A stretch of 64,000 nucleotides of DNA, from NCBI GenBank assembly GCA_963812115.1, contig CAWEUD010000005.1, positions 64,048 through 128,047 on the forward strand. Direction: 5' to 3'. The position numbers and the translations under genes were made by a program. This DNA is from an uncultured Chloroflexia bacterium. GTDB lineage: Bacteria > Chloroflexota > Limnocylindria > QHBO01. The notes under the pieces are model-generated. The model was not told the DNA's origin. It made no database searches and was given only the letters and a program-made list of their open reading frames with translations. Shown piece by piece: positions 1 through 64,000 of the stretch (positions within the stretch are counted from its first letter, which is position 1; the number at the start of each line of letters is the position of its first letter).

Positions 1-603
1 GGCATCACGTTCATCTACGTTACCCACGACCAGGAAGAGGCCATGACGATGTCCGACCGCATCGCGGTCATGCGCCACGGCAGGATCGAGCAGCTCGGCC
101 CGCCGGAAGACCTCTACGAGCGACCGACCACCGCCTTCGTCGCCGGCTTCCTGGGCGTCAGCAACCTGCTCGACGGCGAGGTCGTCGGCCGTGACGACGA
201 GTGGGCGCGAGTCCGCCTGGCCGATGGCTCGGTCCTGCGCGCGCCGGCCGAGCGGGTGAACGGAGCGCTGCAGGTCCGCATCGGCGTGCGCCCCGAGAAG
301 CTTCGCGTGGAGCCGTCGGGCAGGGAATCAACCGCACCCGATCGCGAGTACAACCGCCTGGGAGGAACGGTGCTCGACGCCAGCTACATCGGCGTCAGCA
401 CGCAGTACCTGGTACAGACCCTCGACGGCCATCGGCTGACCGTCTACGCCCAGAACCTGGAGACCACCGGTGCGGCGGAGGCGCTCGCCGACGGCCAGCA
501 GGTGCAGCTCAGCTGGAAGCCCCAGCACACGTTCGTGATCGAGGCATCCGAGCACGTTCACGATGATCCGCACATTCAGGAGGAGAGCGAGACCGATGAG
601 TGA
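1..603 (+). CDS. potA: Polyamine ABC transporter ATP-binding subunit with C-terminal TOBE domain (5' truncated)
   Basis: Frame 1 reads [24 protein letters not shown] (ABC H-loop), then '[15 protein letters not shown]' and a TOBE-like tail; first gene of a potD/B/C-like operon. Confidence 0.88.
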
Positions 604-1882
604 AGAAGAGCGAGATCGACTGGAACGCGCCATCTCGAGGGCATTCCAGCCACGACGTCGACTGAGCCGCCGCGCATTTTTCCGCCAGGCGGGCAAGGGC
701 GGGGTCTACGCGGCGGGTGCTCTCTCGCTGCCGGCGATCCTCGCCGCCTGCGGCATCGGCGGCACCGGCTCGGCGACCGGCGCGCCCAGCCGTGCGGCGG
801 TGGGTGGCGGCGACCCGTCGGGCACGCTGAACTTCGCCAACTGGCCGCTCTACATCGACCAGGACGACAACGGTGACTCCCCGACCATCCAGCAGTTTCA
901 GGACGAGAAGAGCATCGACGTCACCTACACGGAGAACATCGAGGACAACCAGTCGTTCTTCGGCCTGATCCAGCCGGACCTGCAGGCCGGCAACGACACC
1001 GGCTACGACATCATCGTGATGACCGACTGGATGATCGGCAACATGATCCGGCTCGGCTACCTCGAGCAGATCGACGTTGCCCGGGACATCCCGAACTTCG
1101 TGGCAAACGCCGGGGAGAAGTACAAGAACCCCTCCTACGACGCGAACAACGCCCACACCGTCCCGTGGCAGTCGGGGATCACCGGCATCGGCTACAACCC
1201 CGCCCTGGTCAGCGAGGACGTGACCTCCTTCAAGCAGCTCTTCGACCCGAACTTCATCGAGAAGTACTCCGGGCAGATTGGCATGTTCACCGAGATGCGC
1301 GACTCGATGAGCATGGCGCTGCTCTACAACGGCGTCGTCCCCAAGGATGCGACCGCGGACGATGTCCAGAAGGCGCAGGAGACACTGCAGGCACAGGCGC
1401 CGCACGTGCGCGGCTACTTCGGCAATGAGTACGCCCAGGGCCTGGCGGACGGCAGCCTCGCCATCACCATGGCCTGGTCGGGCGACGTGTTCCAGCTCCA
1501 GTTTGACAACCCCGACCTGAAGTTCGTGGTGCCCGAGGAGGGAGGCATCCTGTGGGTCGACAACATGGCGATCCCGAACAAGGCGGCTCACCCCAACGAT
1601 GCGCTGGCGATGATGAACTACGTCTACCAGCCGGAGGTGGCGGCACAGATCACCGAGTGGGTGAACTACATCTGCCCGGTGCCCGCCGCGCAGGAGATCA
1701 TCCGCCAGCACGCTTCGGAGGCCGACAACGAGGACGACAGGGCCTACCTCGAGGCCGTGGCCGAGTCCCCGCTCGTCTTCCCCAGCGACGACATGCTCTC
1801 CCGGCTCTACTCGTACAAGGTCCTCGACGAGGAGGAAGAGCGGACGTGGAACGAGCTCTTCCAGGCGGTGGTGCAGGGCTGA
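596..1882 (+). CDS. potD: Spermidine/putrescine ABC transporter substrate-binding Tat-lipoprotein
   Basis: AGGAGGAG SD before ATG596; twin-Arg SRRAFF and lipobox LAAC; PotD/PotF motifs '[11 protein letters not shown]', '[13 protein letters not shown]', '[15 protein letters not shown]'. Confidence 0.9.
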
Positions 1883-1911
1883 CCCGCGCTCCACGCTGAA
1901 GGAACAAGGCG

Positions 1912-2772
1912 ATGAGCGGCTGGCTGCGACGGCATCGGGGACTCGTGCCCTACCTGTTCCTGGTGCCCGGCGGCCTGTGGCTCATCGCCTTCTTCCTGCT
2001 GCCCATGCTGACCATGGCATCGGTCTCCCTCCAGGAGGGAACGCTGGGCAGCGGGTTCCGGATGACGTTCAACTTCGGAATCTTTCCGGAGGTCATCTCC
2101 CGCTGGAGCGACCAGCTGATCCGCTCGCTCGAGTACGGCGTGATCGTCACCGTGCTCACCATGCTCATCGGCTACCCCATGGCCTACACGATCGCCTTCC
2201 GCGGAGGCCGCTACAAGTCGATCCTCCTGCTGCTGGTGATCATGCCGTTCTTCACCAGCTTCATCATTCGGACCATCAGCTGGAAGTTCATCCTGGCGGA
2301 CCAGGGATTCGTGCTCGGGACGCTCAAGGACGTCGGCATCCTGGACCAGGGTTTCCGGCTGCTCGCCACTCCCGTCGCGGTCATCAGCGGCATCACCTAC
2401 AACTTCCTGCCGTTCGTGGTGCTCCCGCTCTACGTGGCGCTGGAGAAGATCGACTACCGCCTCATCGAGGCCGCCAACGATCTGTACGCGAGCCGCCTGC
2501 AGGCGTTCCTCCGGGTCACGCTGCCGCTCTCCATCCCCGGCGTCTTCGCGGCGTCCCTCCTCAGCTTCATTCCCGCGGTCGGTGACTACATCAACGCGGA
2601 GCTGCTCGGGAGCCGCAGCGAGACGATGATCGGCAACGTCATCCAGCGGCTCTACCTGACGAACAACGACTATCCCCAGGCCAGCGCCCTGAGCCTGATC
2701 CTGATGGCGGGCATCTTGATCAGCATCTTTGCCTACACGCGCCTGCTGCGCGGGCAGGAGCTGACGGTCTGA
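1912..2772 (+). CDS. potB: Polyamine ABC transporter permease
   Basis: Multi-TM; EAA loop 'LIEAANDLYAS'; 'PFFTSFIIRTISW', 'FIPAVGDYI'. Confidence 0.88.
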   Translation: MSGWLRRHRGLVPYLFLVPGGLWLIAFFLLPMLTMASVSLQEGTLGSGFRMTFNFGIFPEVISRWSDQLIRSLEYGVIVTVLTMLIGYPMAYTIAFRGGRYKSILLLLVIMPFFTSFIIRTISWKFILADQGFVLGTLKDVGILDQGFRLLATPVAVISGITYNFLPFVVLPLYVALEKIDYRLIEAANDLYASRLQAFLRVTLPLSIPGVFAASLLSFIPAVGDYINAELLGSRSETMIGNVIQRLYLTNNDYPQASALSLILMAGILISIFAYTRLLRGQELTV

Positions 2773-3653
2773 TGGCAGGCAGCGTCGCCAGAGCGCAGCC
2801 GGCGCCGGCCGAGGCCGCACCCCCCGAGCGAGAGCGTCCGGTCGGAATGCGCATCAGCCGGGCCGTCCTTCCGGCCTACACGGGGCTGGTGGTCGCCTAC
2901 CTGTTCCTGCCCATCGTGGTGATGATCGTGTTCAGCTTCAACGACATCTCCGGTCGCTTCAACTTCACCTGGCAGGGCTTCACGCTCGAGCACTGGCAGA
3001 CGCTCTTCACTCGCTACCCGGCCCTGAACCAGGCACTGGTGACGAGCCTGGTGGTGGCCGTGGTCTCCACGCTCGTCGCCACCACGCTGGGAACCCTGAT
3101 GGGACTGGCGCTGACCCGCTACGAGTTCCGCGGCCGCGGGCCGCTCAACCTCCTGATCTTCCTGCCGATCGCCTCCCCGGAGATCGTGCTGGGTGCCTCG
3201 CTGCTCGCGATGTGGGTCTCGGCCGGGGTGGCGCGCGGCATCGTCACGATCATCATCGCCCACATCATGTTCAACATCAGCTACGTCGTCATCACCATCC
3301 GGGCTCGCCTGGCCGGCTTCAATCGATCCCTGGAGGAAGCCGCCATGGACCTCGGGGCCGATGAGTGGACGACCTTCCGCAAGGTCACCTTCCCGCTGAT
3401 CTTCCCGGGGATCCTGGCCGCCGCCCTCCTCGCGTTCGCGCTCTCGATCGACGACTTCGTGATCACCCAGTTCAACGCCGGCCAGACGCAGACCTTCCCG
3501 CTGTGGGTCTACGGCGCTTCGCGCATCGGCGTCCCGCCGCAGGTCAACGCGATGGGCTCGCTGATCTTCGGCGTGGCCGTGATCGGCATCATCTTCTGGA
3601 TCATCCTGCAGCGGAAGGACCTGAGCGCCGCGCCGACGCGCCTGGACCAATGA
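2772..3653 (+). CDS. potC: Polyamine ABC transporter permease
   Basis: 'YLFLPIVVMIVFSFN', EAA loop 'LEEAAMDLGA', 'FALSIDDFVIT'; start overlaps potB stop. Confidence 0.88.
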   Translation: MAGSVARAQPAPAEAAPPERERPVGMRISRAVLPAYTGLVVAYLFLPIVVMIVFSFNDISGRFNFTWQGFTLEHWQTLFTRYPALNQALVTSLVVAVVSTLVATTLGTLMGLALTRYEFRGRGPLNLLIFLPIASPEIVLGASLLAMWVSAGVARGIVTIIIAHIMFNISYVVITIRARLAGFNRSLEEAAMDLGADEWTTFRKVTFPLIFPGILAAALLAFALSIDDFVITQFNAGQTQTFPLWVYGASRIGVPPQVNAMGSLIFGVAVIGIIFWIILQRKDLSAAPTRLDQ

Positions 3654-4483
3654 CCCCGTCGCATGGCGCGCACGTCGGCGTGGGTCCGGGACCGGCCGGC
3701 GCGCCGCTGCGCATCGGCGACGTGGCTCGCCGCATGGGCGTCTCCGCCTCCGTGCTTCGGCTCTGGGAGCGGCAGGGACTGGTCCGCCCGTCGCGCTCGC
3801 CGGGCGGCTACCGGCTCTACGGCGAAGGCGACATGACGCGGCTGCGAGAGATCCGTGACATGCGCGAGGCGCAGGTCAGCGCGTCGGGCATCCGGCGCAT
3901 GCTGCCCACCGCAGGCGCCGTGCATGGCCAGGGGCAGGACCGCCGCCTGGACGGCCAGCTGCTGCGACGCACACGGCTCAAGGGAGGTCTCTCGCTGCGT
4001 GCCGCCAGCCAGCGCGCCGGGGTCTCGGTCAGCTTCCTGTCGAGCCTCGAGCGGAACCTGAGCGGCGCCAGCCTCGCGACCCTGCAACGCCTGACCGCCG
4101 TCTATGGTTCGACCGTCCAGGAGCTGATCGACCCTCCGCGCGTCCGGTCCAGCCACCGGCGCCTGCGGCCCACCGAGCGACCTCGACTGGAGCTGCAGGA
4201 CGGTGTACGGATCGAGCAGCTGGCGCACGGCGCGCGGCAGCTTGAGCCGCAGCTCTTCGTCCTCGCACCCCGGGCGAGCAGCGCCGGGACGTACGCGCAT
4301 GCCGGCGAGGAGTTCCTCTTCGTGCTCGACGGCGAGCTCACCTTCTGGATCGGCGCCGATGAACGCTACCGCCTGCGCACGGGCGACGCCCTGACCTTCC
4401 CGTCCAACCTGCCGCATCGCTGGCGCAACCGCGCCGGCGGGGAGACACGACTGCTATGGATCAACACGCCACCGACGTTCTGA
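3650..4483 (+). CDS. Transcriptional regulator, MerR-HTH + XRE-HTH + cupin (PuuR-like) fusion
   Basis: ATGA overlap with potC; MerR HTH 'LRIGDVARRMGVSASVLRLWERQGLVRP..GGYRLY'; XRE 'LSLRAASQRAGVSVSFLSSLERN'; cupin 'HAGEEFLFVLDG..GDALTFPSNLPHRWRN'. Confidence 0.85.
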   Translation: MTPSHGAHVGVGPGPAGAPLRIGDVARRMGVSASVLRLWERQGLVRPSRSPGGYRLYGEGDMTRLREIRDMREAQVSASGIRRMLPTAGAVHGQGQDRRLDGQLLRRTRLKGGLSLRAASQRAGVSVSFLSSLERNLSGASLATLQRLTAVYGSTVQELIDPPRVRSSHRRLRPTERPRLELQDGVRIEQLAHGARQLEPQLFVLAPRASSAGTYAHAGEEFLFVLDGELTFWIGADERYRLRTGDALTFPSNLPHRWRNRAGGETRLLWINTPPTF

Positions 4484-5796
4484 CCGCGACCGCCACCGAA
4501 CGCTGGCTACAACGCCGCCGGCTGGTGCCGCCGGTGTGGGCGCGCTACACGGACCTCGTCGTCGAGCGCGGCGAGGGCAGCTGGATCGAGACCATCGACG
4601 GGACGCGCTACCTCGACTACACCAGCGGCATCGGCGTGACGAACACGGGCCACGCTCACCCGCGGGTGGTGGCGGCCATCGCCGACCAGGCGGCTCGCGT
4701 CATCCACGCCCAGCAGAACATCCTCCACCACAAGCCCGGGCTGGAGTTGCACGAGCGCCTGCCGCGGACGATGCCGGGTCTGGATGCCGGCGAGGAGGCG
4801 GCGCTCTTCCTCTCGAACTCCGGCGCGGAGGCGATCGAGGCCTCGGTCAAGCTCGCCAAGCAGGCCACCCGGCGGACGGGGATCGTGGCCTTCCGCGGTG
4901 GCTTCCATGGTCGCACCCACGCCGCCATGGCGCTGACGAGCTCCGGCGTGAAGTACCGCGGCCACTTCGAACCGGTCCCCGGCGGCGGCGTCTTCCACGT
5001 CCCGTTCCCGTACGTCCTGCGCAATCCCACCGGCCGGACCGATGGCGCCGCACTCGCCTTCACGCTATCGGCCATCGACGAGCTGTTCGCGACCATGATC
5101 TACCCCGATGACGTGGCGGCCTTCCTGGTAGAGCCGATCCTCGGCGAGGGCGGGTACGTCGTGCCGCCCGATGGCTTCCTCCCCGCCCTGCGCGAGGTGG
5201 CCGATCGCCATGGCATCCTGCTCATCGCCGACGAGGTGCAGACCGGCTTCGGCCGCACCGGGAAGATGTGGGCCACCGACTGGTACGACGCGCGCCCCGA
5301 CATCGTGGTGATGGCGAAGGGCCTGGCGTCGGGCATGCCGCTCTCCGGCATCCTCGCGCGCCGCTCCCTGCTGGAGCTGCTCGGCCCGGGGACGCACGGC
5401 GGCACCTACGGCGGCAACGCGGTCGCCTGTGCCGCGGCGCTCGCCACGCTCGATGTCATCGCCGCGGAGGGACTGCTGCAGAACGCGGCGTACCAGGGCG
5501 AACGGCTGCTCTCGGGCATTCGCCACGTCGCCGCGGCCCAGCCGGCCGTGGCCGAGGTTCGAGGCCGCGGGCTGATGGTCGGGATCGAGTTCGCCGATCC
5601 GGAGACGCTGGCGCCACGACCGGACCTGGCCAAGGTGGTCCTGCACGAGGCGTTCGACCGCCGGCTGCTGCTGCTCACCTGCGGGACGTACGGGCAGGTC
5701 GTGCGCGTCATCCCGCCGCTCGTCACCACCGATGCCGAGATCGACTCGGCCGTGGGAATCATCGGCGCCGCGCTGGAGGCGATCGGGCGGGCCTAG
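4456..5796 (+). CDS. Class III PLP aminotransferase (4-aminobutyrate/omega-amino acid aminotransferase-like)
   Basis: 'DYTSGIGVTNTGH', 'NSGAEAIE', 'FHGRT', 'DEVQTGFGRTG', PLP-Lys 'MAKGLASG'; exact start uncertain. Confidence 0.9.
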   Translation: MDQHATDVLTATATERWLQRRRLVPPVWARYTDLVVERGEGSWIETIDGTRYLDYTSGIGVTNTGHAHPRVVAAIADQAARVIHAQQNILHHKPGLELHERLPRTMPGLDAGEEAALFLSNSGAEAIEASVKLAKQATRRTGIVAFRGGFHGRTHAAMALTSSGVKYRGHFEPVPGGGVFHVPFPYVLRNPTGRTDGAALAFTLSAIDELFATMIYPDDVAAFLVEPILGEGGYVVPPDGFLPALREVADRHGILLIADEVQTGFGRTGKMWATDWYDARPDIVVMAKGLASGMPLSGILARRSLLELLGPGTHGGTYGGNAVACAAALATLDVIAAEGLLQNAAYQGERLLSGIRHVAAAQPAVAEVRGRGLMVGIEFADPETLAPRPDLAKVVLHEAFDRRLLLLTCGTYGQVVRVIPPLVTTDAEIDSAVGIIGAALEAIGRA

Positions 5797-6386
5797 GCGT
5801 CCTGGTCGGCCAGCCGCCGATAGCGCGACCCGTACCAGATCAGCGGATCAGCGCTCTCGTCGAAGCCGGCAGCGACGATCTCCCCGATGAAGATGGTGTG
5901 GTCGCCGCCGGGGTGCCGCGCGATCAGGCGGCAGTCGAAGTAGGCGATCGCGGCGTCCAGGATCGGCGAACCGGTCTCGGCCTCGTGCCACGGCGCGTCG
6001 CAGAATCGGCGCAGCTTGGCCGCGGTGGTGGGCTGCGCGAAGCAGTCGGCGATGGCTTGCTGCTGCTCGCTCAGCACGCTAATCGCGAACGAGTGACTGC
6101 CGAGGATCGCCTCGTGCGTCTCCGACGTGTGGCCGATGCTCGCCATCATGAGCGGCGGATCGATGCTGATGCTGGCGATGGCGTTGGCCGTCATGCCGGC
6201 CAGCAGCGGGCCCTGCCGCGCCGCGACCACCGTCACGCCGGTCGCAAAGCGGGCCATCATCGAGCGCAGCATCCGTCCCTGCTCCTGCGTCATGGGGGCT
6301 ACCGCCCCGCCCGCCGGCTGCCGCTCGATGTGCTGGTGGGGGGCTGCGGCGCCCTCGGCGGGTCCCGCCTGGTTGTCCCTGCTCAC
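5793..6386 (-). CDS. Flavin reductase-like protein
   Basis: 'MARFATGVTVV', 'GMTANAIASISIDPPL', 'GGDHTIFIGEI', 'PLIWYGSRY'; GTGA overlap with upstream gene. Confidence 0.9.
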   Translation of the reverse strand: MSRDNQAGPAEGAAAPHQHIERQPAGGAVAPMTQEQGRMLRSMMARFATGVTVVAARQGPLLAGMTANAIASISIDPPLMMASIGHTSETHEAILGSHSFAISVLSEQQQAIADCFAQPTTAAKLRRFCDAPWHEAETGSPILDAAIAYFDCRLIARHPGGDHTIFIGEIVAAGFDESADPLIWYGSRYRRLADQDA

Positions 6387-6673
6387 CGGTAGCGTTCGAG
6401 CTTCTCGAGCACGGCGTTGGCCGCCATCCAGTCCTGCGGTCCGGGCCGCTCGCCACGGTGCAGGTGCAGCAGGGGCACGCAGTTCCAGGACGGACCGTCC
6501 TCGCGCGGGATGTGGATCGCCAGGTCCCCCACGTCGAGCAGGGCGACGATCGTCGCGCCGCGTTCGCCACCACGTGCCAGCGCCCGCTCGAGGGTCTCGA
6601 CGAACCCGTCGGCCGACCCGTACTCGGCACGGATCCTCATGGCGATCAGACCGGCCGCCGGCAGCTGGATCAC
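6383..6673 (-). CDS. Small hypothetical protein
   Basis: ORF coupled by GTGA overlaps to both neighbours; no family recognised. Confidence 0.55.
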   Translation of the reverse strand: MIQLPAAGLIAMRIRAEYGSADGFVETLERALARGGERGATIVALLDVGDLAIHIPREDGPSWNCVPLLHLHRGERPGPQDWMAANAVLEKLERYR

Positions 6674-7038
6674 CGCAGGACCTCCAGCAGCCACCCGAAT
6701 GCGGTCACGGACCCGATCACCGCGAAGCCGACGAACGAGAGCACCAGCAGCAGGCCGATGAGACTGGCCCAGGCCGGCGCAGAGGCCGCTCGACTGGTGA
6801 CCGACCCTTGCGCCAGCCAGACCGCCAACGCATCGCCATCGACCCGGAGCTCGACGTCGTCGTCGAGCGGGACGACGATCACCCGGTCGCGGCCATCGGC
6901 GCCCTCGCCGGTGATCAGCGCGCGGGACGCCTCGCCATCCCGGACCAGGAGCGCGTGGTTGCCGCTGGCGTTGACCAGGGGCTGCGCTTCGAGGCGCCCC
7001 GTGGCTCCCAGCGGCAGCGCGTCCGATAGCTCATCCAT
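6670..7038 (-). CDS. Hypothetical protein with C-terminal TM helix
   Basis: C-terminal hydrophobic 'WASLIGLLLVLSFVGFAVIGSVTAFGWL'; TATCCT -10-like box 9 nt upstream of ATG. Confidence 0.6.
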   Translation of the reverse strand: MDELSDALPLGATGRLEAQPLVNASGNHALLVRDGEASRALITGEGADGRDRVIVVPLDDDVELRVDGDALAVWLAQGSVTSRAASAPAWASLIGLLLVLSFVGFAVIGSVTAFGWLLEVLR

Positions 7039-7071
7039 CGTCGGCCGAGGATAGCAGCCGCCCGGGGCCCC

Positions 7072-7986
7072 TCAGCGGTCGAGGCGCTCGAGGGTGGCCA
7101 CCAGGGCCCGGATCGTGTCGGCGTTGATCGGGTCCAGCACCAGCTGCACGTGCGCGACGCCCTCGTCGGCGAAGGCGCGCAGCAACGGCTCCAGCACGTC
7201 CGGCTCTCCGCTGATGGCATCGGCATCTTCGGTCTCGAGGTCGCCCATCGACCGGCCCTGCGCCCCCGGGAACGCCACGAAGAGCGCCAGGGTGCGCTCG
7301 ATCTCGGCGGGGTCGCGTCCCGCGGCCCGACAGGCGTCGTCGACCTTTTGGCGCATCGGGCGGTAGCCGTCGGGCGAGTTCCCGAACCAGGTGAACCAGG
7401 CGTTCCAGGACTGCACGTGCGGGAGCGTGATGCCGAGCATGCGCGGCCCTTCGGAGCCGACCATCAGCGGCGGCCCGGCGGGCCGCGGCCCTCGCGGCAG
7501 GAGCTCGCAGTGGTCGAGGTCGTAGTAGGTGCCGTGGAAGTCGCAGCGGCCGTCGCGCAGCAGCGTTCGCACGATGGTGAAGGCCTCCTCGAAGCGGCTG
7601 ACCCGATGGTCGTACGGGTAGCCGTAGGCGGCGTACTCCGCCTCGTTCCAGCCGGCCCCCAGGCCCAGGATCAGCCGGCCCCCGCTGATCTCCTCGATCG
7701 TCGCCGCCATCTTCGCGATCATGGCCGGGTTGTGGAAGCTGGTGGACGCCACCAGCGGCCCCAGCGCCACGCGGCGGGTCACCGCGGCGAGCGCCGCCAG
7801 GCTCGTCCACGCCTCCCACGGCGCTCGCGTCGGCAGGCCATCGTCGCGGTAGAGCAGGTGGTCGCCGACCCAGATCGAGTCGAGGCCGATCGCCTCGGCC
7901 GTCTGTGCCATGTGCCGTTGCTCGTCCCACGTCGCGACGTACTCGACCTCCGGAAGCTGCACCCCGACCTTCAACGGCCTCGGCAT
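7072..7986 (-). CDS. LLM-class (luciferase-like) flavin/F420-dependent oxidoreductase
   Basis: 'GLDSIWVGDHL', 'WEAWTSLAALAAVTRRVALGPLV', 'EISGGRLILGLGAGW'. Confidence 0.9.
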   Translation of the reverse strand: MPRPLKVGVQLPEVEYVATWDEQRHMAQTAEAIGLDSIWVGDHLLYRDDGLPTRAPWEAWTSLAALAAVTRRVALGPLVASTSFHNPAMIAKMAATIEEISGGRLILGLGAGWNEAEYAAYGYPYDHRVSRFEEAFTIVRTLLRDGRCDFHGTYYDLDHCELLPRGPRPAGPPLMVGSEGPRMLGITLPHVQSWNAWFTWFGNSPDGYRPMRQKVDDACRAAGRDPAEIERTLALFVAFPGAQGRSMGDLETEDADAISGEPDVLEPLLRAFADEGVAHVQLVLDPINADTIRALVATLERLDR

Positions 7987-7989
7987 CGG

Positions 7990-10033
7990 TCAGGCGACCC
8001 GCTTCGTCTTCTTGCTGACGTAATCGACCAGGACGTACTCGCCGAGGTGCTCTGGCTCGACGTAGAAAGCGCGCCCGCGGTTGATCCGGCTCATCAGGTC
8101 GACGAATTCGGAGAGGTACCGGGAGCGCTCGAGCATGAACGTGTTGATCACGATCCCCTCCCGTGTGGCACGCCCGACCTCACGCAGGGTCGACTGCATC
8201 GTTCTGCTGGTTGGGGGGTAGGCGAACTCGACCTGGCCGTTCTGGATGTGCGCCGTTGGCTCGCCGTCGGTGATCACCACGATCTCCTTGTTGCCACCGC
8301 GGCGCCTGCCCAGCAGCTGCCGCGCGATCATCACGGCGTGCTGCAGGTTCGTCCCGTACTCGAACTCGTACGGTGACAGGGTGGCGATCGCCTCCGGCTT
8401 GATCTGGCGGGCGTAGTAGGCGAAGCCGACGACGTACAGGCGGTCGCGCGGGTAGCGGGTGTGGATCAGGGTGTGCAGGGCCATCGCCACCCGTTTGGCC
8501 GCGGTCGAGCACCCTCGCAGCAGCATGGATCGGCTCATGTCGAGCAGCAGAACGGTCGAGGAGACCGTCGTCTCCTCGTGCCGCCGGACCTCGAAGTCCT
8601 CCACGTCGAGGCGCAGCGGCACGCCGGGAGATCCGTCCGCGCCGCGTGCCATGGCGTTGAAGAGCGTGCGGTTGAGGTCCACCACGAATGGGTCGCCGTG
8701 CGCCCAACGCTTCGTCTCGTCGGTCGCCTCGCCGCCGTTCCCCGACGATCGGGAGCGGATGCCCGCCCAGCGACTCCCGACGCAGGCGGCTGAAGATGTC
8801 GGTGAGGGCGCGCATGCCGAGCTTTCGCGCCGCACGTGGTGTCAGCTCGAGGCGGCCGCCGTCGCGCTCAAGGTAGCCGGCCTCCTCCAGTGCCCGTGTG
8901 AGCTCGCGGAGCTGGTCCAGGTCTTCCGCGGCCTCGTCGCCGCCCAGGTCCCGCAGCAGCTCCGCGTCGAGCCGGTCGAGGCCCTCCGGATCGCGCGCCG
9001 CCAGCAGCTGCTCCTCCATCTCGTCGTACTGCTGCTGCCGGTCGATCGCTGCGAGCGCATCGACCAGGCCCATCGGCTCGTCACCCGAGAAGGGATACGG
9101 CTCGCCGAAGGGCGTCTCGGGCCGCATCGACTGCAGGTTGCCGGTGAGGCGTGCCATGTCCCAGCGCAGCCGGTCGTCGCGCAGCAGGTCGTCCATCATC
9201 TGATGTAGCTCGTCGCGCATCTGCGGGCTCATCCCCGCCAGCAGCGAGGCCATCTGCGAGGCCTGCCGGTGCAGGTGATCGACGAGCTCGTCGACACTGC
9301 CGATCCCCGGCGGGAAGTACGCTCCGTGGTGCGCCATGAAGGCGTCGAAGTCAGCGCGCGTATCGGCCCCCGAGGCGTGCTTCTCGAGCAGGCCGTTGAG
9401 GTCGCGCACCATCTGGCGCACGCCGTCGAGATCCTCGGGCGTCAGGCCCGCGACGCCCTCCTTGAGACCCTGGAAGTAGGTCTGCATCAGCTGCTGGCGG
9501 AGCTCGTCGGTCAGGGCGTTGAAGGCGTCCCGCGCCGCTGGATCCATGAACTCGTAGTCACGCAGCCCGTGCAGGCGCCCGGCGAGTCCGGGCGGCAGGG
9601 CATCCAGCCGGTCGCGCCGCTGCTGGGCCGCTCGCCGCAGCACCTGCTCCGCCATCCGTGCCTGCTCCTGCTGTTCGCCCGGCGGCGCGTCGAGGGCAGC
9701 CTGCTCCGCCTGTCGGAGGCGCCGGTCGATCCCCGCCCGCTCCTGGCCCAGGACCTCGTCCAGGCGCTCCGCGAGGCCGTCGAGCACGCCGTCGAGGTGG
9801 GCGCGCTCCAGCTCCGCCTGCCGGCGCTCGCGCATCCGGTCGACCATGCGGCGCAGGCCCGGCACGTCGCCACCGCGCGTCCCGCGCATGCCGCGCTGCA
9901 TGAGCCGCTGCAGCGCGCGTCGGATGTCGCCCTCCGCCAGGACGTCGTCCGACAGGGCGTCGAGCACGTCGTCCGCGTCGAAGGGCGGCAGCTGCTGGCT
10001 CCCGTCCCAGCGGGAGTAGCGGTAGCGGCTCAT
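7990..10033 (-). CDS. VWA-domain protein (Rv0959-like), frameshifted near 8745
   Basis: N-part 'MSRYRYSRWDGSQQ' (8180-10033 frame) switches after 'GGHPLP' to the 7990-8835 frame with MIDAS-like 'LLDMSRSM', 'GTNLQHA', 'ITDGEPTAH'. Confidence 0.85.
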
Positions 10034-10051
10034 GTGCGTGCGGCGGCCGAG

Positions 10052-11469
10052 CTAGCGCGCATAGCGGACGCCGCCACCGCGCCGCTCCTTGTTGAGCCGC
10101 CGGTTGAGGTGCAGTCCCTCCAGGACGAACTCGACGCCGGAGGCGAGTCCGGCCGGGGATTCGCCCACGTCGAGCCGGCCCACCGCGCGGCCGAGCTCCG
10201 GGATCTCCTTGGCGAGGCGCTCGTGGTGAGAGGATGGGACGCCTTCACCGGCCTCGGCATCGGCGCCGGAATCGAACTGCTCGATCAGCGGGACGAGCTC
10301 GGAGAGCGGGAAGTGGCGGTTGAAGACGTTGACGATCGCCCGCTGCACCAGCTTCTCGATCACGCGGTCCTCGCGCGTCTCGTCGCCCAGCGTCTCGAGC
10401 TCGATCTTGCCGGCGGTCGATGCCACCACCGCCGGCAGGTCGCTGATGCGCGGCGCCGCCACCGGCTCACCGAGCCGCACGGCGCGCTTCAGCGCCGCCG
10501 CCAGGAGCGTCTCGTGGTTCGCGATCGTCACGCGCACGCTCACGCCGGAGCGCTGGCTCACCTCCGACGAGCGGCGGGCGAGCTGCGAGAGCTCGGCCAC
10601 GATCTCGCGCATGAAGCCGGGCACCTGCACCGGGACCGATGTCGACGCCTCGTCCTCGAAGGCCATCCGCTCGGCCTCCACGATGGCGATCTCCACTTCG
10701 GGATCCTCGGGGTAGTGCGTGCGAATCTGCGCCCCGAAGCGGTCCTTCAGCGGCGTGATGATCCGTCCACGGCTGGTGTAGTCCTCTGGGTTTGCCGATG
10801 CGATCACGAACAGGTCGAGCTCCAGGCGGACCTTGTAGCCGCGGATCTGGACGTCGCGCTCCTCCATCAGGTTGAGGAGTCCGACCTGGATCCGCTCCGC
10901 CAGGTCGGGCAGCTCGTTGAGGGCGAAGATGCCCCGGTTGGTGCGCGGCAGCAGGCCGTAGTGGATCGTCAGCGCATCGGAGAGGTAGCGGCCCTCGGCC
11001 ACCTTGATCGGGATCCACCTCGCCGACGAGGTCCGCGATGGTGATGTCCGGTGTCGCCAGCTTCTCGCCGTAGCGATCGTCGCGATGCAGCCAGGCGATG
11101 GGCGTCTCGTCGCCGTACTGGGCGACCTGGGCGCGCGCGAACGGGCTGACCGGATCGAGCGGATCATCGTGAAGCTCCGCCCCGGCGACCTCCGGCACCC
11201 ACTCGTCGAGGAGCGCGACCAGCGAGCGCGCGATGCGGCTCTTGGCCTGGCCCCGCTCCCCCAGCAGGATGATGTCCTGCCCGGCGATGATCGCGTTCTC
11301 GATCTGCGGCAGGACCGTCTCGGTCGTAGCCCAGGATCCCCGGCAGGAACGTCTCGCTGCTGCGCAGCTGCGCCAGCAGGTTCGCGCGCATCTCCTCCTT
11401 CACGCTGCGCGGCCGATAACCGGAGGCGCGCAGCTCAGTGAGCGTGGCGATGGTGGGGGCTGAGGTCAT
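10052..11469 (-). CDS. AAA+ ATPase (Mg-chelatase-like, Rv0958 type), frameshifted near 11323 and 11010
   Basis: Reconstructed over three frames: 'TLTELRASGYRPRSVKEEMRANL', Walker A 'LGERGQAKS', '[25 protein letters not shown]', Walker B 'IFALNELPDL', 'ASANPEDYTSRGRIITPLKDRFG'. Confidence 0.87.
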
Positions 11470-12410
11470 GCGCTGGCTCCTTCGGACGGCTGGGACGCTG
11501 GGAGATGCGGGTAGCTGGCAACGGCGACGGCCACCTCGGCCGGCCCGCAGACGCCGCGCTCGTCGAGCGCGGCGAGGAAGGCCGCACGGGAAGCGAGCTC
11601 GCGCTCGAGCTCACCGACGTCGGTCCCGAGGGATGCGGCCAGGGCAGCATAGGCCGCGTCGTCATGCACCAGGGCCCGCGAGCTGCGACCGCCGTCGTCG
11701 GGCAGCGTCGGCGGGACGGGCAGGCGCTGGGCGCCGGTGAGGCTGGGCGAGCGGCCGCCGTCGAGCGCGGCCAGCCTGACCGGCGCGAGGTCTCCCGCAG
11801 CATCGGTCCGCAGGTGCCACGCCTCCTCGACGCGCCGGTACATCCCGGCGGGCGTGAAGTAGGCCGAGTACTGGAGGTAGAGCGTCAGGCCCGCGAGGTC
11901 GGCGTCCGCGGAGCGCAGCTCGCCGCGCAGGCAGGCCAGCGCCTCGTCGAGCGAATCGGCGTGCATCGTCCCCCGAGTCCGTAGCCCTGCCCGGCCAGGC
12001 GGAGCGCCGCCCGCGCGTTGGCGCCCCAGACGTAGATCGGCAGGTGGTCGCTCATCTCGTTGACGAGCAGGTAGCCGCGATCGGCGCCGATCTCATCGGT
12101 CCACGACATGTCGTGGCCCCAGCCGCGCAGGAAGACACCCACCGTGTCGTCGGGCAGGAAGTCGACCAGGGCGGACAGCGTGGTGGTCTTGCCGGCCTGC
12201 GGGGCCTCAGAGGCGAGCATCACCCCGCGGCGGCGAGCGACGACCGTCCACAGGGTCGCCATCAGCCGTGCGTCGAGGCTGCCGGAGCGGATGATCTCGA
12301 CCGCGCTCATCGGCCGCGGCAGCGTCCAGTGGTACCCCCACCAGCCCTCCGGAAAGCGTCGGTACCAGTCGACGAGCGCGCGGTCCATGGTGTCCCGCAC
12401 GGTACGCGGC
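11466..12410 (-). CDS. CpaF/VirB11-like P-loop ATPase core without N-terminal domain, frameshifted near 11972
   Basis: Walker A 'EAPQAGKTT', Walker B-like 'LLVNEMS', His-box 'G-TMHADS' restored by adding one G to a G5 run; start approximate. Confidence 0.7.
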
Positions 12411-12587
12411 ATGCCCGCGGGGTGCAACCAGCCGAGCCCGCGAGCCGCCCGCACCCGGACCTTCGGTACCCGGGCCGAAACAGGACCCAGGCGCGGCCAT
12501 CGCACACGCACATTTGGGGCGTGCGGTGGACTCTGGTCCAGATCTGGGTAATTGCCAAGTACTACCTCCGACGGGTCTCATCTGGGT

Positions 12588-13274
12588 ATGACTCGTAGCC
12601 TTTCGCCGCCGACCTCCGCCGCGGACGCCCGCGACGCCTACCGCGCCTTCGCGGTGGCCGTCGAACGGATGCGGGACGGCGAGCAGGTGGTGGCGCTCAT
12701 CAATCCTGACGCGCTGTCGCTGGATCCCGGTGCGTCGAGCGTCTGGTTGAGTGCGCGGCTCACGATCGGCGAGCTCCAGCGGCGCTTCCTGCCGCAGTGC
12801 GACGAGCGGTGCCGAAACGTTCCCCACGATCCCCACGCCTTCGTGGTCCTTGCCGACCTCGTCCTCGACCCGACCGAGGCTCGCCGGATATCGTGGTGGG
12901 AGGCATGGACGGACAGCCTGCAGCGCGCCCAGCGCCTGCAGGACATCTGGTACGCCGGAGCTCCGGTCCTCCCCGATTCGCCGGATGCGCTGCGCCTGGC
13001 GGCCGGCACCAGTCTCACCCGGCTGACCGCCACCGATCCCTACTGGGTCCACTACGACAATACCGACCAGGAGGTCCTGTACCGGATCGAAGATGGCTCC
13101 CACGCTGGCGACGCGTTGATCGCCACGTCGTTCGGCCTGTCGGCGCTGCTGCCCGGCCTGGCCGGCTCGCTGATTGCTCCTGACCACCCCACGGCCCGGG
13201 ATCCCGACACGGCCGCACGCATGCTGGCGGCCGGCTGGTCCGCCGTCGAACGCGGGCTCCCCTTCGAGAACTAG
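12588..13274 (+). CDS. Hypothetical protein
   Basis: Clean ~228-aa ORF with globular composition (several Trp/Tyr/His), divergent from the ATPase operon. Confidence 0.65.
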   Translation: MTRSLSPPTSAADARDAYRAFAVAVERMRDGEQVVALINPDALSLDPGASSVWLSARLTIGELQRRFLPQCDERCRNVPHDPHAFVVLADLVLDPTEARRISWWEAWTDSLQRAQRLQDIWYAGAPVLPDSPDALRLAAGTSLTRLTATDPYWVHYDNTDQEVLYRIEDGSHAGDALIATSFGLSALLPGLAGSLIAPDHPTARDPDTAARMLAAGWSAVERGLPFEN

Positions 13275-13736
13275 TCCGGACTTCCTGCCGAGCCCAGGAG
13301 CCATCGCTGCCGGGCCGCGCGCCAGATGAACGTGGCCCGCATCACCCCGCCGGCGAACCAATCGAGCATCGCCCCCACGCGGCCTCCCGGCCCCACCCGG
13401 AAGTCGATCTCGTCGTGGATCCAGGTCCCGCGACCCGCCGGGCTGAAGCTGTGCGTGTGGTGGAAGCGCGCGACCGGGCCGGAGAGCGTCTCGTCGACGA
13501 AGCGCTGCGGCGCCTCGCGTTCCAGCAGGCGGACGACCCAGCGCCGTCGCAACGGCCCGATCCCGTAGCTGAACGTGAAGACGCTGCCCGGTTGCGGCGG
13601 CGCCGGCTCGACCGCCTCGAGCCGAATGCGAGACCGGCGGCGGCATCAGGCGACCGAGGTTGGCCGGATCGTCGAAGAAGGCGAAGACCTCCTCGATGGG
13701 TGCCGCCACCCACGCGCGGCTGCGGACGGTTGGCAT
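13271..13736 (-). CDS. SRPBCC/START-fold protein, frameshifted near 13630
   Basis: 'AAPIEEVFAFFDDPANLGRLMPP' then a frame switch to 'FVDETLSGPVARFHHTHSF..GTWIHDEIDF'. Confidence 0.82.
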
Positions 13737-13767
13737 GCCGGAGGTACGCGGCAGCGGCGCGGGCGGA

Positions 13768-14049
13768 TCAGGCGGGTGGCAGGAACCGCGGCAGCGCCGT
13801 GGCTGTCGCCACGATGTGGCGGCAGGCCTCCGGGAGGTCGGTGCACGAGCACGTGTAGCCAAAGCGGTCGCCGGTGGCGGTCAGCTCGACGCGCGCCGGC
13901 CCATCCGCCGCGTTGACCGTCGCGACCGCCCGATCCGGCGTGACCGATTCGAACACGACGTCATCGGCCAGGGAGACACCGTCGGCCCAGCCGCGAGCAT
14001 CTGCCAGGGCACGCAGGTACGACTCGGATACGTAGTCGGCCAGGCTCAT
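13768..14049 (-). CDS. Small SWIM zinc-finger protein
   Basis: SWIM motif CxC-x6-CxH 'YTCSCTDLPEACRHIVA'; GGAG SD. Confidence 0.8.
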   Translation of the reverse strand: MSLADYVSESYLRALADARGWADGVSLADDVVFESVTPDRAVATVNAADGPARVELTATGDRFGYTCSCTDLPEACRHIVATATALPRFLPPA

Positions 14050-14073
14050 GATGGGATGGTCTCCTTGCGCTAC

Positions 14074-15570
14074 TCAGGCTCCGAATGGGTTGACCGGCCT
14101 GGACCCGGTCCCGACCAGGATCGCCTTGGTCTCCGTGTAGAGCTCCAGCGCATCGAGCGACTGCTCGCGGCCGTAGCCGGACTCCTTGAAGCCACCGAAG
14201 GGAATGCCGGGGAAGGCCACGAACGGCGTGTTGATGCCGACCGCGCCCGAGCGGACGCGCTGCGCTACGCGGTGGCCGCGAGCCGTATCCCCGGTCCAGA
14301 CCGTGGCCGCCAGCCCGTAGCGGACGTCGTTGGCCCAGCGGATCGCCTCCGCCTCGTCGGCGAAGCGCTGCAGCGTGACGACCGGGCCGAAGACCTCCTC
14401 CTGGGCGATGCGCATCTCGTTCGCGACACCACCGATGACCGTCGGGCGCACGAACGCCTCCGCATCCAGGCCGTCGCCCAGGGTGTCGTCGACTGGACCA
14501 CCGGTCAACAGCTCGCCTCCCTCGTGCACCGCCGACTCGACGTAGCCGAGCACCCTGGCAGCGTGCTCCCTGCTGATCATGGAGCCGATCTGCGTCGTCT
14601 CTGCCAGCGGATCCCCCACACGAAGCGCCGCGGCCTTTTCGGTGAAGGCGCCGGCGAAGCGCTCGTACGCCTCGTCCTGCACCAGCAGACGGCTGCGGGC
14701 CTCGCACGACTGGCCCGCGGAGTAGTAGATGGCCCACAGGGAGCCAAGGACGGCAGCATCCAGGTCCGCGTCGGCGAAGACGATGTTCGGCGACTTTCCG
14801 CCGAGCTCGAGACTGACTCGCTTGAGACTGTCGGACGCGAGCGCGGCGATGCGCCTGCCGGTCTCGGTCTCGCCGGTGAATGCGACCTTGTCGACGCCGC
14901 GGTGCGCGGCAAGCGCCTCGCCCACCCCGGCACCGGGACCCGGGATGACGTTGAGCACCCCGGCCGGAATGCCCGCCTCGAGCGCGAGCTGGCCCAGCGC
15001 CAGCGCGGTCAGGGGCGTGGCCGATGCCGGCTTCAACACGAGCGCGTTGCCGGCGGCGAGCGCCGGCGCGACCTTCCAGATCGCCATCATCAGCGGGTAG
15101 TTCCACGGGATGATGGCCGCACAGACGCCGACCGGCTCGCGAAGCGAGTAGGTCACCACCGACGGGTTCACCACGTGCGAGCGGCCGTAGAGGAACTGAG
15201 CGGCACCGGCGAAGAGCTCGAGCGTGGCAACCCCGGTCTTGATCTCGGCCGCCGCCTGCCACGTCGGCTTGCCGTTGTTGCGCGACTCCAGCTCGGCCAG
15301 CTCGCCGGTCCGCTCGTCGAGCAGCTGGGCCAGGCGATTCAGCGCCCGAGCCCGCTTCGCCGGGCTCGTCTTCGCCCAGGCGCCGTCCAACGCTCCGCGG
15401 GCGGCTACCACCGCGGCGTCAACGTCCGCGCGGCTGGCCTGCGCCACCTCGGCCAGCGGATCGCCGGTGGCAGGGTTGCGAGTGGTGAAGGTGGCGCCCT
15501 CGGCGGCGTCCCGGAAGGTCCCGTCGATCAGGAGACGGGATTCGACGGAGATGGTGGCGGCTTCGCTCAT
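14074..15570 (-). CDS. NAD(P)-dependent aldehyde dehydrogenase
   Basis: 'IIPWNYP', 'LKPAS', 'FTGETETG', 'LELGGKSP', catalytic Cys 'GQSCEA', 'EEVFGPV', 'PFGGFKESGYGRE'. Confidence 0.95.
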   Translation of the reverse strand: MSEAATISVESRLLIDGTFRDAAEGATFTTRNPATGDPLAEVAQASRADVDAAVVAARGALDGAWAKTSPAKRARALNRLAQLLDERTGELAELESRNNGKPTWQAAAEIKTGVATLELFAGAAQFLYGRSHVVNPSVVTYSLREPVGVCAAIIPWNYPLMMAIWKVAPALAAGNALVLKPASATPLTALALGQLALEAGIPAGVLNVIPGPGAGVGEALAAHRGVDKVAFTGETETGRRIAALASDSLKRVSLELGGKSPNIVFADADLDAAVLGSLWAIYYSAGQSCEARSRLLVQDEAYERFAGAFTEKAAALRVGDPLAETTQIGSMISREHAARVLGYVESAVHEGGELLTGGPVDDTLGDGLDAEAFVRPTVIGGVANEMRIAQEEVFGPVVTLQRFADEAEAIRWANDVRYGLAATVWTGDTARGHRVAQRVRSGAVGINTPFVAFPGIPFGGFKESGYGREQSLDALELYTETKAILVGTGSRPVNPFGA

Positions 15571-15623
15571 TGGCGGATGGTACCGCGGCCGTGGCCGCGT
15601 GGCGCGTGGCTATCATGTCGGCC

Positions 15624-16217
15624 ATGCCCGATGAACCGCTCCTCGAGGTGCCCATGCTGCGCGGTGAGCTCATCTGGCTGCGCGCGCTCGGCAAGGCCGA
15701 CTTCGGCGACGAGGCCGGGGCCATCAACCACCCCGACACTGGCCCCAACCTGGGCCTGAAGATGCCGGTTGGCCCCGATGGCGCCGCCGAGTTCGCCCAG
15801 AAGATGCTCGCGCAGCAGGGCAAGACGATCTATGCCTTTGCGATCTGCCCGCTCGGCGATCAACGGGCCATCGGCAACGTCAGCCTGCGCGACATCGACC
15901 GTGAGAACGGCAGCGCGGAGATGGCCGTCGTCATCGTCGACCGCGCCTACCAGGGGCGCGGCTACGGGACCGATGCGGTGCGCTGCATCGTCGACTTCGG
16001 CTTCGGCGAACAGCGTCTCGAACGCATCCACCTCCACGTCTTCGACTACAACCAGCGCGCGAGGCGCTCCTACGAGAAGGCCGGGTTCCAGGTGGACGCG
16101 ACCCTGCGCCACGCGCGATTCCACAACGGAAAGCACCACGACGTGCTCCTGATGTCGGTCCTGCGCGAGGAATGGCTCGCCCAGGACCGCCCGCGGGCGT
16201 GGGACCGGCGCGCCTGA
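15624..16217 (+). CDS. GNAT N-acetyltransferase, RimJ/RimL family
   Basis: 'YQGRGYGTDA', 'HLHVFDYNQRARRSYEKAGF'. Confidence 0.9.
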   Translation: MPDEPLLEVPMLRGELIWLRALGKADFGDEAGAINHPDTGPNLGLKMPVGPDGAAEFAQKMLAQQGKTIYAFAICPLGDQRAIGNVSLRDIDRENGSAEMAVVIVDRAYQGRGYGTDAVRCIVDFGFGEQRLERIHLHVFDYNQRARRSYEKAGFQVDATLRHARFHNGKHHDVLLMSVLREEWLAQDRPRAWDRRA

Positions 16218-16222
16218 CCCCT

Positions 16223-17566
16223 TCAGCCGGCGCGCGGAAGGCTGATCGCGAAGGTCGTGCCGCCCGCTCCCGTCTGCTCCACCCACACGTCGCCGTCGTT
16301 GGCCCGCAGCAGCTCGCGCGCGATGGTCAGGCCGATGCCGCTGCCCGACCGTGATCCGGCAGCCTGTGCCTCCCGCCGCCGAGCCCGATCGGCTCGGTAG
16401 AAGCGCTCGAAGACATGGGCCACGTCCTCGTCCGCGATCCCGCCGCCCTCGTCGGACACGCGGAGCAGGATGGCGTCGGACTCCGCCGACGTCCCGACGG
16501 TCACCACTCCATCGGCGCGGGTGTGCTGCGCGGCATTGGTGAGGACGTTCCGTAGCGCCCGTCCAGCCTGCTGGCGATCTGTCAGCACCGCGAGGTCGCG
16601 AGTGGGCGGCAGCACCACCAATCCCACCCGCCGTTCCGCGAAGAGCGGGCCGAGTGCCCTGGTCGCCTCCCCGACCAGTCCCTCGACCGGCACCCGCTCC
16701 TCGGTCCGCTGCAGCGCGGCGGCCTCCGCTTCCACGAGGTCGCGCAGCTGCACGATGATGCCGCTCATGGCGCTGGCTGCCGCCCTGGCGCGGTCGAGCT
16801 GCTCGGGATCGGCGGGGATCACGCCATCGACCATGGCCTGCAGCTGCGATTCGAGCACGGTGGCCGGTGTCGCCAGGTCGTGGGCCATGTCGCTCGCGGC
16901 GCGTTGCCGCAGCTGCTCTGACTGCTGCAGCCGCTCCGCCATGGCGTTGAAGGCGTCCGCCAGCTGAGCGGACTCACGGTCCGGACCGCCGGCCGCACGG
17001 CTGCCGAGGTCGCCCGCGCCAAGGCGCCGCGCAGCGGCCGCCACGCCGCGCAGCGGGCGCGTGAGCCGATCGGCGAGCAGGGTCGAGACGAGCATCAGCA
17101 CGCCAACGGCGACCAGTCCGGCCACGACGAGGGTGGTATTGAAAACCCGTAGGAACGGCTGGTCCGCGGTGGGCACCTCGACGGCCAGAACCCAACCCGC
17201 GTCGCCCGGGACCGCCTCCTGCACCGTGTCGCTTGCCCGGTTAGCCGGCACGTTGCCCGCCGCTGCCAGCAGCGTCCCATCGGCGGCGCGCAGCTCCGCT
17301 CGGCCGTTCACGGGGCGCGCAATGCGCTGGAGCACGACCTCCACGGCGCGGCGGATGCGCTGCTGCGACAGGTCGATGCCCTCCAGCTGCTGCGCGACGA
17401 GCGTGATCCGATCGCGCTGGACGGCGGTCAGCTCTTCGTTGAGCGAGCGGCTGACGAGGCGGTTGACGGCCAGCCCGGTGATCAGCAGCACGGCGAGGAC
17501 CGCGCCGGAGAGCAGCAGCGCCAGGCGCAGCGAGAGGGGCTGGCCGCGAGCCGGTGCGGCGGTCAT
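16223..17566 (-). CDS. Sensor histidine kinase (2 TM, HAMP, HisKA, HATPase; BaeS-like)
   Basis: H-box 'DMAHDLATP', N-box 'NVLTNAAQH', G-boxes 'DEGGGI', 'GSGIGL'; ATGA overlap with response regulator. Confidence 0.92.
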   Translation of the reverse strand: MTAAPARGQPLSLRLALLLSGAVLAVLLITGLAVNRLVSRSLNEELTAVQRDRITLVAQQLEGIDLSQQRIRRAVEVVLQRIARPVNGRAELRAADGTLLAAAGNVPANRASDTVQEAVPGDAGWVLAVEVPTADQPFLRVFNTTLVVAGLVAVGVLMLVSTLLADRLTRPLRGVAAAARRLGAGDLGSRAAGGPDRESAQLADAFNAMAERLQQSEQLRQRAASDMAHDLATPATVLESQLQAMVDGVIPADPEQLDRARAAASAMSGIIVQLRDLVEAEAAALQRTEERVPVEGLVGEATRALGPLFAERRVGLVVLPPTRDLAVLTDRQQAGRALRNVLTNAAQHTRADGVVTVGTSAESDAILLRVSDEGGGIADEDVAHVFERFYRADRARRREAQAAGSRSGSGIGLTIARELLRANDGDVWVEQTGAGGTTFAISLPRAG

Positions 17567-18267
17567 GCCCGCTCGACGCTGGCCACCAGTCGGTACCCCG
17601 TGGAGGGCACCGTCTCGATGAGCCATGGCCGCCCGGCATCGTCGCCAAGCTTCTTGCGGAGGTTCGCGACGTGCACGTCCACCACGCGCTGGTAGACCTC
17701 GTCGGGACGGCGCGCAACTGCCTGGAGCAGCAGCTCTCGAGCGAGCACGGCGCCCGGGCGGCGCACCAGGGCGCCCAGGAGGTTCGCCTCGCCGGGCGTC
17801 AGGCGTCCAGCGCCGCCATCGGCGAGCGTGTATCCGCGGCTGCGGGGATCGAAGACGAGCCGGCCAGCGGCCAGCGAGAGGACGCCGTCGTCCTCCGCGG
17901 GCGGACGCGTCCGCCGCAGGATTGCCGCCACGCGAGCCGTGAGCTCGTGCGGGTTGAACGGCTTGGCCAGGTAGTCGTCGGCACCGAGGCGCAAGCCCGC
18001 GATGCGCTCGGTATCCGATCGCTTCGCCGAGGTGATGAGCACGGGCACGTCGCCCGCTTCGCGCAGCGCCTCCAGGACGGTCTCGCCCTGCATCCCGGGC
18101 AGCATGAGGTCCAGGATCACCAGGTCAGCGCCGTCGCGGGCATACGCCTGCAGGGCCGTCGGTCCGTCGCCGGCATCGGTCACCGCGTGGCCTTCGCGCT
18201 CGAGGTAGAGGCGGACGAGCTCGCGAAGGCGAGGCTCGTCCTCCACGACCAGGATCCTGGCACCCAT
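17563..18267 (-). CDS. OmpR-family response regulator
   Basis: 'ILVVEDE', 'VILDLMLPG', 'GADDYLAKPF', wHTH 'VDVHVANLRKKL..IETVPSTGYRL'. Confidence 0.95.
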   Translation of the reverse strand: MGARILVVEDEPRLRELVRLYLEREGHAVTDAGDGPTALQAYARDGADLVILDLMLPGMQGETVLEALREAGDVPVLITSAKRSDTERIAGLRLGADDYLAKPFNPHELTARVAAILRRTRPPAEDDGVLSLAAGRLVFDPRSRGYTLADGGAGRLTPGEANLLGALVRRPGAVLARELLLQAVARRPDEVYQRVVDVHVANLRKKLGDDAGRPWLIETVPSTGYRLVASVERA

Positions 18268-18301
18268 GGGCCGAATGCTATCCCGCGGCGGTTCAGGAAA
18301 T

Positions 18302-18339
18302 ATCAAGACGCACGTCGCCGATCTTGATGCGATCTGAAT
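18302..18339. promoter_or_regulatory. Putative regulator binding sites in divergent RR/secreted-protein intergenic region
   Basis: Inverted repeat ATCAAGA-N13-TCTTGAT (18302-18328) overlapping an 11-bp-period direct repeat GATCTTGA/GATCTGAA. Confidence 0.5.
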
Positions 18340-18396
18340 CGCCAATGCCGATGCTGAAGGCGCACTCGATCCCTGCAGACCGAAAGGAATGGACCG

Positions 18397-19140
18397 ATGA
18401 AGACCCTCAAGGCGCTGGGGCTGGCGGGCAGCCTGGTTGCCGCTGCCCTCGTTGGCGGCACGCTCATCAGCGTCGTCTCCGCCAGCCCGGGCTCTCCCGC
18501 CCGCAGCGGCACCGGCATCGTTGCCGACGATTCGGACGCCGGCGCCTACTGTGACCTCTGGCGCCAGGCATTCGCCGATGCGCTCGGCGTCGCCGTGGAC
18601 GACCTGGCGCCTGCCGGCAAGGCCGCTGCGATCGCCACCATCGACCAGGCGGCGGCCAGCGGTGACCTGCCACAGGACGTCGCGACCCGCATGAAGGAGC
18701 GCATCGAGGCGGCGGACGGCGACGGCTGCCGGCTGCTCGGCGCCGGCTTCATGGGCCTGGGACACCACGCGGCGCGGGCGGACTTCCGCTTCGACTGGGT
18801 GACGGCCGCAGCTGATGCGCTGATCATGGAGCCGGGAGATCTCGCGAGCGCACTGCGCGCCGGCGACTCGTTGCAGGACGTGGCCGAGGCGCAGGGCGTC
18901 GACTACGATGACGTCTCACAGGCGATCCTCGACGCCGCCCGGGCGGACCTCGACGCGCTCGTCGCGGCAGGCAGGATCACCCAGGAGCGGGCAGATCTGC
19001 GCCTGGCGAACCTTTCCGATCGTCTCGACGCGGACGACTTCCCGCCACGGCGCGGAGCCGGTCCCGGCTTCGGCCACGGGATGCGCCACGCGCCGGCGGG
19101 GGGCGGAAGCGGCGACGGCATCGACGCGCTCAGCAGCTGA
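18397..19140 (+). CDS. Secreted alpha-helical hypothetical protein with Gly/His-rich tail
   Basis: GAAAGGA SD; signal peptide 'MKTLKALGLAGSLVAAALVGG'; 'GDSLQDVAEAQGV', 'GRITQERAD' helical motifs. Confidence 0.75.
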   Translation: MKTLKALGLAGSLVAAALVGGTLISVVSASPGSPARSGTGIVADDSDAGAYCDLWRQAFADALGVAVDDLAPAGKAAAIATIDQAAASGDLPQDVATRMKERIEAADGDGCRLLGAGFMGLGHHAARADFRFDWVTAAADALIMEPGDLASALRAGDSLQDVAEAQGVDYDDVSQAILDAARADLDALVAAGRITQERADLRLANLSDRLDADDFPPRRGAGPGFGHGMRHAPAGGGSGDGIDALSS

Positions 19141-19145
19141 GGGAG

Positions 19146-19187
19146 AAGCCGGGAGCGCCCCGGCTGCGCGAGTCGCGGTCGGGGCGC
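19146..19187. terminator. GC-rich hairpin between convergent genes (probable bidirectional terminator, no U-tract)
   Basis: GCGCCCCGGCTGCG-cgagt-CGCGGTCGGGGCGC stem, with an alternative AGCCGGG/CCCGGCT pairing. Confidence 0.55.
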
Positions 19188-19193
19188 GGAGCG

Positions 19194-20051
19194 TCAGGTC
19201 GAGAAGCGGACCATCCGCGCATCGGTGACCGGCTCGTACCCGATCGCGATGTAGACGTGGTTCGCGGTGGCGTTCGCCAGGTCCGTGTACAGGAAGCAGA
19301 ACCGTCGACCCTGGTCCAGGTTCCACTGGCTGACGAAGGCGGTCAGGGCGCTGGCGTAGCCCCGTCCCCGGTCGGCGGGCGCGGTGTAGACCGGGCCGAT
19401 GCGAATTCCGTGCGGCGTGGGGCTGTGCGCCGAGACGATCGAGACCGGCCGGCCTGCCGCCTCCCACAGCCAGAACTGTCGTTGGCCGCCAGGATCCCAA
19501 GCGTCGACCATGCCCGCGACGCGTTCGGCATCCTGCTCCGGCAGCGCCTCGAGGTGGAAGTCGACCATCCAGCGGCGGAGGAGCGCCCTGTCTCCATCGG
19601 TCGCGCGGCGGGCACTGCCTGCCACGCTCGACGGCGGCGTCACGCGCGACAGGCGGTAGATGCGCTCCTCCATCAGTGGCTCGGCGCGACCGTCGTGGTG
19701 CGTAGTCCAGGCCGCCGCGAAGTGGTCGACGGCGTCGGGGGGTCCGGTCACGCCGGGGAGGTCGACACCGGCGAGTTCATCGGCCAGCAGCCGCAGCGCC
19801 ATCGGGTCATCGACCTCCGAGAGCAGAAGGTTCCACGGTGGCCATCGCATCGCGACCGCCACCGGCGTCCCTTCGTCCGCGATGACGGCGAAGTACGGCC
19901 TGGCATCGGCATCGGCATCGGCATCGGCGTCGTCGGCCAGGTCGCCGGCGATGCCCAGCATGAGGTTGTGCTCGGCCTCGCGCTCGGCCAGCCAGGCGCC
20001 CGCAGCGGCCAGGAAGTCGTGGGCGCGACGGTAGGTGGTCAGCCGCAACAT
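19194..20051 (-). CDS. GNAT acetyltransferase (two-domain, FR47-like C-terminus)
   Basis: 'REAEHNLMLGI', 'IGPVYTAPADRGRGYASAL', 'LYTDLANATANHVYIAIGY'. Confidence 0.88.
   Translation of the reverse strand: MLRLTTYRRAHDFLAAAGAWLAEREAEHNLMLGIAGDLADDADADADADARPYFAVIADEGTPVAVAMRWPPWNLLLSEVDDPMALRLLADELAGVDLPGVTGPPDAVDHFAAAWTTHHDGRAEPLMEERIYRLSRVTPPSSVAGSARRATDGDRALLRRWMVDFHLEALPEQDAERVAGMVDAWDPGGQRQFWLWEAAGRPVSIVSAHSPTPHGIRIGPVYTAPADRGRGYASALTAFVSQWNLDQGRRFCFLYTDLANATANHVYIAIGYEPVTDARMVRFST
19902..19931. repeat. (GGCATC)4 hexamer microsatellite encoding a DADADADA loop
   Basis: Four perfect GGCATC units followed by GGCGTC. Confidence 0.85.
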
Positions 20052-20074
20052 CGACGAGAGGGTACGCTTTGGGC

Positions 20075-21064
20075 ATGACGAAGATGGGTTACGCATGCAT
20101 GCTCGAGCAGTTCCATCCGACGGACCTGCTCGACTGGGCCGAGCAGGCCGAGGGGGCCGGCTTCAGTGCCGGGTTCCAGGTGAGCGAGCACTTCCACCCG
20201 TGGACGCCGCAGCAGGGCCAGTCGGCCTTCGCCTTCAGCTTCATGGGGGCGCTCGGCCAACGCACCTCGCTGCCGTTCGGCACGGCGGTCACCTGTCCCG
20301 GCTTCCGCTACCACCCGGCAGTCATCGCGCACGCGGCCGGCACGCTGGGCGCCATGTACCCCGGTCGCTTCTGGCTGGGCCTGGGCGCCGGCGAGGCGCT
20401 CAACGAGCACGTCATCGGCGGGGAGTGGCCCGAGATCGGCATTCGCTCGGCCATGATGTTCGAGGCCATCGAGGTCATCGACAAGCTCTTCACCGGCAAG
20501 GTCGTCAAGCACGACGGCGAGTACTTCACGCTCGAGTCGGCGCGCCTCTACACCCTGCCCGAGCAGCGCGTCCCCGTCTACGTGGCCACCGCCGGCCCGT
20601 TGAACGCGAAACGCACCGGCAGGTACGCGGACGGCATTATCACCGTGGGTGCGGCCGACGAGAAGATCAACATGCTCTGGGACAAGTTCCGCGAGGGCGC
20701 CCGCGAGGCTGGCAAGGATCCCTCGAAGATGGCGACGCAGCTGCAGGTCCACGTCTCGTGGGCGGAGTCGCAGCAGGCCGCCGAGGAGCAGGCGCTGAAG
20801 GAGTGGCCGAACGGCGGCATGCCCTTCCCGAAGCAGGACATCAAGAACCCGGAGGACTTCGCCAACATGGCGAAGCTGGTCCGGATCGAGAACTTCGCCA
20901 ACCGGATGATGATCAGCGCCGATCTCGACGCGTACGTCGAGATGCTGCAGAACTACGTCGACATGGGCTTCGACGAGATCTACCTGCACAACGTCGGGCG
21001 CAACCAGGCGGAGTTCATCAGCACCTTCGGCTCCAAGGTGCTCCCGCGCCTGAAGCTGTCCTAG
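20075..21064 (+). CDS. F420-dependent LLM oxidoreductase, G6PDH-like (TIGR03557-type)
   Basis: 'EQFHP', 'SEHFHPW', 'YHPAVIAHA', 'LGLGAGEALNEH'. Confidence 0.88.
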   Translation: MTKMGYACMLEQFHPTDLLDWAEQAEGAGFSAGFQVSEHFHPWTPQQGQSAFAFSFMGALGQRTSLPFGTAVTCPGFRYHPAVIAHAAGTLGAMYPGRFWLGLGAGEALNEHVIGGEWPEIGIRSAMMFEAIEVIDKLFTGKVVKHDGEYFTLESARLYTLPEQRVPVYVATAGPLNAKRTGRYADGIITVGAADEKINMLWDKFREGAREAGKDPSKMATQLQVHVSWAESQQAAEEQALKEWPNGGMPFPKQDIKNPEDFANMAKLVRIENFANRMMISADLDAYVEMLQNYVDMGFDEIYLHNVGRNQAEFISTFGSKVLPRLKLS

Positions 21065-21076
21065 GAGCGAAGGCCG

Positions 21077-21505
21077 ATGCCGGCGCTGGACCCCGATGAG
21101 GCCCGGCGCCGGTTGAGCGCGGCGCGGGTCGCCCGCCTGGCCACCATAAGGGCTGATGGGCGTCCCCATCTCGTCCCGATCGTCTTCGCGGTCGACGGGG
21201 AGACCGTCTACTCCGTCGCCGACCCGAAGCCGAAGTCCGGGCTGGACCTGCTGCGGCACCGGAACATCGCGGCAAACCCGGCGGTCTCGCTCCTGGTGGA
21301 TGACTATCACGAGCCGTGGTCCGGCATCTGGTGGGTGCGAGCTGATGGCACGGCGGAGGTCGTGGTCGATGGCGCGCCGCGTGACTCGGCGATCCGGCTG
21401 CTGCGGGCCAGGTATCCGGACTACGAGACCTGGACGGAGCCGTTCGGGGCCGCCACGATTATCCGCGTCGCCAGCTGGACCGGCTGGGAGCTCGGCAACC
21501 GCTGA
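21077..21505 (+). CDS. PPOX-class F420-dependent oxidoreductase (Rv0121-like)
   Basis: 'ARVARLAT..DGRPHLVPIVFA', 'KPKS', 'RNIAANPAVSLLVDDY..W..WWVRADG'. Confidence 0.85.
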   Translation: MPALDPDEARRRLSAARVARLATIRADGRPHLVPIVFAVDGETVYSVADPKPKSGLDLLRHRNIAANPAVSLLVDDYHEPWSGIWWVRADGTAEVVVDGAPRDSAIRLLRARYPDYETWTEPFGAATIIRVASWTGWELGNR

Positions 21506-22047
21506 TGGTCGTCCTCCTGACGAACCGGCTGCGGCTGCGCCGCTTCACCCCGTCGGACGCCACGCCCCTTGCCGAGCTGGACGCCGACTCGGAGGTGACG
21601 TTCTTCATCACCGGCGGCGTTCCCGAATTCGATGGGGCCATGCTCAGGCACTGGATCGCCGAGTACGACAGCCTCCCCGGGTGCGGCACCTGGGCCGCCG
21701 AGGAGCGCAGCGGCGACTTCATCGGATGGTTCCACCTCCGGCCTAACAGTGGCCTCCGCGATGAGCTCGAGCTCGGCTATCGGCTGCGACGCAGTGCCTG
21801 GGGCAAGGGCTACGCGACCGAGGGCTCGCGCGCCCTCGTTGCGCGCGCGTTCGACGAGCTCGGGGCCGAGCGCGTTGTGGCCCACGCCATGGCGATCCAC
21901 AGGGCTTCACGACGCGTGATGGAGAAGGCTGGCCTCCGCTTCATCCGGACCTTCCGCGAGGACTGGCCCTACCGCATCCCGGGCGACGAGCATGGCGACG
22001 TCGAGTACGCGATCACGCGCGAGGAGTGGGCGGCGCGACGACACTAG
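21505..22047 (+). CDS. GNAT N-acetyltransferase, RimJ/RimL family
   Basis: 'TNRLRLRRFT', 'ELGYRLRRSAWGKGYATE', 'ASRRVMEKAGL'. Confidence 0.9.
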   Translation: MVVLLTNRLRLRRFTPSDATPLAELDADSEVTFFITGGVPEFDGAMLRHWIAEYDSLPGCGTWAAEERSGDFIGWFHLRPNSGLRDELELGYRLRRSAWGKGYATEGSRALVARAFDELGAERVVAHAMAIHRASRRVMEKAGLRFIRTFREDWPYRIPGDEHGDVEYAITREEWAARRH

Positions 22048-22059
22048 CCCTGCCAGTGG

Positions 22060-23295
<1,236 letters not shown>

Positions 23296-23428
23296 CGTTC
23301 GGCCGATGCTAGCAGGGTGCGGTCGGACGGCCGTCCCCGCGCAGCGTCCTGCCAGCCACAGGAGGCTGAGGAGCCCGACTCCGGGAACCAGGATCATCAG
23401 CACGCCAGGAGCCGGTACGATCCGCGGC

Positions 23429-24868
23429 ATGGGCGCCCGCGCGGAGAGCCAGATTCCCGAGCCCGGCCGACGCCGCGGGTGGTGGCTGCGCGATGCGCTT
23501 GCCGCGGAGGGCGACCCCGCCCCGGCGCCGCCGCTGCGGGGTGACGAGCATGCCGACGTGGCGATCATCGGTGGTGGCTACACCGGCATGTGGACCGCCT
23601 ACTTCCTCGCGAAGCGCGCTCCCGGGACGCGCATCGTGCTCCTGGAGCAGGACATCTGTGGCGGCGGACCATCGGGCCGCAACGGCGGCTTCGTGCACGG
23701 CTGGTGGGAGGACCTCCCCTACCTGGTGGACCGATACGGGCGCGAGGCAGGCCTGGAGATCGCGCGCCAGGCGGACGAGGTCGTCGACGGCATCGGCGCA
23801 TGGTGCGCCGAGCACGATGTCGATGCGGGGTTCACGAAGGCCGGCTACCTGACCGTCAACGCCTTCCCCGGGCGTCCCAGCGCCTGGGGCCCCAGGGTGG
23901 CGAGGCTCTGGGAGCTGGGCGCCGCTGAGCACTTGCAGCCGCTCTCACCCGCCGAGGTGCAGCGGGTCTGCGCCTCCCCGGCCTTCGGCGACGGCCTGCT
24001 GATGCCGAGCGCCGCGTCGATCCAGCCGGCCCGGCTCGCACGCGGCTTGCGCCGCGTCCTGCTCGAGCAGGGCGTGGTGATCCACGAGGGCACCTCCGTC
24101 CACGGCCTGCGAGGGCGCGATGGCCGCGTGCGGGTCGAGACGCTGGCAGGCTCGGTGACGACGGACCAGGCCGTGCTCGCGGTCAACGCCTGGGCGGCGG
24201 GCTGGCCGGGCTTCCGGAGTCGCGTCCTCGCCTGGGGCAGCTACATGGTGATGACCGAGCCGATCCCCCGGCAGCTGGATGAGATCGGCTGGACCGGCGG
24301 CGAGCTGCTCAGCGACGACCGCTACACGATCAGCTACTTCCGGACCACCGCGGACGGCCGCATCGCGTTCGGTGCCGGCGTGGGCGCCGCCGGCTTTGGC
24401 GGGCGCATCGGCCCGGTCTTCACGCACGACCGCCGAGCGGTGCGGCGCGTGGTGGCGAATCTGGACCACCTGCTGCCGATGCTGCGCGAGGTGCGGCTGG
24501 AGGATGCCTGGGGCGGTCCCATCGATATCACCGGCGACCGCATGCCGGAGATCGGGAGCACGCAGCGCGGCCGACTCCACTTCGCCCACGGCTTTCGCAG
24601 GGAACGGTGCCGGGCCATCGCGCTTCGCGGGCCGTATCCTCGCCGCGCTGGTCGACCGGCCGGACGACCCACTGGCACGCCTGCCGATCGTCGGCCAGCC
24701 GACAGCCGCTGCTGCCGCCGGAGCCGGTCCGCTTCGCGGGCGGCCCGACTGGTGCGCGAGGCGCTCATCCGGCAGGACGACGCCTACGACGCGGGGCGCC
24801 GTCCGTCGCGCGTCCTGGACGCGATCGGTCGGCTGCCGTCCTTGCTCGGCTACCGCATCGGCCGCTGA
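23429..24868 (+). CDS. FAD-dependent oxidoreductase (PuuB/DAO family) with three +1 frameshifts near 24595, 24700 and 24743
   Basis: 'IIGGGYTG', 'GPSGRNGG', '[10 protein letters not shown]', 'WGGPID'; conserved '[10 protein letters not shown]' and 'PPEPVR' lie in other frames. Confidence 0.87.
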
Positions 24869-24890
24869 GGGTGCCGAGCGGCGGCTCGCC

Positions 24891-25112
24891 TCAGGCGGAG
24901 CGCCGCGCTGGATGGGTCGCCGTCACTGCGTCGAGCAGTCGTCGCGAGACCGCCGCCACCTCGTCCACCGCGGCGTCGAACGCGGCCTCGTTGGCGGGCG
25001 ACGGCTTGCGGTAGCCGCTCACCTTGCGCACGTACTGCAGCGCGGCGGCGCGCACGTCATCGTCGGAGGCTGGCTGGTCCAGGATGCGGAGCGTCTTGAT
25101 CGATCGGCACAT
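24891..25112 (-). CDS. DUF2277 family protein
   Basis: 'MCRSIKTL', 'VRAAALQYVRKVSG..KPS..NEAAF..AV'. Confidence 0.85.
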   Translation of the reverse strand: MCRSIKTLRILDQPASDDDVRAAALQYVRKVSGYRKPSPANEAAFDAAVDEVAAVSRRLLDAVTATHPARRSA

Positions 25113-25122
25113 GCCGCGCAGT

Positions 25123-25773
25123 CTACGTCTCCGCCAGGAGCTCCTCCAGCGAGTCGATGATGCGGTCGGAGGCGGAGACATCGGTCTCGGCGAACTGCGG
25201 GACGGCGATGCAGGTCAGCCCCGCCGCCTTGGCGGCGGTCACGCCGCTCGCCGAGTCCTCCAGCGCGAGCGTATCCTCCGGCACCACGCCCAGCCGCTCG
25301 CAGGCGAGCAGGTAAAGGTCCGGCGCCGGCTTGGGGCGCGCGACATCGTCGGAGGTCACGATCACGTCGAAGGCGTCGCCGACGCGCGCAGTGGCCATGG
25401 CGGTGTCGACGAGCGCCCTCGGCGAGTTCGAGGCCAGTCCCAACCGGGTGTGGCCGCGCAGGCGTTCCACCAGCTCGAACGCGCCCGGCCGGCTCTCGAC
25501 CTGCTCGCGCAGGTGGCCGTGCATCAGGTCGATCATCTCGCGCACGAGGCCCGGTCCCTGGTCGTGCGGAACGCCAAGCCGATCCGCGAAGTAATCCGCG
25601 GTGAACGCGAAGCTGGTGCCGATGACGGTCATCTTGTCGTCCCAGGTGAATTCGGCTCCCCGGCGGGCGAAGAGCTCCACCTCGGCCTGATGCCAGAGGA
25701 TCTCGGTGTCCAGCAGCAGGCCGTCCATGTCGAAGATGACCGCGCGGAAGCGGTCGCGCAGCAGGTGGGTCAC
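25123..25773 (-). CDS. HAD-superfamily phosphatase (Cbby/beta-PGM-like)
   Basis: '[12 protein letters not shown]', 'LASNS', 'KPAPDLY', 'LEDSASG'; GTG start coupled to upstream stop. Confidence 0.92.
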
Positions 25774-27002
25774 ACGCTGACTGGGAAGAACGAGGCGTCG
25801 GCCTCGGCCAGGGATCGGAGCAGGGGCACGACCCGATAGCGTCCATCCGGGACGGCAGCCTGCAGCGCATCGAGCGTATGGACCACGTGGACCAGGCCGA
25901 TCCGCTCGCCCCACTCCAGCGGCCCTGACGGGTAGTTCATGCCGAGCCGCATGGCGGTGTCGACGGCGTCGGGGGAGGCGACACCATCCGCGACCGCCGA
26001 CGCGGCCTCGTTCACGATCGTTGCCAGGATTCGCGCGGCGATCTGCTGCTCGTCCAGTCGCTGCAGCGGCGGCCCGTCGGGCCTGCGTGAGAGCCCTGGC
26101 CAGGCGCGGCCGCGCGCACCGTCGGAACCGTAGTCGTAGAACCCTGCGCCGGCCTTGCGACCGAGGCGCCCGGCCGTCACCAGGCTGCGCTGCAGCGGGT
26201 GTGGTCGGTAGCGCGGGTCGTGGAAGAACTGGTCGAACACGCTCTGGCTGACCGCGAAGTTCACGTCCAGGCCGATGGTGTCGAGGAGCTCGAACGGTCC
26301 CATCCGGAAGCCGATGCCACGCATGGCGGCATCAACCGCCTCTACCTCGGCGGCCCCATCGCCGACGATGCGCAGCGCCTCGAGGTAGTAGGGCCGCGCG
26401 ACGCGGTTGACGATGAAGCCTGGCGTATCGGCTGCCAGCACCGGCGTCTTGCCGAGCCGCCGCGCAAGGCGGGCGACCGCATCGGTCACGGCGGGCTCCG
26501 TCATGGCGCCCGCCACCACCTCGACCAGGGGCATGAGCGGAACAGGGTTGAAGAAGTGCATGCCGACGACCCTGCCCGGCCGCTCGGTGGCGGCAGCGAT
26601 GGCACCGACAGACAGGCTGCTCGTATTGGTGGCAAGCACCGATTCCCGGCTCGTCGTCGCATCCAGCACGCGGAATGCCTCGCGCTTCAGCTCGAGCTCT
26701 TCCGGGATCGCCTCGATCACCACGTCCGCGTCGCTAGCCAGCTCCTCGAGGCTGCCCGTCGCATCGATGCAGGCCATGGCGGCCTCGCGCTGCTGCGCCG
26801 TCATCTGCTCCTTCTCGACCTTCCGCGCCAGGAACCGGCTGATTCGCTCGCGCGCCCGTTCCACCGCCCCGGGAACCGGATCGTGCAGGCGGACGTGGAG
26901 GCCGGCCTCTGCCGCCACCTGGACGATCCCGCTGCCCATCGTCCCGGCACCAAGTACCGAAACCCGCTCGACCGCCGCCAGCCGCTCTCCGTCAGCGGCC
27001 AA
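25770..27002 (-). CDS. paaH: 3-hydroxyacyl-CoA dehydrogenase (PaaH-like)
   Basis: '[11 protein letters not shown]', '[10 protein letters not shown]', 'ATNTSSLS', 'GMHFFNP', 'DTPGFIVNR'; TTG start inferred. Confidence 0.88.
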
Positions 27003-27777
27003 CGAAGCGCGGCTCCCGCTTCTCGCCGAAGGCCGCGATGCCCTCGGCATGGTCCTGCGTCCGGCCGGCCAGCTCCTGCAGCGCTGCCTCCGTCGCCAGG
27101 CTCTCGTCCAGCGATGCATCCTCCGCCTGGTTGATCAGGCGCTTGGCCAGCCCGAGTGCCTTCGTCGGCGCCGCGGCGAGCCGCTGGGCTGCCTCGGCGA
27201 CCGTTGCACGCAGCGCTGCTGCCGGGACGACCGCATTCACGAGCCCGCTCTCCCTCGCCTCCGCGGCGGTCAGCGGGTCCCCGCCGAAGATGAGCTGCGC
27301 CGCCCGATGGCGGCCGAGGGCGCGTACCAGCGTCCGCGTCGATCCGGAGTCGGGCACCAGGCCGATGCGCACGAAGGCCTGGATGAAGCGCGCCTCGTCA
27401 CTGGCATAGACAAGGTCGCAGGCCAGCGCCAGGCTGACGCCAGCGCCGGCGGCGACCCCGTTGACCGCGGCGACGACCGGTTTCGGCAGCTCCCTGATGG
27501 CCCTGACCAGCGGGTTGTATTCGGTAGCGAGGCGCGTGCGGAAGTCACGTTCATCCGGCCCGGCGCGCAGGTCGGCTCCCGAGCAGAACCCGCGTCCCTC
27601 GCCGGTCAGGACCACGGCGCGCACGGTCTCGTCGCGCGACAGCGCCTTGAAGGCGGCCAGCAGCTCGCGGCGCATCGTGACGTTCAAGGCATTCAGGGAG
27701 TCGGGCCGGTTGAGCACGATGGTGGCGACGCCATCGGCCACCTCGACGCGGATCGTCTCGTGGGCGGGTTCCGGCAT
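26992..27777 (-). CDS. paaG: Enoyl-CoA hydratase/isomerase (PaaG-like)
   Basis: '[14 protein letters not shown]', 'VNGVAAGAG', '[12 protein letters not shown]', '[14 protein letters not shown]'. Confidence 0.82.
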
Positions 27778-27848
27778 GCTGCCGATTCTAACCAGCGCGG
27801 CTGGCGCCAGCCAGGCTCCCATGACGCTTCATCACCGCCCATTGGCAC

Positions 27849-27878
27849 TTGACTGGTGACGCCCTCGTGCCATAGCAT
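27849..27878 (+). promoter_or_regulatory. Sigma70-type promoter
   Basis: TTGACT-N18-TAGCAT upstream of the AGGAG SD of the SnoaL gene. Confidence 0.65.
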
Positions 27879-27912
27879 CGGCCCGTCGAGATTTAGCTCA
27901 GGAGCACACGCC

Positions 27913-28299
27913 ATGGACCGTGCCGGAGTAGAACGCTGGATCGCCGCGTACCGCGCGGCGTGGCAGAGCGACTCGCCCGACGACGTTGCCGCACTCTTCA
28001 CCGAGGACGCGACCTACAAGCCGTACCCGTGGCGCCGCGAGGCGACCGGGTGGCAGGGGCGTGACGAGATCGTCGCCAAGTGGGTGGAGCGCGGCGACTC
28101 GAAGATCGGATGGCGCTTCGACCACGAGGTCCTGGCGGTGGATGGCGACACCGCGGTGGTCGAGGGCTGGACCTACTACGACCGTGGCGAGGGCGAGCCC
28201 TGGGACGAGGCGTATGCCAACGTCTGGCTGGTCCGGTTCGCCGATGACGGCCGGGCCCGCGAGTTCAAGGAATGGTGGGTCCAGAAGCCAACCGACTGA
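27913..28299 (+). CDS. NTF2/SnoaL-like protein
   Basis: 'W..AY..AW', 'LFTEDATY', 'GRDEIV..W', 'VDGDTAVVEG..Y', 'FKEWW'. Confidence 0.85.
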   Translation: MDRAGVERWIAAYRAAWQSDSPDDVAALFTEDATYKPYPWRREATGWQGRDEIVAKWVERGDSKIGWRFDHEVLAVDGDTAVVEGWTYYDRGEGEPWDEAYANVWLVRFADDGRAREFKEWWVQKPTD

Positions 28300-28882
28300 T
28301 GCCGCCTTCGCCGGCCATGGCCGCCGCTACGGCGCGGCGACTCGCCTCCCATTCGCCCGCCGGCACCTTGGGGAGCAGGTCGTCCCAGATGGCGAGCATG
28401 GCGCCCCGCATCTGCCACATCCCGAGCGGGCGGGCAAGGAACCAGACGTGGAAGTGGAAGCTGCCGTCGCCCCAGCGGTTGACGTGGACGCGGCCGACGG
28501 ACTCCAGGCGGCCGATGGCGCGGGCGACGCGCTGGATCATCGGCCCCAGCTCGGCAGACTCTCGGGCGGGAAGATCCTCCAGGTCGGCGTGCGCCTTGGG
28601 CTGCATCACCGCCACCATCGGGAGTCCATGAGGCTCCGGGTCCACCAGCAGGCGCCAGCGCTCGTCTTGCCAGGCGACGAACGCCTCGTCACCGCTGCCG
28701 TTGCATGATCGGCAATCGCGCTCCTCCACGCCGTGGCGCTCCGGCTCGGGGAGGATCGGCTCATGGAGCGGCTGCGTGGTGAACTCGCCCTCGAACGGAA
28801 AGAGCGGGTCGCGCACCACCTCGTCGGCCGGCAGCCGCTCCCCAATGGGAAGCCTCCGGAGGTACGCATCCGGCCCGTCCAT
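28265..28882 (-). CDS. HIT-like hydrolase
   Basis: CxxC 'CRSC', 'PKAHADL', HIT variant 'GDGSFHFHVWF'. Confidence 0.75.
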   Translation of the reverse strand: MDGPDAYLRRLPIGERLPADEVVRDPLFPFEGEFTTQPLHEPILPEPERHGVEERDCRSCNGSGDEAFVAWQDERWRLLVDPEPHGLPMVAVMQPKAHADLEDLPARESAELGPMIQRVARAIGRLESVGRVHVNRWGDGSFHFHVWFLARPLGMWQMRGAMLAIWDDLLPKVPAGEWEASRRAVAAAMAGEGGISRLASGPTIP

Positions 28883-28890
28883 CGGCCGCC

Positions 28891-29676
28891 TCAGCGGCCC
28901 GTGAAGTCGGGCTCGCGCTTCTCCATGAAGGCCGCCATTCCCTCCTTCTGGTCCTCGCTGGCGAAGAGCAGGTAGAAGAGTCGGCGCTCGTGGGCCAGCG
29001 CATCGGTCAGGTTCATCTCGTACGCGGCGTTGACGGCCTCCTTGGCCACGCGCAGGGCGATCGGCGACTTGGTGGCAATCTCGGCGGCAAGCACGAGGGC
29101 ATCCTCGACCACTAGCTCGTCCGGCACCACGCGAGCCACGAGGCCTCGATCGGCCGCCTCCCGGGCGGCCATCGGGTCGCCGGTGAGGACCATCTCCATG
29201 GCGCGGCTCTTGCCGATGGCACGGGTCAGCCGCTGCGTCCCGCCCGCGCCGGGGATGACGCCGATGTTGATCTCCGGCTGCCCGAATTTCGCGTTCTCCC
29301 CCGCAAGGATGAGGTCGAGCGTCATGGCCAGCTCGCAGCCTCCACCCAGGCACCAGCCGTTCACCGCGGCGATGACCGGTTTCGTTATGCGCCGAATCCG
29401 GTCCCACTGGGCGATCCGGTTGGTTCGGAGCATGTCGATGGGGGTCGCCTCTGCCATCTCACCGATGTCCGCCCCGGCGGCGAAGGCGCGCTCGCTGCCA
29501 GTGACGACGATGGCGCGAACGGCCTCGTCGCGGTCGAGCTCTTCGAGCGCCTCGCAGAGGGCGTCCATGGTCGCGCCGTTGAGGGCGTTGAGCTGCTTCG
29601 GCCGGTTGAGGCGGACCAGGGCCGTCCGCTGCTCCGCCTGCCGCTCGACGAGGACGAGCTGCTCCGCAGCCGTCAC
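28891..29676 (-). CDS. paaF: Enoyl-CoA hydratase (PaaF-like)
   Basis: 'TGSERAFAAGADI', 'GGGCELAM', 'FGQPEINIGVIPGAGGTQRL', 'EDQKEGMAAFMEKR'. Confidence 0.88.
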   Translation of the reverse strand: MTAAEQLVLVERQAEQRTALVRLNRPKQLNALNGATMDALCEALEELDRDEAVRAIVVTGSERAFAAGADIGEMAEATPIDMLRTNRIAQWDRIRRITKPVIAAVNGWCLGGGCELAMTLDLILAGENAKFGQPEINIGVIPGAGGTQRLTRAIGKSRAMEMVLTGDPMAAREAADRGLVARVVPDELVVEDALVLAAEIATKSPIALRVAKEAVNAAYEMNLTDALAHERRLFYLLFASEDQKEGMAAFMEKREPDFTGR

Positions 29677-30632
29677 GGCTCCGCACGCTCCCACGCATCG
29701 GTCAGGGGCGAGCCGCAGACGCCGCAGAAACCATGTCCCGCCGGAAGGCCCGAGGCGCCGCACCGCCCACACGTCCGCGGCGAGACCGCCATTTCACGCA
29801 GGGCGTCGTAGCGGGGCTCGCGCTTCTCGTGGAACGCGTCCACCGCCTCCTTCGTCTCGTCGGAGGTCGAGTGGATCGCCAGCCAGTCGCGCGCGTGCGT
29901 GACCGTCTGGGACCAGACCAGGTCGCGCCACCAGTTGAGCTGCGCCTTCGTGTAGCGGATCGTCTCCGGCAGCTTGCGCCGGAGGTTGTCGGCCAGGTCG
30001 GCCACGGTGGCGTCGAGCTTGGCGCGCGGGACGACCCGCGAGACCAACCCCCAGTCGAGCGCCTGCTGGGGGGAGATCCGGTCGCAGAGCATGACGATCT
30101 CTCGCGCCCGCCGGTCGCCAACCACCAGCGGTAGCCACTGCGTCGCGCCGCCGGCCGGGACCGACCCGTGCTCGGGCCCGACGTGGCGGATGTAGGTGTC
30201 GTCGACCATCACCGACAGGTCACAGGCCAGCTGCAGCTCCTGGCCGCCACCCACCGCTACGCCGTTAATGCGCGCGATGGTGGGCTTTCCGATGTGGCGC
30301 AGCCGATCGTGCATCTCGATGAAGGCGCCCATCCAGCGCCAGTACTGTCCCGAATGGGTTCCCATGCGGGCCTGCTCGTCCAGGTCCGCACCGGTGCAGA
30401 AGGCGCGATCACCGGCACCGGTCACGACCACCACGGCGACAGCGTCGTCCCAGCTGGCGTCCTCGAAGGCCTGCGCCAGCTCGCGAAGGGTCGTGAAGTC
30501 GAAGGCGTTGAGCACCTCGGGCCGGTCGATCGCCACGGTCGCCACGGCGGCCGCAGAATCCTTTCGGTACCTGATGCGCTCGAATCCGAAGGCCGAAGGA
30601 TCCCGTGGCGTGGGGACCGATGGCTCAGGCAT
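29673..30632 (-). CDS. Crotonase-family ring-opening hydrolase (Oah/BadI/MenB-like) with C-terminal zinc ribbon
   Basis: 'FCTGAD', 'GGGQELQLACD', 'GPEHGSVPAGGAT', 'HARDWLAI'; tail CGRC-x11-CGVC. Confidence 0.78.
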   Translation of the reverse strand: MPEPSVPTPRDPSAFGFERIRYRKDSAAAVATVAIDRPEVLNAFDFTTLRELAQAFEDASWDDAVAVVVVTGAGDRAFCTGADLDEQARMGTHSGQYWRWMGAFIEMHDRLRHIGKPTIARINGVAVGGGQELQLACDLSVMVDDTYIRHVGPEHGSVPAGGATQWLPLVVGDRRAREIVMLCDRISPQQALDWGLVSRVVPRAKLDATVADLADNLRRKLPETIRYTKAQLNWWRDLVWSQTVTHARDWLAIHSTSDETKEAVDAFHEKREPRYDALREMAVSPRTCGRCGASGLPAGHGFCGVCGSPLTDAWERAEP

Positions 30633-30954
30633 CCCCTCGGGCCTCCAGCGGGGAATCGTCGTCGACGATCAGCATGTTCACGCCGGCGCCCGCGAAGTTG
30701 CGCAGGTCGCGGCCGCTCTCCATCCCCGCCTCGGAAGCGAGCGCGGCATCCAGGTCGGCGCGCGAGTCGAAGGCCATCTCCGCCACCAGGTAGTAGGGCG
30801 ACGGGCGACCAGCCACGCCATCGGCCTTCGTCAGGCGCAGCTCGCGAAGCTGCGGGTAGCGACGGACGATCGGTGCGTGGACCTCGCGGTAGTGCCGGTC
30901 GAAGGCCTCGGGATCCTCGGGTTGGCTGAAGAGCGCGATGAAGCGAGCTGCCAC
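30625..30954 (-). CDS. EthD-family protein
   Basis: 'PEDPEAFDRHYREVHAP', 'YLVAEMAFDS'. Confidence 0.85.
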   Translation of the reverse strand: MAARFIALFSQPEDPEAFDRHYREVHAPIVRRYPQLRELRLTKADGVAGRPSPYYLVAEMAFDSRADLDAALASEAGMESGRDLRNFAGAGVNMLIVDDDSPLEARGDA

Positions 30955-30955
30955 G

Positions 30956-31201
<246 letters not shown>

Positions 31202-31330
31202 ATCGGGCAGTTCTCCTCGTGAAAGAGGCTCATCGACTGTCGGGTCAGGATACACCGACGCAAGGCGGCCGTTGGCCGACCACAGCCGCGAGCAGGGTGT
31301 TCGTCGCAAGGTGGCGGTCGGAACGTCCGA

Positions 31331-32398
31331 TCAGCGGTCGGTACGCCGGCGGGCCGTGCCGGCGCTCGGCGCATCCGCCAGGCCGATGAGCACCAGGCGC
31401 GGGTCCACCCACTCCGCCTCTCGTCCGACAGTGGGCGCCGTGGGCGGGGATGCTTCGGCGGCGGCACCCAGGAAGCGGAGCTGGATGGGCGGGCCGGCTT
31501 CGCCGCCCGAGGTGAAGTCGTCGTCGCCGAGCGGCGGTGCGGTCGACAGCGCGGCCGCGTCCCGGCGCTCCTCTTCGGTGAGGTCACGGAAGGAGTCGAA
31601 GAGCTGGACGTCGGTTCGCCCGTGCGCCTTCGCCCAGCCGAGGGCGGCACGCGCGTCGCGCCGCAGCGCCGCCGGGCTTTCGCTCAGTTCCGGCAGGCTC
31701 GAGATGCCGGCTGAGAACGACCACTCGCCAGCGGCACCTGCCCGATCTCCCTCCTCGAGCGCGGCCAGCAGCAGTCGACGCAGGACACCCTGCGCCTTCC
31801 CGGCGGGACATCCGGGCATCAGGATCGCAAACTCGTCGCCGTCCATTCGGAAGGCAGCGTCCTCGGTTCGCGTCCGGCTCGTCAACAGCCGACTGATGGC
31901 AGCCAGCAGCCGATCCCCCGCCTCCTCGCCGTGCTCCCTGTTGATCTGCGCAAGTTGATCGACGTCGAGGACAGCCAGTGAGAGGGGTTGCTCCATCTCG
32001 TATGCCAACTCGACCTGGCGCGCCAGCTCGGCGTCAAAGCCAGCGGCGTCGAGCAGGCCGGCCTGGACGCTGACCGCGGGTGCCGGTGCATCGGCCCGCA
32101 CGGCCTCCCGTGGCCTCTCGGCCGCGACGGCAGCCATGGTGCCTGCGCCCCGGCGATCCGCGAGCGCACGCGATCCGGCGACGAGGGTTATCGGCACGCC
32201 GATCCCGGCCGCCAGGAGCCACGCCAGCGAGCCGATGTCGAGGGGTTCAGCTGCCGCTCCCACGTAGAACGGGAGGGCCATGGCCATGACCCCGAGGAAG
32301 GCGACCGACAGCGCGGCAGTCGAGGACGCAGCCACTCGCACCGCGGCTGGCGTGGCTGCCGCGGTGCTGCTCTGGGCGTGGCTCGCGAGAGATGACAT
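31331..32398 (-). CDS. Membrane-anchored GGDEF-domain protein with degenerate active site (DGDEF)
   Basis: Two TM helices; 'LAVLDVDQLAQINREHGEEAGDRLL'; 'RTEDAAFRMDGDEFAIL'; 'FSAGIS'. Confidence 0.85.
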   Translation of the reverse strand: MSSLASHAQSSTAAATPAAVRVAASSTAALSVAFLGVMAMALPFYVGAAAEPLDIGSLAWLLAAGIGVPITLVAGSRALADRRGAGTMAAVAAERPREAVRADAPAPAVSVQAGLLDAAGFDAELARQVELAYEMEQPLSLAVLDVDQLAQINREHGEEAGDRLLAAISRLLTSRTRTEDAAFRMDGDEFAILMPGCPAGKAQGVLRRLLLAALEEGDRAGAAGEWSFSAGISSLPELSESPAALRRDARAALGWAKAHGRTDVQLFDSFRDLTEEERRDAAALSTAPPLGDDDFTSGGEAGPPIQLRFLGAAAEASPPTAPTVGREAEWVDPRLVLIGLADAPSAGTARRRTDR

Positions 32399-32625
32399 AC
32401 CGTTTCCTGGCCGATGAAGCGAATTGCCACCACGTCATACCCCTCCGGCGGCGCTAGAGGCATGGCCCGGTAGTACGGGCAGGCATGACCCAGGTCCCAG
32501 CGGCGGGCGGCTCCGACCGGGACCCGAGCGTGGTACGGACGTCCCATGTGCCGGCCGACCTCGTCCGCTCTACCGTTGCTGTGGGGCAAAGCCACGAACG
32601 TCAGCCAAAATTCCCAGGGAGGGAC

Positions 32626-33677
32626 TGCTCATCGCCAGGTACGCGTCCGCAGCCCTCGTTGCGGCGCTCCTGATGACCCTGGCCTGGCCGGCCGTCGCCG
32701 GCGCGAGCCAGTGCAGCGGCGGAGGCCACACCACCAGCCTCTCGAACGGTGGTGTCAGCCCCGGCTCGGGCAGCACCTCCACTGCGTTCGCGTTCACGGT
32801 CACCTACAGCGACACCGGGAACTGCGCTCCCGACTTCGTGACGCTGAAGGTCGCCGTCTCGGGAAGCTCCACGACATACACGCTCAGCGGCAGGAACACG
32901 TCGTATGCAAGCGGGGTCGTCTTCAGCACGGCCGTCCGCTTCACGAAGCCGGGTACCTACAGCTACTCGTTCGCGGCAGCATCGGGTAGCAAGCAGGTAA
33001 CGCTTTTCGGGGTGCAGCCGGCGACCTTCTTGGTGACCGCGGCGACCCCCACGCCCCCGCCAACGCCGAAGCCGACCCCGAAGCCGACCCCACCGCCGAC
33101 CCCGAAGCCGACCCCGAAGCCGACCCCGAAGCCGACCCCGAAGCCGACGCCAGCCCCGACCGCGAAGCCAACGGCAGCGCCAACAGGGCGGCCGTCCGTC
33201 GCACCGCCAACACCGACCACTCCGTCGTCCACAGCCCCCCCGTCGTCCGCATCCAGCCCGGGCGCCTCGCCGCCGGCCACCACGGCGCCGGCGAGCGACA
33301 GCCTCGCCCCCACCTCATCGGCGGCCGGCACGACAACTCCGTCGCCCGCGCTCGCCTGGGGCAACGCCGGCGATGGGAGCCCGCCGGTCAAGGGGGTAAC
33401 GATACCGAGCGATGGCAGCTTCTCCGGCAGCCTCGTCCGGTTCGCCACCTGGGCGGGGGTGACTGCGGCCGGGCTGTGGCTGCTCCTCCTGCAGTCCAGG
33501 CGTCGACGCTGGGCCGAGCCGGGTCCGGCGAGCGGAACCCTGGTCCCCGTCCAGGCCGACGTCGCCCCCGCTGATCCGTCCGGGGTCGCGCCCAGCCCCT
33601 TCCGCGAGGAGGCAAACATGCCACGCTGGCTGCGACCCTCGGTCCGTGCGGCGCGCGGCCGCGGCTCACGGAGCTAG
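32626..33677 (+). CDS. Secreted single-pass surface protein: beta-rich domain, PTPK-repeat stalk, C-terminal TM
   Basis: Signal peptide ending 'PAVAGA'; Ser/Thr beta-rich domain with two Cys; Pro/Thr linker; TM then basic tail; start uncertain (GGAGGG SD near 32618). Confidence 0.72.
33060..33152 (+). repeat. Tandem 12-bp repeat CCGACCCCGAAG (PTPK) x~7
   Basis: Directly visible; translates to PTPKPTPKPTPPPTPKPTPKPTPKPTPKP. Confidence 0.92.
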
Positions 33678-33690
33678 GTGAGGCCGGGCA

Positions 33691-34806
33691 TCAGCGGGCG
33701 CCGAGCTCCACGGCGGCCTGCTCTGCCTGCAACCGCGCATACCCGGGCTTGATCTGCTCGTTGATGATGCGCAGACGGCCGTCGAACGGCGAGAAGGCCG
33801 ACTTCATCGCGTTGAGGGTCAGCCACTCCATGTCGTCGAGGCCGATGTCGAACGCCGCGACCAGCGCCGCAAACTCGTCGGAGAGGCTGATGCCGCTCAT
33901 CAGCCGGTTATCGGTGTTGACCGTGACCCGGAAGCGCAGCCGCCGCAGCAGGTCAATCGGGTGCTCCGCAACGCTGGCAGCCGCGCCGGTGTGGACGTTC
34001 GAGGTGGGGCACATCTCCAGCGGCACGCGCCGATCACGAACGTAGGCTGCGAGCCTCCCGAGCACGACGCGACCGTCGGGCCGCTGTGTGATGTCGTCGA
34101 CGATCCGCACGCCGTGGCCAAGTCGCTCGGCACCGCACCACTGCAGGGCCTCCCAGATGCTGGGCAGGCCGAACGCCTCGCCGGCGTGGATCGTGAAGTG
34201 GAAGTTTTCGTGCGCGATGATGTGGAATGCGTCCAGGTGCCGGCTCGGCGGAAAGCCGGCCTCGGGTCCGGCGATGTCGAACCCGACCACGCCACCCTCG
34301 CGGTGGCGGACCGCCAGCTCTGCGATCTCGACCGAGCGAGCGGCCTGGCGCATGGCGGTGATGATCAGGCCCAGGGTGATGGGGCGCCCCTCCGCGCCCC
34401 GCCGCAGGCCGGCGAGCATGGCTTCGGTCGCCTCGTCCAGGCTGAGGCCGCCCGCGGTGAGCAGCTCGGGCGCCATGCGCACCTCGGCGTAGACAACACC
34501 ATCGGCCGCAAGGTCTTCCGCGCATTCGGCGGCGACGCGCTCGAGCGCGTCCCGCGTCTGCATGACCGCGACGGTGTGGCGGAACCCCTCCAGGTAGAGC
34601 TCCAGGCTCTTGCGGTCTGCGCCCCGCGTGAACCATCGGCCTAGGTCAGCGGCATCGGTCGTTGGCAGTTCCGTGTAGCCGGCTTCCCGAGCCAGCTCGA
34701 TGACGGTCGCGGGCCGCAACCCGCCGTCGAGGTGGTCATGGAGCAGCACCTTGGGCGCGCGACGGATCACGTCGAGGTCCGGGATCGGTCGCTTCAGCGT
34801 CACCAT
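33691..34806 (-). CDS. add: Adenosine deaminase
   Basis: '[15 protein letters not shown]', 'GFDIAGPE', 'TIHAGE', 'RLGHG', 'EMCPTSN', 'VNTDNRLMS'. Confidence 0.93.
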
Positions 34807-34857
34807 GTCCACCGAGACTAGCCGCCCTTGGCGGACGCGACAAGGTACGCTGGGCAG

Positions 34858-35754
34858 GTGTCGGACCTGCCATGGGACCTGGAACGCAGGCCGCTGATCG
34901 TGGCCGCCGCCACGCCGCTGCGCGACGACGGGGCCGCGCTCGACGAGGCGGCGGTGTGGCCCATGGTCCGCTTCTTCACCGACCACGGAGCCGATGGCGT
35001 CTTCGCCTGCGGCACCACCGGCGAGGGCATCCTGCTCGCCATCGAGGAGCGGCAACGGATGGCGGTCGTCTTCCGCGCCGCCCTGAAGGGCGTCCTGGTC
35101 GTGCACTGCGGAGCCCAGAACACCGCCGAGACCGTCGCACTCGCCGCGCACGCGGCGGAGATCGGCGCCGATGGCGTAGCGGTCATCCCGCCGCCCTACT
35201 TCCCCTTGGATGCCTCCGCGCTCACCGAGCACTTCGTGGCCGCCGCGGCAGCCGCCGCGCCCCTCCCGTTCTTCATCTACGCCTTCGCGGCGCGCAGCGG
35301 CTACCCGGTGCCCGTCGAGGTGGTGGCTCGGGTTCGCGAGCGCGCCGATAACCTCGCCGGGCTGAAGGTCAGCGAGGCGCCATTTGACCGTGTCGAGCCA
35401 TACCTGTCGCTGGGACTGCCGGTGCTGGTCGGCTCTGAGCCGCTCATCACGCCGGCCGTTGCGGGAGGCGCGGCAGGATCGGTCTCGGGTTTGGCGAGCG
35501 CGTTCCCCGAGATCGTGCGCCAGGGTCTCGACCACGCGGACGAGGCGGCCGCGGCACGCCTGGCGGGGCTTCGGAGCGTCATGGAGGGTCAGCCGTTCAT
35601 CGCCTCGCTGAAGCACGTGCTTGCCCGACGCGGAATCCCGGTCCAACCGGACATGCGACGGCCGATGCGCTCCCTGACCGAGGCGGAACGGGCACAGCTC
35701 GACGCCAGGCTTTCCGACCTGGGCTACCTGGGAGATCCGGCCCCGCCAACGTAA
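34858..35754 (+). CDS. DapA/NAL-family class I aldolase
   Basis: 'CGTTGE', 'IPPPYF', 'FIY', Schiff-base Lys 'GLKVS'. Confidence 0.88.
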
Positions 35755-35819
35755 TGTCTGGCACGCCGGCTGCGGTCCCGATCCGGTATGACGATGGATG
35801 AGAAGTCGCACCGGGAGCC

Positions 35820-36383
35820 ATGCAGATGACCGCCCACGGCGCCCCGCCTCGCAAGGTCACCGACGAGGCCAGCGAGCAGGGGCTGCGGCTGGCAAAGGAG
35901 GCCGGCGAGGCCTACTACCGCATGGTCGAGTACTTCGTGAAGAACGTCGCCACCGCCGGCGACATGCAGCGCGCCGGCGACTACCTCGTCGGCGTCGCAA
36001 CTGAGGAGGCGGAGCCGCTCTGGCACCTGCTCGGAGGACGCCTCGAACTGAAGGAGCCGGCTGTGGGCCTCAACGCTCACCTCGAGGTGGTCGTCATGGA
36101 CGCCGCGGACCATCGCTTCGTCCCGGAGCTGTCGGTCGCCGTCACCGTCGCGACGCGCAATGGGCATGAAGTTGGGACGTATCGGCTCCCGTTCCTGTGG
36201 CACCCGACCATGTACCACTACGGCCACAGCATCCACATCGACGAGGCCGGCGAGTACGACCTGACGGTTTGCATCGCATCACCCACCTTCGGGCGTCACG
36301 ACAAGACGAACGGCAAGCGCTACGCGGAGCCGATCAGCCTGACGTTCGAACGGGTCCGCCTGGAGCCCGGCCGGAAGACCTAG
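35820..36383 (+). CDS. P19/Tp34-like metal-binding 'iron transport' family protein without signal peptide
   Basis: 'AHLEV', 'HYG', 'FGRHDK' resemble P19 motifs; no hydrophobic N-terminus. Confidence 0.65.
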
Positions 36384-36841
36384 GAACCCTGCCCCGGGTC
36401 GGCGAGCTGGACGTACGGTCGGCGCCACTCCGGCGGATCGAACGGCCGTCCGAAGTAGGACACCACGCGCCACACCTTCCCGTCGCGCAGGCGGACGAAC
36501 TGTGCGACGTGCCACGTCTCATTGTTCGGGTAGTGGAGGATTCCCGCGATCCCGAACTCCTCGCCGCTGCCGATGACGTGGACGACGGTATAGGAAGGAC
36601 CCACGACCCACGAGTCGTCGCTACCGAGCACCGGCTTGAGCTCGCCGTGCAGCGGCTCACGATCGAAGCCCGGATAATGCTCAACCATTGCCACGAGGTT
36701 GGCCTTCCCCACGATCCGCTCGCCCGACTGCGGATACTCGTCCACGAAGTCGTCGTGCAGCACTGCCTGGACGCCTTCTTTGTCAAACGCGGCCAGGGCG
36801 CGTGCAAAGCGCTCCACGATCTCGCGAGAACCGCCACTCAT
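36380..36841 (-). CDS. NTF2/SnoaL-like protein
   Basis: 'LHDDFVDEYPQSGERIVGKAN', 'LRDGKV..SYFG.PF..PEWR'. Confidence 0.85.
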   Translation of the reverse strand: MSGGSREIVERFARALAAFDKEGVQAVLHDDFVDEYPQSGERIVGKANLVAMVEHYPGFDREPLHGELKPVLGSDDSWVVGPSYTVVHVIGSGEEFGIAGILHYPNNETWHVAQFVRLRDGKVWRVVSYFGRPFDPPEWRRPYVQLADPGQGS

Positions 36842-36936
36842 CGCCGCCGCTCCTCTCTTGCTCGCCTGGGCTCGGAATGCGTACCGCGCCGACAGGGCAG
36901 CTGCTCCGGTAGTTGTGGCGCCGATGATACGGCCGG

Positions 36937-39018
36937 TCAGTTGCCGCGGTCGGTCCCGGCGATGCTCGACAGGGCTTTGAGCGCGGCCTCCTGCAGGTGC
37001 GGTTCGGGATCGGCAGCAGCGAGACGGCTCAGCAGTCCCGGCAGATCGCCGAGCTCCGCTGCCACGTCGGGGTCGTCACCAGCGCTCCGCTGCGCAGCCA
37101 GCAGCAGCTCCAGGAGGTCGGATCGTCCACGAACCCTGGCATCCACCACCATGCGACGCACGAATCGCAGGACGGGGGCAGTGGCGGGGTAGATCGACCC
37201 GCCGTGAAGGACGGACTCGGTGAGCAACTGCCGCCCATCGGCTCGCAAGCGCTCGTCATCCGCCAGGAGCGTTCGCAGGTGCATCGGCGTGTCGATCGCC
37301 CGGCCATAGGCGTGACTGAGCGCGCGCCAGTCGACGTTGGCGAGATCCCCGAGCAGTTCCTCGACCAGCCGGGTCGGCTCCGACAGGAACCGCTCGCGCC
37401 GCGCCGAGAGCGCCACCTCATCGGGTTGTGCGTCGGATGGGAGACTGTCACGCGCGCTCTCGATCGCCCCCACGATCGCGCGGGCCACCGGATTCGCCGG
37501 TCCCAGCATGCGCTCGGTGAGCTGCTCGATCCGTGTCGCCGTGGCGCGTCCCCCCGCCGGGCCGTACTCGCGCAGCTCCTGCCAGTACTGCTCTCCCAGG
37601 GCCTGGACCGCAAGGGGGTGCCCGCGGCCGTAGGCGCCGGCCAGGATCGCGGTGATTCGCTCGAGGATGGGCAGCACCTCCGCCTCTGTGCCCGCCAGCC
37701 GCAGGATGAGCCGCAGGCGCCGCAACGGCTCGACCAGTTCGGTGCTGTCGGTCCCGAACGCGGAATCGAGAAGACCGATGGCTTCGCGCACACGATCCTG
37801 CGCCGTCACCAGGTTTCCGGTCACGAACGCGGCGTCCGCTTCGTGCAGGAGGGATTCGGCGCGCGCGCGGGCAACCGGCTGCCCGCTCTCGGGTGCGCGG
37901 CGCGCAGCGAACCGGCGAGCGATGGTGCGCAGCTGCTCCGCGGCCTCGTCGCGAGTGAGCTGTGCATCGCTGAAGAATGGCGGCGCGAGGTCCGGCCGCA
38001 GGGTGAGGATCGGCAGGTAGATGGCCGTCGCCTCCGCCACTGCGTCTCCGTCCGTCCCGTGCTGCCCCTCCGAGGCGAGTTTGCTGAAGACCGTCACGAG
38101 CGCCAGTGCGGCATCAACCGTCTCGCGGTGATCCGGGCCGAGCTCGTCGATGCGGATGAGGAACGTCCGTTCGAACGCCTCCCGCGCATCCGCGTAGCGG
38201 CCCTCCGCGAAGGCGAGGTTCCCGATGGCTTCCAGGACGACCGCCGTCCAGCGGCTCATTGGGCCGAAATGGCGCTCGTGGAGGGTCAGCGCCCGCTCGA
38301 GCATCGGCCTTGCGCGATCCGGCTGACCCATGTTGACGTACGACATCCCCACGTTCGCCAGCAGCCGTCCCACGAGATCGCTCTCCGGCCCGATGCCCAG
38401 CTCGGCGGCCGTCAGGGCGCGCTCGTACAACGCCCGTGCCCGTTCACCGCCGTCCGGCAGCGCCGCGACCTTGACCGCCAGGGCGTTCAGCGTCTCGGCC
38501 GTGCGCCGATGGCCTTCGCCAAGTGCACGTTCGCATCGGCGCAGGGATTCCTCGTGGAGGGCGATGGCCTCCTCGTGCCGGCCGGAGCGCCACATGGCCA
38601 CCGCAACGTTGTTGAGGCTCTCGATCGCATCCTCGTCGTCCGGCCCCAGCGCTGCCGCTCGCAGGTCGTACGAGCGTCGCAAGGTTCGCTCCGCCTCGTC
38701 GAGTCGGCCGGCGGTGATCTGGAGCACCCCGAGCAGGTTCAGGGAGCTGCCGAGCGAGGCATCATCGCTGCCCTCCTCATCGGCGCGAACCGCTTCCTCG
38801 GCCAGCGACCATGCGGTGGCCACGTCTCCGATGACGTAGTGGCACTCACCCATCAGCTGTGCCGCCTGCCCAATCTGCTCGGGGCGCCCGGACGCCCGTG
38901 CGGACGCAAGGATTGGCTCGGCAAGGACCATGGCCGAGCGGGGGTCCCCGCCGTCCAGGCGGCGCCGCGCTTCATCGAGGAGTGAAGCGTTCCCGCTCAC
39001 GCGCGGTGTCCCGTCCAC
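36937..39018 (-). CDS. Tetratricopeptide-repeat protein with C-terminal HAYG/HEAT-like module
   Basis: Repeated ~42-aa units 'SLNLLGVL', 'SLNNVAVA', 'TLNALAV', 'LLANVG', 'VLEAIGNL' with 'LGP.(D/H)' spacers; C-term 'VDWRALSHAYG..DTP'. Confidence 0.85.
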   Translation of the reverse strand: MDGTPRVSGNASLLDEARRRLDGGDPRSAMVLAEPILASARASGRPEQIGQAAQLMGECHYVIGDVATAWSLAEEAVRADEEGSDDASLGSSLNLLGVLQITAGRLDEAERTLRRSYDLRAAALGPDDEDAIESLNNVAVAMWRSGRHEEAIALHEESLRRCERALGEGHRRTAETLNALAVKVAALPDGGERARALYERALTAAELGIGPESDLVGRLLANVGMSYVNMGQPDRARPMLERALTLHERHFGPMSRWTAVVLEAIGNLAFAEGRYADAREAFERTFLIRIDELGPDHRETVDAALALVTVFSKLASEGQHGTDGDAVAEATAIYLPILTLRPDLAPPFFSDAQLTRDEAAEQLRTIARRFAARRAPESGQPVARARAESLLHEADAAFVTGNLVTAQDRVREAIGLLDSAFGTDSTELVEPLRRLRLILRLAGTEAEVLPILERITAILAGAYGRGHPLAVQALGEQYWQELREYGPAGGRATATRIEQLTERMLGPANPVARAIVGAIESARDSLPSDAQPDEVALSARRERFLSEPTRLVEELLGDLANVDWRALSHAYGRAIDTPMHLRTLLADDERLRADGRQLLTESVLHGGSIYPATAPVLRFVRRMVVDARVRGRSDLLELLLAAQRSAGDDPDVAAELGDLPGLLSRLAAADPEPHLQEAALKALSSIAGTDRGN

Positions 39019-39033
39019 GTCGGCCGGCTTTCC

Positions 39034-39660
39034 TTAGCCGGTCTCCCCGGGGTCCCCGGCGACGGCCATCTGCCCACCGGTGGCGATTCCCGTCTCCCGA
39101 TGGTAGGGCGCCGTGGCCGCATCGTTCATCTCGAAGCGGGATGGCGGCGCGGCATCCGCCAGCTGCTCGACCTCCTCGTGGGTCAGCTCGTAGCCGTAGC
39201 GGATGGCGGCGACGTTTTCGTCCTGGAAGCGGCGGGGCAGCGACTCGCGGATGGCGGCCTCGTGGAACTCGATCTCGGCGAGGCGGAGCAGACGCCCCAG
39301 GGCGATCATGTTGCCGAACAGCTCCTTGCCGAACTTCTCGCTGCCGAGCGAAGCGAAGGGAATCTGCTCCGCACCCGGGACGTTGAGGCCGAGGTCGGTG
39401 ATGACCACCTTGCCGTGGATGCGCATGTGCCCCTTGTCGGCGAGCTTGAGCATGATGTCCGCCTCCTCGACCACCGGGTTGAGGATGGGTTCGTCGTCGA
39501 AGATCACGAACGCGTCGGACATGCTGCCGCGCACGCTCGAGTCGTAGTCGAAGAGGACCGTCACCTCCTTGCCCATGCGCGCCAGCAGTGCCCCGAGCAC
39601 GCCCGCGATGACGCGGACCCCCTGGCCGCCAACCCCATCTAGGGCAATTCGCGTGACCAT
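39034..39660 (-). CDS. korC: 2-oxoacid:ferredoxin oxidoreductase gamma subunit
   Basis: 'IALDGVGGQGV', 'YDSSVRGSMS..V', 'GNMIALG'. Confidence 0.85.
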   Translation of the reverse strand: MVTRIALDGVGGQGVRVIAGVLGALLARMGKEVTVLFDYDSSVRGSMSDAFVIFDDEPILNPVVEEADIMLKLADKGHMRIHGKVVITDLGLNVPGAEQIPFASLGSEKFGKELFGNMIALGRLLRLAEIEFHEAAIRESLPRRFQDENVAAIRYGYELTHEEVEQLADAAPPSRFEMNDAATAPYHRETGIATGGQMAVAGDPGETG

Positions 39661-39662
39661 GG

Positions 39663-41084
39663 CTAGGCGGATGCCTCCGGGTCCACGCCCGCCTCGCGAA
39701 GGGCTTCCTCGAGGCTGATCTCGCGCTTCGCGACGCGCAGCTTCAGCTCCGACGGCAGCCCCTGCATCAGCGCCAGCTTGCGCTGTGATTCGGCCTTGCG
39801 CTGCTCCTTCGGATCGAGGTCCGCCGGCGCTGCATCCCCGCTCGAGAGCGGCCGTGCCGGTTGTGCGCTGCCGGTCTCCTCGACGGCAGCCTCGGCCTTC
39901 TGCGCCGAAAGGTCGTCGGGTTGGTGCTGGGTCCGTGGATCGCGGCCGCTCTCGCTGATCACGACGTCGCCGGCGGCGACCGGAGCGCCGGCAGGCGCGC
40001 TGGCCCCGGTACGCAGCCACTCGGGGATCTGGATCCCGGCGCTGGCAAGCGCCTCGAGCAGGGTGAGCTCCTTGCGGGCGACCTGCATCTTCACGTCCGC
40101 GGAGAGCTGGCCCATCAGCTTGGCCCGCTCCTGCGACTCGGCGCGGCGGTGTGCCTTCTCGTCGTCGTCGGCCATGGGCGCCTTGGCGGTCGCACCGGCG
40201 GCACCGGGCGACTCGGTGGCCGATGCCATCGGTCCAGTCGGCTGCGCCGGCAGGTCATCGGGACGTGCGGGAGCCGATGTCGTGCTGGACCCGTTGCCGT
40301 TCGTGGATCCCGCGGCGCCATCGGCCTTCGGGTAGAGGACGCCGATCTCGAACGGGTTGAGGCGCTCGGCATCCTTCGCGGCGCGCTTGTAGGTCTTGCG
40401 GTAGAAGGTGAGCATCTCGTTGGCGCTGGCGAAGCCGATGCGCCGGCCGTTGTTCTCGATGCACTGGCTGGTGATGTCCACGAAGCTGAAGCCGTCGTGC
40501 TCAACCGCCTCGCGAATCACGTTGCGCATGTGCTGCTGGTGGTACACCGTCGTCTTGGCGTAGAGCGAATGCGGCGACGAGCGCACCAGGCCCTGGAGGT
40601 TGATGGGCGTATTCGGGTTGCCGGCCGGGCTGGAGAGCGTCTTGGTGCCCGACGGCGTGGTCGGACCGGTCTGGCCGCCGGTGAGCCCGTAGATCTCGTT
40701 GTTGTTGCAGAGCACCGTCAGGCGGGCGTTGCGGCGGATGGCGTGGATGAGGTGGTTGCCGCCGATGCTGGCCGTGTCCCCGTCCCCTGAGACCACGATC
40801 ACATGCATCTCCGGGCGCACCGTCTTGATCGCCTCGGCGACCGGCAGCGTCCTGCCGTGCAGCGTGTAGACGCTCTCGTACTTCATGTAGCTGCCCATGC
40901 GCCCGGTGCAGCCGATGCCGGTCACGACGATGGTGTTCGTCTCGTCCATGCCCATCTCCTCGAGCACCATCGCCAGCTGGATCATGATCGTGCCGATGCC
41001 GCAGCCCGGGCACCAGATGGTCGGGAAGAGGTCGACCTTCAGGTTGTTCTTGAACCCCATCTCGGCCATCACCGCCTCGGGCAT
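39663..41084 (-). CDS. korB: 2-oxoacid:ferredoxin oxidoreductase beta subunit with ~200-aa C-terminal extension
   Basis: 'WCPGCG', 'GIGCTGR', 'HGRTLP', TPP motif 'GDGDTASIGGNH..NNEIYGLTGGQ', 'SQC'. Confidence 0.9.
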   Translation of the reverse strand: MPEAVMAEMGFKNNLKVDLFPTIWCPGCGIGTIMIQLAMVLEEMGMDETNTIVVTGIGCTGRMGSYMKYESVYTLHGRTLPVAEAIKTVRPEMHVIVVSGDGDTASIGGNHLIHAIRRNARLTVLCNNNEIYGLTGGQTGPTTPSGTKTLSSPAGNPNTPINLQGLVRSSPHSLYAKTTVYHQQHMRNVIREAVEHDGFSFVDITSQCIENNGRRIGFASANEMLTFYRKTYKRAAKDAERLNPFEIGVLYPKADGAAGSTNGNGSSTTSAPARPDDLPAQPTGPMASATESPGAAGATAKAPMADDDEKAHRRAESQERAKLMGQLSADVKMQVARKELTLLEALASAGIQIPEWLRTGASAPAGAPVAAGDVVISESGRDPRTQHQPDDLSAQKAEAAVEETGSAQPARPLSSGDAAPADLDPKEQRKAESQRKLALMQGLPSELKLRVAKREISLEEALREAGVDPEASA

Positions 41085-42224
41085 CAGCCGATCCCCAAGG
41101 GCGAGCGAGGCACGGCCGCGACAGGCGGTGCCGGAATCGGCGGCTCGGAGGGCCCGCCCGACAGGACGCGCTCCAGGCCGTCGCGGACCGCTTCGAGCGA
41201 TACCCGCCCACCGAGCAGCGGAACGCGCTTGACCTCGCGGCCGAGGGCCAGCTGCGCCATGTCGGCGTACTGGCCGTCGTTCGCCTCGACGCAGACGATC
41301 TGCTCGTACCGGTCGGCGATCTCCTTCAGCTCGTCGGAAAGCATGGGATGGATTCGGATCGGCCGGAAGAGCGCGTACTCGCTGGCCAGCGGAGCCGCCA
41401 CGCGGCTGACGATCCCGTAGGCGATCATCAGGGTCTTGGCATCCACGTTCCAGCCGTGCTCGTAGAACGCGTAGCGCTTCGCGACTTCGGCGTGCCGGTG
41501 CTTGGCGGCGTAGAACTGGCGCAGGTACTCGTCGGCGTCGGCGGTCGCGGGCTCGCCGGCGTTCGGGCCCGTGCTCGTACATCAGCACGCCGGCGAAGAA
41601 GCGCGGCTTCCCCGGCTCGTGCTTTCCCAGCGGCGGGATGCTGCGCTCGACCACGCGGAGGCCATCGCGGAGCTCATCGAGGTCCACCACCTCGTTGAGG
41701 TGGCCGACGAACGTGTCGGTCAGGACGACGACCGGGCTGCGCGACTCCTCGGCCGCGTTGAAGGCCTCGACGGTGATGCGGAAGGCCTCCGCCACGCCGT
41801 TCGGGTAGAAGGCGAGCGGACTGTAGTCGCCGGTGCTGCCGTACCTGACCTGCATGATGTCGCCCTGGCCCGGCATCGTCGGCATGCCAGTCGCCGGACC
41901 CACGCGCTGCACGTTTACGAACACGGTCGGGATGCCAACCTTCTGCCCGTAGCCGACCGCCTCCTGCATCAGGCTGAAGCCCGGGCCGCTGGTGGCGGTG
42001 AAGGATTTTGCGCCCGCGAGCGAGGCGCCCATGATCGCGTTCGCGCTGGCGATCTCGTCCTCCTCCTGGAGGAAGCGGAACTCGGGGTGCTCACTGGCCC
42101 AGCCGGAGGCGACGTTCAGGATCTCGGTGGACGGAGAGATGGGATAGCCGGCGTAGTAGCTGGCCCCTGCCGCGACCGCTCCGCGGAAGACGGCTTCATT
42201 ACCCTGGGTCAGCTTCCGCGTCAT
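41084..42224 (-). CDS. korA: 2-oxoacid:ferredoxin oxidoreductase alpha subunit, frameshifted near 41567
   Basis: 'GNEA', 'GYPISPSTE', 'QEEDEIA', 'ATSGPGFSLMQE', 'RVGPATGMPT'; C-half 'IAYGIVSR', 'VEANDGQY' in the +1 frame. Confidence 0.9.
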
Positions 42225-42520
42225 TCGGCCTTCCCCTTGGCCTCGTGGGCGGCGACCGCCGAGGGAATCATTTCGATGGCGAGGTCCGGGCAGTAGCGCT
42301 CGCAGAGGCCGCAGAGGATGCAGTTCTGCTCCTCGATGATGGCGTCGTTGCGCAGGACGAGGGTGTCCTTCGGACAGATCTCGACGCAGATGTCGCACCG
42401 CTTGCAGAAGACGGGGTTCCAGCTGATGTTGGCGTAGTCAACCCAGCGAATGCCGTCCTTGTGGTCGTCGGAGATGCTGGAGCCGAAGCCGATGGCCCCC
42501 GAAGCTCGGTCTCGTGTCAT
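42221..42520 (-). CDS. korD: 2x[4Fe-4S] ferredoxin-like delta subunit
   Basis: 'CKRCDICVEICP', 'CILCGLCERYCPDLAI'; ATGA overlap with korA. Confidence 0.87.
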   Translation of the reverse strand: MTRDRASGAIGFGSSISDDHKDGIRWVDYANISWNPVFCKRCDICVEICPKDTLVLRNDAIIEEQNCILCGLCERYCPDLAIEMIPSAVAAHEAKGKAE

Positions 42521-42589
42521 GTACGAGCCATGTTACGAGGATCATCGCGACCCTGTCGCGCACGCCGCGCGCCGGAGGGACCGCCTCGC

Positions 42590-42606
42590 CTTCATCGGGG
42601 CTTCAT
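42590..42606 (+). promoter_or_regulatory. Possible OmpR-type tandem box
   Basis: CTTCAT repeated at 42590 and 42601 (11-bp period) just upstream of the response regulator. Confidence 0.4.
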
Positions 42607-42629
42607 GATGCAGACATACTGTCCGGACC

Positions 42630-43352
42630 ATGGCCACCGTCCTGCTCGTCGACGACGACCCGAAGATCCGCGACCTGCTCCGCCTCTACGTCGAGCGGGA
42701 GGGTCACCGCGCCCTCTTCGCGGCCGACGGCGAGGCGGCGCTGGACACCGCGCTGCGATCGCGTCCCGACCTCATCGTGCTGGACGTGATGCTGCCAGGC
42801 CTGGACGGGTTCGAGGTCTGCCGGCGCATCCGCGACGAGTCAGACGTCCCCATCCTGCTGCTCACCGCGCGCAGCGGGGAGGGCGACAAGGTCATCGGGC
42901 TGGACATGGGCGCGGATGACTACGTCGTCAAGCCGTTCAGCCCGCGGGAGCTGATGGCCCGCGTCCGGGCACTCCTGCGCCGACGGCGCCTCGAGGCGGA
43001 GCAAGAGGAGCCGGTGCTGGTGGCGAATGGGCTTGTGGTGGATCCGAACGCCGTGGAAGTCCGCCTCGATGGCCACGTGCTGGATCTCACCCCCTTCGAG
43101 TTCCGGATCCTCCGCGGGTTGATGCGCCGGCCGGGACGTGTCTTCACCCGCGACGAGCTGATCGACGCCGTCCACGGCCACGACGATCCGGGAATCATCG
43201 ACCGCACCATCGATGTGCATCTGGGCCGCCTCCGGCGCAAGCTCGGGGACGATCCTGCGCAGCCGCGCTTCATCGCCACTGTCCGCACAGTCGGCTACAA
43301 GTTCGTCGCCGCGGTGGAGCAGCGCGAGGCGACTCCCCTCGCGCCGGCCTGA
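42630..43352 (+). CDS. OmpR-family response regulator
   Basis: 'LLVDDD', 'VLDVMLPG', 'GADDYVVKPF', 'RTIDVHLGRLRRKL', 'TVRTVGYKF'. Confidence 0.95.
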   Translation: MATVLLVDDDPKIRDLLRLYVEREGHRALFAADGEAALDTALRSRPDLIVLDVMLPGLDGFEVCRRIRDESDVPILLLTARSGEGDKVIGLDMGADDYVVKPFSPRELMARVRALLRRRRLEAEQEEPVLVANGLVVDPNAVEVRLDGHVLDLTPFEFRILRGLMRRPGRVFTRDELIDAVHGHDDPGIIDRTIDVHLGRLRRKLGDDPAQPRFIATVRTVGYKFVAAVEQREATPLAPA

Positions 43353-43355
43353 CCG

Positions 43356-44435
43356 ATGCCGACGCTCCGCTTCCGCCTGATCGTCACCTTCCTGCTGCTC
43401 AGCCTGGCGGTCGCGGGCGTGATGTTCGTGGCGGTCCAGCAGTTCAGCTCGGAGCAGATCATGCACCTGGCCATGGCCGCCGGCTCGTCAGAGGACGCCG
43501 CGCAGGCGATGTTCGACCAGTACATCGGTCGCGTGCTGCTCATCGGGGCGGGCGTCGGCGTGGCCCTGGGCGGCCTCGCGGCCTGGTGGCTCCTGCGCCG
43601 GATCCTGCTGCCCCTGGAACGGCTCACCAGCGCGACCCGGGCGATCGCTGCCGGCGACCTCGCAGCCCGGGTGCCGAAGGCCCCCGACCCGGAGATCCAG
43701 AGCCTCGCCGATGCCTTCAACCAGATGGCCGCCACCCTCCAGCGGGTGCAGGAGCTGCGCCGGACGCTGGTCGAGGACGTCGCGCACGAGCTGCGGACCC
43801 CGCTGACGTCGCTGCAGGGATACCTGGAGGCCATGACCGATGGCGTGGTCGAGCCCACGCCGGAGATGCTCCGCTCTGTTCACGAGGAGATCGTCCGCCT
43901 GACCCGGCTGGTCGATGCGCTGGACCGCCTTGCCCGCGGCGAGTCGACGGACGGCGCCTTGGCGCAGGCTCGCGCCGAGGTCCACCTCGAGGTCATCGTC
44001 CAGCGCGCCGTGCAGATCTATTCGCCGGATCTCGCGAGCCGTCGGATCGACGTGCGGATCGAGGACGAGGAGGCGCTGCCAGTCCTCCTCGGCGAGCCCG
44101 ACGCCATCGGGCAGGTGGTGACCAACCTCGTCCAGAACGCCGCGCGCTACACGGACGACGGCGGCCAGATCACCGTCCGGCTGGGCGCCGAGGACGGCTG
44201 GGTCCGGTGCGCCATCGAGAACACCGGAGCCGAGATCCCGGCGAATGAGCTGCCCTTCATCTGGGAGCGCCTGTACCGCGTCGATCCTTCGCGAACCCGC
44301 GAGAGCGGGGGGGCGGGCATCGGCCTGGCGATCGTCCGCCAGATCGTGGAGGCACACGGGGGGCAGGTGGGCGCGCGGTCGGGCGGCGGCCGGACCGAGA
44401 TCTGGTTCCGCCTGCCGGTCGCAGCCGCCGGCTGA
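43356..44435 (+). CDS. Sensor histidine kinase (BaeS-like)
   Basis: HAMP; 'DVAHELRTPL'; 'NLVQNAARY'; 'GGAGIGLAIV'. Confidence 0.93.
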   Translation: MPTLRFRLIVTFLLLSLAVAGVMFVAVQQFSSEQIMHLAMAAGSSEDAAQAMFDQYIGRVLLIGAGVGVALGGLAAWWLLRRILLPLERLTSATRAIAAGDLAARVPKAPDPEIQSLADAFNQMAATLQRVQELRRTLVEDVAHELRTPLTSLQGYLEAMTDGVVEPTPEMLRSVHEEIVRLTRLVDALDRLARGESTDGALAQARAEVHLEVIVQRAVQIYSPDLASRRIDVRIEDEEALPVLLGEPDAIGQVVTNLVQNAARYTDDGGQITVRLGAEDGWVRCAIENTGAEIPANELPFIWERLYRVDPSRTRESGGAGIGLAIVRQIVEAHGGQVGARSGGGRTEIWFRLPVAAAG

Positions 44436-45435
44436 CGCCGTCGGGATCGCTACCGGCGGGCGGGCGGCGGCGCAACGCTACGCCGACCAGCGCGAGCAGG
44501 ACGACGAGTCCGGCGCCGGCGGCCAACACCGCGGCTGGTGCGACGCCGAAGGGGTCGCCACCGGATGCTGCGTCGGGTGAGCTGGTGGCAACCGGCGACG
44601 CGCTGGGCGTCGGTGGCGGCGTGGGCGTGGCGGTCGGCTTCGGGGTTGGGGTGGGCGATGGCGTGGGAGAAGGCGTTGGCGTGGCGGTGGGGATCGGTTC
44701 CAGGTTGGTGTCCAGCTGGGTGAAGTTCGTCCAGAGATACTCACGGATGGTCAACCCGGAATCGTGGACGGCCCTGGCGACCTCGCGGCCGAGGTAGCGG
44801 TAGTGCCACGGCTCGTAGTGGAAGCAGGTGGCCTGCGAGAAGATCGCGCCACCCTCGCCCAGCGGGTAGCTCAGCACCCAGCCGTACTGCCAGCTGTTGT
44901 CGTACATCCAGCGCCCCGTTGGCGTGGTGTACCAGTCGCCCTGCAGCGCGCTCGGGCCGCCGAGGGCCTGGAAGTCGATCGTCAGGCCGAGCTGGTGCTC
45001 CGAGTGGCCGGGTCGCATGGAGTACGTGCTCGCGTCCTCGTAGCCGTCCACCGCGACCCAGCCGTTGAACGACGCAACCTGGTCCTGGTAGCTCCGGTAC
45101 GGGCTGTTGACCTCGATGGGCGTGCCGTTCGCGGCCGCCGCCTCGGTCATGGCCCGCAGGTCGTCGATCGCCACCTCGCGGATCAGACCCGGGCCCGCGA
45201 TGCCCGCCTCGCTGACGGAGACCAGGTCGGGCGGGACGTAGTCCTCCTCCACGCGCAGGATCCAGTCCACCAGGGTATGGCTCCAGTCGTCGTAGCCGCG
45301 CGGGACGGTCAGGACGTCGTCCAGCCGACAGTCGGGAAGCGGGCCGATCGCGCGCGCGTGACGCGGGAGTTGGCCCAAGCCGGCGAGCAGCAGGGCTACA
45401 GCGACGAGGGCGGCGAGGGAGAGGCGCGTGCGCAT
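44257..45435 (-). CDS. M15B D-alanyl-D-alanine carboxypeptidase (VanY-like) with PT linker and C-terminal TM; 3' end uncertain
   Basis: Signal peptide; 'SPYRSY', 'PGHSEHQLGLTIDF', 'YEPWHYRY'; the tail overlapping the HK gene by ~180 nt is doubtful. Confidence 0.87.
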   Translation of the reverse strand: MRTRLSLAALVAVALLLAGLGQLPRHARAIGPLPDCRLDDVLTVPRGYDDWSHTLVDWILRVEEDYVPPDLVSVSEAGIAGPGLIREVAIDDLRAMTEAAAANGTPIEVNSPYRSYQDQVASFNGWVAVDGYEDASTYSMRPGHSEHQLGLTIDFQALGGPSALQGDWYTTPTGRWMYDNSWQYGWVLSYPLGEGGAIFSQATCFHYEPWHYRYLGREVARAVHDSGLTIREYLWTNFTQLDTNLEPIPTATPTPSPTPSPTPTPKPTATPTPPPTPSASPVATSSPDAASGGDPFGVAPAAVLAAGAGLVVLLALVGVALRRRPPAGSDPDGVSRRLRPAGGTRSRSGRRPTARPPAPRVPPRSGGRSPGRCPPPRSRGFAKDRRGTGAPR

Positions 45436-45479
45436 CGGGCAGAGAACCGCGGGCGGAATGAGCCCCTACGATAGCGCGC

Positions 45480-47102
45480 GTGAAACACCGATTGCGATTC
45501 CGACTGACGAGTGCCGTCGCCGCGATGGCGCTCCTCGCCGGCTGCGGCGACGCGACGCCAACCCCCACGCCGTCGGCCACCGGCACGCCGGCCGCGACGC
45601 TCGCGCCTTCCCCTTCGCCGACCGAGGCGCCGTCGCCGACGCCTGCCATTCCCTCCCCCTTCCCGCTGGCGGTCGTCACCGGCCTCACGAACCTGACGGC
45701 CAACATCAACCTCGACGAGCTTGCCCTGCTCGCCGCCAGCGGCGATCTCTGGATGCCGTGCGGCGTCCAGGTCGACCCACCCGAGCTGCAGTCGACCGAG
45801 CCCGTCTGCCACGCCGCGGATGAGATCGCGGCCTCCATCCAGGACGACCAGGAGGCGATCGCGCTCCTCCCGGCGGGCCTGGTGGAGCCCGCCACGAAGA
45901 TCCTCGCCATCACCGGCGATGGGCCGTACGGCATGTTCGGGCCGGATCTCTTCGGCGACCCCGAGTCGCGCGCCCTCCCCTACCCGATCACCGGCAGCGC
46001 CAGCGATCCGTCGCAGCTGCAACCGGCCTGGGTCGCCTACGACGCATCCGAGGTCTGGAACCTGACCTCCATCGGCAGCCTCTGCTCCGACCGCGGCGCC
46101 GCCTACCAGGCGGTGGTGCTGGGGAAGGGCTGGGACTGGGTCTTCGGCGGCGGCACGATGCAGTACAACGGGCCGCCCTACTTCAACCCCAACCCGCCGC
46201 CGGGCATCGACTCGATGCTCGTCGTGGGGCCGGTCGAGACCGGCAACGAGGGGCTCACAGCCTCGATCACGCGGCGCTCCGACGTTGCCCTGGCGGACCA
46301 CAAATGCCCGATCCTGCCGACCGCGCAGTGGCAGCCGAACCTGAACGGCCCGCCCAGCCTCTCGGTGCCTGAGGCGGTCGTTCCGCACTGGCAGGACCAG
46401 CTCGGCATCGACGTCGTCTTCCTCGCGGCAGACCACCAGAGCGACCGCGGCAGCGCCGGGATCCTGTCCACCGTGGACATCCTGGATGCGCACGACGTGC
46501 CGCACACCGGGATCGGCAGGGACCTCGACCAGGCGCTCGAGCCTGCGTACGTGGAGGTGGCCGGGCTGACGGTCGCCTTCGTCTCCTGGAACGAGGTCCT
46601 GGGCCCTGTCCATGCCGCCCCGGGCACGCCGGGAGTTGCCTGGCTGAACCAGGAGAACGTCGACGCCGCGGTGCAGCGCGCGAAGGACGGCGGTGCGGAC
46701 GTGATCATCTGCGACCCGCAGTGGTGGGGCGGCGACGAGTACCACGGCGACCTGTGGGCCTCCCAGCAAGAGGCAGTGACCTGGATGGACGCGGCCGGCT
46801 GCGACCAGATCGTGGGTGGCGGCCTCCACGTCACCGGCGGCCTCTTCCTGCGCCAGACCGATGACGGCGTGCGCCTGGTGCAGGCCGGTCCGGGGAACTA
46901 CGTCTACGGGCAGAACTACCGGCAGGACGTCCAGGAGGGCGTGATCATGGACATGACCTTTGCGGGCACGACGCTCGTCAACGTCCGCTTCCACCCCTAC
47001 GTCATGCTGCTGAACTCGCGCGCCGGGATGACCGATCCGGAAGGCGACGGCAGCTACGTCCTGCATCGGATGTGGGAATTCTCGGACCTGGACTACCGTT
47101 GA
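45480..47102 (+). CDS. CapA/PGA_cap-like lipoprotein, paralog 1
   Basis: Lipobox LAGC; PT linker; 'LAADHQSDRG', 'QWWGGDEY', 'GGGLHV', 'GPGNYVYGQ'. Confidence 0.8.
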   Translation: MKHRLRFRLTSAVAAMALLAGCGDATPTPTPSATGTPAATLAPSPSPTEAPSPTPAIPSPFPLAVVTGLTNLTANINLDELALLAASGDLWMPCGVQVDPPELQSTEPVCHAADEIAASIQDDQEAIALLPAGLVEPATKILAITGDGPYGMFGPDLFGDPESRALPYPITGSASDPSQLQPAWVAYDASEVWNLTSIGSLCSDRGAAYQAVVLGKGWDWVFGGGTMQYNGPPYFNPNPPPGIDSMLVVGPVETGNEGLTASITRRSDVALADHKCPILPTAQWQPNLNGPPSLSVPEAVVPHWQDQLGIDVVFLAADHQSDRGSAGILSTVDILDAHDVPHTGIGRDLDQALEPAYVEVAGLTVAFVSWNEVLGPVHAAPGTPGVAWLNQENVDAAVQRAKDGGADVIICDPQWWGGDEYHGDLWASQQEAVTWMDAAGCDQIVGGGLHVTGGLFLRQTDDGVRLVQAGPGNYVYGQNYRQDVQEGVIMDMTFAGTTLVNVRFHPYVMLLNSRAGMTDPEGDGSYVLHRMWEFSDLDYR

Positions 47103-48718
47103 ACGGCGGCCGCTACCGGTTGGCGGGCGTCCTGGCCGCGATCTCGCTGGTGGCCGCGTGCAGCGATGCGACCCCCGTTGCCAGCCCGACGGACGCCGGC
47201 ACGCCCGCAGCGGCGTCCGCTTCGCCCTCGCCGTCGGCGGCGCCGGACCCGACCGCGACGCCGGTCGCCCCCTACACGTTCCCGCTGGCGGTCGTCACCG
47301 GCCTCACCAACCTGAAGGCCGCCATCTCGCTCGACGAGCTCGTCGCACTGTCGGAGCGCGGGGACTTGATCGTGCCGTGCGGCGTGGAGGTCGGAGCGCT
47401 CGGCGTCACCGCCGACGCGTCATGCCTCCGGGCCGATGAGATCGCGGACGCGCTCGAGGCCGACCAGGCAGCGACGGCACTCCTCCCCGCCGGCCTGGTC
47501 GAGCCATCGACCAAGGTCCTGCGGATCGCGGGCGACGGCCCATTCGGGCTCTTCGGTCCCGACCTCTTCGGGGACTCGCAGGCTCGCGCCATGGACTATC
47601 CCGTGGTCGGCGCGGCGCTGCCTGGCGAGGCACGGCTCGATCGGTCATGGACCGAGTACGCGCCCTCCGAGGTCTGGACGCTGACCAACCTCGGCAGCCT
47701 GTGCGCCGATCGCGGGGCGGCCAGCGAGGCTGTGGCGCTGGGCAGGGGCTGGGCGTGGGCCTTCGACGGTGGGACGGCGCGCTACGCCGCGCCGCCGGTC
47801 GTCGATCCGCCGGACGACGGCCCGTACGTCCCGGTGCAGCCGGTGGAGACCGGCAACGACGGCGTCACCTCGGCGATCGTCGAGCGCTCCGACGTGGCGA
47901 TCGCAGATCACGAGTGCCCGGTCATCGAGTCGGCAACGTGGCAGCCGAACCTGAGCCACACCTCCTTCGCGTTCTCCGTCCCCGAGGATCTCCTCCCCTA
48001 CTGGCGCGACACGCTGGGCCTCGACGTGATCTACCTTGCCGCCAACCACATGAGCGACCACGGACCGCAGGGAATCCAGTCGACGCTCGACCTGCTCGAC
48101 GAGTACGGCCTCCCGAGGACCGGTCTTGGCATGGACCTTGACGAGGCGCTGGAGCCCGCATACGCCGAGGTCGCCGGGCTGAAGGTCGGCTTCGTGGCGT
48201 TCAACGATGTGTGGGGCGTCGCGGCCGCGGATGCCGGCACCCCGGGCGTAGCCTGGATCACCCAGGCCAACGTCAACGAGAGCGTCCGGCGAGCCAGGGA
48301 AGCCGGCGCCGACCTCGTCATCTGCAACCCGCAGTGGTGGGGCGGCGCCGAGTACCACGACGACCTGTGGCCGACGCAGGTCACCCAGCTCGGCTGGTTC
48401 GACCAGGCGGGGTGTGACCACGTCATCGGGTCGGGCACGCACGTGGCCGGACCACTGGTCCTCGAGGGCGCGCCGCAGGATGAGCGACTCGTCCTCGCCA
48501 GCCCCGGAAACTACATGTTCGGCCAGGGCTGGTGGCAGGAAACGCAGGAGGGCGTCATCCTGGAGATGACGTTCCGGGGCGCGACGCTGGTGAACGTCCG
48601 CCTGTACCCCACCGTCCAGGTGCTCCAGGCGCGCCCCGCGTTGCTTGATCCCGAGGGCGACGGCAGCTACGTGCTGGAGCGCATCTGGAAGTACGCGCAG
48701 GTGCAGATCACCCGCTGA
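47099..48718 (+). CDS. CapA/PGA_cap-like lipoprotein, paralog 2
   Basis: TTGA overlap; lipobox VAAC; 'LAANHMSDHG', 'QWWGGAEY', 'GSGTHV', 'SPGNYMFGQ'. Confidence 0.82.
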   Translation: MNGGRYRLAGVLAAISLVAACSDATPVASPTDAGTPAAASASPSPSAAPDPTATPVAPYTFPLAVVTGLTNLKAAISLDELVALSERGDLIVPCGVEVGALGVTADASCLRADEIADALEADQAATALLPAGLVEPSTKVLRIAGDGPFGLFGPDLFGDSQARAMDYPVVGAALPGEARLDRSWTEYAPSEVWTLTNLGSLCADRGAASEAVALGRGWAWAFDGGTARYAAPPVVDPPDDGPYVPVQPVETGNDGVTSAIVERSDVAIADHECPVIESATWQPNLSHTSFAFSVPEDLLPYWRDTLGLDVIYLAANHMSDHGPQGIQSTLDLLDEYGLPRTGLGMDLDEALEPAYAEVAGLKVGFVAFNDVWGVAAADAGTPGVAWITQANVNESVRRAREAGADLVICNPQWWGGAEYHDDLWPTQVTQLGWFDQAGCDHVIGSGTHVAGPLVLEGAPQDERLVLASPGNYMFGQGWWQETQEGVILEMTFRGATLVNVRLYPTVQVLQARPALLDPEGDGSYVLERIWKYAQVQITR

Positions 48719-48731
48719 GGCGGCGCACGCG

Positions 48732-49031
48732 TCAGCCGGAGCCCCGCGAGCCGAGCATCTCGGCCTCCCATTCGGGAAAGTAGCGGCCGATCACCGGCAG
48801 CTCGAACCGGCCAAGGATTGACCCGCGCGGCTCGCGCTCGAGCAGGAACTCGAAGGACCGATGTACCAGCTCGTCGGGCCGCTCGGCGTCGGGTCGGAGG
48901 CGAGAGAGCAGCTGGTCACTGACCGAGACTGCGTGTCGGGTGGCTCCGGCGTCGCTGCCAACCACCACGTCGCACTCCCAACCCTGCCCGCCGGGGCGGC
49001 AGGTCACCTTGATCTCGTCCCGCTCGCTCAT
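48732..49031 (-). CDS. Small conserved-looking hypothetical protein
   Basis: 'SFEFLLEREP..SIL..F.L..I..YFPEWE'; ATGA overlap with EamA gene. Confidence 0.7.
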   Translation of the reverse strand: MSERDEIKVTCRPGGQGWECDVVVGSDAGATRHAVSVSDQLLSRLRPDAERPDELVHRSFEFLLEREPRGSILGRFELPVIGRYFPEWEAEMLGSRGSG

Positions 49032-50026
49032 CGCCGTTCCTCCTGCGCCGTGCTTGACTCGATCACCGCCGCCTCCAGCGCCGGCCCGGCCGCCTCGTGC
49101 CGCGGGCGGCCGCTCACCATGGCGACGACGGCACCGATGATGAGCACCGCGGCCAGCATCGTCCGGGCCGTCAGCTGTTCGCCACGGAAGATGACGCCCA
49201 GCGCGACAGCAACGATGGGGTTGACGTAGGCGTACGTCGAGAGCGTCGTTACCGCCACGTTGTGCACCAGCCAGACGTAGGCCGTGTAGCCGACCAGTGA
49301 GCCGAAGACCACCAGGAAGGCGAGGCCCAGCCACGACTCGAGCGAGACGGCCGCGACGTCCAGCCGCCCCGGATCGCCCACGATGAGCGCGGCCAGCACC
49401 AGGCAGCCACCGCCGGCCAGCTGCTGCATGCCCGTACCGAGCAGCTGGTTCTGCGGGAGCGGGCCGTGGCGCGCGTAGAGCGAGCCGGCAGCCCACGCGA
49501 TGGCCGCCAGCATCAACAGGCCGATGCCAGCGGGGTCCAGCTCGGCGATGCCGTGGGCGGGAAGCAGCAGGATGGCAACGCCGACTAGCCCAACGACAAG
49601 ACCTCCGATCGCCAGCAGGCTCGGGCGACGCCGCGTCAGCGCGGCGTCGAAGAGGCTCATCCAGATGGGTACCGTGGCGACCAGCACCGCGGCGATCCCC
49701 GACGGCACGGTCTGCTCCGCGGTCATCACCATGCCGTTGCCGCCCAGCAGCAGAAGGCCGCCCACGACCAGCGCCGTTCGCCACTCGACGAGACGCGGGA
49801 GCACGACCCGGTCGGCGCCGCGCCGGCGGCGCAGACGGTCCTGCACCGCGAGGAAGGCGACCAGGATGGCGCCGGCGATCAGGAAGCGCGCGCCGGCGGA
49901 CAGGAAGGGCGGCATCGTCTCCACGACGTAGGCGATGGCCAGGTAGGTGGAGCCCCAGACGACGTAGACCACGCCGAGCGCAACAGCGACAGAGAGGGTG
50001 GAGGGGCTGGGACGACCGGCGGCCAT
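49028..50026 (-). CDS. EamA/DMT transporter (YedA-like)
   Basis: 'VYVVWGSTYLAI', 'MPPFLSAGARF', 'GSLVGYTAY', 'YAYVNPIVAV'. Confidence 0.9.
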   Translation of the reverse strand: MAAGRPSPSTLSVAVALGVVYVVWGSTYLAIAYVVETMPPFLSAGARFLIAGAILVAFLAVQDRLRRRRGADRVVLPRLVEWRTALVVGGLLLLGGNGMVMTAEQTVPSGIAAVLVATVPIWMSLFDAALTRRRPSLLAIGGLVVGLVGVAILLLPAHGIAELDPAGIGLLMLAAIAWAAGSLYARHGPLPQNQLLGTGMQQLAGGGCLVLAALIVGDPGRLDVAAVSLESWLGLAFLVVFGSLVGYTAYVWLVHNVAVTTLSTYAYVNPIVAVALGVIFRGEQLTARTMLAAVLIIGAVVAMVSGRPRHEAAGPALEAAVIESSTAQEERR

Positions 50027-50064
50027 CTCCGCATTGTGCCGCAGGCCCGCACGCCGGCATGCGG

Positions 50065-50091
50065 TGTCGATTCACGTGGCGCCGGTTCGTC
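50065..50091 (+). promoter_or_regulatory. ECF42-type promoter
   Basis: TGTCGA-N17-CGTC, matching the described ECF42 consensus, directly upstream of the YciI/DGPF gene. Confidence 0.72.
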
Positions 50092-50142
50092 GTTGACAAT
50101 GAGCGGCACCGCCCACGGATGCCGGACATGGAGGACGGACGG

Positions 50143-50490
50143 ATGAAGTACATGGTCCTGATCGCCAGCGGCGAAGACTGGCAGGAGCTCGACGAGGCCC
50201 AGGAGGCCGCGACCTACGAGCGCATCGGGACGTGGTGGGGTGAGCAGGTCGCGACGGGCGCGATCCTGGACGGCCACGAGCTGCAGGGCGTCGAGACCGC
50301 CACCACGGTGCGCCGCGGTGCAGACGGCAACGTGAACGTGACGGATGGCCCGTTCATCGAGGCCAAGGAGTCGGTCGGCGGGTACGCCATCATCGACGTC
50401 CCCGACCTCGATGGGGCCATCTCGCTGGTCTCCGGCTGGCCCGGGCCGGGCGCCCTGGAGATCCGACCGCTGGCGGAGCGGACGGGCTGA
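50143..50490 (+). CDS. YciI/DGPF-domain protein
   Basis: 'ATTVR', 'TDGPFIEAKESVGGY', 'LEIRP'; GGAGG SD. Confidence 0.92.
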   Translation: MKYMVLIASGEDWQELDEAQEAATYERIGTWWGEQVATGAILDGHELQGVETATTVRRGADGNVNVTDGPFIEAKESVGGYAIIDVPDLDGAISLVSGWPGPGALEIRPLAERTG

Positions 50491-50493
50491 TCG

Positions 50494-51747
50494 TTGGTCG
50501 AGCGGTCCCGGGTCGACGCCTCGCTGGAGGACGTCCTTCGCGAGGAGCGGATGCGGCTCACCGCCGCGCTGGTGCGCATCCTGGGCGACTGGGACGCGGC
50601 CGAGGAGCTCGTCCAGGACGCCGCGGTTGCGGCGATCGAGCATTGGCCCTCCGAGGGGATCCCGCGGAACCCCGGCGCGTGGCTCATGACCACGGCTCGC
50701 CGGCGGGCCGTGGACCGGGTTCGGCGCCAGGCTCGCTACCGCGACCGGCTGGCCCAGCTCACGGCGGAAGCCTCACTCGTGGATCAACCGATGCAGACCG
50801 GCGGCGTGCTCGAGACCGATGACCGCCTGCGGCTGATGTTCACCTGCTGCCACCCCGCCCTGAGCAGGGAGGCGCAGGTTGCCCTCACGCTGCGCAGCAT
50901 CGGCGGACTCGAGACGGGCGCCGTGGCGCGAGCCTTCCTGGTGCCCGAGGCGACCGTCGCGCAGCGGCTCGTGCGCGCCAAGCGGAAGATCCGCGATGCC
51001 GGCATCCCCTACCGCGTGCCCGAACCGGCCGAGCTGCCCGAGCGACTGGCGCAGGTGCTCTCCGTGCTCTACCTCATCTTCAACGAGGGGTACCTCGCCA
51101 GCGCCGGAGATGCCGTGGAGCGACGGGGGCTGGCGTCGGACGCCGAGTGGCTCACCTCGCTGCTCGTGCAGCTCATGCCCGACGAGCCCGAGCCGATGGG
51201 CCTGCTGGCCCTGATGCGGCTGCACCTGGCGCGCGGCGGCGCCCGCTTCGATCCCGACGGGTCGCTGGTCCTGCTCCCCGACCAGGACAGGTCGCGCTGG
51301 GACCGTGGCCGGATCCGTGACGCGAGCGACCTCCTGCAGCGAGCCGTGCGCCGCGGGCGTCCCGGTCCGTATCAGCTGCAGGCTGCCATCGTGGCGGTCC
51401 ATGCGTTGGCCGAGAGCTACGCCGACACCGATTGGCCCCAGGTCGTGGCGCTCTACGACCACCTGTTCGCGCTGCAGCCCACCCCGGTGGTCGCCCTCAA
51501 TCGCGCACTCGCGCTCGCCGAGGTCGCCGGCCCCGCCCCCGCGTTGGCGCAGATCGAGCCGCTGGCCGAGCGACTGGACGGCTACCACCTCTTCCATGCC
51601 GCCCGCGCCGAGCTCCTTCGCCGCACCGGACGACCGCGGGAGGCCGCCGACGCGAACCGTCGTGCGCTGAGCCTGACGGAGAACCCGGGCGAGCGCCGCC
51701 TCCTCGAGCAGCGGCTCGCAGCGCTCCACCACGGCGAGCCCGCGTAA
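50494..51747 (+). CDS. ECF42-group sigma-70 factor with C-terminal TPR extension
   Basis: 'AEELVQDA', '[15 protein letters not shown]', '[13 protein letters not shown]', 'YLIFNEGY', 'GPYQLQAAI', 'VVALNRA'. Confidence 0.92.
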
Positions 51748-51830
51748 CAGGCAGGCGTCCAGCCGCGTACTAGGCATGGCCACGGCTCAGCCCGGGGTCA
51801 CCGACACGCAGACGAAGGTGAGGGCCCACG

Positions 51831-52493
51831 ATGACCACCCGGACGAACACGCGCGCCGCCATCCCCGCCGGCCTGCTGGCCGCTCTCATGCTCAGCGCCT
51901 GCACCGGCGCCGGCTCGGGGACGGTCGCTCCGACCGCGACCGCATCGCTGACCGAGAGCATGCCGGCAACGCCGGATGCAACGCCAGCCACCGAGACGCC
52001 GACCATGGACCCGAGCACCGAGCCGAGCGCCGCTGGCCCGGAGCCAACAGCGAGCCTGGAGCCCTTCGCCTGCAGCCTGCCCGTGGAGAGCGGCGGCACG
52101 ACCGACCGCGCGCAGCTGACCGACGTCCGGGTCGGGCAGCACGACGGCTACGACCGCATCGTGTTCGAATTCGAGGGCGGGATTCCGCCGTACACCATCT
52201 CGGAGTCGACGCCCCCGTTCACCGAGGATCCGAGCGGGCTGCCGATTGAGGTGGAGGGCTCGTACGTGTGGCAGATCGTGCTCAACGGCGGCACGAAGAT
52301 GACGCCGGACGGGTCATCGAGCTACGACGGGCCCACCGACCTCACGCCAGGCTTCGACAAGCTCGTCGAACTGGTCGAGGGCGGCGACTTCGAGGCGTTG
52401 AGCACGTGGTACGCCGGCATGTCGGCCGACTCGTGCATCCGCGTCATGAACCTCGACGGCGTCCCCCGGCTGGTGATCGACATCGAGCACTGA
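51831..52493 (+). CDS. Lipoprotein with AMIN-like domain
   Basis: Lipobox LSAC; P/T linker; 'DVRVGQHDGYDRIVFEF', 'GDFE', 'RLVIDI'. Confidence 0.8.
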   Translation: MTTRTNTRAAIPAGLLAALMLSACTGAGSGTVAPTATASLTESMPATPDATPATETPTMDPSTEPSAAGPEPTASLEPFACSLPVESGGTTDRAQLTDVRVGQHDGYDRIVFEFEGGIPPYTISESTPPFTEDPSGLPIEVEGSYVWQIVLNGGTKMTPDGSSSYDGPTDLTPGFDKLVELVEGGDFEALSTWYAGMSADSCIRVMNLDGVPRLVIDIEH

Positions 52494-52568
52494 GTCGGTC
52501 GCGGCAGCAAGCGCGTGAGGCGCCCGGCCGGTAGCATCGGTCCATCACCCCGTAGACCCGGAGACCAC

Positions 52569-53075
52569 ATGGCAGACCGACCGCAGGCGCCGTCCGGCAA
52601 TCTCGACCAGTCGAAGTCCTACGCTGCCCGCTTCAAGACCGAGCGTGGCGAGTTCACCGTCGAGCTCTACGCCCAGCAGGCGCCGTACACCGTCGAGAAC
52701 TTCGTGAACCTGGCGCGCGCCGGGTACTACAACGGCACGACCTTCCACCGCGTCATCCCCGGCTTCATGGCCCAGGCGGGCGATCCGACGGGCACCGGCC
52801 GCGGCGGCCCCGGCTACACCTTCAAGGACGAGTTCAGCGCGCAGCTGCACCATGACGGCCCCGGTGTGCTCTCGATGGCCAACGCCGGGCCCGGAACCAA
52901 CGGCAGCCAGTTCTTCATCACCTTCGGACCGACGCCCCACCTCGACGGGCGGCACACCGTGTTCGGACGGGTGACCGAGGGGATGGACGTGGTCAGCTCG
53001 ATCCGCGAGCGCGATCCAGGTCGCGACCCGAATCCCGGCGATGTCATCGAAACGATCGAGGTCATCGAGGAGTAG
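52569..53075 (+). CDS. Cyclophilin-type peptidyl-prolyl isomerase
   Basis: '[19 protein letters not shown]', '[18 protein letters not shown]', 'LDGRHTVFG'. Confidence 0.95.
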
Positions 53076-53096
53076 CGCGATAGGCCTCCTGCAGCC

Positions 53097-55256
53097 ATGA
53101 GCTGGCCACGCCTGGCCGACCTGGGCCGGCTGCCGATTCCCGGCACCGACGGGCCGGCCAGCATTCGCTTCACGCCGGATGGATCGGCGATTACCTACCT
53201 GCAGGCCGATGCCGGCTCCCTGGTCCAGTCGCTCTGGCGGCAGGACCTCGCGACCGGCGGACGGACCGTACTCGTCGCGCCCGCCCCCGACCAGGGCGCG
53301 GGCACAGAGCTCACGCACCGCGAGCAGCTCGACCGAGAGCGACGCCGTGCCACGGCCCTCGGCGTCGCCGAGTACGCCTGGCTGACCGCCGGACCGGTGC
53401 CGATGCTGCTGGTGCCGATGCGCGGCGGCGCTGTTGCGCTGGTGGGGGACGCTGGTCCGCGCCAGGTCTCCGGCGTGCAGGCGGCCGAGGCCGTCATCGG
53501 CTCACCCGATGGCAGGCTGGTCGCCTTCGTCCGCGACGGCGACATCTGGCTCACCCCGATCGACGGTGGGGAGCCGCGCCGGCTGACGGCTGACGCCGGC
53601 GACGGCGTCTTCAATGGGCAGGCGGAGTATGCCGCCGCCGAGGAGCTCGACCGCTTCACGGGACTGTGGTGGAGCTGCGACAGCCGGCACATCGCGTTCG
53701 CCCACGTGGACGAGACGTCGGTCCCTCGATTCCCGATTGCCCACCTCGGTGACGCGGCGCCGTTCCACGAAGAGCACCGGTACCCGTTCGCCGGCGGCCC
53801 GAATGCGTCCGTCTCACTGCGCATCCTGGAGGTGGCGAGCGGGCGGTCACACGACGTCGCGCTTCCGATGCAGCCCGACGACTACCTCGCGCGGGTGGTC
53901 CCCCATCCCGTGGACGGGTGGCTGACCGCCGTCCTGCCACGGGCCCAGCGGTCGCTCCACTGGCTCCGGGTCGCGCCGGACGGCACCGCCCGCCATCTCT
54001 GGACAGAGGCGGCGGAACCGTGGATCAACCTCGATCACGACACGCGCATCCTGCCCGACGGCCGGATCCTGCGGTCGACCGAGCGCACCGGCTTCCGCCA
54101 CCTCGAGCTTCGAGGGTCGGACGGCCAGCCCCTCGGCCGGCTGACCGGCGGTGACTGGTCGGTCACCTCGGTCGCGCACGTGGACGCGACCGGGGGTCGG
54201 GTCTACTTCCAGGGCCACGCCGACGGAGCGACCGAGCAGCACCTGTACGAGGTGCCGCTGGATACCCCGGCGCCGGTGGTGAGCCCACGTCGCCTGACCA
54301 GCGAACCGGGCTGGCACGCGGCGACCTTCTCGGACGGCGGCGGGCAGTGGCTCGACGCCTGGTCCGACCTCGCAAGCTCGCCGCGGCTCATCCTGCACGA
54401 CGCCGCTCGGGGCAGCGGGCGACCGATCATGGGGCCATCGCTGACGGCGTCAGGCCTTGGCGTCTCGCCCCCGGAGCTCGTGGAGCTGAGGGCTGCCGAT
54501 GGGGAGACGGTCCTCCACGCGGCTCTCTACCGGCCCGAGGCACGTGGCAAGGCCCCGCCGGCCTGCGTCGTCTGGGTCTATGCCGGACCGCATCAGCAGT
54601 ACGCGAGGCGCGAGTGGACGACCACCGCCCACCCGCTGCGGCAGTACCTGGCCCGCGCCGGCGTCGCGGTGCTGGTGGTGGATGGCCGCGGGTCGAAGGA
54701 CCGCGGCCTCGCGTTCGAAGGCCCGATCCGGGGCCGGCTGGGAGAGGTCGAGGTCCAGGACCAGGCGGCCGCGGTCCGCCAACTCGCCGATCGCGGCGAG
54801 ATCGACGGTGCCCGCGTGGCCATAACCGGCGCGAGCTACGGCGGCTTCATGACGCTGCGCGCGATGGCGGAGGAGCCCGAGCTCTTCAAGGCGGGGGTCG
54901 CCGTGGCGCCGGTCACCGCCTGGGACGGCTACGACACCGCCTACACCGAGCGCTACCTCGGCCTGCCAGACGCAGATCCGGATGCCTACGCGGCCTCATC
55001 GGTCCTCGGGCGGACGGAACGGCTGCAGGGAAGGCTGCTGCTCATCCACGGCGCCGTCGACGAGAACGTTCACCTCCGGCACTCCGTTCGGCTCGTGGCC
55101 GAGCTGCAGGATGCCGGTCGTGACGTGGAGCTCGTCATCCTGCCGGCCGACCGGCACAAGACGCGCACGGCGTCTGGACTCACGACGCGCGACCGGCGCA
55201 TGGTCAGGCACCTGCTGGAGGGCCTCGGCGTCCCGCTCCCCGACGAGCTGGCCTAG
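53097..55256 (+). CDS. S9B dipeptidyl-peptidase IV-like serine peptidase
   Basis: DPPIV_N 'EEL.RFTG.WWS', 'RYPFAG'; nucleophile 'GASYGG', 'HGAVDENVH', catalytic His 'DRH'. Confidence 0.92.
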   Translation: MSWPRLADLGRLPIPGTDGPASIRFTPDGSAITYLQADAGSLVQSLWRQDLATGGRTVLVAPAPDQGAGTELTHREQLDRERRRATALGVAEYAWLTAGPVPMLLVPMRGGAVALVGDAGPRQVSGVQAAEAVIGSPDGRLVAFVRDGDIWLTPIDGGEPRRLTADAGDGVFNGQAEYAAAEELDRFTGLWWSCDSRHIAFAHVDETSVPRFPIAHLGDAAPFHEEHRYPFAGGPNASVSLRILEVASGRSHDVALPMQPDDYLARVVPHPVDGWLTAVLPRAQRSLHWLRVAPDGTARHLWTEAAEPWINLDHDTRILPDGRILRSTERTGFRHLELRGSDGQPLGRLTGGDWSVTSVAHVDATGGRVYFQGHADGATEQHLYEVPLDTPAPVVSPRRLTSEPGWHAATFSDGGGQWLDAWSDLASSPRLILHDAARGSGRPIMGPSLTASGLGVSPPELVELRAADGETVLHAALYRPEARGKAPPACVVWVYAGPHQQYARREWTTTAHPLRQYLARAGVAVLVVDGRGSKDRGLAFEGPIRGRLGEVEVQDQAAAVRQLADRGEIDGARVAITGASYGGFMTLRAMAEEPELFKAGVAVAPVTAWDGYDTAYTERYLGLPDADPDAYAASSVLGRTERLQGRLLLIHGAVDENVHLRHSVRLVAELQDAGRDVELVILPADRHKTRTASGLTTRDRRMVRHLLEGLGVPLPDELA

Positions 55257-55414
55257 GCCGCGAGCTGCTCGTACAGGAGGCCGAAGGTGGTCGCGGTGTC
55301 CGGTGCGAACTCGGTTCGCGTGTTGCACGCCGGGCAGGTGAGCTCGTCCCGGGTCTCGTCGACCTCGAAATCGACCTCTTCCTGGCACCAGCTGCAGTCG
55401 AGCTGAATGGTCAT
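55253..55414 (-). CDS. Small acidic zinc-ribbon protein (53 aa)
   Basis: CSWC-x16-CPAC; stop overlaps the convergent peptidase stop. Confidence 0.65.
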   Translation of the reverse strand: MTIQLDCSWCQEEVDFEVDETRDELTCPACNTRTEFAPDTATTFGLLYEQLAA

Positions 55415-55520
55415 GCCTCGAGATTGAGCTCCTCGTGTGACACCTAGCGTGTCGCAACCGCGGAACGGCGCAATCGCGAACACTTGCGTGGTTGCGCAAT
55501 CAATGACACAATGGTCACCG

Positions 55521-55814
55521 ATGGAAGCGACGCTCTCTCCCGAGATCCTCCGCAACCGCTCCGCCGCCATCGCGAAGGCGCTGGCGGATGCCAAGCGGCT
55601 ATGCGTGGTCGAGCGCCTCGCCGAGGGCGAGCGCTCGGTCAGCGACCTGTCGCGCGACGTGGGCTGCCAGGTGCCGAACATGAGCCAGCACCTATCGGTC
55701 CTGCGCGCGGCCGGAGTCGTTGCCTCCCGGCGCGAGGGCAGCACCGTCTTCTATCGGCTCGCGGACCCGCAGGTCCTCGAGGTGTACCGACTCTTGCAGC
55801 AGGTCGCCCGGTAG
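55521..55814 (+). CDS. ArsR/SmtB-family regulator
   Basis: 'AKALADAKRL', 'ERSVSDL', 'SQHLSVLRAAGVV..RREGSTVFYRL'. Confidence 0.92.
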   Translation: MEATLSPEILRNRSAAIAKALADAKRLCVVERLAEGERSVSDLSRDVGCQVPNMSQHLSVLRAAGVVASRREGSTVFYRLADPQVLEVYRLLQQVAR

Positions 55815-55853
55815 GGTCGACTCATCCCGGAAGAAAGGACCGATTCAGAACCG

Positions 55854-56192
55854 ATGTCGAACGTACGCGAAGCGACCGACGCCAACTTCGAGGAGCTCGT
55901 CCTCAAGAACGAGAAGCCCGTCATCGTGGACTTCTGGGCCGCCTGGTGCGGTCCGTGTCGCCTGGTCGCCCCGGAGATCGATAAGCTGGCCGAGAAGTAC
56001 GCGGGCAACGTTGAGGTGGTGAAGGTGGACGTCGACGCGAACCCGCACACCGCCATGCACTACGGGATCATGAGCATCCCCACCGTTGCCTTCTTCGCCC
56101 CAGGCGAGCCGCCGAAGGCGGCCGTCGGGTTCCGCCCGGCCGACCAGCTCGAAACGGCCTTCGGCCTGGAGACCTACGCGAAGACCGCGTGA
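55854..56192 (+). CDS. trxA: Thioredoxin
   Basis: 'VDFWAAWCGPCR', 'IMSIPT'; GAAAGGA SD. Confidence 0.95.
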   Translation: MSNVREATDANFEELVLKNEKPVIVDFWAAWCGPCRLVAPEIDKLAEKYAGNVEVVKVDVDANPHTAMHYGIMSIPTVAFFAPGEPPKAAVGFRPADQLETAFGLETYAKTA

Positions 56193-56214
56193 TCGCCTGA
56201 CAGGCTGTCCCCGA

Positions 56215-56241
56215 CGCCCGTTCCGCCCGGCGGAGCGGGCG
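56215..56241 (+). terminator. GC-rich hairpin after trxA
   Basis: GCCCGTTCCGC-ccg-GCGGAGCGGGC; no U-tract. Confidence 0.45.
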
Positions 56242-56296
56242 CCTTGCTGTCCGCGGGACTCGCAGAAGGGACGCACTCCCGCTAGCCTTCCCCAGA

Positions 56297-57595
56297 GTGA
56301 GCCGTTCGATCGTCGCCGTCCTGCTGGGCACCTTTACGCTGCGCTTCAGCACGGGCCTGACCGGCGGCATGCTCGTCTACTACCTGGACGACCTCCCGAA
56401 ATACGGCGGCCTGCGGGTCGACAGCACCACGGTGGCGCTGCTCACCGCCGGCTATTTCCTCGCCGAGCTCGTCGGTTCGCCGGCCTTCGGCTACCTCTCC
56501 GACCGTTTCGGCGCCCATCGCGTGATGCAGATCGGACCGGTCTTCGGCGTGGCGGCGGCGCTGGCCACCGCGTTCGTGGTCGACCTCTGGGTGCTCGGCG
56601 GCACCCGGATTCTCGAGGGCGGCGCCGCGGCGGCGTCGATCCCCTCGATCCTCGGCTACATCGCCCTGGCCACCAGCGCGGACCAGGCCCTGCGCGGCAA
56701 GGCGGTCGCCCGCTTCGAAGCCGCCACGCTGGCGGGCATCGGCCTGGGAATCGTCGCGGCCGGGCCGATCTTCGACCTCCTGGGTCGCGGTGGCTTCCTC
56801 CTCAACGCGGCGGTCTACCTCGGCTCCTTCGCCATCTACCGGTGGGGGGTCAAGGAGCTCCACCACGAGGCGAGCACCGATGAGCTCGAGGCCGGCACGC
56901 ACCACCTCCGTCCCACCGCGCTGGATCTCGGCCGCTACTGGCGCCTGCTCAGCTCCTCGCGCATCTGGCTGCTGGCTCCGACCTGGATCGCGCTGAACGC
57001 CGTCCTCGGCTCGTGGGCAACCCAATCGGTCTTCCAGCTCGTGCGCGAACCGCCGGCCGCGTTCAGCAACCAGCTGCTGATGCAGGGAACCAGCCCCACG
57101 ACGGTGAGCCTGGGCTTCGGGGGCGTCGGGCTGATCTTCCTGGCGGGGCTCTGGTACTGGGGCAACCGCTTCAAGCAGCTGCGACGGACGACGATCATCG
57201 CCATCGGCCTGGGGGGTGCACTGGCGATGCTGGCGGCAACGTTCGCCCTCAACCACTCGGGTGGGTGGGGCCTGCCGGCCCAGGCGCCGCTGATCCTGGT
57301 CGCCGCAGCGGGGCTCTTCGTCATGGCGGGTGCCACGCCGGCGGCGCTCGGCCTGCTCGCCGACATCAGCGAGAGCCATCCGGCGGACCGCGGCGCGATC
57401 ATGGGCCTCTACTCTGTCTTCCTTGGCATCGGCCAGATCCTGGGCGCACTGGTCAGCGGCCCGGCCGGTGACTGGGCCGGGATCGACGGCCTCCTGATCG
57501 CCAGCGTGGGACTCATCTTGGTCGCGATCCTGCCCGTCGGCCAGCTGCGTGCCTCCGAGCACCTCGTCGGATCCGCGCCCGAGCAGGCGGCCTGA
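56297..57595 (+). CDS. MFS transporter
   Basis: About 12 TM; motif A-like 'GYLSDRFGAHR'. Confidence 0.88.
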   Translation: MSRSIVAVLLGTFTLRFSTGLTGGMLVYYLDDLPKYGGLRVDSTTVALLTAGYFLAELVGSPAFGYLSDRFGAHRVMQIGPVFGVAAALATAFVVDLWVLGGTRILEGGAAAASIPSILGYIALATSADQALRGKAVARFEAATLAGIGLGIVAAGPIFDLLGRGGFLLNAAVYLGSFAIYRWGVKELHHEASTDELEAGTHHLRPTALDLGRYWRLLSSSRIWLLAPTWIALNAVLGSWATQSVFQLVREPPAAFSNQLLMQGTSPTTVSLGFGGVGLIFLAGLWYWGNRFKQLRRTTIIAIGLGGALAMLAATFALNHSGGWGLPAQAPLILVAAAGLFVMAGATPAALGLLADISESHPADRGAIMGLYSVFLGIGQILGALVSGPAGDWAGIDGLLIASVGLILVAILPVGQLRASEHLVGSAPEQAA

Positions 57596-57599
57596 GGCC

Positions 57600-57779
57600 C
57601 CGATAGATCACTCGTTCTGCACCCGAAGGCCGGTTCGGGCCTTGTCTTGAACGTTCTATCGGTGCGAGGCACGCTCGGAGCGCCCGCGGAGGCAGCATCC
57701 AGGCTCACCGCGCAGCGGTAGATCGCGCAGATCGCGACCGGAAACGCCCCCCGGGTCCGATTCCGACGATCTATCGGTG
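57600..57779. repeat. Structured intergenic element with nested inverted and direct repeats (candidate ncRNA/REP/MITE)
   Basis: CCGATAGATC (57600-57609) is the exact complement of GATCTATCGG (57768-57777); near-copy CGTTCTATCGGTG at 57652-57664. Confidence 0.65.
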
Positions 57780-57843
57780 GGCGCCCCGCAGGGAGCCGGG
57801 CAGGCGACCGGTCGGACCATCGGTCCGCTATCCTTTGCGCCCC

Positions 57844-59547
57844 ATGCGCCTCTCCAAGCTCTTCTTCGCAAGCCTGCGCAACGATCCGGCCGAGGCCGAG
57901 ATGGCCAGCCACAAGCTGCTCGTGCGCGCCGGGTACGTCCGACAGCTCGGGGCCGGGATCTACTCGCTCCTGCCGCTCGGCTTCCGCGTGCAGCAGCGCA
58001 TCGAGCAGGTGATCCGCGAAGAGATGGACGCCATCGGCGGCCAGGAGATGGAGATGCCCGTGGTGCACCCCGCCGACCTGTGGCGCGAGTCGGGGCGCTA
58101 TCAGAAGATCGGCCCGGAGATGGTGCGGTTCCAGGACCGTGGCGGACGCGACATGGTGCTGGCCATGACCCACGAGGAGGTGGTCGCCGACCTGCTGCGC
58201 GACGTGGTCAAGTCGTACCGGCAGCTGCCGGCCATCGTCTACCACTTCCAGACGAAGTTCCGCGACGAGCCGCGCTCGCGCGGCGGCCTGATCCGCGTCC
58301 GCGAGTTCGTGATGAAGGACTCGTACACCCTCGATCCCGACGAGGAGAGCCTCGAGCGATCCTACCGGGCGCACTACGACGCCTACACCAGGATCTTCCA
58401 GCGCCTGGGCCTCGAGACGGTCGTCGTCGGCGCCGATGTCGGCATCATGGGCGGCAGCGGCGCACACGAGTTCATGGTGCTGAACGAACACGGGGAGGAC
58501 ACGCTCGTCCTCTGTCCCAACGACGACTACGCCGCGAACCAGCAGATCGCGCAGGTCCGCAAGCCGGAGCCCTCGGCGGAGGAGCCGGTGCCGACCGAGG
58601 AGGTCGCCACGCCCGAGACGCCGACGATCGCGTCGCTCGCCGAGCTCCTGCGCGTCGGCACCGATCGCACGGCCAAGGCGACCTTCTTCGTCACCGGCGA
58701 CGGACGCCTCATCACCGCCATCGTGCGCGGCGACTTCGAGGTCAACGAGACGAAGCTGGCCAACGCGGTGAAGGCGGTGGGCGGCCTGCGCCCGGCGCAG
58801 GTCGAGGAGATCAAGGCCGCCGGCATGGAGCCCGGCTACGCGTCGCCCATCGGCGCCCACGACACGACCGTCGTGGTGGACGATCTGGTGGCATCGGAAC
58901 CCGGTCTCGTGGCGGGCGCGAACCGGCATGGCTACCACCTGCGCAACGTGCGGGTGGGGCGCGACTTCACGGCAGACCTGGTCGTTGACATCGCCAACGC
59001 CCGCGAGGGCGATCCCTGCCCGGTGTGCGGCGCGCCGATCGTCCTGCGCAACGGGATCGAGGTGGGCAACATCTTCAAGCTCGGCACCGACTTCACGGAG
59101 AAGCTCGACGCCACGTACCTCGCCGAGGACGGGACGCGGCGCCACATCGTGATGGGCAGCTACGGGATCGGCCTGGGACGGGCCATGGCGTGCATCGTCG
59201 AGGCGCACCACGACGACAAGGGCATCGCCTGGCCACCGTCCGTGGCGCCGTACCGCGCCCACCTCGTATCGCTCAGTGCATCCAAGGACGCGGCCGTCCT
59301 CGAGGCGGCGGAGGGTCTCTACCAGCGCCTGACCGATGCCGGGATCGACGTGCTGTACGACGACCGCGACGACTCGCCCGGCGTCAAGCTGACCGATGCG
59401 GAGCTCCTTGGCATGCCCCTCATCGTCACCATCTCGCCTCGCTCCCTGGCGGCCGGCGGCGCGGAGGTGACGGAGCGCGCCTCCGGGGAACGCACGGTCG
59501 TTCCCATCGCCGACGTCGAGGCCCGGCTCACCACGCAGCCGCACTGA
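57844..59547 (+). CDS. proS: Prolyl-tRNA synthetase (bacterial type with insertion editing domain)
   Basis: 'MRLSKLF', 'GIYSLLPLG', 'QTKFRDEPRSRGGLIRVREFVMKDSY', 'IEVGNIFKLG', 'MGSYGIGLGR'. Confidence 0.97.
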   Translation: MRLSKLFFASLRNDPAEAEMASHKLLVRAGYVRQLGAGIYSLLPLGFRVQQRIEQVIREEMDAIGGQEMEMPVVHPADLWRESGRYQKIGPEMVRFQDRGGRDMVLAMTHEEVVADLLRDVVKSYRQLPAIVYHFQTKFRDEPRSRGGLIRVREFVMKDSYTLDPDEESLERSYRAHYDAYTRIFQRLGLETVVVGADVGIMGGSGAHEFMVLNEHGEDTLVLCPNDDYAANQQIAQVRKPEPSAEEPVPTEEVATPETPTIASLAELLRVGTDRTAKATFFVTGDGRLITAIVRGDFEVNETKLANAVKAVGGLRPAQVEEIKAAGMEPGYASPIGAHDTTVVVDDLVASEPGLVAGANRHGYHLRNVRVGRDFTADLVVDIANAREGDPCPVCGAPIVLRNGIEVGNIFKLGTDFTEKLDATYLAEDGTRRHIVMGSYGIGLGRAMACIVEAHHDDKGIAWPPSVAPYRAHLVSLSASKDAAVLEAAEGLYQRLTDAGIDVLYDDRDDSPGVKLTDAELLGMPLIVTISPRSLAAGGAEVTERASGERTVVPIADVEARLTTQPH

Positions 59548-59576
59548 GCCGCCACCCAGCCGCGGTCCCGTCGTAC

Positions 59577-61565
59577 ATGACCGACGTCACCGGGCACGAC
59601 TGGAGCGAAGCGCACCTGGCTATCTTGGCGCGCGTGTTCGAGACGTTCGTTCCGGGAACCGATGCCGATGCGCCGCGGCGCGCGCGCCTCGCAGCGGAGA
59701 CGCTGGTCGCCTCCGCCGACCACGACGAGCTGCGCCTGCTGCGCCTGGCCCTCCGGCTCATTGAGCTGCCGCCGGTCCCCGGGCTGTTCGCCCGCCGCTG
59801 GGGTGCCTTCTCGAGCCTTGACCGGGAGGGTCGCGAAGCGGTCATGCGGTCGTGGTCGACCAGTCCCATCGGCCGCCTGCGGACCACCTTCCAGGTGCTG
59901 AAGCGGCTCGCGCTCTTCACCGCCTACGCCGACGAAGGTGACGGGTCGGGGCCAACGAATGCGCTCTGGGAGGGCATCGGCTACGTGGCACCGAAGCCGA
60001 TGAGCTCACCCGCTCCCGCGGTCGCGCCACTGGACGTCGACCGTCGACCCGGCGAACTCCTGGAGCTGGACACCGATGTCGTCGTCGTCGGGTCCGGCGC
60101 CGGTGGGGGCGTCGTCGCCGCGCGGATCGCGTCGGCGGGACATGCCGTGCTGGTGCTGGAGCAGGGCCCATCGGCAGACGAGGCCACGCTGCCACGCACC
60201 GAGGGGGCAGCCTTCCGGGAGCTCTTCCTGGACCGCGGCACGACCGCCACCGCAGACCTGGCGGTCGCCATCCTCGCCGGATCGGTGGTCGGTGGCGGGA
60301 CGACGATCAACTGGACCACCAGCCTGGAGCCACCCGACTGGCTCCGCGCCGGTTGGGCGCGGACGCACGGCCTGGCCGGTTTCGACGGCGCCGAGACCGA
60401 TGCCGACCTCGCCCGCCTGCGCGCCGAGCTGGACCTGCAGCCGCCAACGGTCATGCCACCCAAGGACCGACTGATCCTGGACGGCGCCGCCGCCCTGGAC
60501 TGGGAGGCGGCACCGACTGAGCGCAACGCCGGACCATGCGTCGACTGCGGCGGCTGCACGTTCGGCTGCCGGCAGGGCAGCAAGCGATCCGGCCCGCGCA
60601 CGCACCTGGCCGCCGCATGCCGGGTCGGCGCGCGCGTCCTGGCCGGCGCCGTGGTCGAGCGCGTCGAGCTGCGGGGCGGCGCGGCGGTCGGCGTCGTCGG
60701 CCGGCTCGTGGCCGACGACACGCAGGCGGGGCGACCTTTCCGCGTCCGGGCGCGGTCGGTGGTGGTCGCCTGCGGCGCCCTGCGCACCCCGCTCGTCCTG
60801 CAGCGCAGCGGCATCGAGCACCCGGCCGTCGGACGCTACCTGCGGCTGCACCCGGTGGTCGCCGTCGCCGCGCGAATGCGGTCACCCGTCGAGATGTGGG
60901 CCGGTCCCACGCAGGCCGCGCGATCGCTGGAGCACCTGCGTCCCGAAGGCGGTTTCGTCATCGAATCGGCCCCGGCGCACCCGGGGCTGATCGCGTCCTC
61001 CCTGCCGTGGGAGAGCGGGCATGCGCACCGGGATCTCATGGCGGAGGTCCGGCACTATGCGCCCCTCATCGGGATCGTCCACGAGACCGGCTCGGGCACC
61101 GTGGGCTGGTCGAGCGGCGGCCACCCGCGGATCACGTACCGCCTCGCCGCCGACGACGCGGACACCGCCAGGCACGCCCTCTTCGAACTCGCCCGACTCG
61201 GCCGTGCCGGAGGCGCGGAGCGGCTGCGCGTCCTGGCCACGCCCTCGCCGGCGTGGGCGATCGGCGACGGGCAGGACGGCTTCGAGGAGCTGCTGACCCG
61301 CATCGCCACCATGTCGCTGGCGCCGAACCGGCTGACGCTCTTCAGCGCCCACCAGATGGGCACCGCGCGCGCAGGCAGCAATGCGCGGGAGCATGCGTGC
61401 GATCCGTACGGTCGGGTGCGGGACGGCGCCGGCGGCGTGATCTCCCGCCTCCACGTTGCTGACGCTGCGCTCTTTCCCACCTCGTCGGGCGTCAACCCGA
61501 TGCTGACCGTCATGGCCCTCGCCGAGCGATCCGCGCGCACCGTCCTGGCCGACCTGCCCGCGTAG
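59577..61565 (+). CDS. GMC oxidoreductase (long-chain alcohol oxidase-like)
   Basis: 'VVVVGSGAGG', 'GGGTTINW', 'CVDCGGCTFGC', 'SAHQMGTAR', 'SSGVNPMLT'. Confidence 0.9.
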   Translation: MTDVTGHDWSEAHLAILARVFETFVPGTDADAPRRARLAAETLVASADHDELRLLRLALRLIELPPVPGLFARRWGAFSSLDREGREAVMRSWSTSPIGRLRTTFQVLKRLALFTAYADEGDGSGPTNALWEGIGYVAPKPMSSPAPAVAPLDVDRRPGELLELDTDVVVVGSGAGGGVVAARIASAGHAVLVLEQGPSADEATLPRTEGAAFRELFLDRGTTATADLAVAILAGSVVGGGTTINWTTSLEPPDWLRAGWARTHGLAGFDGAETDADLARLRAELDLQPPTVMPPKDRLILDGAAALDWEAAPTERNAGPCVDCGGCTFGCRQGSKRSGPRTHLAAACRVGARVLAGAVVERVELRGGAAVGVVGRLVADDTQAGRPFRVRARSVVVACGALRTPLVLQRSGIEHPAVGRYLRLHPVVAVAARMRSPVEMWAGPTQAARSLEHLRPEGGFVIESAPAHPGLIASSLPWESGHAHRDLMAEVRHYAPLIGIVHETGSGTVGWSSGGHPRITYRLAADDADTARHALFELARLGRAGGAERLRVLATPSPAWAIGDGQDGFEELLTRIATMSLAPNRLTLFSAHQMGTARAGSNAREHACDPYGRVRDGAGGVISRLHVADAALFPTSSGVNPMLTVMALAERSARTVLADLPA

Positions 61566-61570
61566 CCGAG

Positions 61571-61604
61571 AATAGTTGTCGCATAACAACTATTGCATTA
61601 TGCT
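61571..61604 (+). promoter_or_regulatory. Palindromic MarR-type operator overlapping the promoter
   Basis: AATAGTTGT-cgcata-ACAACTATT (perfect 9-bp IR, 61571-61594); TATGCT -10 at 61599-61604, 6 nt before ATG61611. Confidence 0.8.
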
Positions 61605-61610
61605 ACGCAA

Positions 61611-62057
61611 ATGCCCAACCGCCGCCTGCTCGATGCGCTCGAGCACCTCGCCGTCGCGACCGTCGGGCTGACCGCCGCGGCCCTCGGCGAGACCGCGGAG
61701 GGCCAGGATCTCACCCTCTCCCAGTGGCGCGCGCTGGTCGTGCTGGCGCAGGGCGACGGGCTGCATGTCGGCGACCTGGCCGATCAGCTCGGCGTCTCCC
61801 TGCCGAGCGCGAGCCGCCTGGTGCGCCGCCTCGAGAAGCGAGGGCTGGTCTCCGCGGAGCGGGACGAGGACGACCGCAGGGCCACGGTGCTCCACCTCCA
61901 GCCGCTGGGCATGGACGCACACCGGGCGGTGACGGCTGCACGGCGACGACGCATCTCGCGGGCGTTGGCGGCGCGGGCCGAGACCCTTCCGGAAGGTTCT
62001 GCGGCTGCGCTCCAGGCGCTGGCCGATGCCCTCGGCGGGGGTGAGGATGGCCGCTGA
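61611..62057 (+). CDS. MarR-family regulator
   Basis: 'LTLSQWRAL', 'DLADQLGVSLPSASRLVRRLEKRGLV', 'DDRRA'. Confidence 0.92.
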   Translation: MPNRRLLDALEHLAVATVGLTAAALGETAEGQDLTLSQWRALVVLAQGDGLHVGDLADQLGVSLPSASRLVRRLEKRGLVSAERDEDDRRATVLHLQPLGMDAHRAVTAARRRRISRALAARAETLPEGSAAALQALADALGGGEDGR

Positions 62058-64000
62058 CCGACGTCCCTCCCTGCCTCGTCACCTCGCGCTGCGCGAGACC
62101 ATCCGCAACGCTCCCTACCTGCGTAAGTGGGTGGTGCTCGGCGCGCTGATCGGGGTCATCGGCGGCCTGGGCGCCATCACGTTCTCCGCGGCGCTCGACC
62201 TGGGAACCCACCTCTTCCTCGGCAACGTGGCCGGCTACCTGCCGCCGACACCGGTCGGCGAGGGCGGGCTTCCGGTCACCGATGCCGCCCGGCCGTGGCT
62301 GATCCCGCTGGTGGTCGCGGCCGGCGGCCTCGTCGCCGGGTTCATCGTCTTCCGCTGGGCGCCCGAGGCGGAGGGCCACGGGACCGATGCGGCCATCGCC
62401 GCCTACCACCACCACCCGCGCCGGATCCGCGGGCGGATCCCGCTCATCAAGCTCGTCGCCTCAGCGGTCACCATCGGCTCCGGGGGTTCGGGCGGTCGCG
62501 AGGGGCCGACCGCACAGATCAGCGCCGGTTTCGGCTCCTTCCTCAGCCGCGCGCTCGACCTCGAAGCGCGCGACGCCCGGATCGCGGTGGCCGCCGGCAT
62601 GGCGGCCGGCATCGGCGCGATCTTCCGCGCCCCGCTGGGTGGCGCCATCCTCGGCGCCGAGATCCTCTACCGCGACGACGTGGAGTCCGAGGCGCTGGTG
62701 CCCGCCTTCATTGCGAGCATCGTCGCCTACTCCATCTTCGGCGCGGCGGTCGGATTCGAGCCGATCTTCGGCGCCCAGGGCGCCACCTTCGGCGATCCGC
62801 GCCAGCTCGGCTACTACGCCGTCATCGGCCTGGCGGCGGGCGTGGTGGGGCGCGTCTACATCCGCGTCTTCTACGGGCTGACGGCCTGGTTCCGGTCGCT
62901 GCGGTTGCCGCCGATGCTGCGCCCGGCTGCAGCAGGGCTGGCCGTCGGCGGCCTGGGGCTGCTCATCCCCGGCGTGCTCGGGACCGGGTACGGCTGGGTC
63001 CAGATCGTGATGGACCAGCGCGTCTTCGACCTGCCCCTCTGGATCATCCTGGCCCTGCCCTTCGCCAAGATCCTGGCGACCTCGCTGACCATCGGCTCGG
63101 GCGGATCGGGTGGCATCTTCGGACCCGGGATGGTCGTGGGTGGGCTGCTGGGTGCCGGGATCTGGCGCCTGCTCGATGGCGTTGCTCCGGGCCTGCCGCT
63201 CGCACCGGCGCCATTCGTCATCGTGGCCATGATGGCGCTCTTCGGCAGCATCGCCCACGCGCCGCTGGCGGTGATGCTCATGGTCGCGGAGATGACCGGC
63301 AATCTCGGCATGCTGGCCCCGGCCATGATCGCGGTGGGGCTGGCTACGGTGGTGGTCGGCGAGAAGTCGATCTACGCCAGCCAGCTCGGCAACCGTTCGG
63401 AGTCGCCCGCGCACCGCTTCCGGTTCGCCACGCCGCTCCTCGCCAGCATCGGCGCCGCGGAGGCGATGCGGACGCCGCGGGTGGTGCTGGGTCCGGACCA
63501 GCGCGCCGACGATGCGGTCGCCGCCCTGGAGCGCGTCCACGCCCCGGGGGCACCGGTCGTGGAGGAGGGCAAGCTCGTGGGCGTGGCGACCTACGGCGAT
63601 CTGCGTGACGCACCGCCCGACACCCTGGTGCGCGACGTGGCAGACCCGTCATGGCCCGCGGTCGACGAACGCGACGGCCTGGACGAGGCGCTCGAGGCAC
63701 TGACCACGCGGCGCGCTTCGTGGGTGCCGGTGATCCGCGACGAGCGATTCACCGGGATCCTCGGCGCTCGCGACCTCCTCAACCTCTACAAGAGCGCGCG
63801 CAAGGCGAACATCCGGCGCCTCAGCGACCTGGCCGACCAGACGATCACGATCGAGGCAACCGTGGCGCCCGGCTCGCGGCTGGCCGGGCGGGAGGTGAAG
63901 GCGGTCGACTGGCCGCGGAACGCCGTCCTCGTGGCGGTGCGGAGGGAGGACGACCTGCTGGTGCCACGCGGCGACCTCCTACTGCGACCGGCGGACCGGA
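62047..64000 (+). CDS. ClC chloride channel/antiporter with CBS pair and TrkA-C domain (3' truncated)
   Basis: Hand-translated open frame from ATG62047: 'EAEGHGTD', 'GSGGSGGREGPT', 'FRAPLGG', 'GGIFGP', 'SIY', CBS-like segments, 'GSRLAG..VAVRR..LVPRGD'. Confidence 0.92.
   Translation, partial: MAADRRPSLPRHLALRETIRNAPYLRKWVVLGALIGVIGGLGAITFSAALDLGTHLFLGNVAGYLPPTPVGEGGLPVTDAARPWLIPLVVAAGGLVAGFIVFRWAPEAEGHGTDAAIAAYHHHPRRIRGRIPLIKLVASAVTIGSGGSGGREGPTAQISAGFGSFLSRALDLEARDARIAVAAGMAAGIGAIFRAPLGGAILGAEILYRDDVESEALVPAFIASIVAYSIFGAAVGFEPIFGAQGATFGDPRQLGYYAVIGLAAGVVGRVYIRVFYGLTAWFRSLRLPPMLRPAAAGLAVGGLGLLIPGVLGTGYGWVQIVMDQRVFDLPLWIILALPFAKILATSLTIGSGGSGGIFGPGMVVGGLLGAGIWRLLDGVAPGLPLAPAPFVIVAMMALFGSIAHAPLAVMLMVAEMTGNLGMLAPAMIAVGLATVVVGEKSIYASQLGNRSESPAHRFRFATPLLASIGAAEAMRTPRVVLGPDQRADDAVAALERVHAPGAPVVEEGKLVGVATYGDLRDAPPDTLVRDVADPSWPAVDERDGLDEALEALTTRRASWVPVIRDERFTGILGARDLLNLYKSARKANIRRLSDLADQTITIEATVAPGSRLAGREVKAVDWPRNAVLVAVRREDDLLVPRGDLLLRPADR

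What the first reader, a model, noticed from the sequence alone, without database searches (positions are those of the whole stretch)
7072..12410. Coupled operon: orphan CpaF/VirB11-like ATPase, AAA+ chelatase-like ATPase, VWA protein and LLM oxidoreductase
Seen: four minus-strand genes joined by an ATGA overlap and gaps of 18 and 3 nt. The first has Walker A/B and a His-box of secretion ATPases but no N-terminal domain and no pilus/T2SS/T4SS neighbours. Known: AAA+/VWA pairs (MoxR-like, Rv0958/Rv0959-like) act as chaperones or metal-insertion machines. Inference: an undescribed two-ATPase + VWA remodelling system, possibly with the flavin/F420 enzyme as client.
Basis: partly seen in the sequence, partly recalled or inferred. 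Interest (0 to 1): 0.62.

Follow-up and report, generated by a model that had tools for sequence, protein, structure and literature searches.

The report
Stripped motor ATPase beside AAA+/VWA pair
A soil Chloroflexota genome carries a conserved three-gene operon in which a cut-down relative of the archaeal pilus/archaellum motor ATPase sits in front of an uncharacterised chelatase-like AAA+ ATPase and its VWA partner; the combination appears undescribed, but its function is unknown and the neighbouring oxidoreductase is only a passenger.

Summary
Four minus-strand genes are joined by an ATGA overlap and by gaps of 18 and 3 nt.

- **Gene 1** is a roughly 307-aa ATPase made only of the catalytic domain of FlaI/GspE-type secretion ATPases. 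Its ortholog folds with pLDDT 92, and the best PDB matches are FlaI and afGspE.
- **Genes 2 and 3** are the Rv0958/Rv0959-type AAA+/VWA pair.
- **Gene 4** is a luciferase-like monooxygenase (LLM). It belongs to its own cassette with a flavin reductase.

Evidence for a link between the mini-ATPase and the pair:
- ATPase-AAA+-VWA is syntenic in 34 of 38 Limnocylindria loci and recurs in two other deep Chloroflexota lineages.
- 35 of 37 ATPase-bearing genomes also hold the AAA+ gene.

Evidence against an obligate link:
- In most Dehalococcoidia and Thermomicrobiales genomes the genes lie apart.
- Four genomes keep the ATPase under purifying selection without the pair.

The link is therefore likely but not obligate. 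No pilus machinery is involved, and the idea that the LLM is the client is not supported.

The window has five frameshifts clustered over 4.9 kb. They are most likely long-read consensus artefacts: the extra bases sit at sites where relatives differ, and split copies occur only in long-read MAGs. Function remains unknown.

The parts
11466..12388 (-). Mini-ATPase, the catalytic domain of a FlaI/GspE-type secretion ATPase without the N-terminal domain. The intact ortholog P0001 is 307 aa. As given, the gene carries a 1-nt deletion near 11968. An alternative ATG lies at 12412.
   Evidence: Three-frame reading and tblastn. DNA alignment. AF2 pLDDT 92 and Foldseek to FlaI/afGspE. Pfam T2SSE scores only 12.3 bits against a cut-off of 24.9.
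10052..11469 (-). ChlI/MoxR-like AAA+ ATPase of the Rv0958 type. The ortholog P0121 is 471 aa. The P-loop is non-canonical (GERGQAKS), Walker B reads NE, and PLKDRFG is present. As given, there are two +1 insertions, at 11325 and 11009.
   Evidence: Pfam AAA_5/Sigma54_activat/Mg_chelatase. PDB ChlI at E 7e-9. Motif conservation.
7990..10033 (-). VWA protein of the Rv0959 type. The ortholog P0122 is 680 aa. It has about 420 helical residues ending in a winged-helix-like unit, a disordered linker, and a C-terminal VWA domain with an intact MIDAS motif (DMSRS). As given, there is a +1 insertion at 8747.
   Evidence: Precomputed Pfam hits Mb0984_helical, Rv0959_3rd and VWA_2 on orthologs. VWA_2. 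AF2 model with pLDDT 69.5.
7072..7986 (-). Luciferase-like monooxygenase, 304 aa and intact. It is a neighbour in the same direction, 3 nt after the VWA stop. It is the first gene of a separate flavin monooxygenase cassette and is not part of the trio.
   Evidence: Pfam Bac_luciferase at 5.7e-50. TIGR03560 scores 191 bits, below its cut-off of 231. Synteny.
5793..7038 (-). Rest of the LLM cassette: a 122-aa ORF (6670..7038), a 96-aa ORF (6386..6673) and a flavin reductase (5793..6386).
   Evidence: Flavin_Reduct at 1e-44. Conserved with the LLM in more than 20 Limnocylindria loci, including those without AAA+/VWA.
12552..13274 (+). Divergent 240-aa ORF with no family hit. It marks the upstream end of the operon, leaving a 163-nt divergent intergenic region before the ATPase start.
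   Evidence: No Pfam hit. The same divergent neighbour occurs in L019, L029, L031, L034, L038-L042 and L047, and is absent from same-genus G004.
13274..13736 (-). SRPBCC (Polyketide_cyc) gene of the upstream unit. As given, it carries a +1 insertion at 13629, which belongs to the same local cluster of frameshifts.
   Evidence: tblastn splits into two frames. Pfam hit on the ortholog.

Best explanation
The locus is a three-gene operon of the soil Chloroflexota class Limnocylindria, and it starts at its own divergent intergenic region.

**Gene 1.** It encodes a cytoplasmic ATPase, probably ring-forming, that is only the catalytic (RecA-like) domain of the FlaI/GspE branch of type-IV-filament motor ATPases. 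The usual N-terminal domain is replaced by a short conserved Trp-rich peptide (P-x2-W-W-G). The catalytic Lys, Glu and His are invariant, so it is probably active.

**Genes 2 and 3.** These are the widespread, uncharacterised Rv0958/Rv0959-type module. One part is a ChlI-like AAA+ ATPase. The other is a VWA/MIDAS protein with a long helical scaffold.

**Likely mechanism (inferred).** By analogy with BchI-BchD, CoxD-CoxE, NorQ-NorD and RavA-ViaA, the pair most likely acts as an ATP-driven remodeller or cofactor-insertion chaperone. The VWA protein would act as the adaptor. I infer that in Limnocylindria, and in some Thermomicrobia-like lineages, the mini-ATPase works in the same pathway as this pair, either as an accessory motor or as its client. 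The Trp-rich N-terminus is a candidate docking element. The link is facultative, because each partner can exist without the other.

**What is not part of it.** The LLM belongs to a separate two-component flavin monooxygenase cassette.

**Frameshifts.** The five frameshifts in this window are most likely consensus errors of a long-read metagenome assembly, so the real genes are probably intact.

**Shown:** gene order, folds, motifs, synteny, phyletic pattern, absence of pilus genes.
**Inferred:** physical or functional coupling, ring formation, remodeller activity.
For: **Fold and family.** AF2 gives pLDDT 92 and pTM 0.91. Foldseek matches FlaI and afGspE at E about 1e-13 over roughly 300 columns. 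phmmer hits 2OAP at 1e-4, including the C-terminal helices. G66, K67, N110, E111 and H143 are invariant, and R185/R186 are nearly invariant.

**Family size.** 506 clusters at 50% identity, the full-length members 260-310 aa.

**Synteny.** The AAA+ gene lies directly downstream in 34 of 38 Limnocylindria loci. The VWA gene follows in all 28 loci whose contigs reach far enough. The trio also occurs in L056, L075, L091, L093 and G196. Linkage appears in three deep branches of the ATPase tree.

**Phyletic pattern.** 35 of 37 ATPase-positive genomes have the AAA+ gene, against 49 of 164 ATPase-negative genomes. The odds ratio is 41 and Fisher p is 1e-13, not corrected for phylogeny.

**Not a pilus motor.** The complete genomes G145, G170 and G191 have the mini-ATPase but no T2SSF platform protein. 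In family relatives the Tad-like genes lie more than 600 kb away.

**VWA family.** Pfam Mb0984_helical and Rv0959_3rd hit the orthologs. MIDAS and AAA+ motifs are conserved.

**LLM is separate.**

**Frameshifts are probably artefacts.**
- At three of the four frameshift sites in the trio, the window carries both variants of a site at which relatives differ. Examples are [G/A]TC read as GATC, and GAC/ACC read as GACC.
- Split trio genes occur in 5 of 15 long-read loci and in 0 of 24 short-read loci (p = 0.005).
- The window lineage shows no excess of amino-acid changes.
Against: **Coupling is not obligate.**
- 38 of 42 Dehalococcoidia/Thermomicrobiales-type loci have the ATPase without AAA+/VWA beside it. 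The AAA+ gene then lies elsewhere in the genome.
- G045, G068 and the genomes of L034 and L039 lack the pair. The ATPase there still evolves at dN/dS 0.135-0.155, the same as in linked genomes.
- The pair is common without the ATPase.

**The evidence is indirect.**
- The phyletic association is confounded by shared ancestry.
- There is no expression, interaction or biochemical evidence.

**Catalysis is uncertain.** The AAA+ P-loop (GQAKS) and Walker B (NE) are non-canonical, so hydrolysis may be altered.

**One point about the frameshifts is unexplained.** I cannot say why long-read frameshifts concentrate in the trio and not in its neighbours. In other MFD loci there are 8 events in about 53 kb of trio genes and none in about 34 kb of neighbouring genes (p = 0.02).
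Confidence: 0.55

Rival explanations
1. The mini-ATPase is functionally independent of AAA+/VWA. Under this reading, adjacency in Limnocylindria is inherited gene order and the ATGA overlap is incidental compaction in a small genome. The ATPase would be a stand-alone cytoplasmic NTPase with its own unknown role.
For: - The ATPase is unlinked in 38 of 42 distant loci.
- It is retained at dN/dS about 0.14 in genomes that lack AAA+/VWA.
- The gap between AAA+ and VWA is itself prone to swaps. DUF1232, GNAT, a decarboxylase and other genes are inserted there.
- In Dehalococcoidia the commonest downstream neighbour is a DinB_2-like gene instead.
Against: - Linkage is kept or regained in three deep branches separated by more than 1.5 substitutions per site.
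- 35 of 37 ATPase genomes hold the AAA+ gene.
- The ATPase was never seen in a family that lacks AAA+, apart from one weak partial hit in G030.
Confidence: 0.3
2. The trio, together with the SRPBCC gene, is truly pseudogenised in this genome. Under this reading the module is dispensable and is being lost, as it has been in some relatives.
For: - Five of the six frameshifts found in genes of the 64-kb window fall within 4.9 kb (p = 1.5e-5).
- Relatives have lost AAA+/VWA (G045, G068) or all three genes (G016, G140).
Against: - The extra bases look like merged alleles.
- Frameshifts are confined to long-read MAGs.
- There are no nonsense mutations or deletions.
- Window-specific amino-acid changes number 19, against 12 specific to G004. 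That ratio is no higher than in intact neighbours, which show 24 against 11.
- The SRPBCC gene belongs to a different transcription unit.
Confidence: 0.15
3. The ATPase is the motor, or a remnant of the motor, of a Tad pilus, type IV pilus or archaellum encoded elsewhere.
For: - Its closest folds are FlaI, afGspE and CpaF.
- Family relatives have a Tad-like pair of T2SSF genes.
- Archaellum clusters occur in Chloroflexota (PMC12488501).
Against: - It has no N-terminal domain.
- It is never next to platform or pilin genes.
- It is present in complete genomes with no T2SSF gene at all.
- It scores below the Pfam T2SSE cut-off.
Confidence: 0.03
4. The trio is a MoxR-VWA-type ternary conflict or anti-phage system.
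For: AAA+/VWA pairs with a third component are known as conflict systems (own knowledge: Kaur et al. 2020). A weak bpMoxR Pfam hit appears at E 0.006.
Against: - No meaningful PADLOC hit; the only matches were weak RtcR-type AAA domain hits to the AAA+ protein, at E 0.001 or worse.
- The genes are very conserved (AAA+ 58-67% identical across the phylum) and vertically inherited in a stable core context. They are not in variable islands.
- There is no effector domain.
Confidence: 0.05
5. The LLM is the client that the two ATPases and the VWA protein mature.
For: There is a 3-nt gap to the VWA gene here. The LLM lies within 300 nt downstream of the VWA gene in 14 Limnocylindria loci.
Against: - The LLM is absent from L003, L037, L045, L054 and all Thermomicrobia-type trios. 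It lies 0.6-3.3 kb away in six loci.
- It keeps its place beside the ATPase in L034, L039 and L047, where AAA+/VWA are gone.
- It has its own conserved partners, including a flavin reductase.
Confidence: 0.05

Closest known systems
Archaeal secretion/archaellum ATPases afGspE (PDB 2OAP) and FlaI/ArlI (PDB 4IHQ, 4II7)
   Same: - RecA-like C-terminal ATPase domain, including the C-terminal helices.
- Walker A Lys, Walker B Glu and His-box.
- Best sequence and fold matches.
   Different: - No N-terminal domain (about 220 residues missing). A conserved Trp-rich 25-residue N-terminus stands in its place.
- Only 17-19% identity.
- No platform protein, pilin or archaellin genes.
- Found beside an AAA+/VWA pair.
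TadA/CpaF (PDB 8RKD, 9E24), PilT and VirB11
   Same: Same superfamily fold and motif order.
   Different: The matches are weaker: E 1e-8 for CpaF and 1e-4 to 1e-5 for PilT and VirB11. These proteins have N-terminal domains and sit in pilus or T4SS loci.
M. tuberculosis Rv0958/Rv0959, annotated 'magnesium chelatase' plus a conserved hypothetical protein
   Same: - The VWA protein carries the Pfam families named after Rv0959 and Mb0984.
- A ChlI-like AAA+ gene lies directly upstream.
- The pair is uncharacterised. The only functional test in the papers I opened found no DNA association for the M. smegmatis ortholog MSMEG_5512 (PMC7092591).
   Different: No mini-ATPase is reported beside the actinobacterial pair. 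I did not compare the AAA+ sequence with Rv0958 itself; that assignment rests on the partner's Pfam families.
BchI-BchD/ChlI-ChlD Mg-chelatase and the MoxR-VWA chaperone pairs (RavA-ViaA, CoxD-CoxE, NorQ-NorD, CbbQ-CbbO)
   Same: An AAA+ ring plus a VWA/MIDAS partner. ChlI is the best PDB sequence match for the AAA+ protein (E 7e-9).
   Different: - No ChlH/CobN-like substrate subunit.
- The VWA protein has a helical N-terminal region instead of an AAA-like one.
- Non-canonical Walker motifs.
- An extra RecA-type ATPase.
SpoIIIAA of Bacillus (own knowledge)
   Same: A short (about 300 aa) secretion-ATPase-like protein that lacks the canonical N-terminal domain.
   Different: It is part of a membrane channel operon in sporulating Firmicutes. 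It was not tested here.

Membership tests
Secretion/type-IV-filament ATPase superfamily (Pfam T2SSE, PF00437) | RecA-like C-terminal domain with Walker A, atypical Walker B (hhhhxE), and His-box | tested here: met
   The motifs are APQAGKTT, LLVNEMSD and TMHAD. K67, E111 and H143 are invariant. Foldseek probability is 1.00 to FlaI, GspE, CpaF, PilT and VirB11.
Secretion/type-IV-filament ATPase superfamily (Pfam T2SSE, PF00437) | Score above the curated family cut-off | tested here: not met
   12.3 bits against a cut-off of 24.9. NCBIfam FlaI scores 29 bits against 550.
Secretion/type-IV-filament ATPase superfamily (Pfam T2SSE, PF00437) | N-terminal (PAS-like) domain that forms the hexamer interface | tested here: not met
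   The protein is 307 aa. The match covers residues of about 225-510 in FlaI and GspE. The full-length family members are 260-310 aa.
Secretion/type-IV-filament ATPase superfamily (Pfam T2SSE, PF00437) | Encoded with, or dependent on, a platform protein (T2SSF), pilins or T4SS parts | tested here: not met
   None in any locus. No T2SSF gene in the complete genomes G145, G170 and G191, which carry the ATPase.
Rv0958/Rv0959-type AAA+/VWA pair | VWA protein with Mb0984_helical, Rv0959_3rd and VWA domains | tested here: met
   Precomputed Pfam hits on orthologs that are 96% identical to the window's product. VWA_2 and MIDAS DxSxS.
Rv0958/Rv0959-type AAA+/VWA pair | ChlI/MoxR-like AAA+ gene immediately upstream of the VWA gene | tested here: met
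   18-nt gap. Pfam AAA_5/Sigma54_activat/Mg_chelatase. ChlI at E 7e-9. Direct comparison with the Rv0958 sequence was not made.
Mg/Co chelatase (BchIDH, CobNST) | Equivalog-level score to ChlI/BchI or ChlD, and a ChlH/CobN subunit | tested here: not met
   TIGR02030 scores 24.5 bits against 467, and TIGR02442 scores 22-26 bits against 779. No ChlH/CobN gene in the locus.
Anti-phage defence systems (PADLOC) and MoxR-VWA ternary conflict systems | Match to a defence-system model | tested here: not met
   No hit for the ATPase or the VWA protein. The AAA+ protein gives only weak RtcR-type AAA hits at E 0.001 or worse.
F420-dependent LLM oxidoreductases (TIGR03560, Rv1855c type) | Score above the subfamily cut-off | tested here: not met
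   191 bits against 231. Pfam Bac_luciferase is clearly met at 171 bits. A flavin reductase two genes downstream points instead to a two-component FMN system.

The most novel reading that the evidence does not exclude
The mini-ATPase may be a dedicated third subunit of a new class of cytoplasmic machine. Under this reading, a type-IV-filament motor domain was freed from membrane and pilus, perhaps derived from the archaellum ATPase that Chloroflexota acquired. It docks through its Trp-rich N-terminus onto the helical scaffold of the Rv0959-type VWA protein and works in series with the AAA+ ring. That would also give the first handle on the function of the Rv0958/Rv0959 pair, which is conserved in mycobacteria.
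Probability: 0.25. Interest if true: 0.75.

Novelty: new variant of a known kind. Interest (0 to 1): 0.5.

Why it matters
Motor ATPases of the FlaI/GspE/PilB type are known only as parts of membrane-anchored filament or secretion machines. A conserved, soluble family that keeps the catalytic domain alone shows that the motor domain can be reused elsewhere.

Its recurrent coupling to the Rv0958/Rv0959-type AAA+/VWA pair offers a testable lead for that pair. The pair is widespread in Chloroflexota and, judging by the Pfam family names, present in mycobacteria, yet it has no known function.

For the scan itself there is a second lesson. Clusters of frameshifts in long-read MAGs can be merged-allele consensus artefacts and should not be read as pseudogenes without the reads.

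Tried and rejected
- **Locus scan.** The first scan, with a 26-sequence alignment, found no conserved stretch to search with. A 9-sequence alignment worked.
- **Pfam PF27098.** It is not in the tool's library, so the named control genomes could not be used to show the pair in Mycobacterium.
- **Signals.** Simple promoter and terminator scans and Rfam found nothing in or around the operon.
- **Dehalococcoidia neighbours.** DinB_2-like, phosphoribosyltransferase, methylmalonyl-CoA mutase, a LON substrate-binding-domain protein and a holin-like protein gave no coherent partner.
- **Genes between AAA+ and VWA.** DUF1232, GNAT, a PLP decarboxylase, PNPOx, an acyltransferase and a cyclase are variable passengers.
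- **Mosaic test.** Sliding identity to G004 showed no mosaic block over the trio.
- **VWA model.** Confidence was too low (pTM 0.47) for a fold search.
- **Rejected readings.** Pilus fragment, defence system and LLM client were rejected for the reasons given under the rival explanations.
Full report
**Where the window lies.** The window is G000:C5:64048-128047, from a 2.16-Mb assembly in 44 contigs that is 79% complete. G+C is about 70%. The closest proteins come from MAGs labelled Candidatus Limnocylindria or Chloroflexota.

**Observation.**
- Four co-directional genes lie on the minus strand: mini-ATPase 12388..11466, AAA+ 11469..10052, VWA 10033..7990 and LLM 7986..7072.
- The first three genes are interrupted, and orthologs from the same genus (G004/L002) are intact at 307, 471 and 680 aa.
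- tblastn and DNA alignments place a 1-nt deletion near 11968, +1 insertions at 11325 and 11009, and a +1 insertion at 8747.
- A fifth frameshift, at 13629, lies in the SRPBCC gene just upstream.

**Are the frameshifts real?**

*Clustering.* The window is collinear with G004 over nearly its whole length. Of about 46 orthologous ORFs, only the trio genes and one gene at 41564 are split. With the SRPBCC gene added, five of the six frameshifts fall within 4.9 kb (p = 1.5e-5).

*Three results point to assembly artefact rather than decay.*
1. At 11009, relatives read either ATC or GTC, and the window reads GATC. At 11325, relatives read GAC or ACC, and the window reads GACC. At 8747, the window combines the two halves of haplotypes that differ by compensating indels. 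This is what a consensus of mixed strains looks like.
2. Among 38 Limnocylindria species loci, split trio genes occur only in long-read MFD MAGs (L026, L041, L052, L054). They never occur in the roughly 24 short-read MAG loci. Counting the window, that is 5 of 15 against 0 of 24 (p = 0.005). G009 and G046 show the same splitting.
3. A relative-rate count finds no excess of window-specific amino-acid changes in the trio. The trio shows 19 window-specific against 12 G004-specific changes, and intact neighbours show 24 against 11.

I put real pseudogenisation at about 15%. I cannot explain why these errors favour the trio over its neighbours, which also holds in other MFD loci (p = 0.02).

**Gene 1, the mini-ATPase.**
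- *Family.* The family has no Pfam model. T2SSE scores 12.3 bits, below its cut-off, and close homologs are all annotated 'hypothetical protein'. The 50%-identity library holds 506 clusters at E ≤ 1e-3, the full-length members 260-310 aa.
- *Structure.* The ortholog P0001, 92% identical to the repaired window product, folds with pLDDT 92 and pTM 0.91. Foldseek ranks FlaI and afGspE first (E 5e-14 to 2e-13, TM 0.63-0.68 over about 300 columns). TadA/CpaF follows at 1e-8, and PilT, PilU and VirB11 at 1e-4 to 1e-5. The match covers only the C-terminal ATPase domain of those roughly 500-aa proteins.
- *Motifs.* P13, W16, W17, G18, G66, K67, N110, E111, S113, P117, Y119, W121, T141 and H143 are invariant, and R185/R186 are nearly invariant. 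The catalytic set is therefore kept, and a Trp-rich N-terminal peptide is conserved where the N-terminal domain would be.
- *Possible source.* Archaellum clusters with FlaI are documented in Chloroflexota (PMC12488501). They are a possible source for this gene, which I did not test.

**It is not a pilus motor.**
- No platform, pilin or T4SS gene lies beside it in any locus.
- G000 has no T2SSF or T2SSE hit, though it is incomplete.
- Family relatives do have a Tad-like pair of T2SSF genes, but far away. In G055 they lie at about 709 kb, against 62 kb for the ATPase.
- The complete genomes G145, G170 and G191 carry the mini-ATPase and no T2SSF gene at all.

**Genes 2 and 3, the AAA+/VWA pair.**
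- *AAA+.* It hits AAA_5, Sigma54_activat, AAA_3 and Mg_chelatase. Its best solved relative is ChlI (E 7e-9). Its P-loop (GERGQAK[ST]) and Walker B ([LI]NELPDL) are unusual but conserved across the phylum.
- *VWA.* The orthologs carry the precomputed Pfam families Mb0984_helical, Rv0959_3rd and VWA_2, with an intact MIDAS motif. A moderate AF2 model (pLDDT 69.5) shows about 420 helical residues ending in a winged-helix-like unit. A disordered linker and the VWA domain follow.
- *What is known.* The mycobacterial pair is uncharacterised. The papers I opened only list Rv0958 as 'magnesium chelatase'. A test for DNA association of the M. smegmatis ortholog was negative (PMC7092591, PMC11237697).
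- *Defence.* PADLOC finds no defence model for the ATPase or the VWA protein; the AAA+ gives only weak RtcR-type domain hits.

**Is the trio a unit?**

*For.*
- The AAA+ gene follows the ATPase directly in 34 of 38 Limnocylindria loci, and the VWA gene follows in all 28 loci long enough to show it. Overlapping or near-overlapping stop and start codons are common.
- The same order recurs in L056, L075 and L093 (Thermomicrobiaceae), L091 (Thermomicrobium) and G196.
- On the ATPase tree, linked genes sit in three deep branches, and at least five changes of state are needed.
- In an even sample of 201 Chloroflexota genomes, 37 have the ATPase and 84 have the AAA+ gene. Of the 37, 35 have both (odds ratio 41, p = 1e-13, not corrected for phylogeny).

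*Against.*
- 38 of 42 distant loci lack AAA+/VWA beside the ATPase. The AAA+ gene, 61-63% identical, then lies elsewhere. In G041 it is about 1 Mb away on the same chromosome.
- The unlinked pairs have no other conserved upstream gene.
- The clade L034/L039/L047, and also G068, lost AAA+/VWA but kept the ATPase at dN/dS 0.135-0.155. Linked genomes show 0.12-0.18.

The link is therefore likely but facultative. I put functional coupling in Limnocylindria at about 55%.

**The LLM.**
- It is a Bac_luciferase protein, below the cut-off of the F420 Rv1855c subfamily.
- It is followed by two small ORFs and a Flavin_Reduct gene. The same four-gene cassette is conserved in more than 20 loci.
- It lies within 300 nt of the VWA stop in 14 loci, 0.6-3.3 kb away in six, and is absent from others and from all Thermomicrobia-type trios. 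In L034, L039 and L047 it directly follows the ATPase.
- It is a neighbour with its own partners, not a demonstrated client.

**Operon boundary.** A 240-aa ORF on the other strand (12552..13274) is a common divergent neighbour upstream of the ATPase. The operon therefore starts at the ATPase, after a 163-nt intergenic region. Simple promoter, terminator and Rfam scans found nothing.

**Comparison and novelty.**
- The AAA+/VWA pair belongs to a known but uncharacterised family.
- The mini-ATPase is an undescribed family within a known superfamily. It fails three of the features that define working secretion ATPases: the N-terminal domain, the family score and the machinery context.
- I found no paper describing their combination.
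- Other agents in this scan reached similar readings on other genomes. I treated those as leads. My data agree on the fold and the trio. They add the phyletic pattern, the losses, the independence of the LLM and the artefact diagnosis. They contradict the statement that adjacency holds across the phylum.

**Verdict.** This is a real, conserved and apparently undescribed gene combination of unknown function. Interest is moderate.

Noticed in passing
window 8747-13629 and 41564: Six frameshifts sit in genes of the 64-kb window, five of them within 4.9 kb. The inserted bases look like merged alleles. Other long-read MFD MAGs show frameshifts in the same three genes but not in their neighbours. 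Why the trio is favoured is unexplained.
   Followed up: partly
window 5793-7986: LLM, a 122-aa ORF with a C-terminal hydrophobic stretch, a 96-aa ORF and a flavin reductase form a conserved four-gene cassette. It is probably a two-component flavin monooxygenase. The two small ORFs have no family hit.
   Followed up: partly
window 12552-13274 (+): A 240-aa ORF with no Pfam hit is conserved as the divergent upstream neighbour of the mini-ATPase in at least ten Limnocylindria species. It is missing from same-genus G004.
   Followed up: partly
L019:9338-10380, L021:4717-5232, L024:9308-9778, L042:9322-9795, L055:9301-9804: A DUF1232 gene, followed in L019 by a GNAT gene, is inserted on the same strand between the AAA+ and VWA genes in several Limnocylindria species. 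Other loci hold a PLP decarboxylase there (L045). In Dehalococcoidia, up to 2.7 kb of unrelated genes separate the pair (L104).
   Followed up: partly
L056-L097, for example L084:7936-9464: In 32 of 42 Dehalococcoidia-type loci, the mini-ATPase is followed by one or two paralogous proteins of about 230-245 aa. At least one of them carries a DinB_2 domain.
   Followed up: partly
window 13768-14049 (-): A 93-aa ORF lies between the aldehyde dehydrogenase and the SRPBCC gene. It is 99% identical in G004 and has only a weak SWIM zinc-finger hit (E 0.0055).
   Followed up: no
L038, L050, L055: Three contigs are filed under Steroidobacteraceae or Zixiibacteriota MAGs. They carry the Limnocylindria trio at 70-84% identity and are probably mis-binned.
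   Followed up: no
window 10052-11469 and orthologs: The AAA+ family keeps Ala instead of Gly before the P-loop Lys (GERGQAK[ST]). It keeps Asn instead of Asp in Walker B (NELPDL). The mini-ATPase also has an Asn-Glu Walker B.
   Followed up: partly

Follow-up and report, generated by a model that had tools for sequence, protein, structure and literature searches.

The gene at positions 29673–30632 on the minus strand of the window (the whole stretch of 64,000 nucleotides that was analysed) encodes CroZn (P0001), a protein of 319 aa made up of a crotonase related to Oah and a zinc ribbon at the C-terminus. Judged by its sequence, CroZn belongs to a ribbon-bearing, previously undescribed sister group of Oah within the MenB/BadI/Oah branch of crotonases, and the present lineage has it as a constant part of a phenylacetyl-CoA (paa) catabolon without PaaZ. 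We give an even chance to the reading that CroZn is an Oah-derived oxepin-CoA hydrolase, which would carry out the ring-opening step of the PaaZ-less paa pathway.

According to the ORF and its translation, the gene consists of three parts on the minus strand: the ECH_1 crotonase domain (residues 27–276, 29805–30554), delimited by Pfam, motif comparison and AF2, a linker (residues 277–287, 29772–29804) seen in the alignments, and the Cys4 zinc ribbon (residues 288–310, 29703–29771), recognized by invariant Cys residues, weak Pfam matches and AF2. The score of 191 bits against Pfam ECH_1 (PF00378, cut-off 27, E = 3e-56) places CroZn in the crotonase superfamily, and more than 100 full-length homologues were found, the present annotation of CroZn-type proteins being "enoyl-CoA hydratase/isomerase family protein". 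The AF2 model of the monomer had a mean pLDDT of 84.7, and the fold search carried out with it returned crotonases only, with at most 272 columns aligned. Among solved structures, MenB was the best match in both sequence and fold (33–37% identity, E = 9e-47).

GGGQE at residues 128–132, GPEHGSVPAGGAT at residues 152–164 (including the GPEHGS loop, residues 152–157) and ARDWLAI at residues 247–253 are the motifs in which an earlier note on this DNA had seen a likeness to Oah. All three are present and correspond to the Oah active-site motifs (GGGQE, GPKHGS..GGAT, SRSWLAL), and the matching set (GGGQE, GPKHGSAPIGGAT, SRSWLAL) was found in P0259, the bona fide Oah used as a positive control, which scored 630 bits against TIGR03200 (cut-off 464). 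Glu132 (30237–30239), which lies in GGGQE, is presumed from the motif to be the catalytic residue, while the conservation of Glu154 in the GPEHGS loop was confined to Limnocylindria in the homologue alignments. CroZn reached only 138 bits against the same Oah equivalog (cut-off 464), aligning with no more than positions 39–216 of the 360-position model, and it lacks the insert of 45–55 residues that separates the VVP strand from the next helix in Oah; a shorter insert of the Oah type occurs in the ribbon-bearing P0123 and P0128. A true Oah with a ribbon was rejected as an identity, as the sole bona fide Oah recovered (P0259) has no ribbon; the 360-position TIGR03200 model stops short of the place where a ribbon would be expected.

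The identities MenB and BadI were rejected by cut-offs, residues and the tree. Against the MenB models CroZn scored 179 (TIGR01929) and 184 bits (NF005637), the cut-offs being 343 and 380, and it has Pro159 in the position of the GS-x-D Asp and His254-Ser255 in that of the Tyr of the C-terminal helix. Against BadI (TIGR03210) the score was 178 bits with a cut-off of 468, and the Ser/Asp/Tyr set that BadI has in common with MenB was not found in CroZn. Its residues are the signatures of Oah, namely the Glu of GGGxE, GS-x-P where MenB and BadI have GS-x-D, and [AS]R[DS]WLA where MenB has Tyr. In the tree, from which the tail columns had been removed, the ribbon crotonases and Oah formed one clade apart from MenB/BadI (support 94/99.8); signature residues and tree thus bore out the likeness to Oah rather than to generic ECH that had been noted earlier, and they set CroZn apart from MenB/BadI. 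P0123, the nearest outgroup, combines an insert of the Oah type with the ribbon, and its gene has an SDR, a Zn-ADH and an HGD-D gene (BcrB/C-like) as neighbours; ring-opening-type jobs are therefore done elsewhere in the family.

The C-terminal CGRC-x11-CGVC (C288, C291, C303 and C306; window positions 29771–29715) is in frame, as had been read from the DNA, and contains four of the seven Cys residues of CroZn within the final 32 residues of the protein. Its pattern, C-x2-C-G-x2-G-L-P-x4-F-C-x2-C-G-x2-L, is of the zinc_ribbon_2 (PF13240)/DZR type, and the two CxxC knuckles, conserved across homologues and 11 residues apart in CroZn, agree with the definition of a zinc ribbon, which asks for a distance of 8–16 residues. 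The four Cys together with G292 and G307 were invariant in 18 homologues of 76–97% identity, in 46 homologues of 55–97% identity, and also in 11 relatives of 33–60% identity, where the linker differs in length and sequence. After the Y-x-x-LR motif, common to CroZn and Oah, this linker has 0 to ~25 extra residues among relatives, often with W/Y-G-P in the alignments. The ribbon was present at 69 of the 80 related loci examined in genomes, and a contig end or a frameshift accounts for three of those without it. The AF2 model shows the ribbon as a short beta hairpin (pLDDT ~82–89). The tail stayed below the Pfam gathering scores of DZR (PF12773; 15.1 vs 27.3 bits, E = 0.026) and Zn_Ribbon_1 (11.4 vs 25 bits, E = 0.29); short motifs commonly score under Pfam thresholds.

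A lost stop codon or another fusion artefact was rejected as the origin of the ribbon, as more than 100 clusters, drawn from independent assemblies, agree in protein length and in the Cys4 set. The earlier note had named ribbon-less close homologues, together with a lost stop codon, as the finding that would speak against its proposal. Such orthologues do exist in Actinomycetota and Planctomycetota (62–66% identity), but they gave no evidence of a lost stop: the absences are nested secondary losses, at least two of them inside the CroZn clade. Since the ribbon was lost in these two phyla and the search for a split-off ribbon gene at the ribbon-less loci found none, it is dispensable. The Cys4 ribbon is non-catalytic and most likely acts as a Zn-stapled structural or docking knob, metal binding and docking both being predicted. 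A zinc ribbon attached to an enzyme of the Oah, BadI or MenB kind was found neither among PDB chains nor in NCBIfam models or papers, which agrees with the earlier note, and its idea of a new subfamily stood as well, the ribbon being conserved in a large subfamily that neither libraries nor literature describe. The literature search returned no paper on Oah and zinc, and a crotonase with a zinc ribbon appeared only in the case of AccD.

CroZn lies in an operon of the order [Fdx]-EthD-CroZn-PaaF-like-PaaG-like-PaaH-like-(HAD)-PaaJ-like, which is conserved in Chloroflexota, Armatimonadota, Melainabacteria-like MAGs, Thermomicrobiales and Actinomycetota. The genes given below with coordinates are all on the minus strand. 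At the head of the operon stands a 7Fe-type ferredoxin (30956–31198, Pfam Fer4 families), the ORF of which is open to 31309 with MTYVIAEPC... as its likely start; the ferredoxin is kept upstream of EthD in the Limnocylindria loci and missing from most ribbon-bearing loci outside this class. It is followed by an EthD-family protein of 109 aa (30625–30954; Pfam EthD 8.6e-13, TIGR02118 86 bits with a cut-off of 30.5), directly upstream of CroZn in 53 of 81 loci. The ATG of CroZn overlaps the EthD stop codon (ATGCCTGA), so that the two are translationally coupled, and the CroZn stop codon overlaps the GTG start (GTGA) of the downstream crotonase ECH2 (28891–29676). ECH2, which is immediately 3′ of CroZn in nearly all loci, is a canonical two-Glu enoyl-CoA hydratase of the PaaF-like kind (PaaF 329 bits, cut-off 371; PRK05862 345 bits), while ECH3 (26992–27822) is a PaaG-like isomerase-type crotonase (GLVPDSG; TIGR02280 PaaG 266 bits, cut-off 345). 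Further members are a PaaH-like 3-hydroxyacyl-CoA dehydrogenase in which the C-terminal domain is duplicated (25770–27119 as the maximal ORF, true start probably near 26980; PRK08268 509.9 bits, over its cut-off of 508, PaaH 436 bits, Pfam) and a PaaJ/PcaF-like 3-oxoadipyl-CoA thiolase (22060–23568, maximal ORF; TIGR02430 567 bits, cut-off 597), which is syntenic in relatives. A 2-oxoacid:ferredoxin oxidoreductase is also encoded near the CroZn operon.

An aldehyde dehydrogenase gene was located at 14074–15570 by tblastn and Pfam. In Actinomycetota paa clusters an ALDH gene immediately precedes EthD-Cro, and the product of the gene at 14074–15570 is the best orthologue of that ALDH in the genome (54% identity). 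Its NCBIfam matches were generic, BADH/HpaE/StyD-like, none of them above the cut-off; a PacL-type identity was not supported for the cluster ALDH, which is generic in type. The CroZn orthologue of four Actinomycetota loci, ribbon-less in these cases, is part of a thiolase-ALDH-EthD-Cro-ECH-ECH array 6–8 kb from paaABCD.

The link to phenylacetate catabolism was also seen at the level of whole genomes: paaA/C occurred in 41 of 44 genomes with a CroZn orthologue, and PaaZ was absent from 43 of the 44. Among 201 Chloroflexota genomes, PaaA/C was detected in 18 of 18 with the orthologue vs 47 of 183 without it (Fisher p = 2e-10, a value to be read in the light of a sample of only ~5 independent families), and among other lineages in 23 of 26 orthologue-bearing genomes. 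PaaZ exceeded its cut-off in none of the 201 Chloroflexota genomes and in one of the 26 others (G211, which has a PaaZ-type gene besides the orthologue), and the alternative crotonase-type oxepin-CoA hydrolase, NF046063, was found in none of the 201. As both are absent from all 201 genomes, complementarity of CroZn with PaaZ or NF046063 in Chloroflexota was discarded as uninformative. CroZn cannot be counted under either name, as it scored 118 bits against NF046063 (cut-off 300) and has a fold different from the ALDH + MaoC hot-dog architecture of PaaZ (TIGR02278). The genome of CroZn itself contains paaABCD on contig C20, whereas PaaE is missing from its paa set and no MaoC domain exceeded the cut-off in it. 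PaaK was not found in this genome or its family (tblastn with a divergent PaaK-like query; TIGR02155), nor was a homologue of benzoyl-CoA reductase (BcrB/C-like, HGD-D) in the genome; the genome is a 79%-complete MAG, and the absences of PaaK, PaaZ and BCR are provisional.

Forty-seven PaaA/C-positive Chloroflexota genomes lack CroZn, PaaZ and NF046063 alike, thus another ring-opening solution exists and the argument by elimination is a weak one. Remoter ribbon crotonases were not found in the remaining PaaA-positive Chloroflexota, where scores fall from at least 410 to at most 257 bits and none of these weaker matches extends into the ribbon. G124, a genome of the same class, contains EthD-PaaF-like-X265-PaaG-like and paaABCD without CroZn, from which it follows that the pathway can run without it; X265, considered as a replacement hydrolase, had no Pfam, NCBIfam or PDB match.

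If CroZn is the oxepin-CoA hydrolase, the enoyl-thioester of oxepin-CoA would sit in the oxyanion hole usual for crotonases, its beta-carbon would take up a water molecule activated by Glu132, and the product would be carried on by the ALDH and the neighbouring PaaJ-, PaaG-, PaaF- and PaaH-like enzymes. Three crotonases would then answer to three crotonase-type jobs (PaaF, PaaG and hydrolase), the number found in the PaaZ-less Paraburkholderia pathway (PMC9007349). Stacked crotonase discs, such as the PaaF-PaaG dodecamer, are known from the phenylacetate pathway, and the ribbon may aid association of the CroZn disc with the PaaF/PaaG-like discs or another partner, whereby the reactive semialdehyde would be handed on. 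Besides the 47 genomes, the PaaZ-type gene of G211, the incomplete MAG and the narrow conservation of Glu154, two further points count against the oxepin-CoA reading: ECH3, with 217 bits against the alternative hydrolase model (cut-off 300), could itself serve as hydrolase, either alone or by a second activity, and the generic ALDH could be a phenylacetaldehyde rather than a semialdehyde dehydrogenase. We regard as unlikely the wider proposal that ferredoxin-EthD-CroZn is the mark of a separate, widely distributed form of aerobic phenylacetate breakdown. There, the Oah-derived crotonase would replace the hydratase domain of PaaZ, the ferredoxin would stand in for PaaE as electron donor to PaaABC, the 2-oxoacid:ferredoxin oxidoreductase could feed the ferredoxin, make phenylacetyl-CoA directly and replace PaaK, and EthD would handle a labile enol or aldehyde product. 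The ribbon would plug CroZn onto the PaaF/PaaG-like discs or the aldehyde dehydrogenase, and the self-cyclising semialdehyde would be channelled as inside the PaaZ fusion.

The same gene set leaves some room for other readings. That CroZn performs a different crotonase-type step of the paa pathway (hydratase or isomerase for dehydrosuberyl-/dehydroadipyl-CoA, or an alternative epoxide-to-oxepin isomerase) and the ring is opened by the PaaG-like ECH3 or another protein seems doubtful to us. In favour of it, no other protein of the genome matches the alternative oxepin-CoA hydrolase model as well as ECH3, which also matches PaaG, and CroZn is absent from G124 and from the 47 genomes mentioned above; however, the known hydratase and isomerase steps are already covered by the PaaF-like and PaaG-like enzymes, the nearest characterized kin of CroZn are ring-opening enzymes, not isomerases, and CroZn retains in GGGxE the Glu typical of hydratases, a residue missing from PaaG-type isomerases. 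It is quite improbable that CroZn is a salvage enzyme, that is, a retro-Claisen C-C hydrolase of the Oah/BadI type reopening the paa shunt product to a linear C8 dicarboxyl-CoA that enters beta-oxidation. This product, 2-hydroxycyclohepta-1,4,6-triene-1-carboxyl-CoA, arises by spontaneous cyclisation of the ring-opened semialdehyde and is an enol form of a cyclic beta-ketoacyl-CoA, in chemical terms a substrate of the sort that Oah and BadI handle; CroZn is related to Oah. Salvage would explain the linkage with paaA/C and PaaFGHJ-like genes equally well, a dedicated enzyme against the shunt inhibitor, PaaY, is needed in E. coli, and neither PaaY nor PaaI was seen in the CroZn cluster. Yet it would leave the essential oxepin-CoA hydrolase unfilled in genomes without PaaZ or NF046063, the tight translational coupling in a core operon fits a main-line enzyme better, and such an activity is not described.

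An alternative role can be imagined for the tail alone, either as a nucleic-acid-binding ribbon with an autoregulatory second role or as a rubredoxin-like Fe redox site talking to the ferredoxin, and this we hold to be very unlikely. It is favoured by AccD, the only crotonase-superfamily enzyme with a zinc ribbon found in the literature (PMC2831308), and by the ferredoxin at the operon head in Limnocylindria. The CroZn ribbon, however, sits at the C-terminus and belongs to the short zinc_ribbon_2/DZR type with an 11-residue spacer, the ferredoxin is mostly missing from ribbon-bearing loci elsewhere, and no conserved basic patch was evident in the tail in the homologue alignments. The rubredoxin spacer of roughly 29 residues is unlike the 11 of CroZn. 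Least credible of all appears the reading in which CroZn is a hydrolase truly of the Oah/BadI type and serves an alicyclic or dearomatised benzoyl-CoA route, acting on 6-oxocyclohex-1-ene-1-carbonyl-CoA (6-OCH-CoA) or 2-ketocyclohexanecarboxyl-CoA. These were the substrates implied by the earlier note, and they were not supported, although motifs and clade are shared with Oah and other ribbon-bearing members adjoin Had-like Zn-ADH, Dch-like ECH and HGD-D/BcrBC-like genes. Of the partner genes of Oah (Dch/Had/benzoyl-CoA reductase), no HGD-D/BcrBC homologue was found in the genome and no Had-type dehydrogenase gene in the operon, which has the paa gene set instead. The partial TIGR03200 alignment, limited to the N-terminal half, and the missing Oah insert point the same way, and the CroZn clade follows paaA/C across phyla.

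The oxepin ring-opening enzyme has been stated as open where PaaZ is an ALDH only or is absent (PMC4498308; PMC9007349), and the question has so far been answered genetically only, with one Burkholderiales-type crotonase (PMC9007349). CroZn is a concrete second candidate, phylogenetically unrelated to that enzyme, and its orthologues occur in at least six phylum-level lineages, mostly in uncultured soil and freshwater bacteria. Under the generic label "enoyl-CoA hydratase/isomerase", pathway-gap tools would score phenylacetate catabolism as incomplete here. The relationship suggests that Oah, from the anaerobic benzoyl-CoA route, has a recent ancestor in common with a constituent of the aerobic "hybrid" route for phenylacetate; on a small tree with weakly supported deep nodes, canonical Oah may be a branch without the ribbon that arose within a larger family of ribbon-bearing proteins.

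Among known systems, Oah/BamA (TIGR03200) is like CroZn in its crotonase fold, in GGGQE, GP[KE]HGS..GGAT and [AS]R[DS]WLA, in the clade, in the LR...G..W.GP stretch after the last helix and in a chemistry that starts with hydration of a cyclic enoyl-CoA, as proposed for CroZn. It differs by the 45–55-residue insert after the VVP strand, by having no Cys4 ribbon, and by its Dch/Had/benzoyl-CoA reductase context, that of CroZn being the paa genes. MenB (1,4-dihydroxy-2-naphthoyl-CoA synthase; PDB 2uzf, 4els) and BadI (2-ketocyclohexanecarboxyl-CoA hydrolase) share the wider branch and the GP-x-x-GS spacing, but they form a separate clade without a ribbon and have GGG[HN]V without Glu, the catalytic Asp of GS-x-D and the Tyr of the C-terminal helix, where CroZn has Glu, Pro and His-Ser. 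The hydratase domain of PaaZ and NF046063 have in common with CroZn the paa gene set and the hydrolytic opening of oxepin-CoA, again proposed for CroZn; PaaZ, unlike CroZn, is a MaoC hot-dog domain fused to ALDH. NF046063 (H281DRAFT_04594 of Paraburkholderia bryophila) demonstrates that a crotonase can open oxepin-CoA in a PaaZ-less pathway (PMC9007349), though NF046063 proteins are PaaG-like, without the ECH Glu residues and without a ribbon. AccD, the beta subunit of the acetyl-CoA carboxylase carboxyltransferase, also joins the crotonase superfamily to a Cys4 zinc ribbon, and its zinc finger binds its own mRNA (PMC2831308); this ribbon is N-terminal and nucleic-acid-binding, the enzyme is a carboxyltransferase, and there is no sequence kinship to the tail of CroZn. 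Comparable to the predicted docking knob are the rubredoxin-like ribbons of the DUF35/ChsH2 type, small Cys4 modules on or beside an acyl-CoA hydratase, which hold a partner enzyme in the thiolase/HMG-CoA synthase scaffold, Ltp2-ChsH2 and Shy-Sal (PMC11321319). DUF35, however, consists of an OB fold and a ribbon with thiolase-fold partners, whereas CroZn carries a bare 23-residue ribbon on a crotonase.

The CroZn gene (29673..30632, minus strand) encodes a 319-aa protein, P0001, in which the motifs GGGQE, GPEHGSVPAGGAT and ARDWLAI occupy residues 128-132, 152-164 and 247-253, respectively. The tail CGRC-x11-CGVC contains C288, C291, C303 and C306 (window 29771-29715). The ORF, the three motifs and the Cys4 tail confirmed what the earlier note had read from the sequence. 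Pfam detected a complete ECH_1 domain at residues 27-276 (191 bits), and the zinc-ribbon matches were sub-threshold (DZR, E = 0.026; Zn_Ribbon_1, E = 0.29). Translational coupling links the gene to both neighbours: the stop codon of an EthD-family gene overlaps the CroZn ATG (ATGCCTGA), and a canonical enoyl-CoA hydratase begins at a GTG that overlaps the CroZn TGA (GTGA).

The best NCBIfam matches of P0001 all lay far under the curated cut-offs: 184 and 179 bits for the MenB models (cut-offs 380 and 343), 178 bits for BadI (468) and 138 bits for the model of 6-oxocyclohex-1-ene-1-carbonyl-CoA hydrolase (Oah; 464), the last covering only the N-terminal half. The closest solved structures were those of MenB (33-37% identity). 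One bona fide Oah was found among the representatives (P0259, 630 bits); since it carries GGGQE, GPKHGSAPIGGAT and SRSWLAL, the Oah motifs given in the earlier note are correct. Its C-terminal end reads ...LRQKLAAGQSWVGPLHDS..., without any Cys4. Column-by-column comparison revealed that Oah and all ribbon crotonases have in common the Glu in GGGxE, GS-x-[PA]-x-GGATQ and [AS]R[DS]WLA, whereas MenB and BadI have GGG[HN]V, with Asp as the catalytic residue in GS-x-D and Tyr in the C-terminal helix. In a maximum-likelihood tree of 45 sequences, all ribbon crotonases and Oah formed one clade apart from MenB/BadI and generic ECH (support 99/99, or 94/99.8 once all columns past residue 278 were removed). 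P0001 belongs to a subclade of 20 sequences with good support (100/99), in which ribbon-less proteins of Actinomycetota and Planctomycetota are nested among ribbon-bearing ones. At least three changes of ribbon state are required on this tree, where canonical Oah looks like one further ribbon-less offshoot, the deep nodes being weak (81-82).

A word-indexed search yielded more than 100 homologue clusters with 76-97% identity to P0001, nearly all 315-330 aa long and derived from Limnocylindria/Chloroflexota assemblies; the four Cys, G292 and G307 were invariant in 18 aligned homologues of this identity range. When 1.8 billion representatives were searched exhaustively, full-length relatives that still terminate in the ribbon were found at only 33-60% identity (among them P0121, P0123, P0128, P0130, P0137, P0139, P0141, P0151, P0167 and P0176), with a linker that varies in length and sequence. 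Their alignment retained only 30 invariant columns, including the four ribbon Cys. The consensus, R-x-C-x2-C-G-x2-G-L-P-x4-[FY]-C-x2-C-G-x2-L, is a short zinc_ribbon_2/DZR pattern. Among 80 related loci from species-representative genomes, the ribbon was present in 69, three were truncated or frameshifted, and eight (Actinomycetota and Planctomycetota) genuinely lacked it. Kinship with Oah, as proposed in the earlier note, and conservation of the ribbon were both supported, the former by the common motifs and clade, the latter by Cys residues invariant down to 33% identity. The substrate class that the note had inferred, cyclic beta-ketoacyl-CoA, is probably wrong for the CroZn clade, which is part of the phenylacetate catabolon.

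The operon is headed by a 7Fe ferredoxin (30956-31198; Pfam Fer4 families), followed by the EthD-family gene (30625-30954; TIGR02118, 86 bits, cut-off 30.5), CroZn and the PaaF-like ECH2 (329 bits, cut-off 371). Between ECH2 and the PaaG-like ECH3 (266 bits, cut-off 345) lie a gene for a 192-aa protein without family match (28265-28843, minus strand) and, on the opposite strand, a SnoaL gene; the 192-aa protein shows HFHVW (HIT-like?) and CRSC motifs and has orthologues in some related loci. After ECH3 comes a dehydrogenase with a doubled C-terminal domain (PRK08268, 510 bits, cut-off 508; PaaH, 436 bits) and, further along, a thiolase (PcaF/PaaJ, 567 bits, cut-off 597). An HxpB/beta-PGM-like hydrolase (25123-25914, minus strand; Pfam HAD families), an unexpected companion in a pathway of CoA esters, directly follows the PaaH-like gene and is kept in most Limnocylindria loci. 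Clustering of all ORFs from 80 loci showed that the order [EthD]-CroZn-ECH2-ECH3-HADH-thiolase is conserved, and the gene set spans Chloroflexota, Armatimonadota, Melainabacteria-like MAGs, Thermomicrobiales and Actinomycetota. In 53 of 81 loci, the gene immediately preceding CroZn encodes EthD, which may act as an enol/aldehyde tautomerase or as a ferredoxin-dependent oxygenase helper, as in the eth cluster. Four Actinomycetota loci, in which paaABCD lies at a distance of 6-8 kb, have the arrangement thiolase-ALDH-EthD-Cro(no ribbon)-ECH-ECH.

Among 201 evenly sampled Chloroflexota genomes, 18 contained an orthologue of CroZn, each scoring 410 bits or more, and no other match exceeded 257 bits or reached the ribbon. 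PaaA/C occurred in all 18 versus 47 of the 183 CroZn-less genomes (Fisher p = 2e-10, with only about five independent families), and in 23 of the 26 genomes of other lineages that carry an orthologue. Neither PaaZ over the cut-off nor NF046063, the crotonase-type alternative oxepin-CoA hydrolase, was detected in any of the 201 genomes. PaaZ passed the cut-off in one of the 26, a fragmented MAG whose PaaZ-type gene (613 bits) is cut by the contig end; since this genome also has three separate PaaA/C loci, it either holds two paa systems or is a mixed bin. The window's own genome, a 2.16-Mb MAG (79% complete), encodes paaA, paaB, paaC and paaD on contig C20 (47.7-50.5 kb), with no paaE seen beside them. 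Neither PaaZ, a MaoC domain above cut-off nor an HGD-D/BcrBC-type reductase subunit homologue was present in this 79%-complete MAG, and a PaaK-type ligase was absent both from it and from eight genomes of its family. A four-subunit 2-oxoacid:ferredoxin oxidoreductase is encoded at 36937-42398, 6-10 kb upstream of the operon, and both it and the 7Fe ferredoxin are syntenic in a related locus (L006). One idea is that a phenylpyruvate:ferredoxin oxidoreductase would yield phenylacetyl-CoA directly, its reduced ferredoxin feeding PaaABC.

The paa route requires three crotonase- or hydratase-type activities, namely the PaaG isomerase, the PaaF hydratase and the hydrolytic opening of oxepin-CoA, the last usually being the job of the PaaZ MaoC domain. 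According to the literature, many bacteria have a PaaZ that is only an aldehyde dehydrogenase, and it is not known what opens the ring in them (PMC4498308). In Paraburkholderia, fitness data assign this role to a crotonase (PMC9007349). The conserved gene set contains exactly three crotonases, two clearly PaaF-like and PaaG-like and the third CroZn. Because CroZn is both this third crotonase and kin of a ring-opening hydrolase, we propose, at about even chances, that it is the oxepin-CoA hydrolase of a PaaZ-less paa pathway. Glu132 would activate water, which would then add to the beta-carbon; the Oah reaction also begins with hydration of a cyclic enoyl-CoA. This functional prediction is specific and concerns an acknowledged gap in a pathway that has been well studied.

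Against this assignment, 47 of the Chloroflexota genomes with PaaA/C do without CroZn, PaaZ and NF046063. Within the same class, the genome G124 carries EthD-PaaF-like-X265-PaaG-like but no CroZn. X265 (L105:17691-18485), a 265-aa protein encoded between the PaaF-like and PaaG-like genes, had no Pfam, NCBIfam or PDB match except for a weak DUF1444 hit, and may be a non-orthologous replacement. The EthD-family gene (TIGR02118) accompanies the PaaF/PaaG-like genes there as well (L105:19410-19754). ECH3 itself could be the oxepin-CoA hydrolase: it is the best own-genome match to NF046063 (217 bits, CroZn reaching 118 bits), and it is also the PaaG-like member of the three. A further weak point for CroZn as the hydrolase is the generic type of the ALDH; the closest own-genome orthologue of the ALDH in the Actinomycetota loci lies at 14074-15570 (54% identity).

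Other ribbon-bearing crotonases occur in other ring-processing contexts. The nearest outgroup, P0123, combines the ribbon with an insert of the Oah type; its locus (L102:4924-9981; CroZn-SDR-ZnADH-HGD-D, BcrB/C-like) is a dearomatising-type cluster with the ribbon hydrolase standing in for canonical Oah. A PaaK-like ligase precedes CroZn-ZnADH-ECH-MBL-SDR at the P0141 locus, and P0167 lies in CroZn-ECH-BKACE-CoA transferase. P0176 (L012:6508-8969, GCA_900102195.1), which lacks the GGGxE Glu, is preceded by a P450 and a small ferredoxin in a cluster with BVMO, CoA ligases, ACAD pairs and an SCP-x-type thiolase that looks like terpenoid or steroid breakdown.

The ribbon was lost at least twice inside the paa clade, and no separate ribbon gene was found in loci with ribbon-less orthologues; thus it appears unnecessary for catalysis. 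AF2 modelled it as a short hairpin following the last helix (pLDDT ~82-89), and fold comparison found no solved crotonase structure covering it. The only published crotonase-superfamily protein with a zinc ribbon found in the literature was AccD, whose ribbon binds nucleic acid; by analogy, such a role in CroZn seems less likely than docking or stabilisation, for which the precedents are ribbons of the DUF35 type, which keep acyl-CoA enzymes bound as partners, and the stacked disc complex of PaaF-PaaG.

Follow-up and report, generated by a model that had tools for sequence, protein, structure and literature searches.

Comparative sequence analysis confirmed that an OFOR β subunit (KorB) encoded in the window, that is, the whole 64,000-nt stretch of uncultured Chloroflexia DNA analysed here, carries a genuine and selectively maintained appendage. 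We found that the reading frame continues for 221 aa after aa 252, the end of the core (nt 39666-40328), and that this tail bears two related copies of a short helical module, R1 and R2. An earlier note on this DNA had claimed an in-frame extension of about 200 aa past the core with two related units inside it; both were borne out, the units lying at nt 40032-40166 (R1) and 39681-39815 (R2).

KorB is a 473-aa protein read from an ORF on the minus strand (41084..39663) with its ATG at 41084. Its core (aa 1-252; 40329..41084, minus strand) is an OorB-type TPP-binding domain with four proximal-cluster Cys residues. PF02775, the C-terminal-type TPP-binding domain, spanned aa 57-204 with an E value of 1.3e-28, and the Mg-TPP motif GDG...NN was read directly from the sequence (GDGDTASIGGNH...CNNNE). 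The closest solved relative of the core was OorB of the H. pylori OorDABC enzyme (8YS5/8YS6 chain C, 273 aa), in which residues 5-251 aligned with KorB aa 11-252 at E 5e-55 (8ys5_C). KorB residues C25, C28, C59 and C208, invariant in 75 homologues, aligned with C19, C22, C53 and C202 of OorB, which are the ligands of the proximal [4Fe-4S] cluster (PMC12307629). The NCBIfam KorB profile NF007207 (2-oxoglutarate beta) spanned aa 11-251 with a score of 214.2 bits, under its curated cut-off of 364, and TIGR02177 scored 204.2 bits, under its curated cut-off of 261.9. Since the core scores under the 2-oxoglutarate equivalog cut-offs, the substrate specificity of this OFOR is uncertain; given these scores and a canonical 2-oxoglutarate dehydrogenase E1 that is also encoded in the genome, the label of a central carbon enzyme proposed earlier is uncertain as well.

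The gene lies in a four-gene operon on the minus strand (39034-42520) in the order delta, alpha, beta (KorB) and gamma, the same subunit make-up as that of OorDABC. The korD/oorD-like delta subunit (42221..42520, minus strand) has 99 aa with two 4Fe-4S motifs and matched Fer4 families, while the korG/oorC-like gamma subunit (39034..39660, minus strand; 208 aa; PF01558 at 4.3e-19) starts 2 nt past the KorB stop. The order of the genes was the same in the relatives L001 and L039, and in all three operons KorB was flanked by a Fer4 delta, a POR_N alpha and a POR gamma, as befits an OFOR β subunit of the PorB/KorB/OorB type. The korA/oorA-like alpha gene (41084..42224, minus strand) carries one surplus base near 41561-41573 (CACGGGCCCGAAC) that breaks its frame in the assembly: when L001 KorA, intact at 378 aa, was used as a tblastn query, it split into two frames in the window at '..YEHGP', the comparison of korA with the sibling operon L039 showed a single 1-nt gap, and the extra base was missing from four same-genus genomes. 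A 911-aa ORF (39663..42398) was rejected as one gene; it consists of the N-terminal part of KorA, an off-frame stretch and KorB, three stretches that are open in one frame by chance. No conserved neighbour gene beyond korDABG was found when the relatives L001 and L039 were compared, and a TPR protein encoded directly downstream (36937-39018) was discarded as a partner, as it is not at that position in either of them.

A word-seeded search restricted to the tail returned 445 proteins at E <= 0.001. Among the 120 matches listed, tail identity to the window KorB was 58-94%; nearly all were KorB proteins of 440-490 aa, and about ten were shorter, truncated gene calls. Where the source was named, it was Candidatus Limnocylindria or a Chloroflexota MAG. 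Stand-alone tail proteins of ~290 aa without PF02775 begin at the internal KorB residue Met186 and were therefore set aside as truncated gene calls. The sibling operon L039, with 91% nucleotide identity, showed zero indels in the tail and, from the delta start to the gamma end, no indel except the one base in korA. We also conducted a codon-level analysis of 12 two-module loci, in which dN/dS was 0.15 in the core, 0.26 in both R1 and R2, 0.23-0.24 in three conserved stretches of the tail (motifs A, B and C) and 0.84 in a spacer (aa 253-273). Homologues keep the frame, there are no indels relative to L039 and dN/dS is low, indicating that the tail is translated and selected.

The tail begins with a variable spacer of G, N, S, T and A (aa 253-273; 40266..40328, minus strand, as for all tail features below), with a mean amino-acid identity of 0.36 and pLDDT below 50. 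Next comes motif A (aa 274-293; 40206..40265; RPxxLPxQPxGPMxSxxxxP; dN/dS 0.23), in which R274, P275, L278, P279 and Q281 were invariant in 75 sequences, and a stretch with a dN/dS of 0.54 (aa 294-306) separates it from the three helices of module R1 (aa 307-351; 40032..40166). Behind R1, motif B (aa 352-383; 39936..40031; dN/dS 0.24) reads (I)PEWLRTGASAPAGAPVAxGxVxISxSGxDP, with P354, E355, R358, S362, A363, P364, P368 and S377 invariant, and it is followed by a conserved short helix C (aa 384-402; 39879..39935; QPxxLxAQKAEAxxE; dN/dS 0.23) with invariant L392, A394, E398 and E402, both counted over 75 sequences. A moderately conserved pre-R2 segment (aa 403-423; 39816..39878; QPAxP..DAAP; dN/dS 0.33) leads into module R2 (aa 424-468; 39681..39815), after which only 5 residues precede the stop codon (39663-39665). 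The stretches outside the repeats had been described as low-complexity linkers, which holds only in part: three segments of them are as conserved as the repeats themselves. The tail contains no Cys, and its linker is acidic (net charge -8), flexible, partly disordered and Pro/Ala-rich, while the modules are near neutral, with net charges of 0 and +1.

BLASTP aligned R1 with R2 at 22/47 identities and 34/47 positives without gaps (E = 1e-12), so their likeness is well beyond chance, and the by-eye count of 21 of 46 positions had been accurate. Positions M21, L24, K29, A33, E36, L39 and A42 of the module were invariant in both repeats, and A12, E13, Q15, A46 and G47 almost so. This pattern fits a small hydrophobic core with a few conserved charged residues on the surface. 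The first helix, which is long, is strongly charged in its N-terminal half (KARRRAESQ).

We modelled the full chain with AlphaFold2 as a single-chain prediction from a 75-sequence alignment. The core was modelled moderately well, and the modules reached a pLDDT of 73-85, while flanks and linkers stayed below 50. Three helices were predicted in each module, at 307-325, 329-336 and 342-348 in R1 and at 425-441, 445-452 and 458-464 in R2, and helix C was called as a helix (391-402) amid linkers otherwise below 50. When the isolated module was predicted with 33 aligned repeats, the identical three helices appeared with a pLDDT of 81.5. At the level of these models, the reading of the repeats as autonomously folding three-helix units holds.

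No Pfam or NCBIfam family matched the 221-aa tail above threshold, and a Pfam scan of 33 module sequences at E values up to 10 gave only partial matches under threshold. RIO1, 56B_RHH and other candidates were dropped as partial and below threshold, as was DUF7931 (PF25559), which reached 14-17 bits (cut-off 27) and matched along only about 30 of its 149 profile positions. The module profile reached a best E value of 0.64 against all PDB sequences, and a Foldseek search of PDB and BFVD with the model of the module returned nothing at E < 1. A likeness of ISLxEAxxxG to the Plectin repeat (PF00681) came down to one weak reverse match summed over 11 short stretches, with no forward Pfam match in the 33 module sequences; it was rejected as probably reflecting a shared generic helix N-cap motif. 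On the evidence of these searches, the module is a domain described in no family library searched, in agreement with the earlier description of it as unrecognised.

The earlier note had proposed looking for other hosts of the repeats. When 1.84 billion representative proteins were searched with a module profile, 34 matched, of which 31 were KorB tails, fragments or frameshifted calls of them (18 were inspected), two (P0149 and P0153) were weak matches to repeat proteins, and one (P0150, 77 aa) combined part of a KorB tail with a NuoA-like N-terminal piece. P0150 and a 76-aa piece (P0143) were rejected as other hosts, since both have the look of gene calls that are chimeric or lie at a contig edge. 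Within the genome to which the window belongs, the profile matched just the two KorB copies. Across an even phylum sample of 401 genomes, the module occurred in 16 of the 17 genomes of the window's family and in none of the 384 others, which include other families of class Limnocylindria. As far as these sequence sets reach, the module appears restricted to one family of Limnocylindria, uncultured soil Chloroflexota.

Searching with the core alone, we identified an orthologue with 84-92% identity in 37 of the 41 family genomes, and an orthologue with a 68-72% identical core in three genera of a second, sister family. In the sister family (L035-L038) KorB stops about 20 aa past the core and gamma follows directly, with a korDABG order equal to that of the window. 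Because these orthologues end ~20 aa past the core, the simplest account is that an OorB-type gene already present gained the tail when the window's family arose. The sister-family delta subunit bears a C-terminal extension of ~50 aa with its own conserved motif, whereas the window's delta has none; comparison of this extension with the window's β tail gave scattered low-complexity matches and no sequence relation. It is at least compatible with a lineage-specific elaboration of the same enzyme face.

Within the family, KorB carries one or two modules, always C-terminal, and in every relative examined just 0-4 residues separated the end of the terminal module from the stop. Two-module relatives have 459-558 aa and one-module relatives 341-362 aa, and linker lengths vary. 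With the untailed orthologues as its root, a tree of KorA plus the KorB core had two-module forms on all its deep branches, while one-module forms were nested at least twice on well-supported branches, and the two-module form looks ancestral from this topology. In the single modules the first 17 positions were R1-like and the rest R2-like, so the one-module forms look like R1/R2 recombinants; it looks as though unequal R1-R2 recombination deleted the interval between the two. Within-genome identity of R1 and R2 was 0.67 in L013 and 0.58 in L026, above the mean of 0.49 for an R1-R2 pair, suggesting gene conversion in these two. The one-module lineages lack motifs B-D and some also lack motif A, and evidently one module is enough in several genera, to judge from their genes. 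Either these motifs have a separate role that can be dispensed with, or the tail's function tolerates more change than one docking model would suggest.

OorB of H. pylori ends 22 residues past the aligned core, without tail or helical modules, and solved β subunits are 273-305 aa long, in keeping with the earlier figure of ~250-330 aa for characterised ones. Shorter C-terminal extensions are found in domain VII of Desulfovibrio africanus PFOR (DaPFOR) and in the β C-terminus of Sulfolobus tokodaii OFOR (StOFOR), both of which extend over the other subunit, the latter with the last 23 β residues (C-terminal helix, 283b-305b) and on a smaller scale than domain VII (PMC5020499; PMC12337175). Domain VII extends right after domain VI, the β core, and the window tail likewise starts at aa 253. 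Domain VII and the StOFOR helix leave at the dimer interface. They are single, unrepeated elements, whereas the window tail has 221 residues, two modules and flexible spacers. The extensions of DaPFOR and StOFOR comprise roughly 20-60 residues, and domain VII works through a disulfide, its redox-active Cys pair being its defining feature; the window tail has no such pair and no detectable sequence similarity to either extension. Domain VII also lies packed across the second protomer and across the delta-type clusters. In the single-chain model, the linkers of the window tail stay at pLDDT below 50.

Another comparison is offered by the E2 chains of 2-oxoacid dehydrogenases, which carry small domains in variable copy number on Pro/Ala-rich flexible linkers. 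The tethered modules of the KorB tail, likewise on a 2-oxoacid-oxidising enzyme, follow a similar design principle, but the lipoyl and E3_binding (PF02817) domains of E2 differ from the KorB module in fold and in enzyme superfamily, and the module has no conserved modifiable Lys or Ser in a suitable context. The peripheral-subunit-binding domain PF02817 was not matched by the tail at E up to 1 or by the 33 modules at E up to 10, and no lipoyl/biotinyl family matched the tail or the modules by sequence.

The predicted fold of its own, the variable spacer, the one or two copies and the purifying selection together point to a tethered binding module and not to a rigid domain, and the tethered architecture put forward earlier is upheld by the autonomous helical fold (predicted) and by a spacer near neutrality against modules at 0.26; varying copy number is typical of tethered modules. 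The roles proposed with that architecture (scaffolding, ferredoxin or regulator docking, condensate formation) are candidate functions. On the present evidence, the tail arose at the base of one Limnocylindria family on an orthologue ending ~20 residues past the core, and R1-R2 recombination repeatedly collapsed the older two-module form to one module. In the mechanism we propose, the tail would be a flexible arm with one or two autonomous protein-docking modules, exiting the enzyme at the β C-terminus, from where domain VII of DaPFOR and the StOFOR helix also reach across the dimer. The β subunit of H. pylori OOR borders on both delta and gamma where the pocket on the acceptor side lies (PMC12307629). 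An arm of ~220 residues could reach delta and gamma of either protomer, or anything docked there, and its modules may bind back to the delta/gamma face of the enzyme itself or engage a partner, for example an electron acceptor. We favour a protein-docking arm because of these tethered-module traits and the exit point next to delta and gamma, and give close to an even chance to a flexibly tethered arm that docks onto the enzyme itself or onto a partner. That a protein is what the modules dock on, and which protein this would be, we infer; against the docking arm, neither a partner nor a conserved neighbour gene beyond korDABG was found, and sequence and Foldseek searches gave no analogue of a known docking domain. 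A bolder version, in which the three-helix unit would be an undescribed docking domain evolved de novo on an OFOR, tethering an acceptor or partner or building a supramolecular assembly, is put forward only tentatively, and we regard it as speculative.

The tail might instead be a static arm of the domain VII type, which wraps the partner protomer and covers the delta clusters, guarding against oxygen or tuning cluster potentials in an organism of oxic soil. Among its conserved motifs are extended ones, anchored by hydrophobic residues (PEW, VxIS), that resemble surface-binding strands, and the aerobic-type 2-oxoglutarate dehydrogenase of the genome suggests an oxic lifestyle. However, the tail lacks the Cys on which a disulfide-based element like domain VII depends, the neutral spacer of 21 aa and the Pro/Ala-rich linkers favour a loose tether over a tight wrap, the one-module forms lack most of the arm, and no PDB chain has sequence similarity to KorB outside the core. 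We therefore consider such shielding improbable.

Alternatively, the modules may associate with one another, either in trans or as R1 with R2, and so link OFOR dimers into higher-order assemblies or condensates. Multivalency is a common basis of assembly, and a pair of related modules on an acidic linker that is flexible and in part disordered would suit it, as would the signs of concerted evolution in L026 and L013 (R1-R2 identity 0.58-0.67 versus the mean of 0.49). Yet a single module suffices in several genera, which halves the valency, and coiled-coil or oligomerisation families were not matched in Pfam scans of the tail and modules, making self-association an unlikely role for the arm.

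A helix-turn-helix (HTH)-like module that binds nucleic acid, with a moonlighting or localisation role, was suggested by a ParB-like pattern (LPxxVxxxVxxGxIS) seen by eye. We compared the module profile by hhalign with ParB proteins drawn from three families of the class, the window's own among them, and the best local alignment to the family's ParB fell exactly on the HTH stretch; with a probability of just 0.6% (E 0.1 in a single comparison), the ParB-type HTH was nonetheless rejected. Pfam scans of the 33 modules, extended to an E value of 10, also showed no HTH or ParB family, the charge of the modules is near neutral and Foldseek returned nothing, so that nucleic-acid binding is very improbable.

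Finally, the view that the tail is an artefact or functionless accretion, either read-through from a frameshifted MAG or a neutral lineage-specific extension, could draw on the at least one indel in this assembly (the KorA frameshift) and on the long spurious open frames that high-GC genomes keep, but it is largely refuted and left with hardly any probability by an in-frame tail in hundreds of independent assemblies, a dN/dS of 0.23-0.26 in modules and motifs, an alignment with the sibling operon that is free of indels across the tail, and a fold predicted with confidence.

OFORs are ancient, oxygen-sensitive enzymes, and to our knowledge domain VII of DaPFOR is the only C-terminal OFOR extension tied to cluster shielding. 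The KorB tail adds a second C-terminal extension, which departs from the same point and is modular and far larger; it is under purifying selection and occurs in an abundant, uncultured soil lineage; our literature search found no paper linking Limnocylindria to ferredoxin oxidoreductases. The one-module, two-module and tail-less orthologues form a natural comparison series. If deletion of the tail had no effect, the tail would illustrate how a core enzyme can accrete lineage-specific sequence. If the module is a docking domain, it would found a new protein family and give a handle on partner choice by OFORs. Were its origin de novo on this enzyme borne out, the docking domain would be a lineage-specific way for an oxygen-sensitive, low-potential enzyme to work in oxic soil, and the delta extension of the sister family would be a separate solution to that problem, reached independently.

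In the window, korA, which encodes the alpha subunit of the 2-oxoacid:ferredoxin oxidoreductase, was found to be split between two frames on the minus strand by one extra base in CACGGGCCCGAAC (41561-41573). The N-terminal part stops at '..VLMYEHGP', and the C-terminal part resumes in the +1 frame with 'GPNAGEPATADADEY..'. This base is present neither in the 91%-identical sibling operon (L039) nor in four same-genus genomes, and it is the only lesion in the window's kor operon. The extra base is either an assembly error or an inactivating strain-specific mutation.

The C-terminal KorB tail in the window holds two three-helix modules, R1 and R2. In two relatives carrying both modules, R1 and R2 of the same genome share an identity of 0.67 (L013) and 0.58 (L026), while the mean for R1-R2 pairs is 0.49. 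Because these within-genome identities exceed that of the average pair, the sequences suggest gene conversion between R1 and R2 in these two relatives. In another relative (L032, G439:C1), KorB is 323 aa long, lacks the module and ends in an Arg-rich stretch that looks off-frame, probably reflecting a frameshift in the korB tail of that assembly. Among the matches listed, the NCBI MAG records of three tailed KorB proteins (P0014, P0027 and P0067) are labelled Methylomirabilota or Zixibacteria; the tail is otherwise limited to one Limnocylindria family, and these labels are probably binning or taxonomy errors.

On the 3′ side of korG (gamma subunit), a gene for a 693-aa TPR-repeat protein (TPR_12, TPR_10; 36937-39018, minus) adjoins on the same strand, followed by a SnoaL_2 gene (36380-36841). 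Since korG is directly followed by the SnoaL_2 gene in the sibling operon, the TPR gene is an insertion particular to the window's genome.

In the window's family, alpha (41084-41200) and gamma (39034-39660) likewise terminate in family-specific Pro/Ala-rich segments, '..GGPSEPPIPAPPVAAVPRSPLGIG' and '..LADAAPPSRFEMNDAATAPYHRETGIATGGQMAVAGDPGETG', respectively, and these are distinct from the sister-family C-termini. The delta subunit of the untailed sister family (korD; L035 888-1418, L037 1110-1502, L038 1123-1545) is 130-176 aa long if the longest ORF is taken, against 99 aa for the window's delta subunit; for L037 and L038, counting from the probable start gives about 130-140 aa. Its C-terminal extension ends in a conserved motif, VPDxAxGPAVAGTxPxRGxTDxESAPxVDRxNxT, which the window's delta subunit lacks. 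The sister-family delta extension is a further lineage-specific, undescribed appendage on this oxidoreductase.
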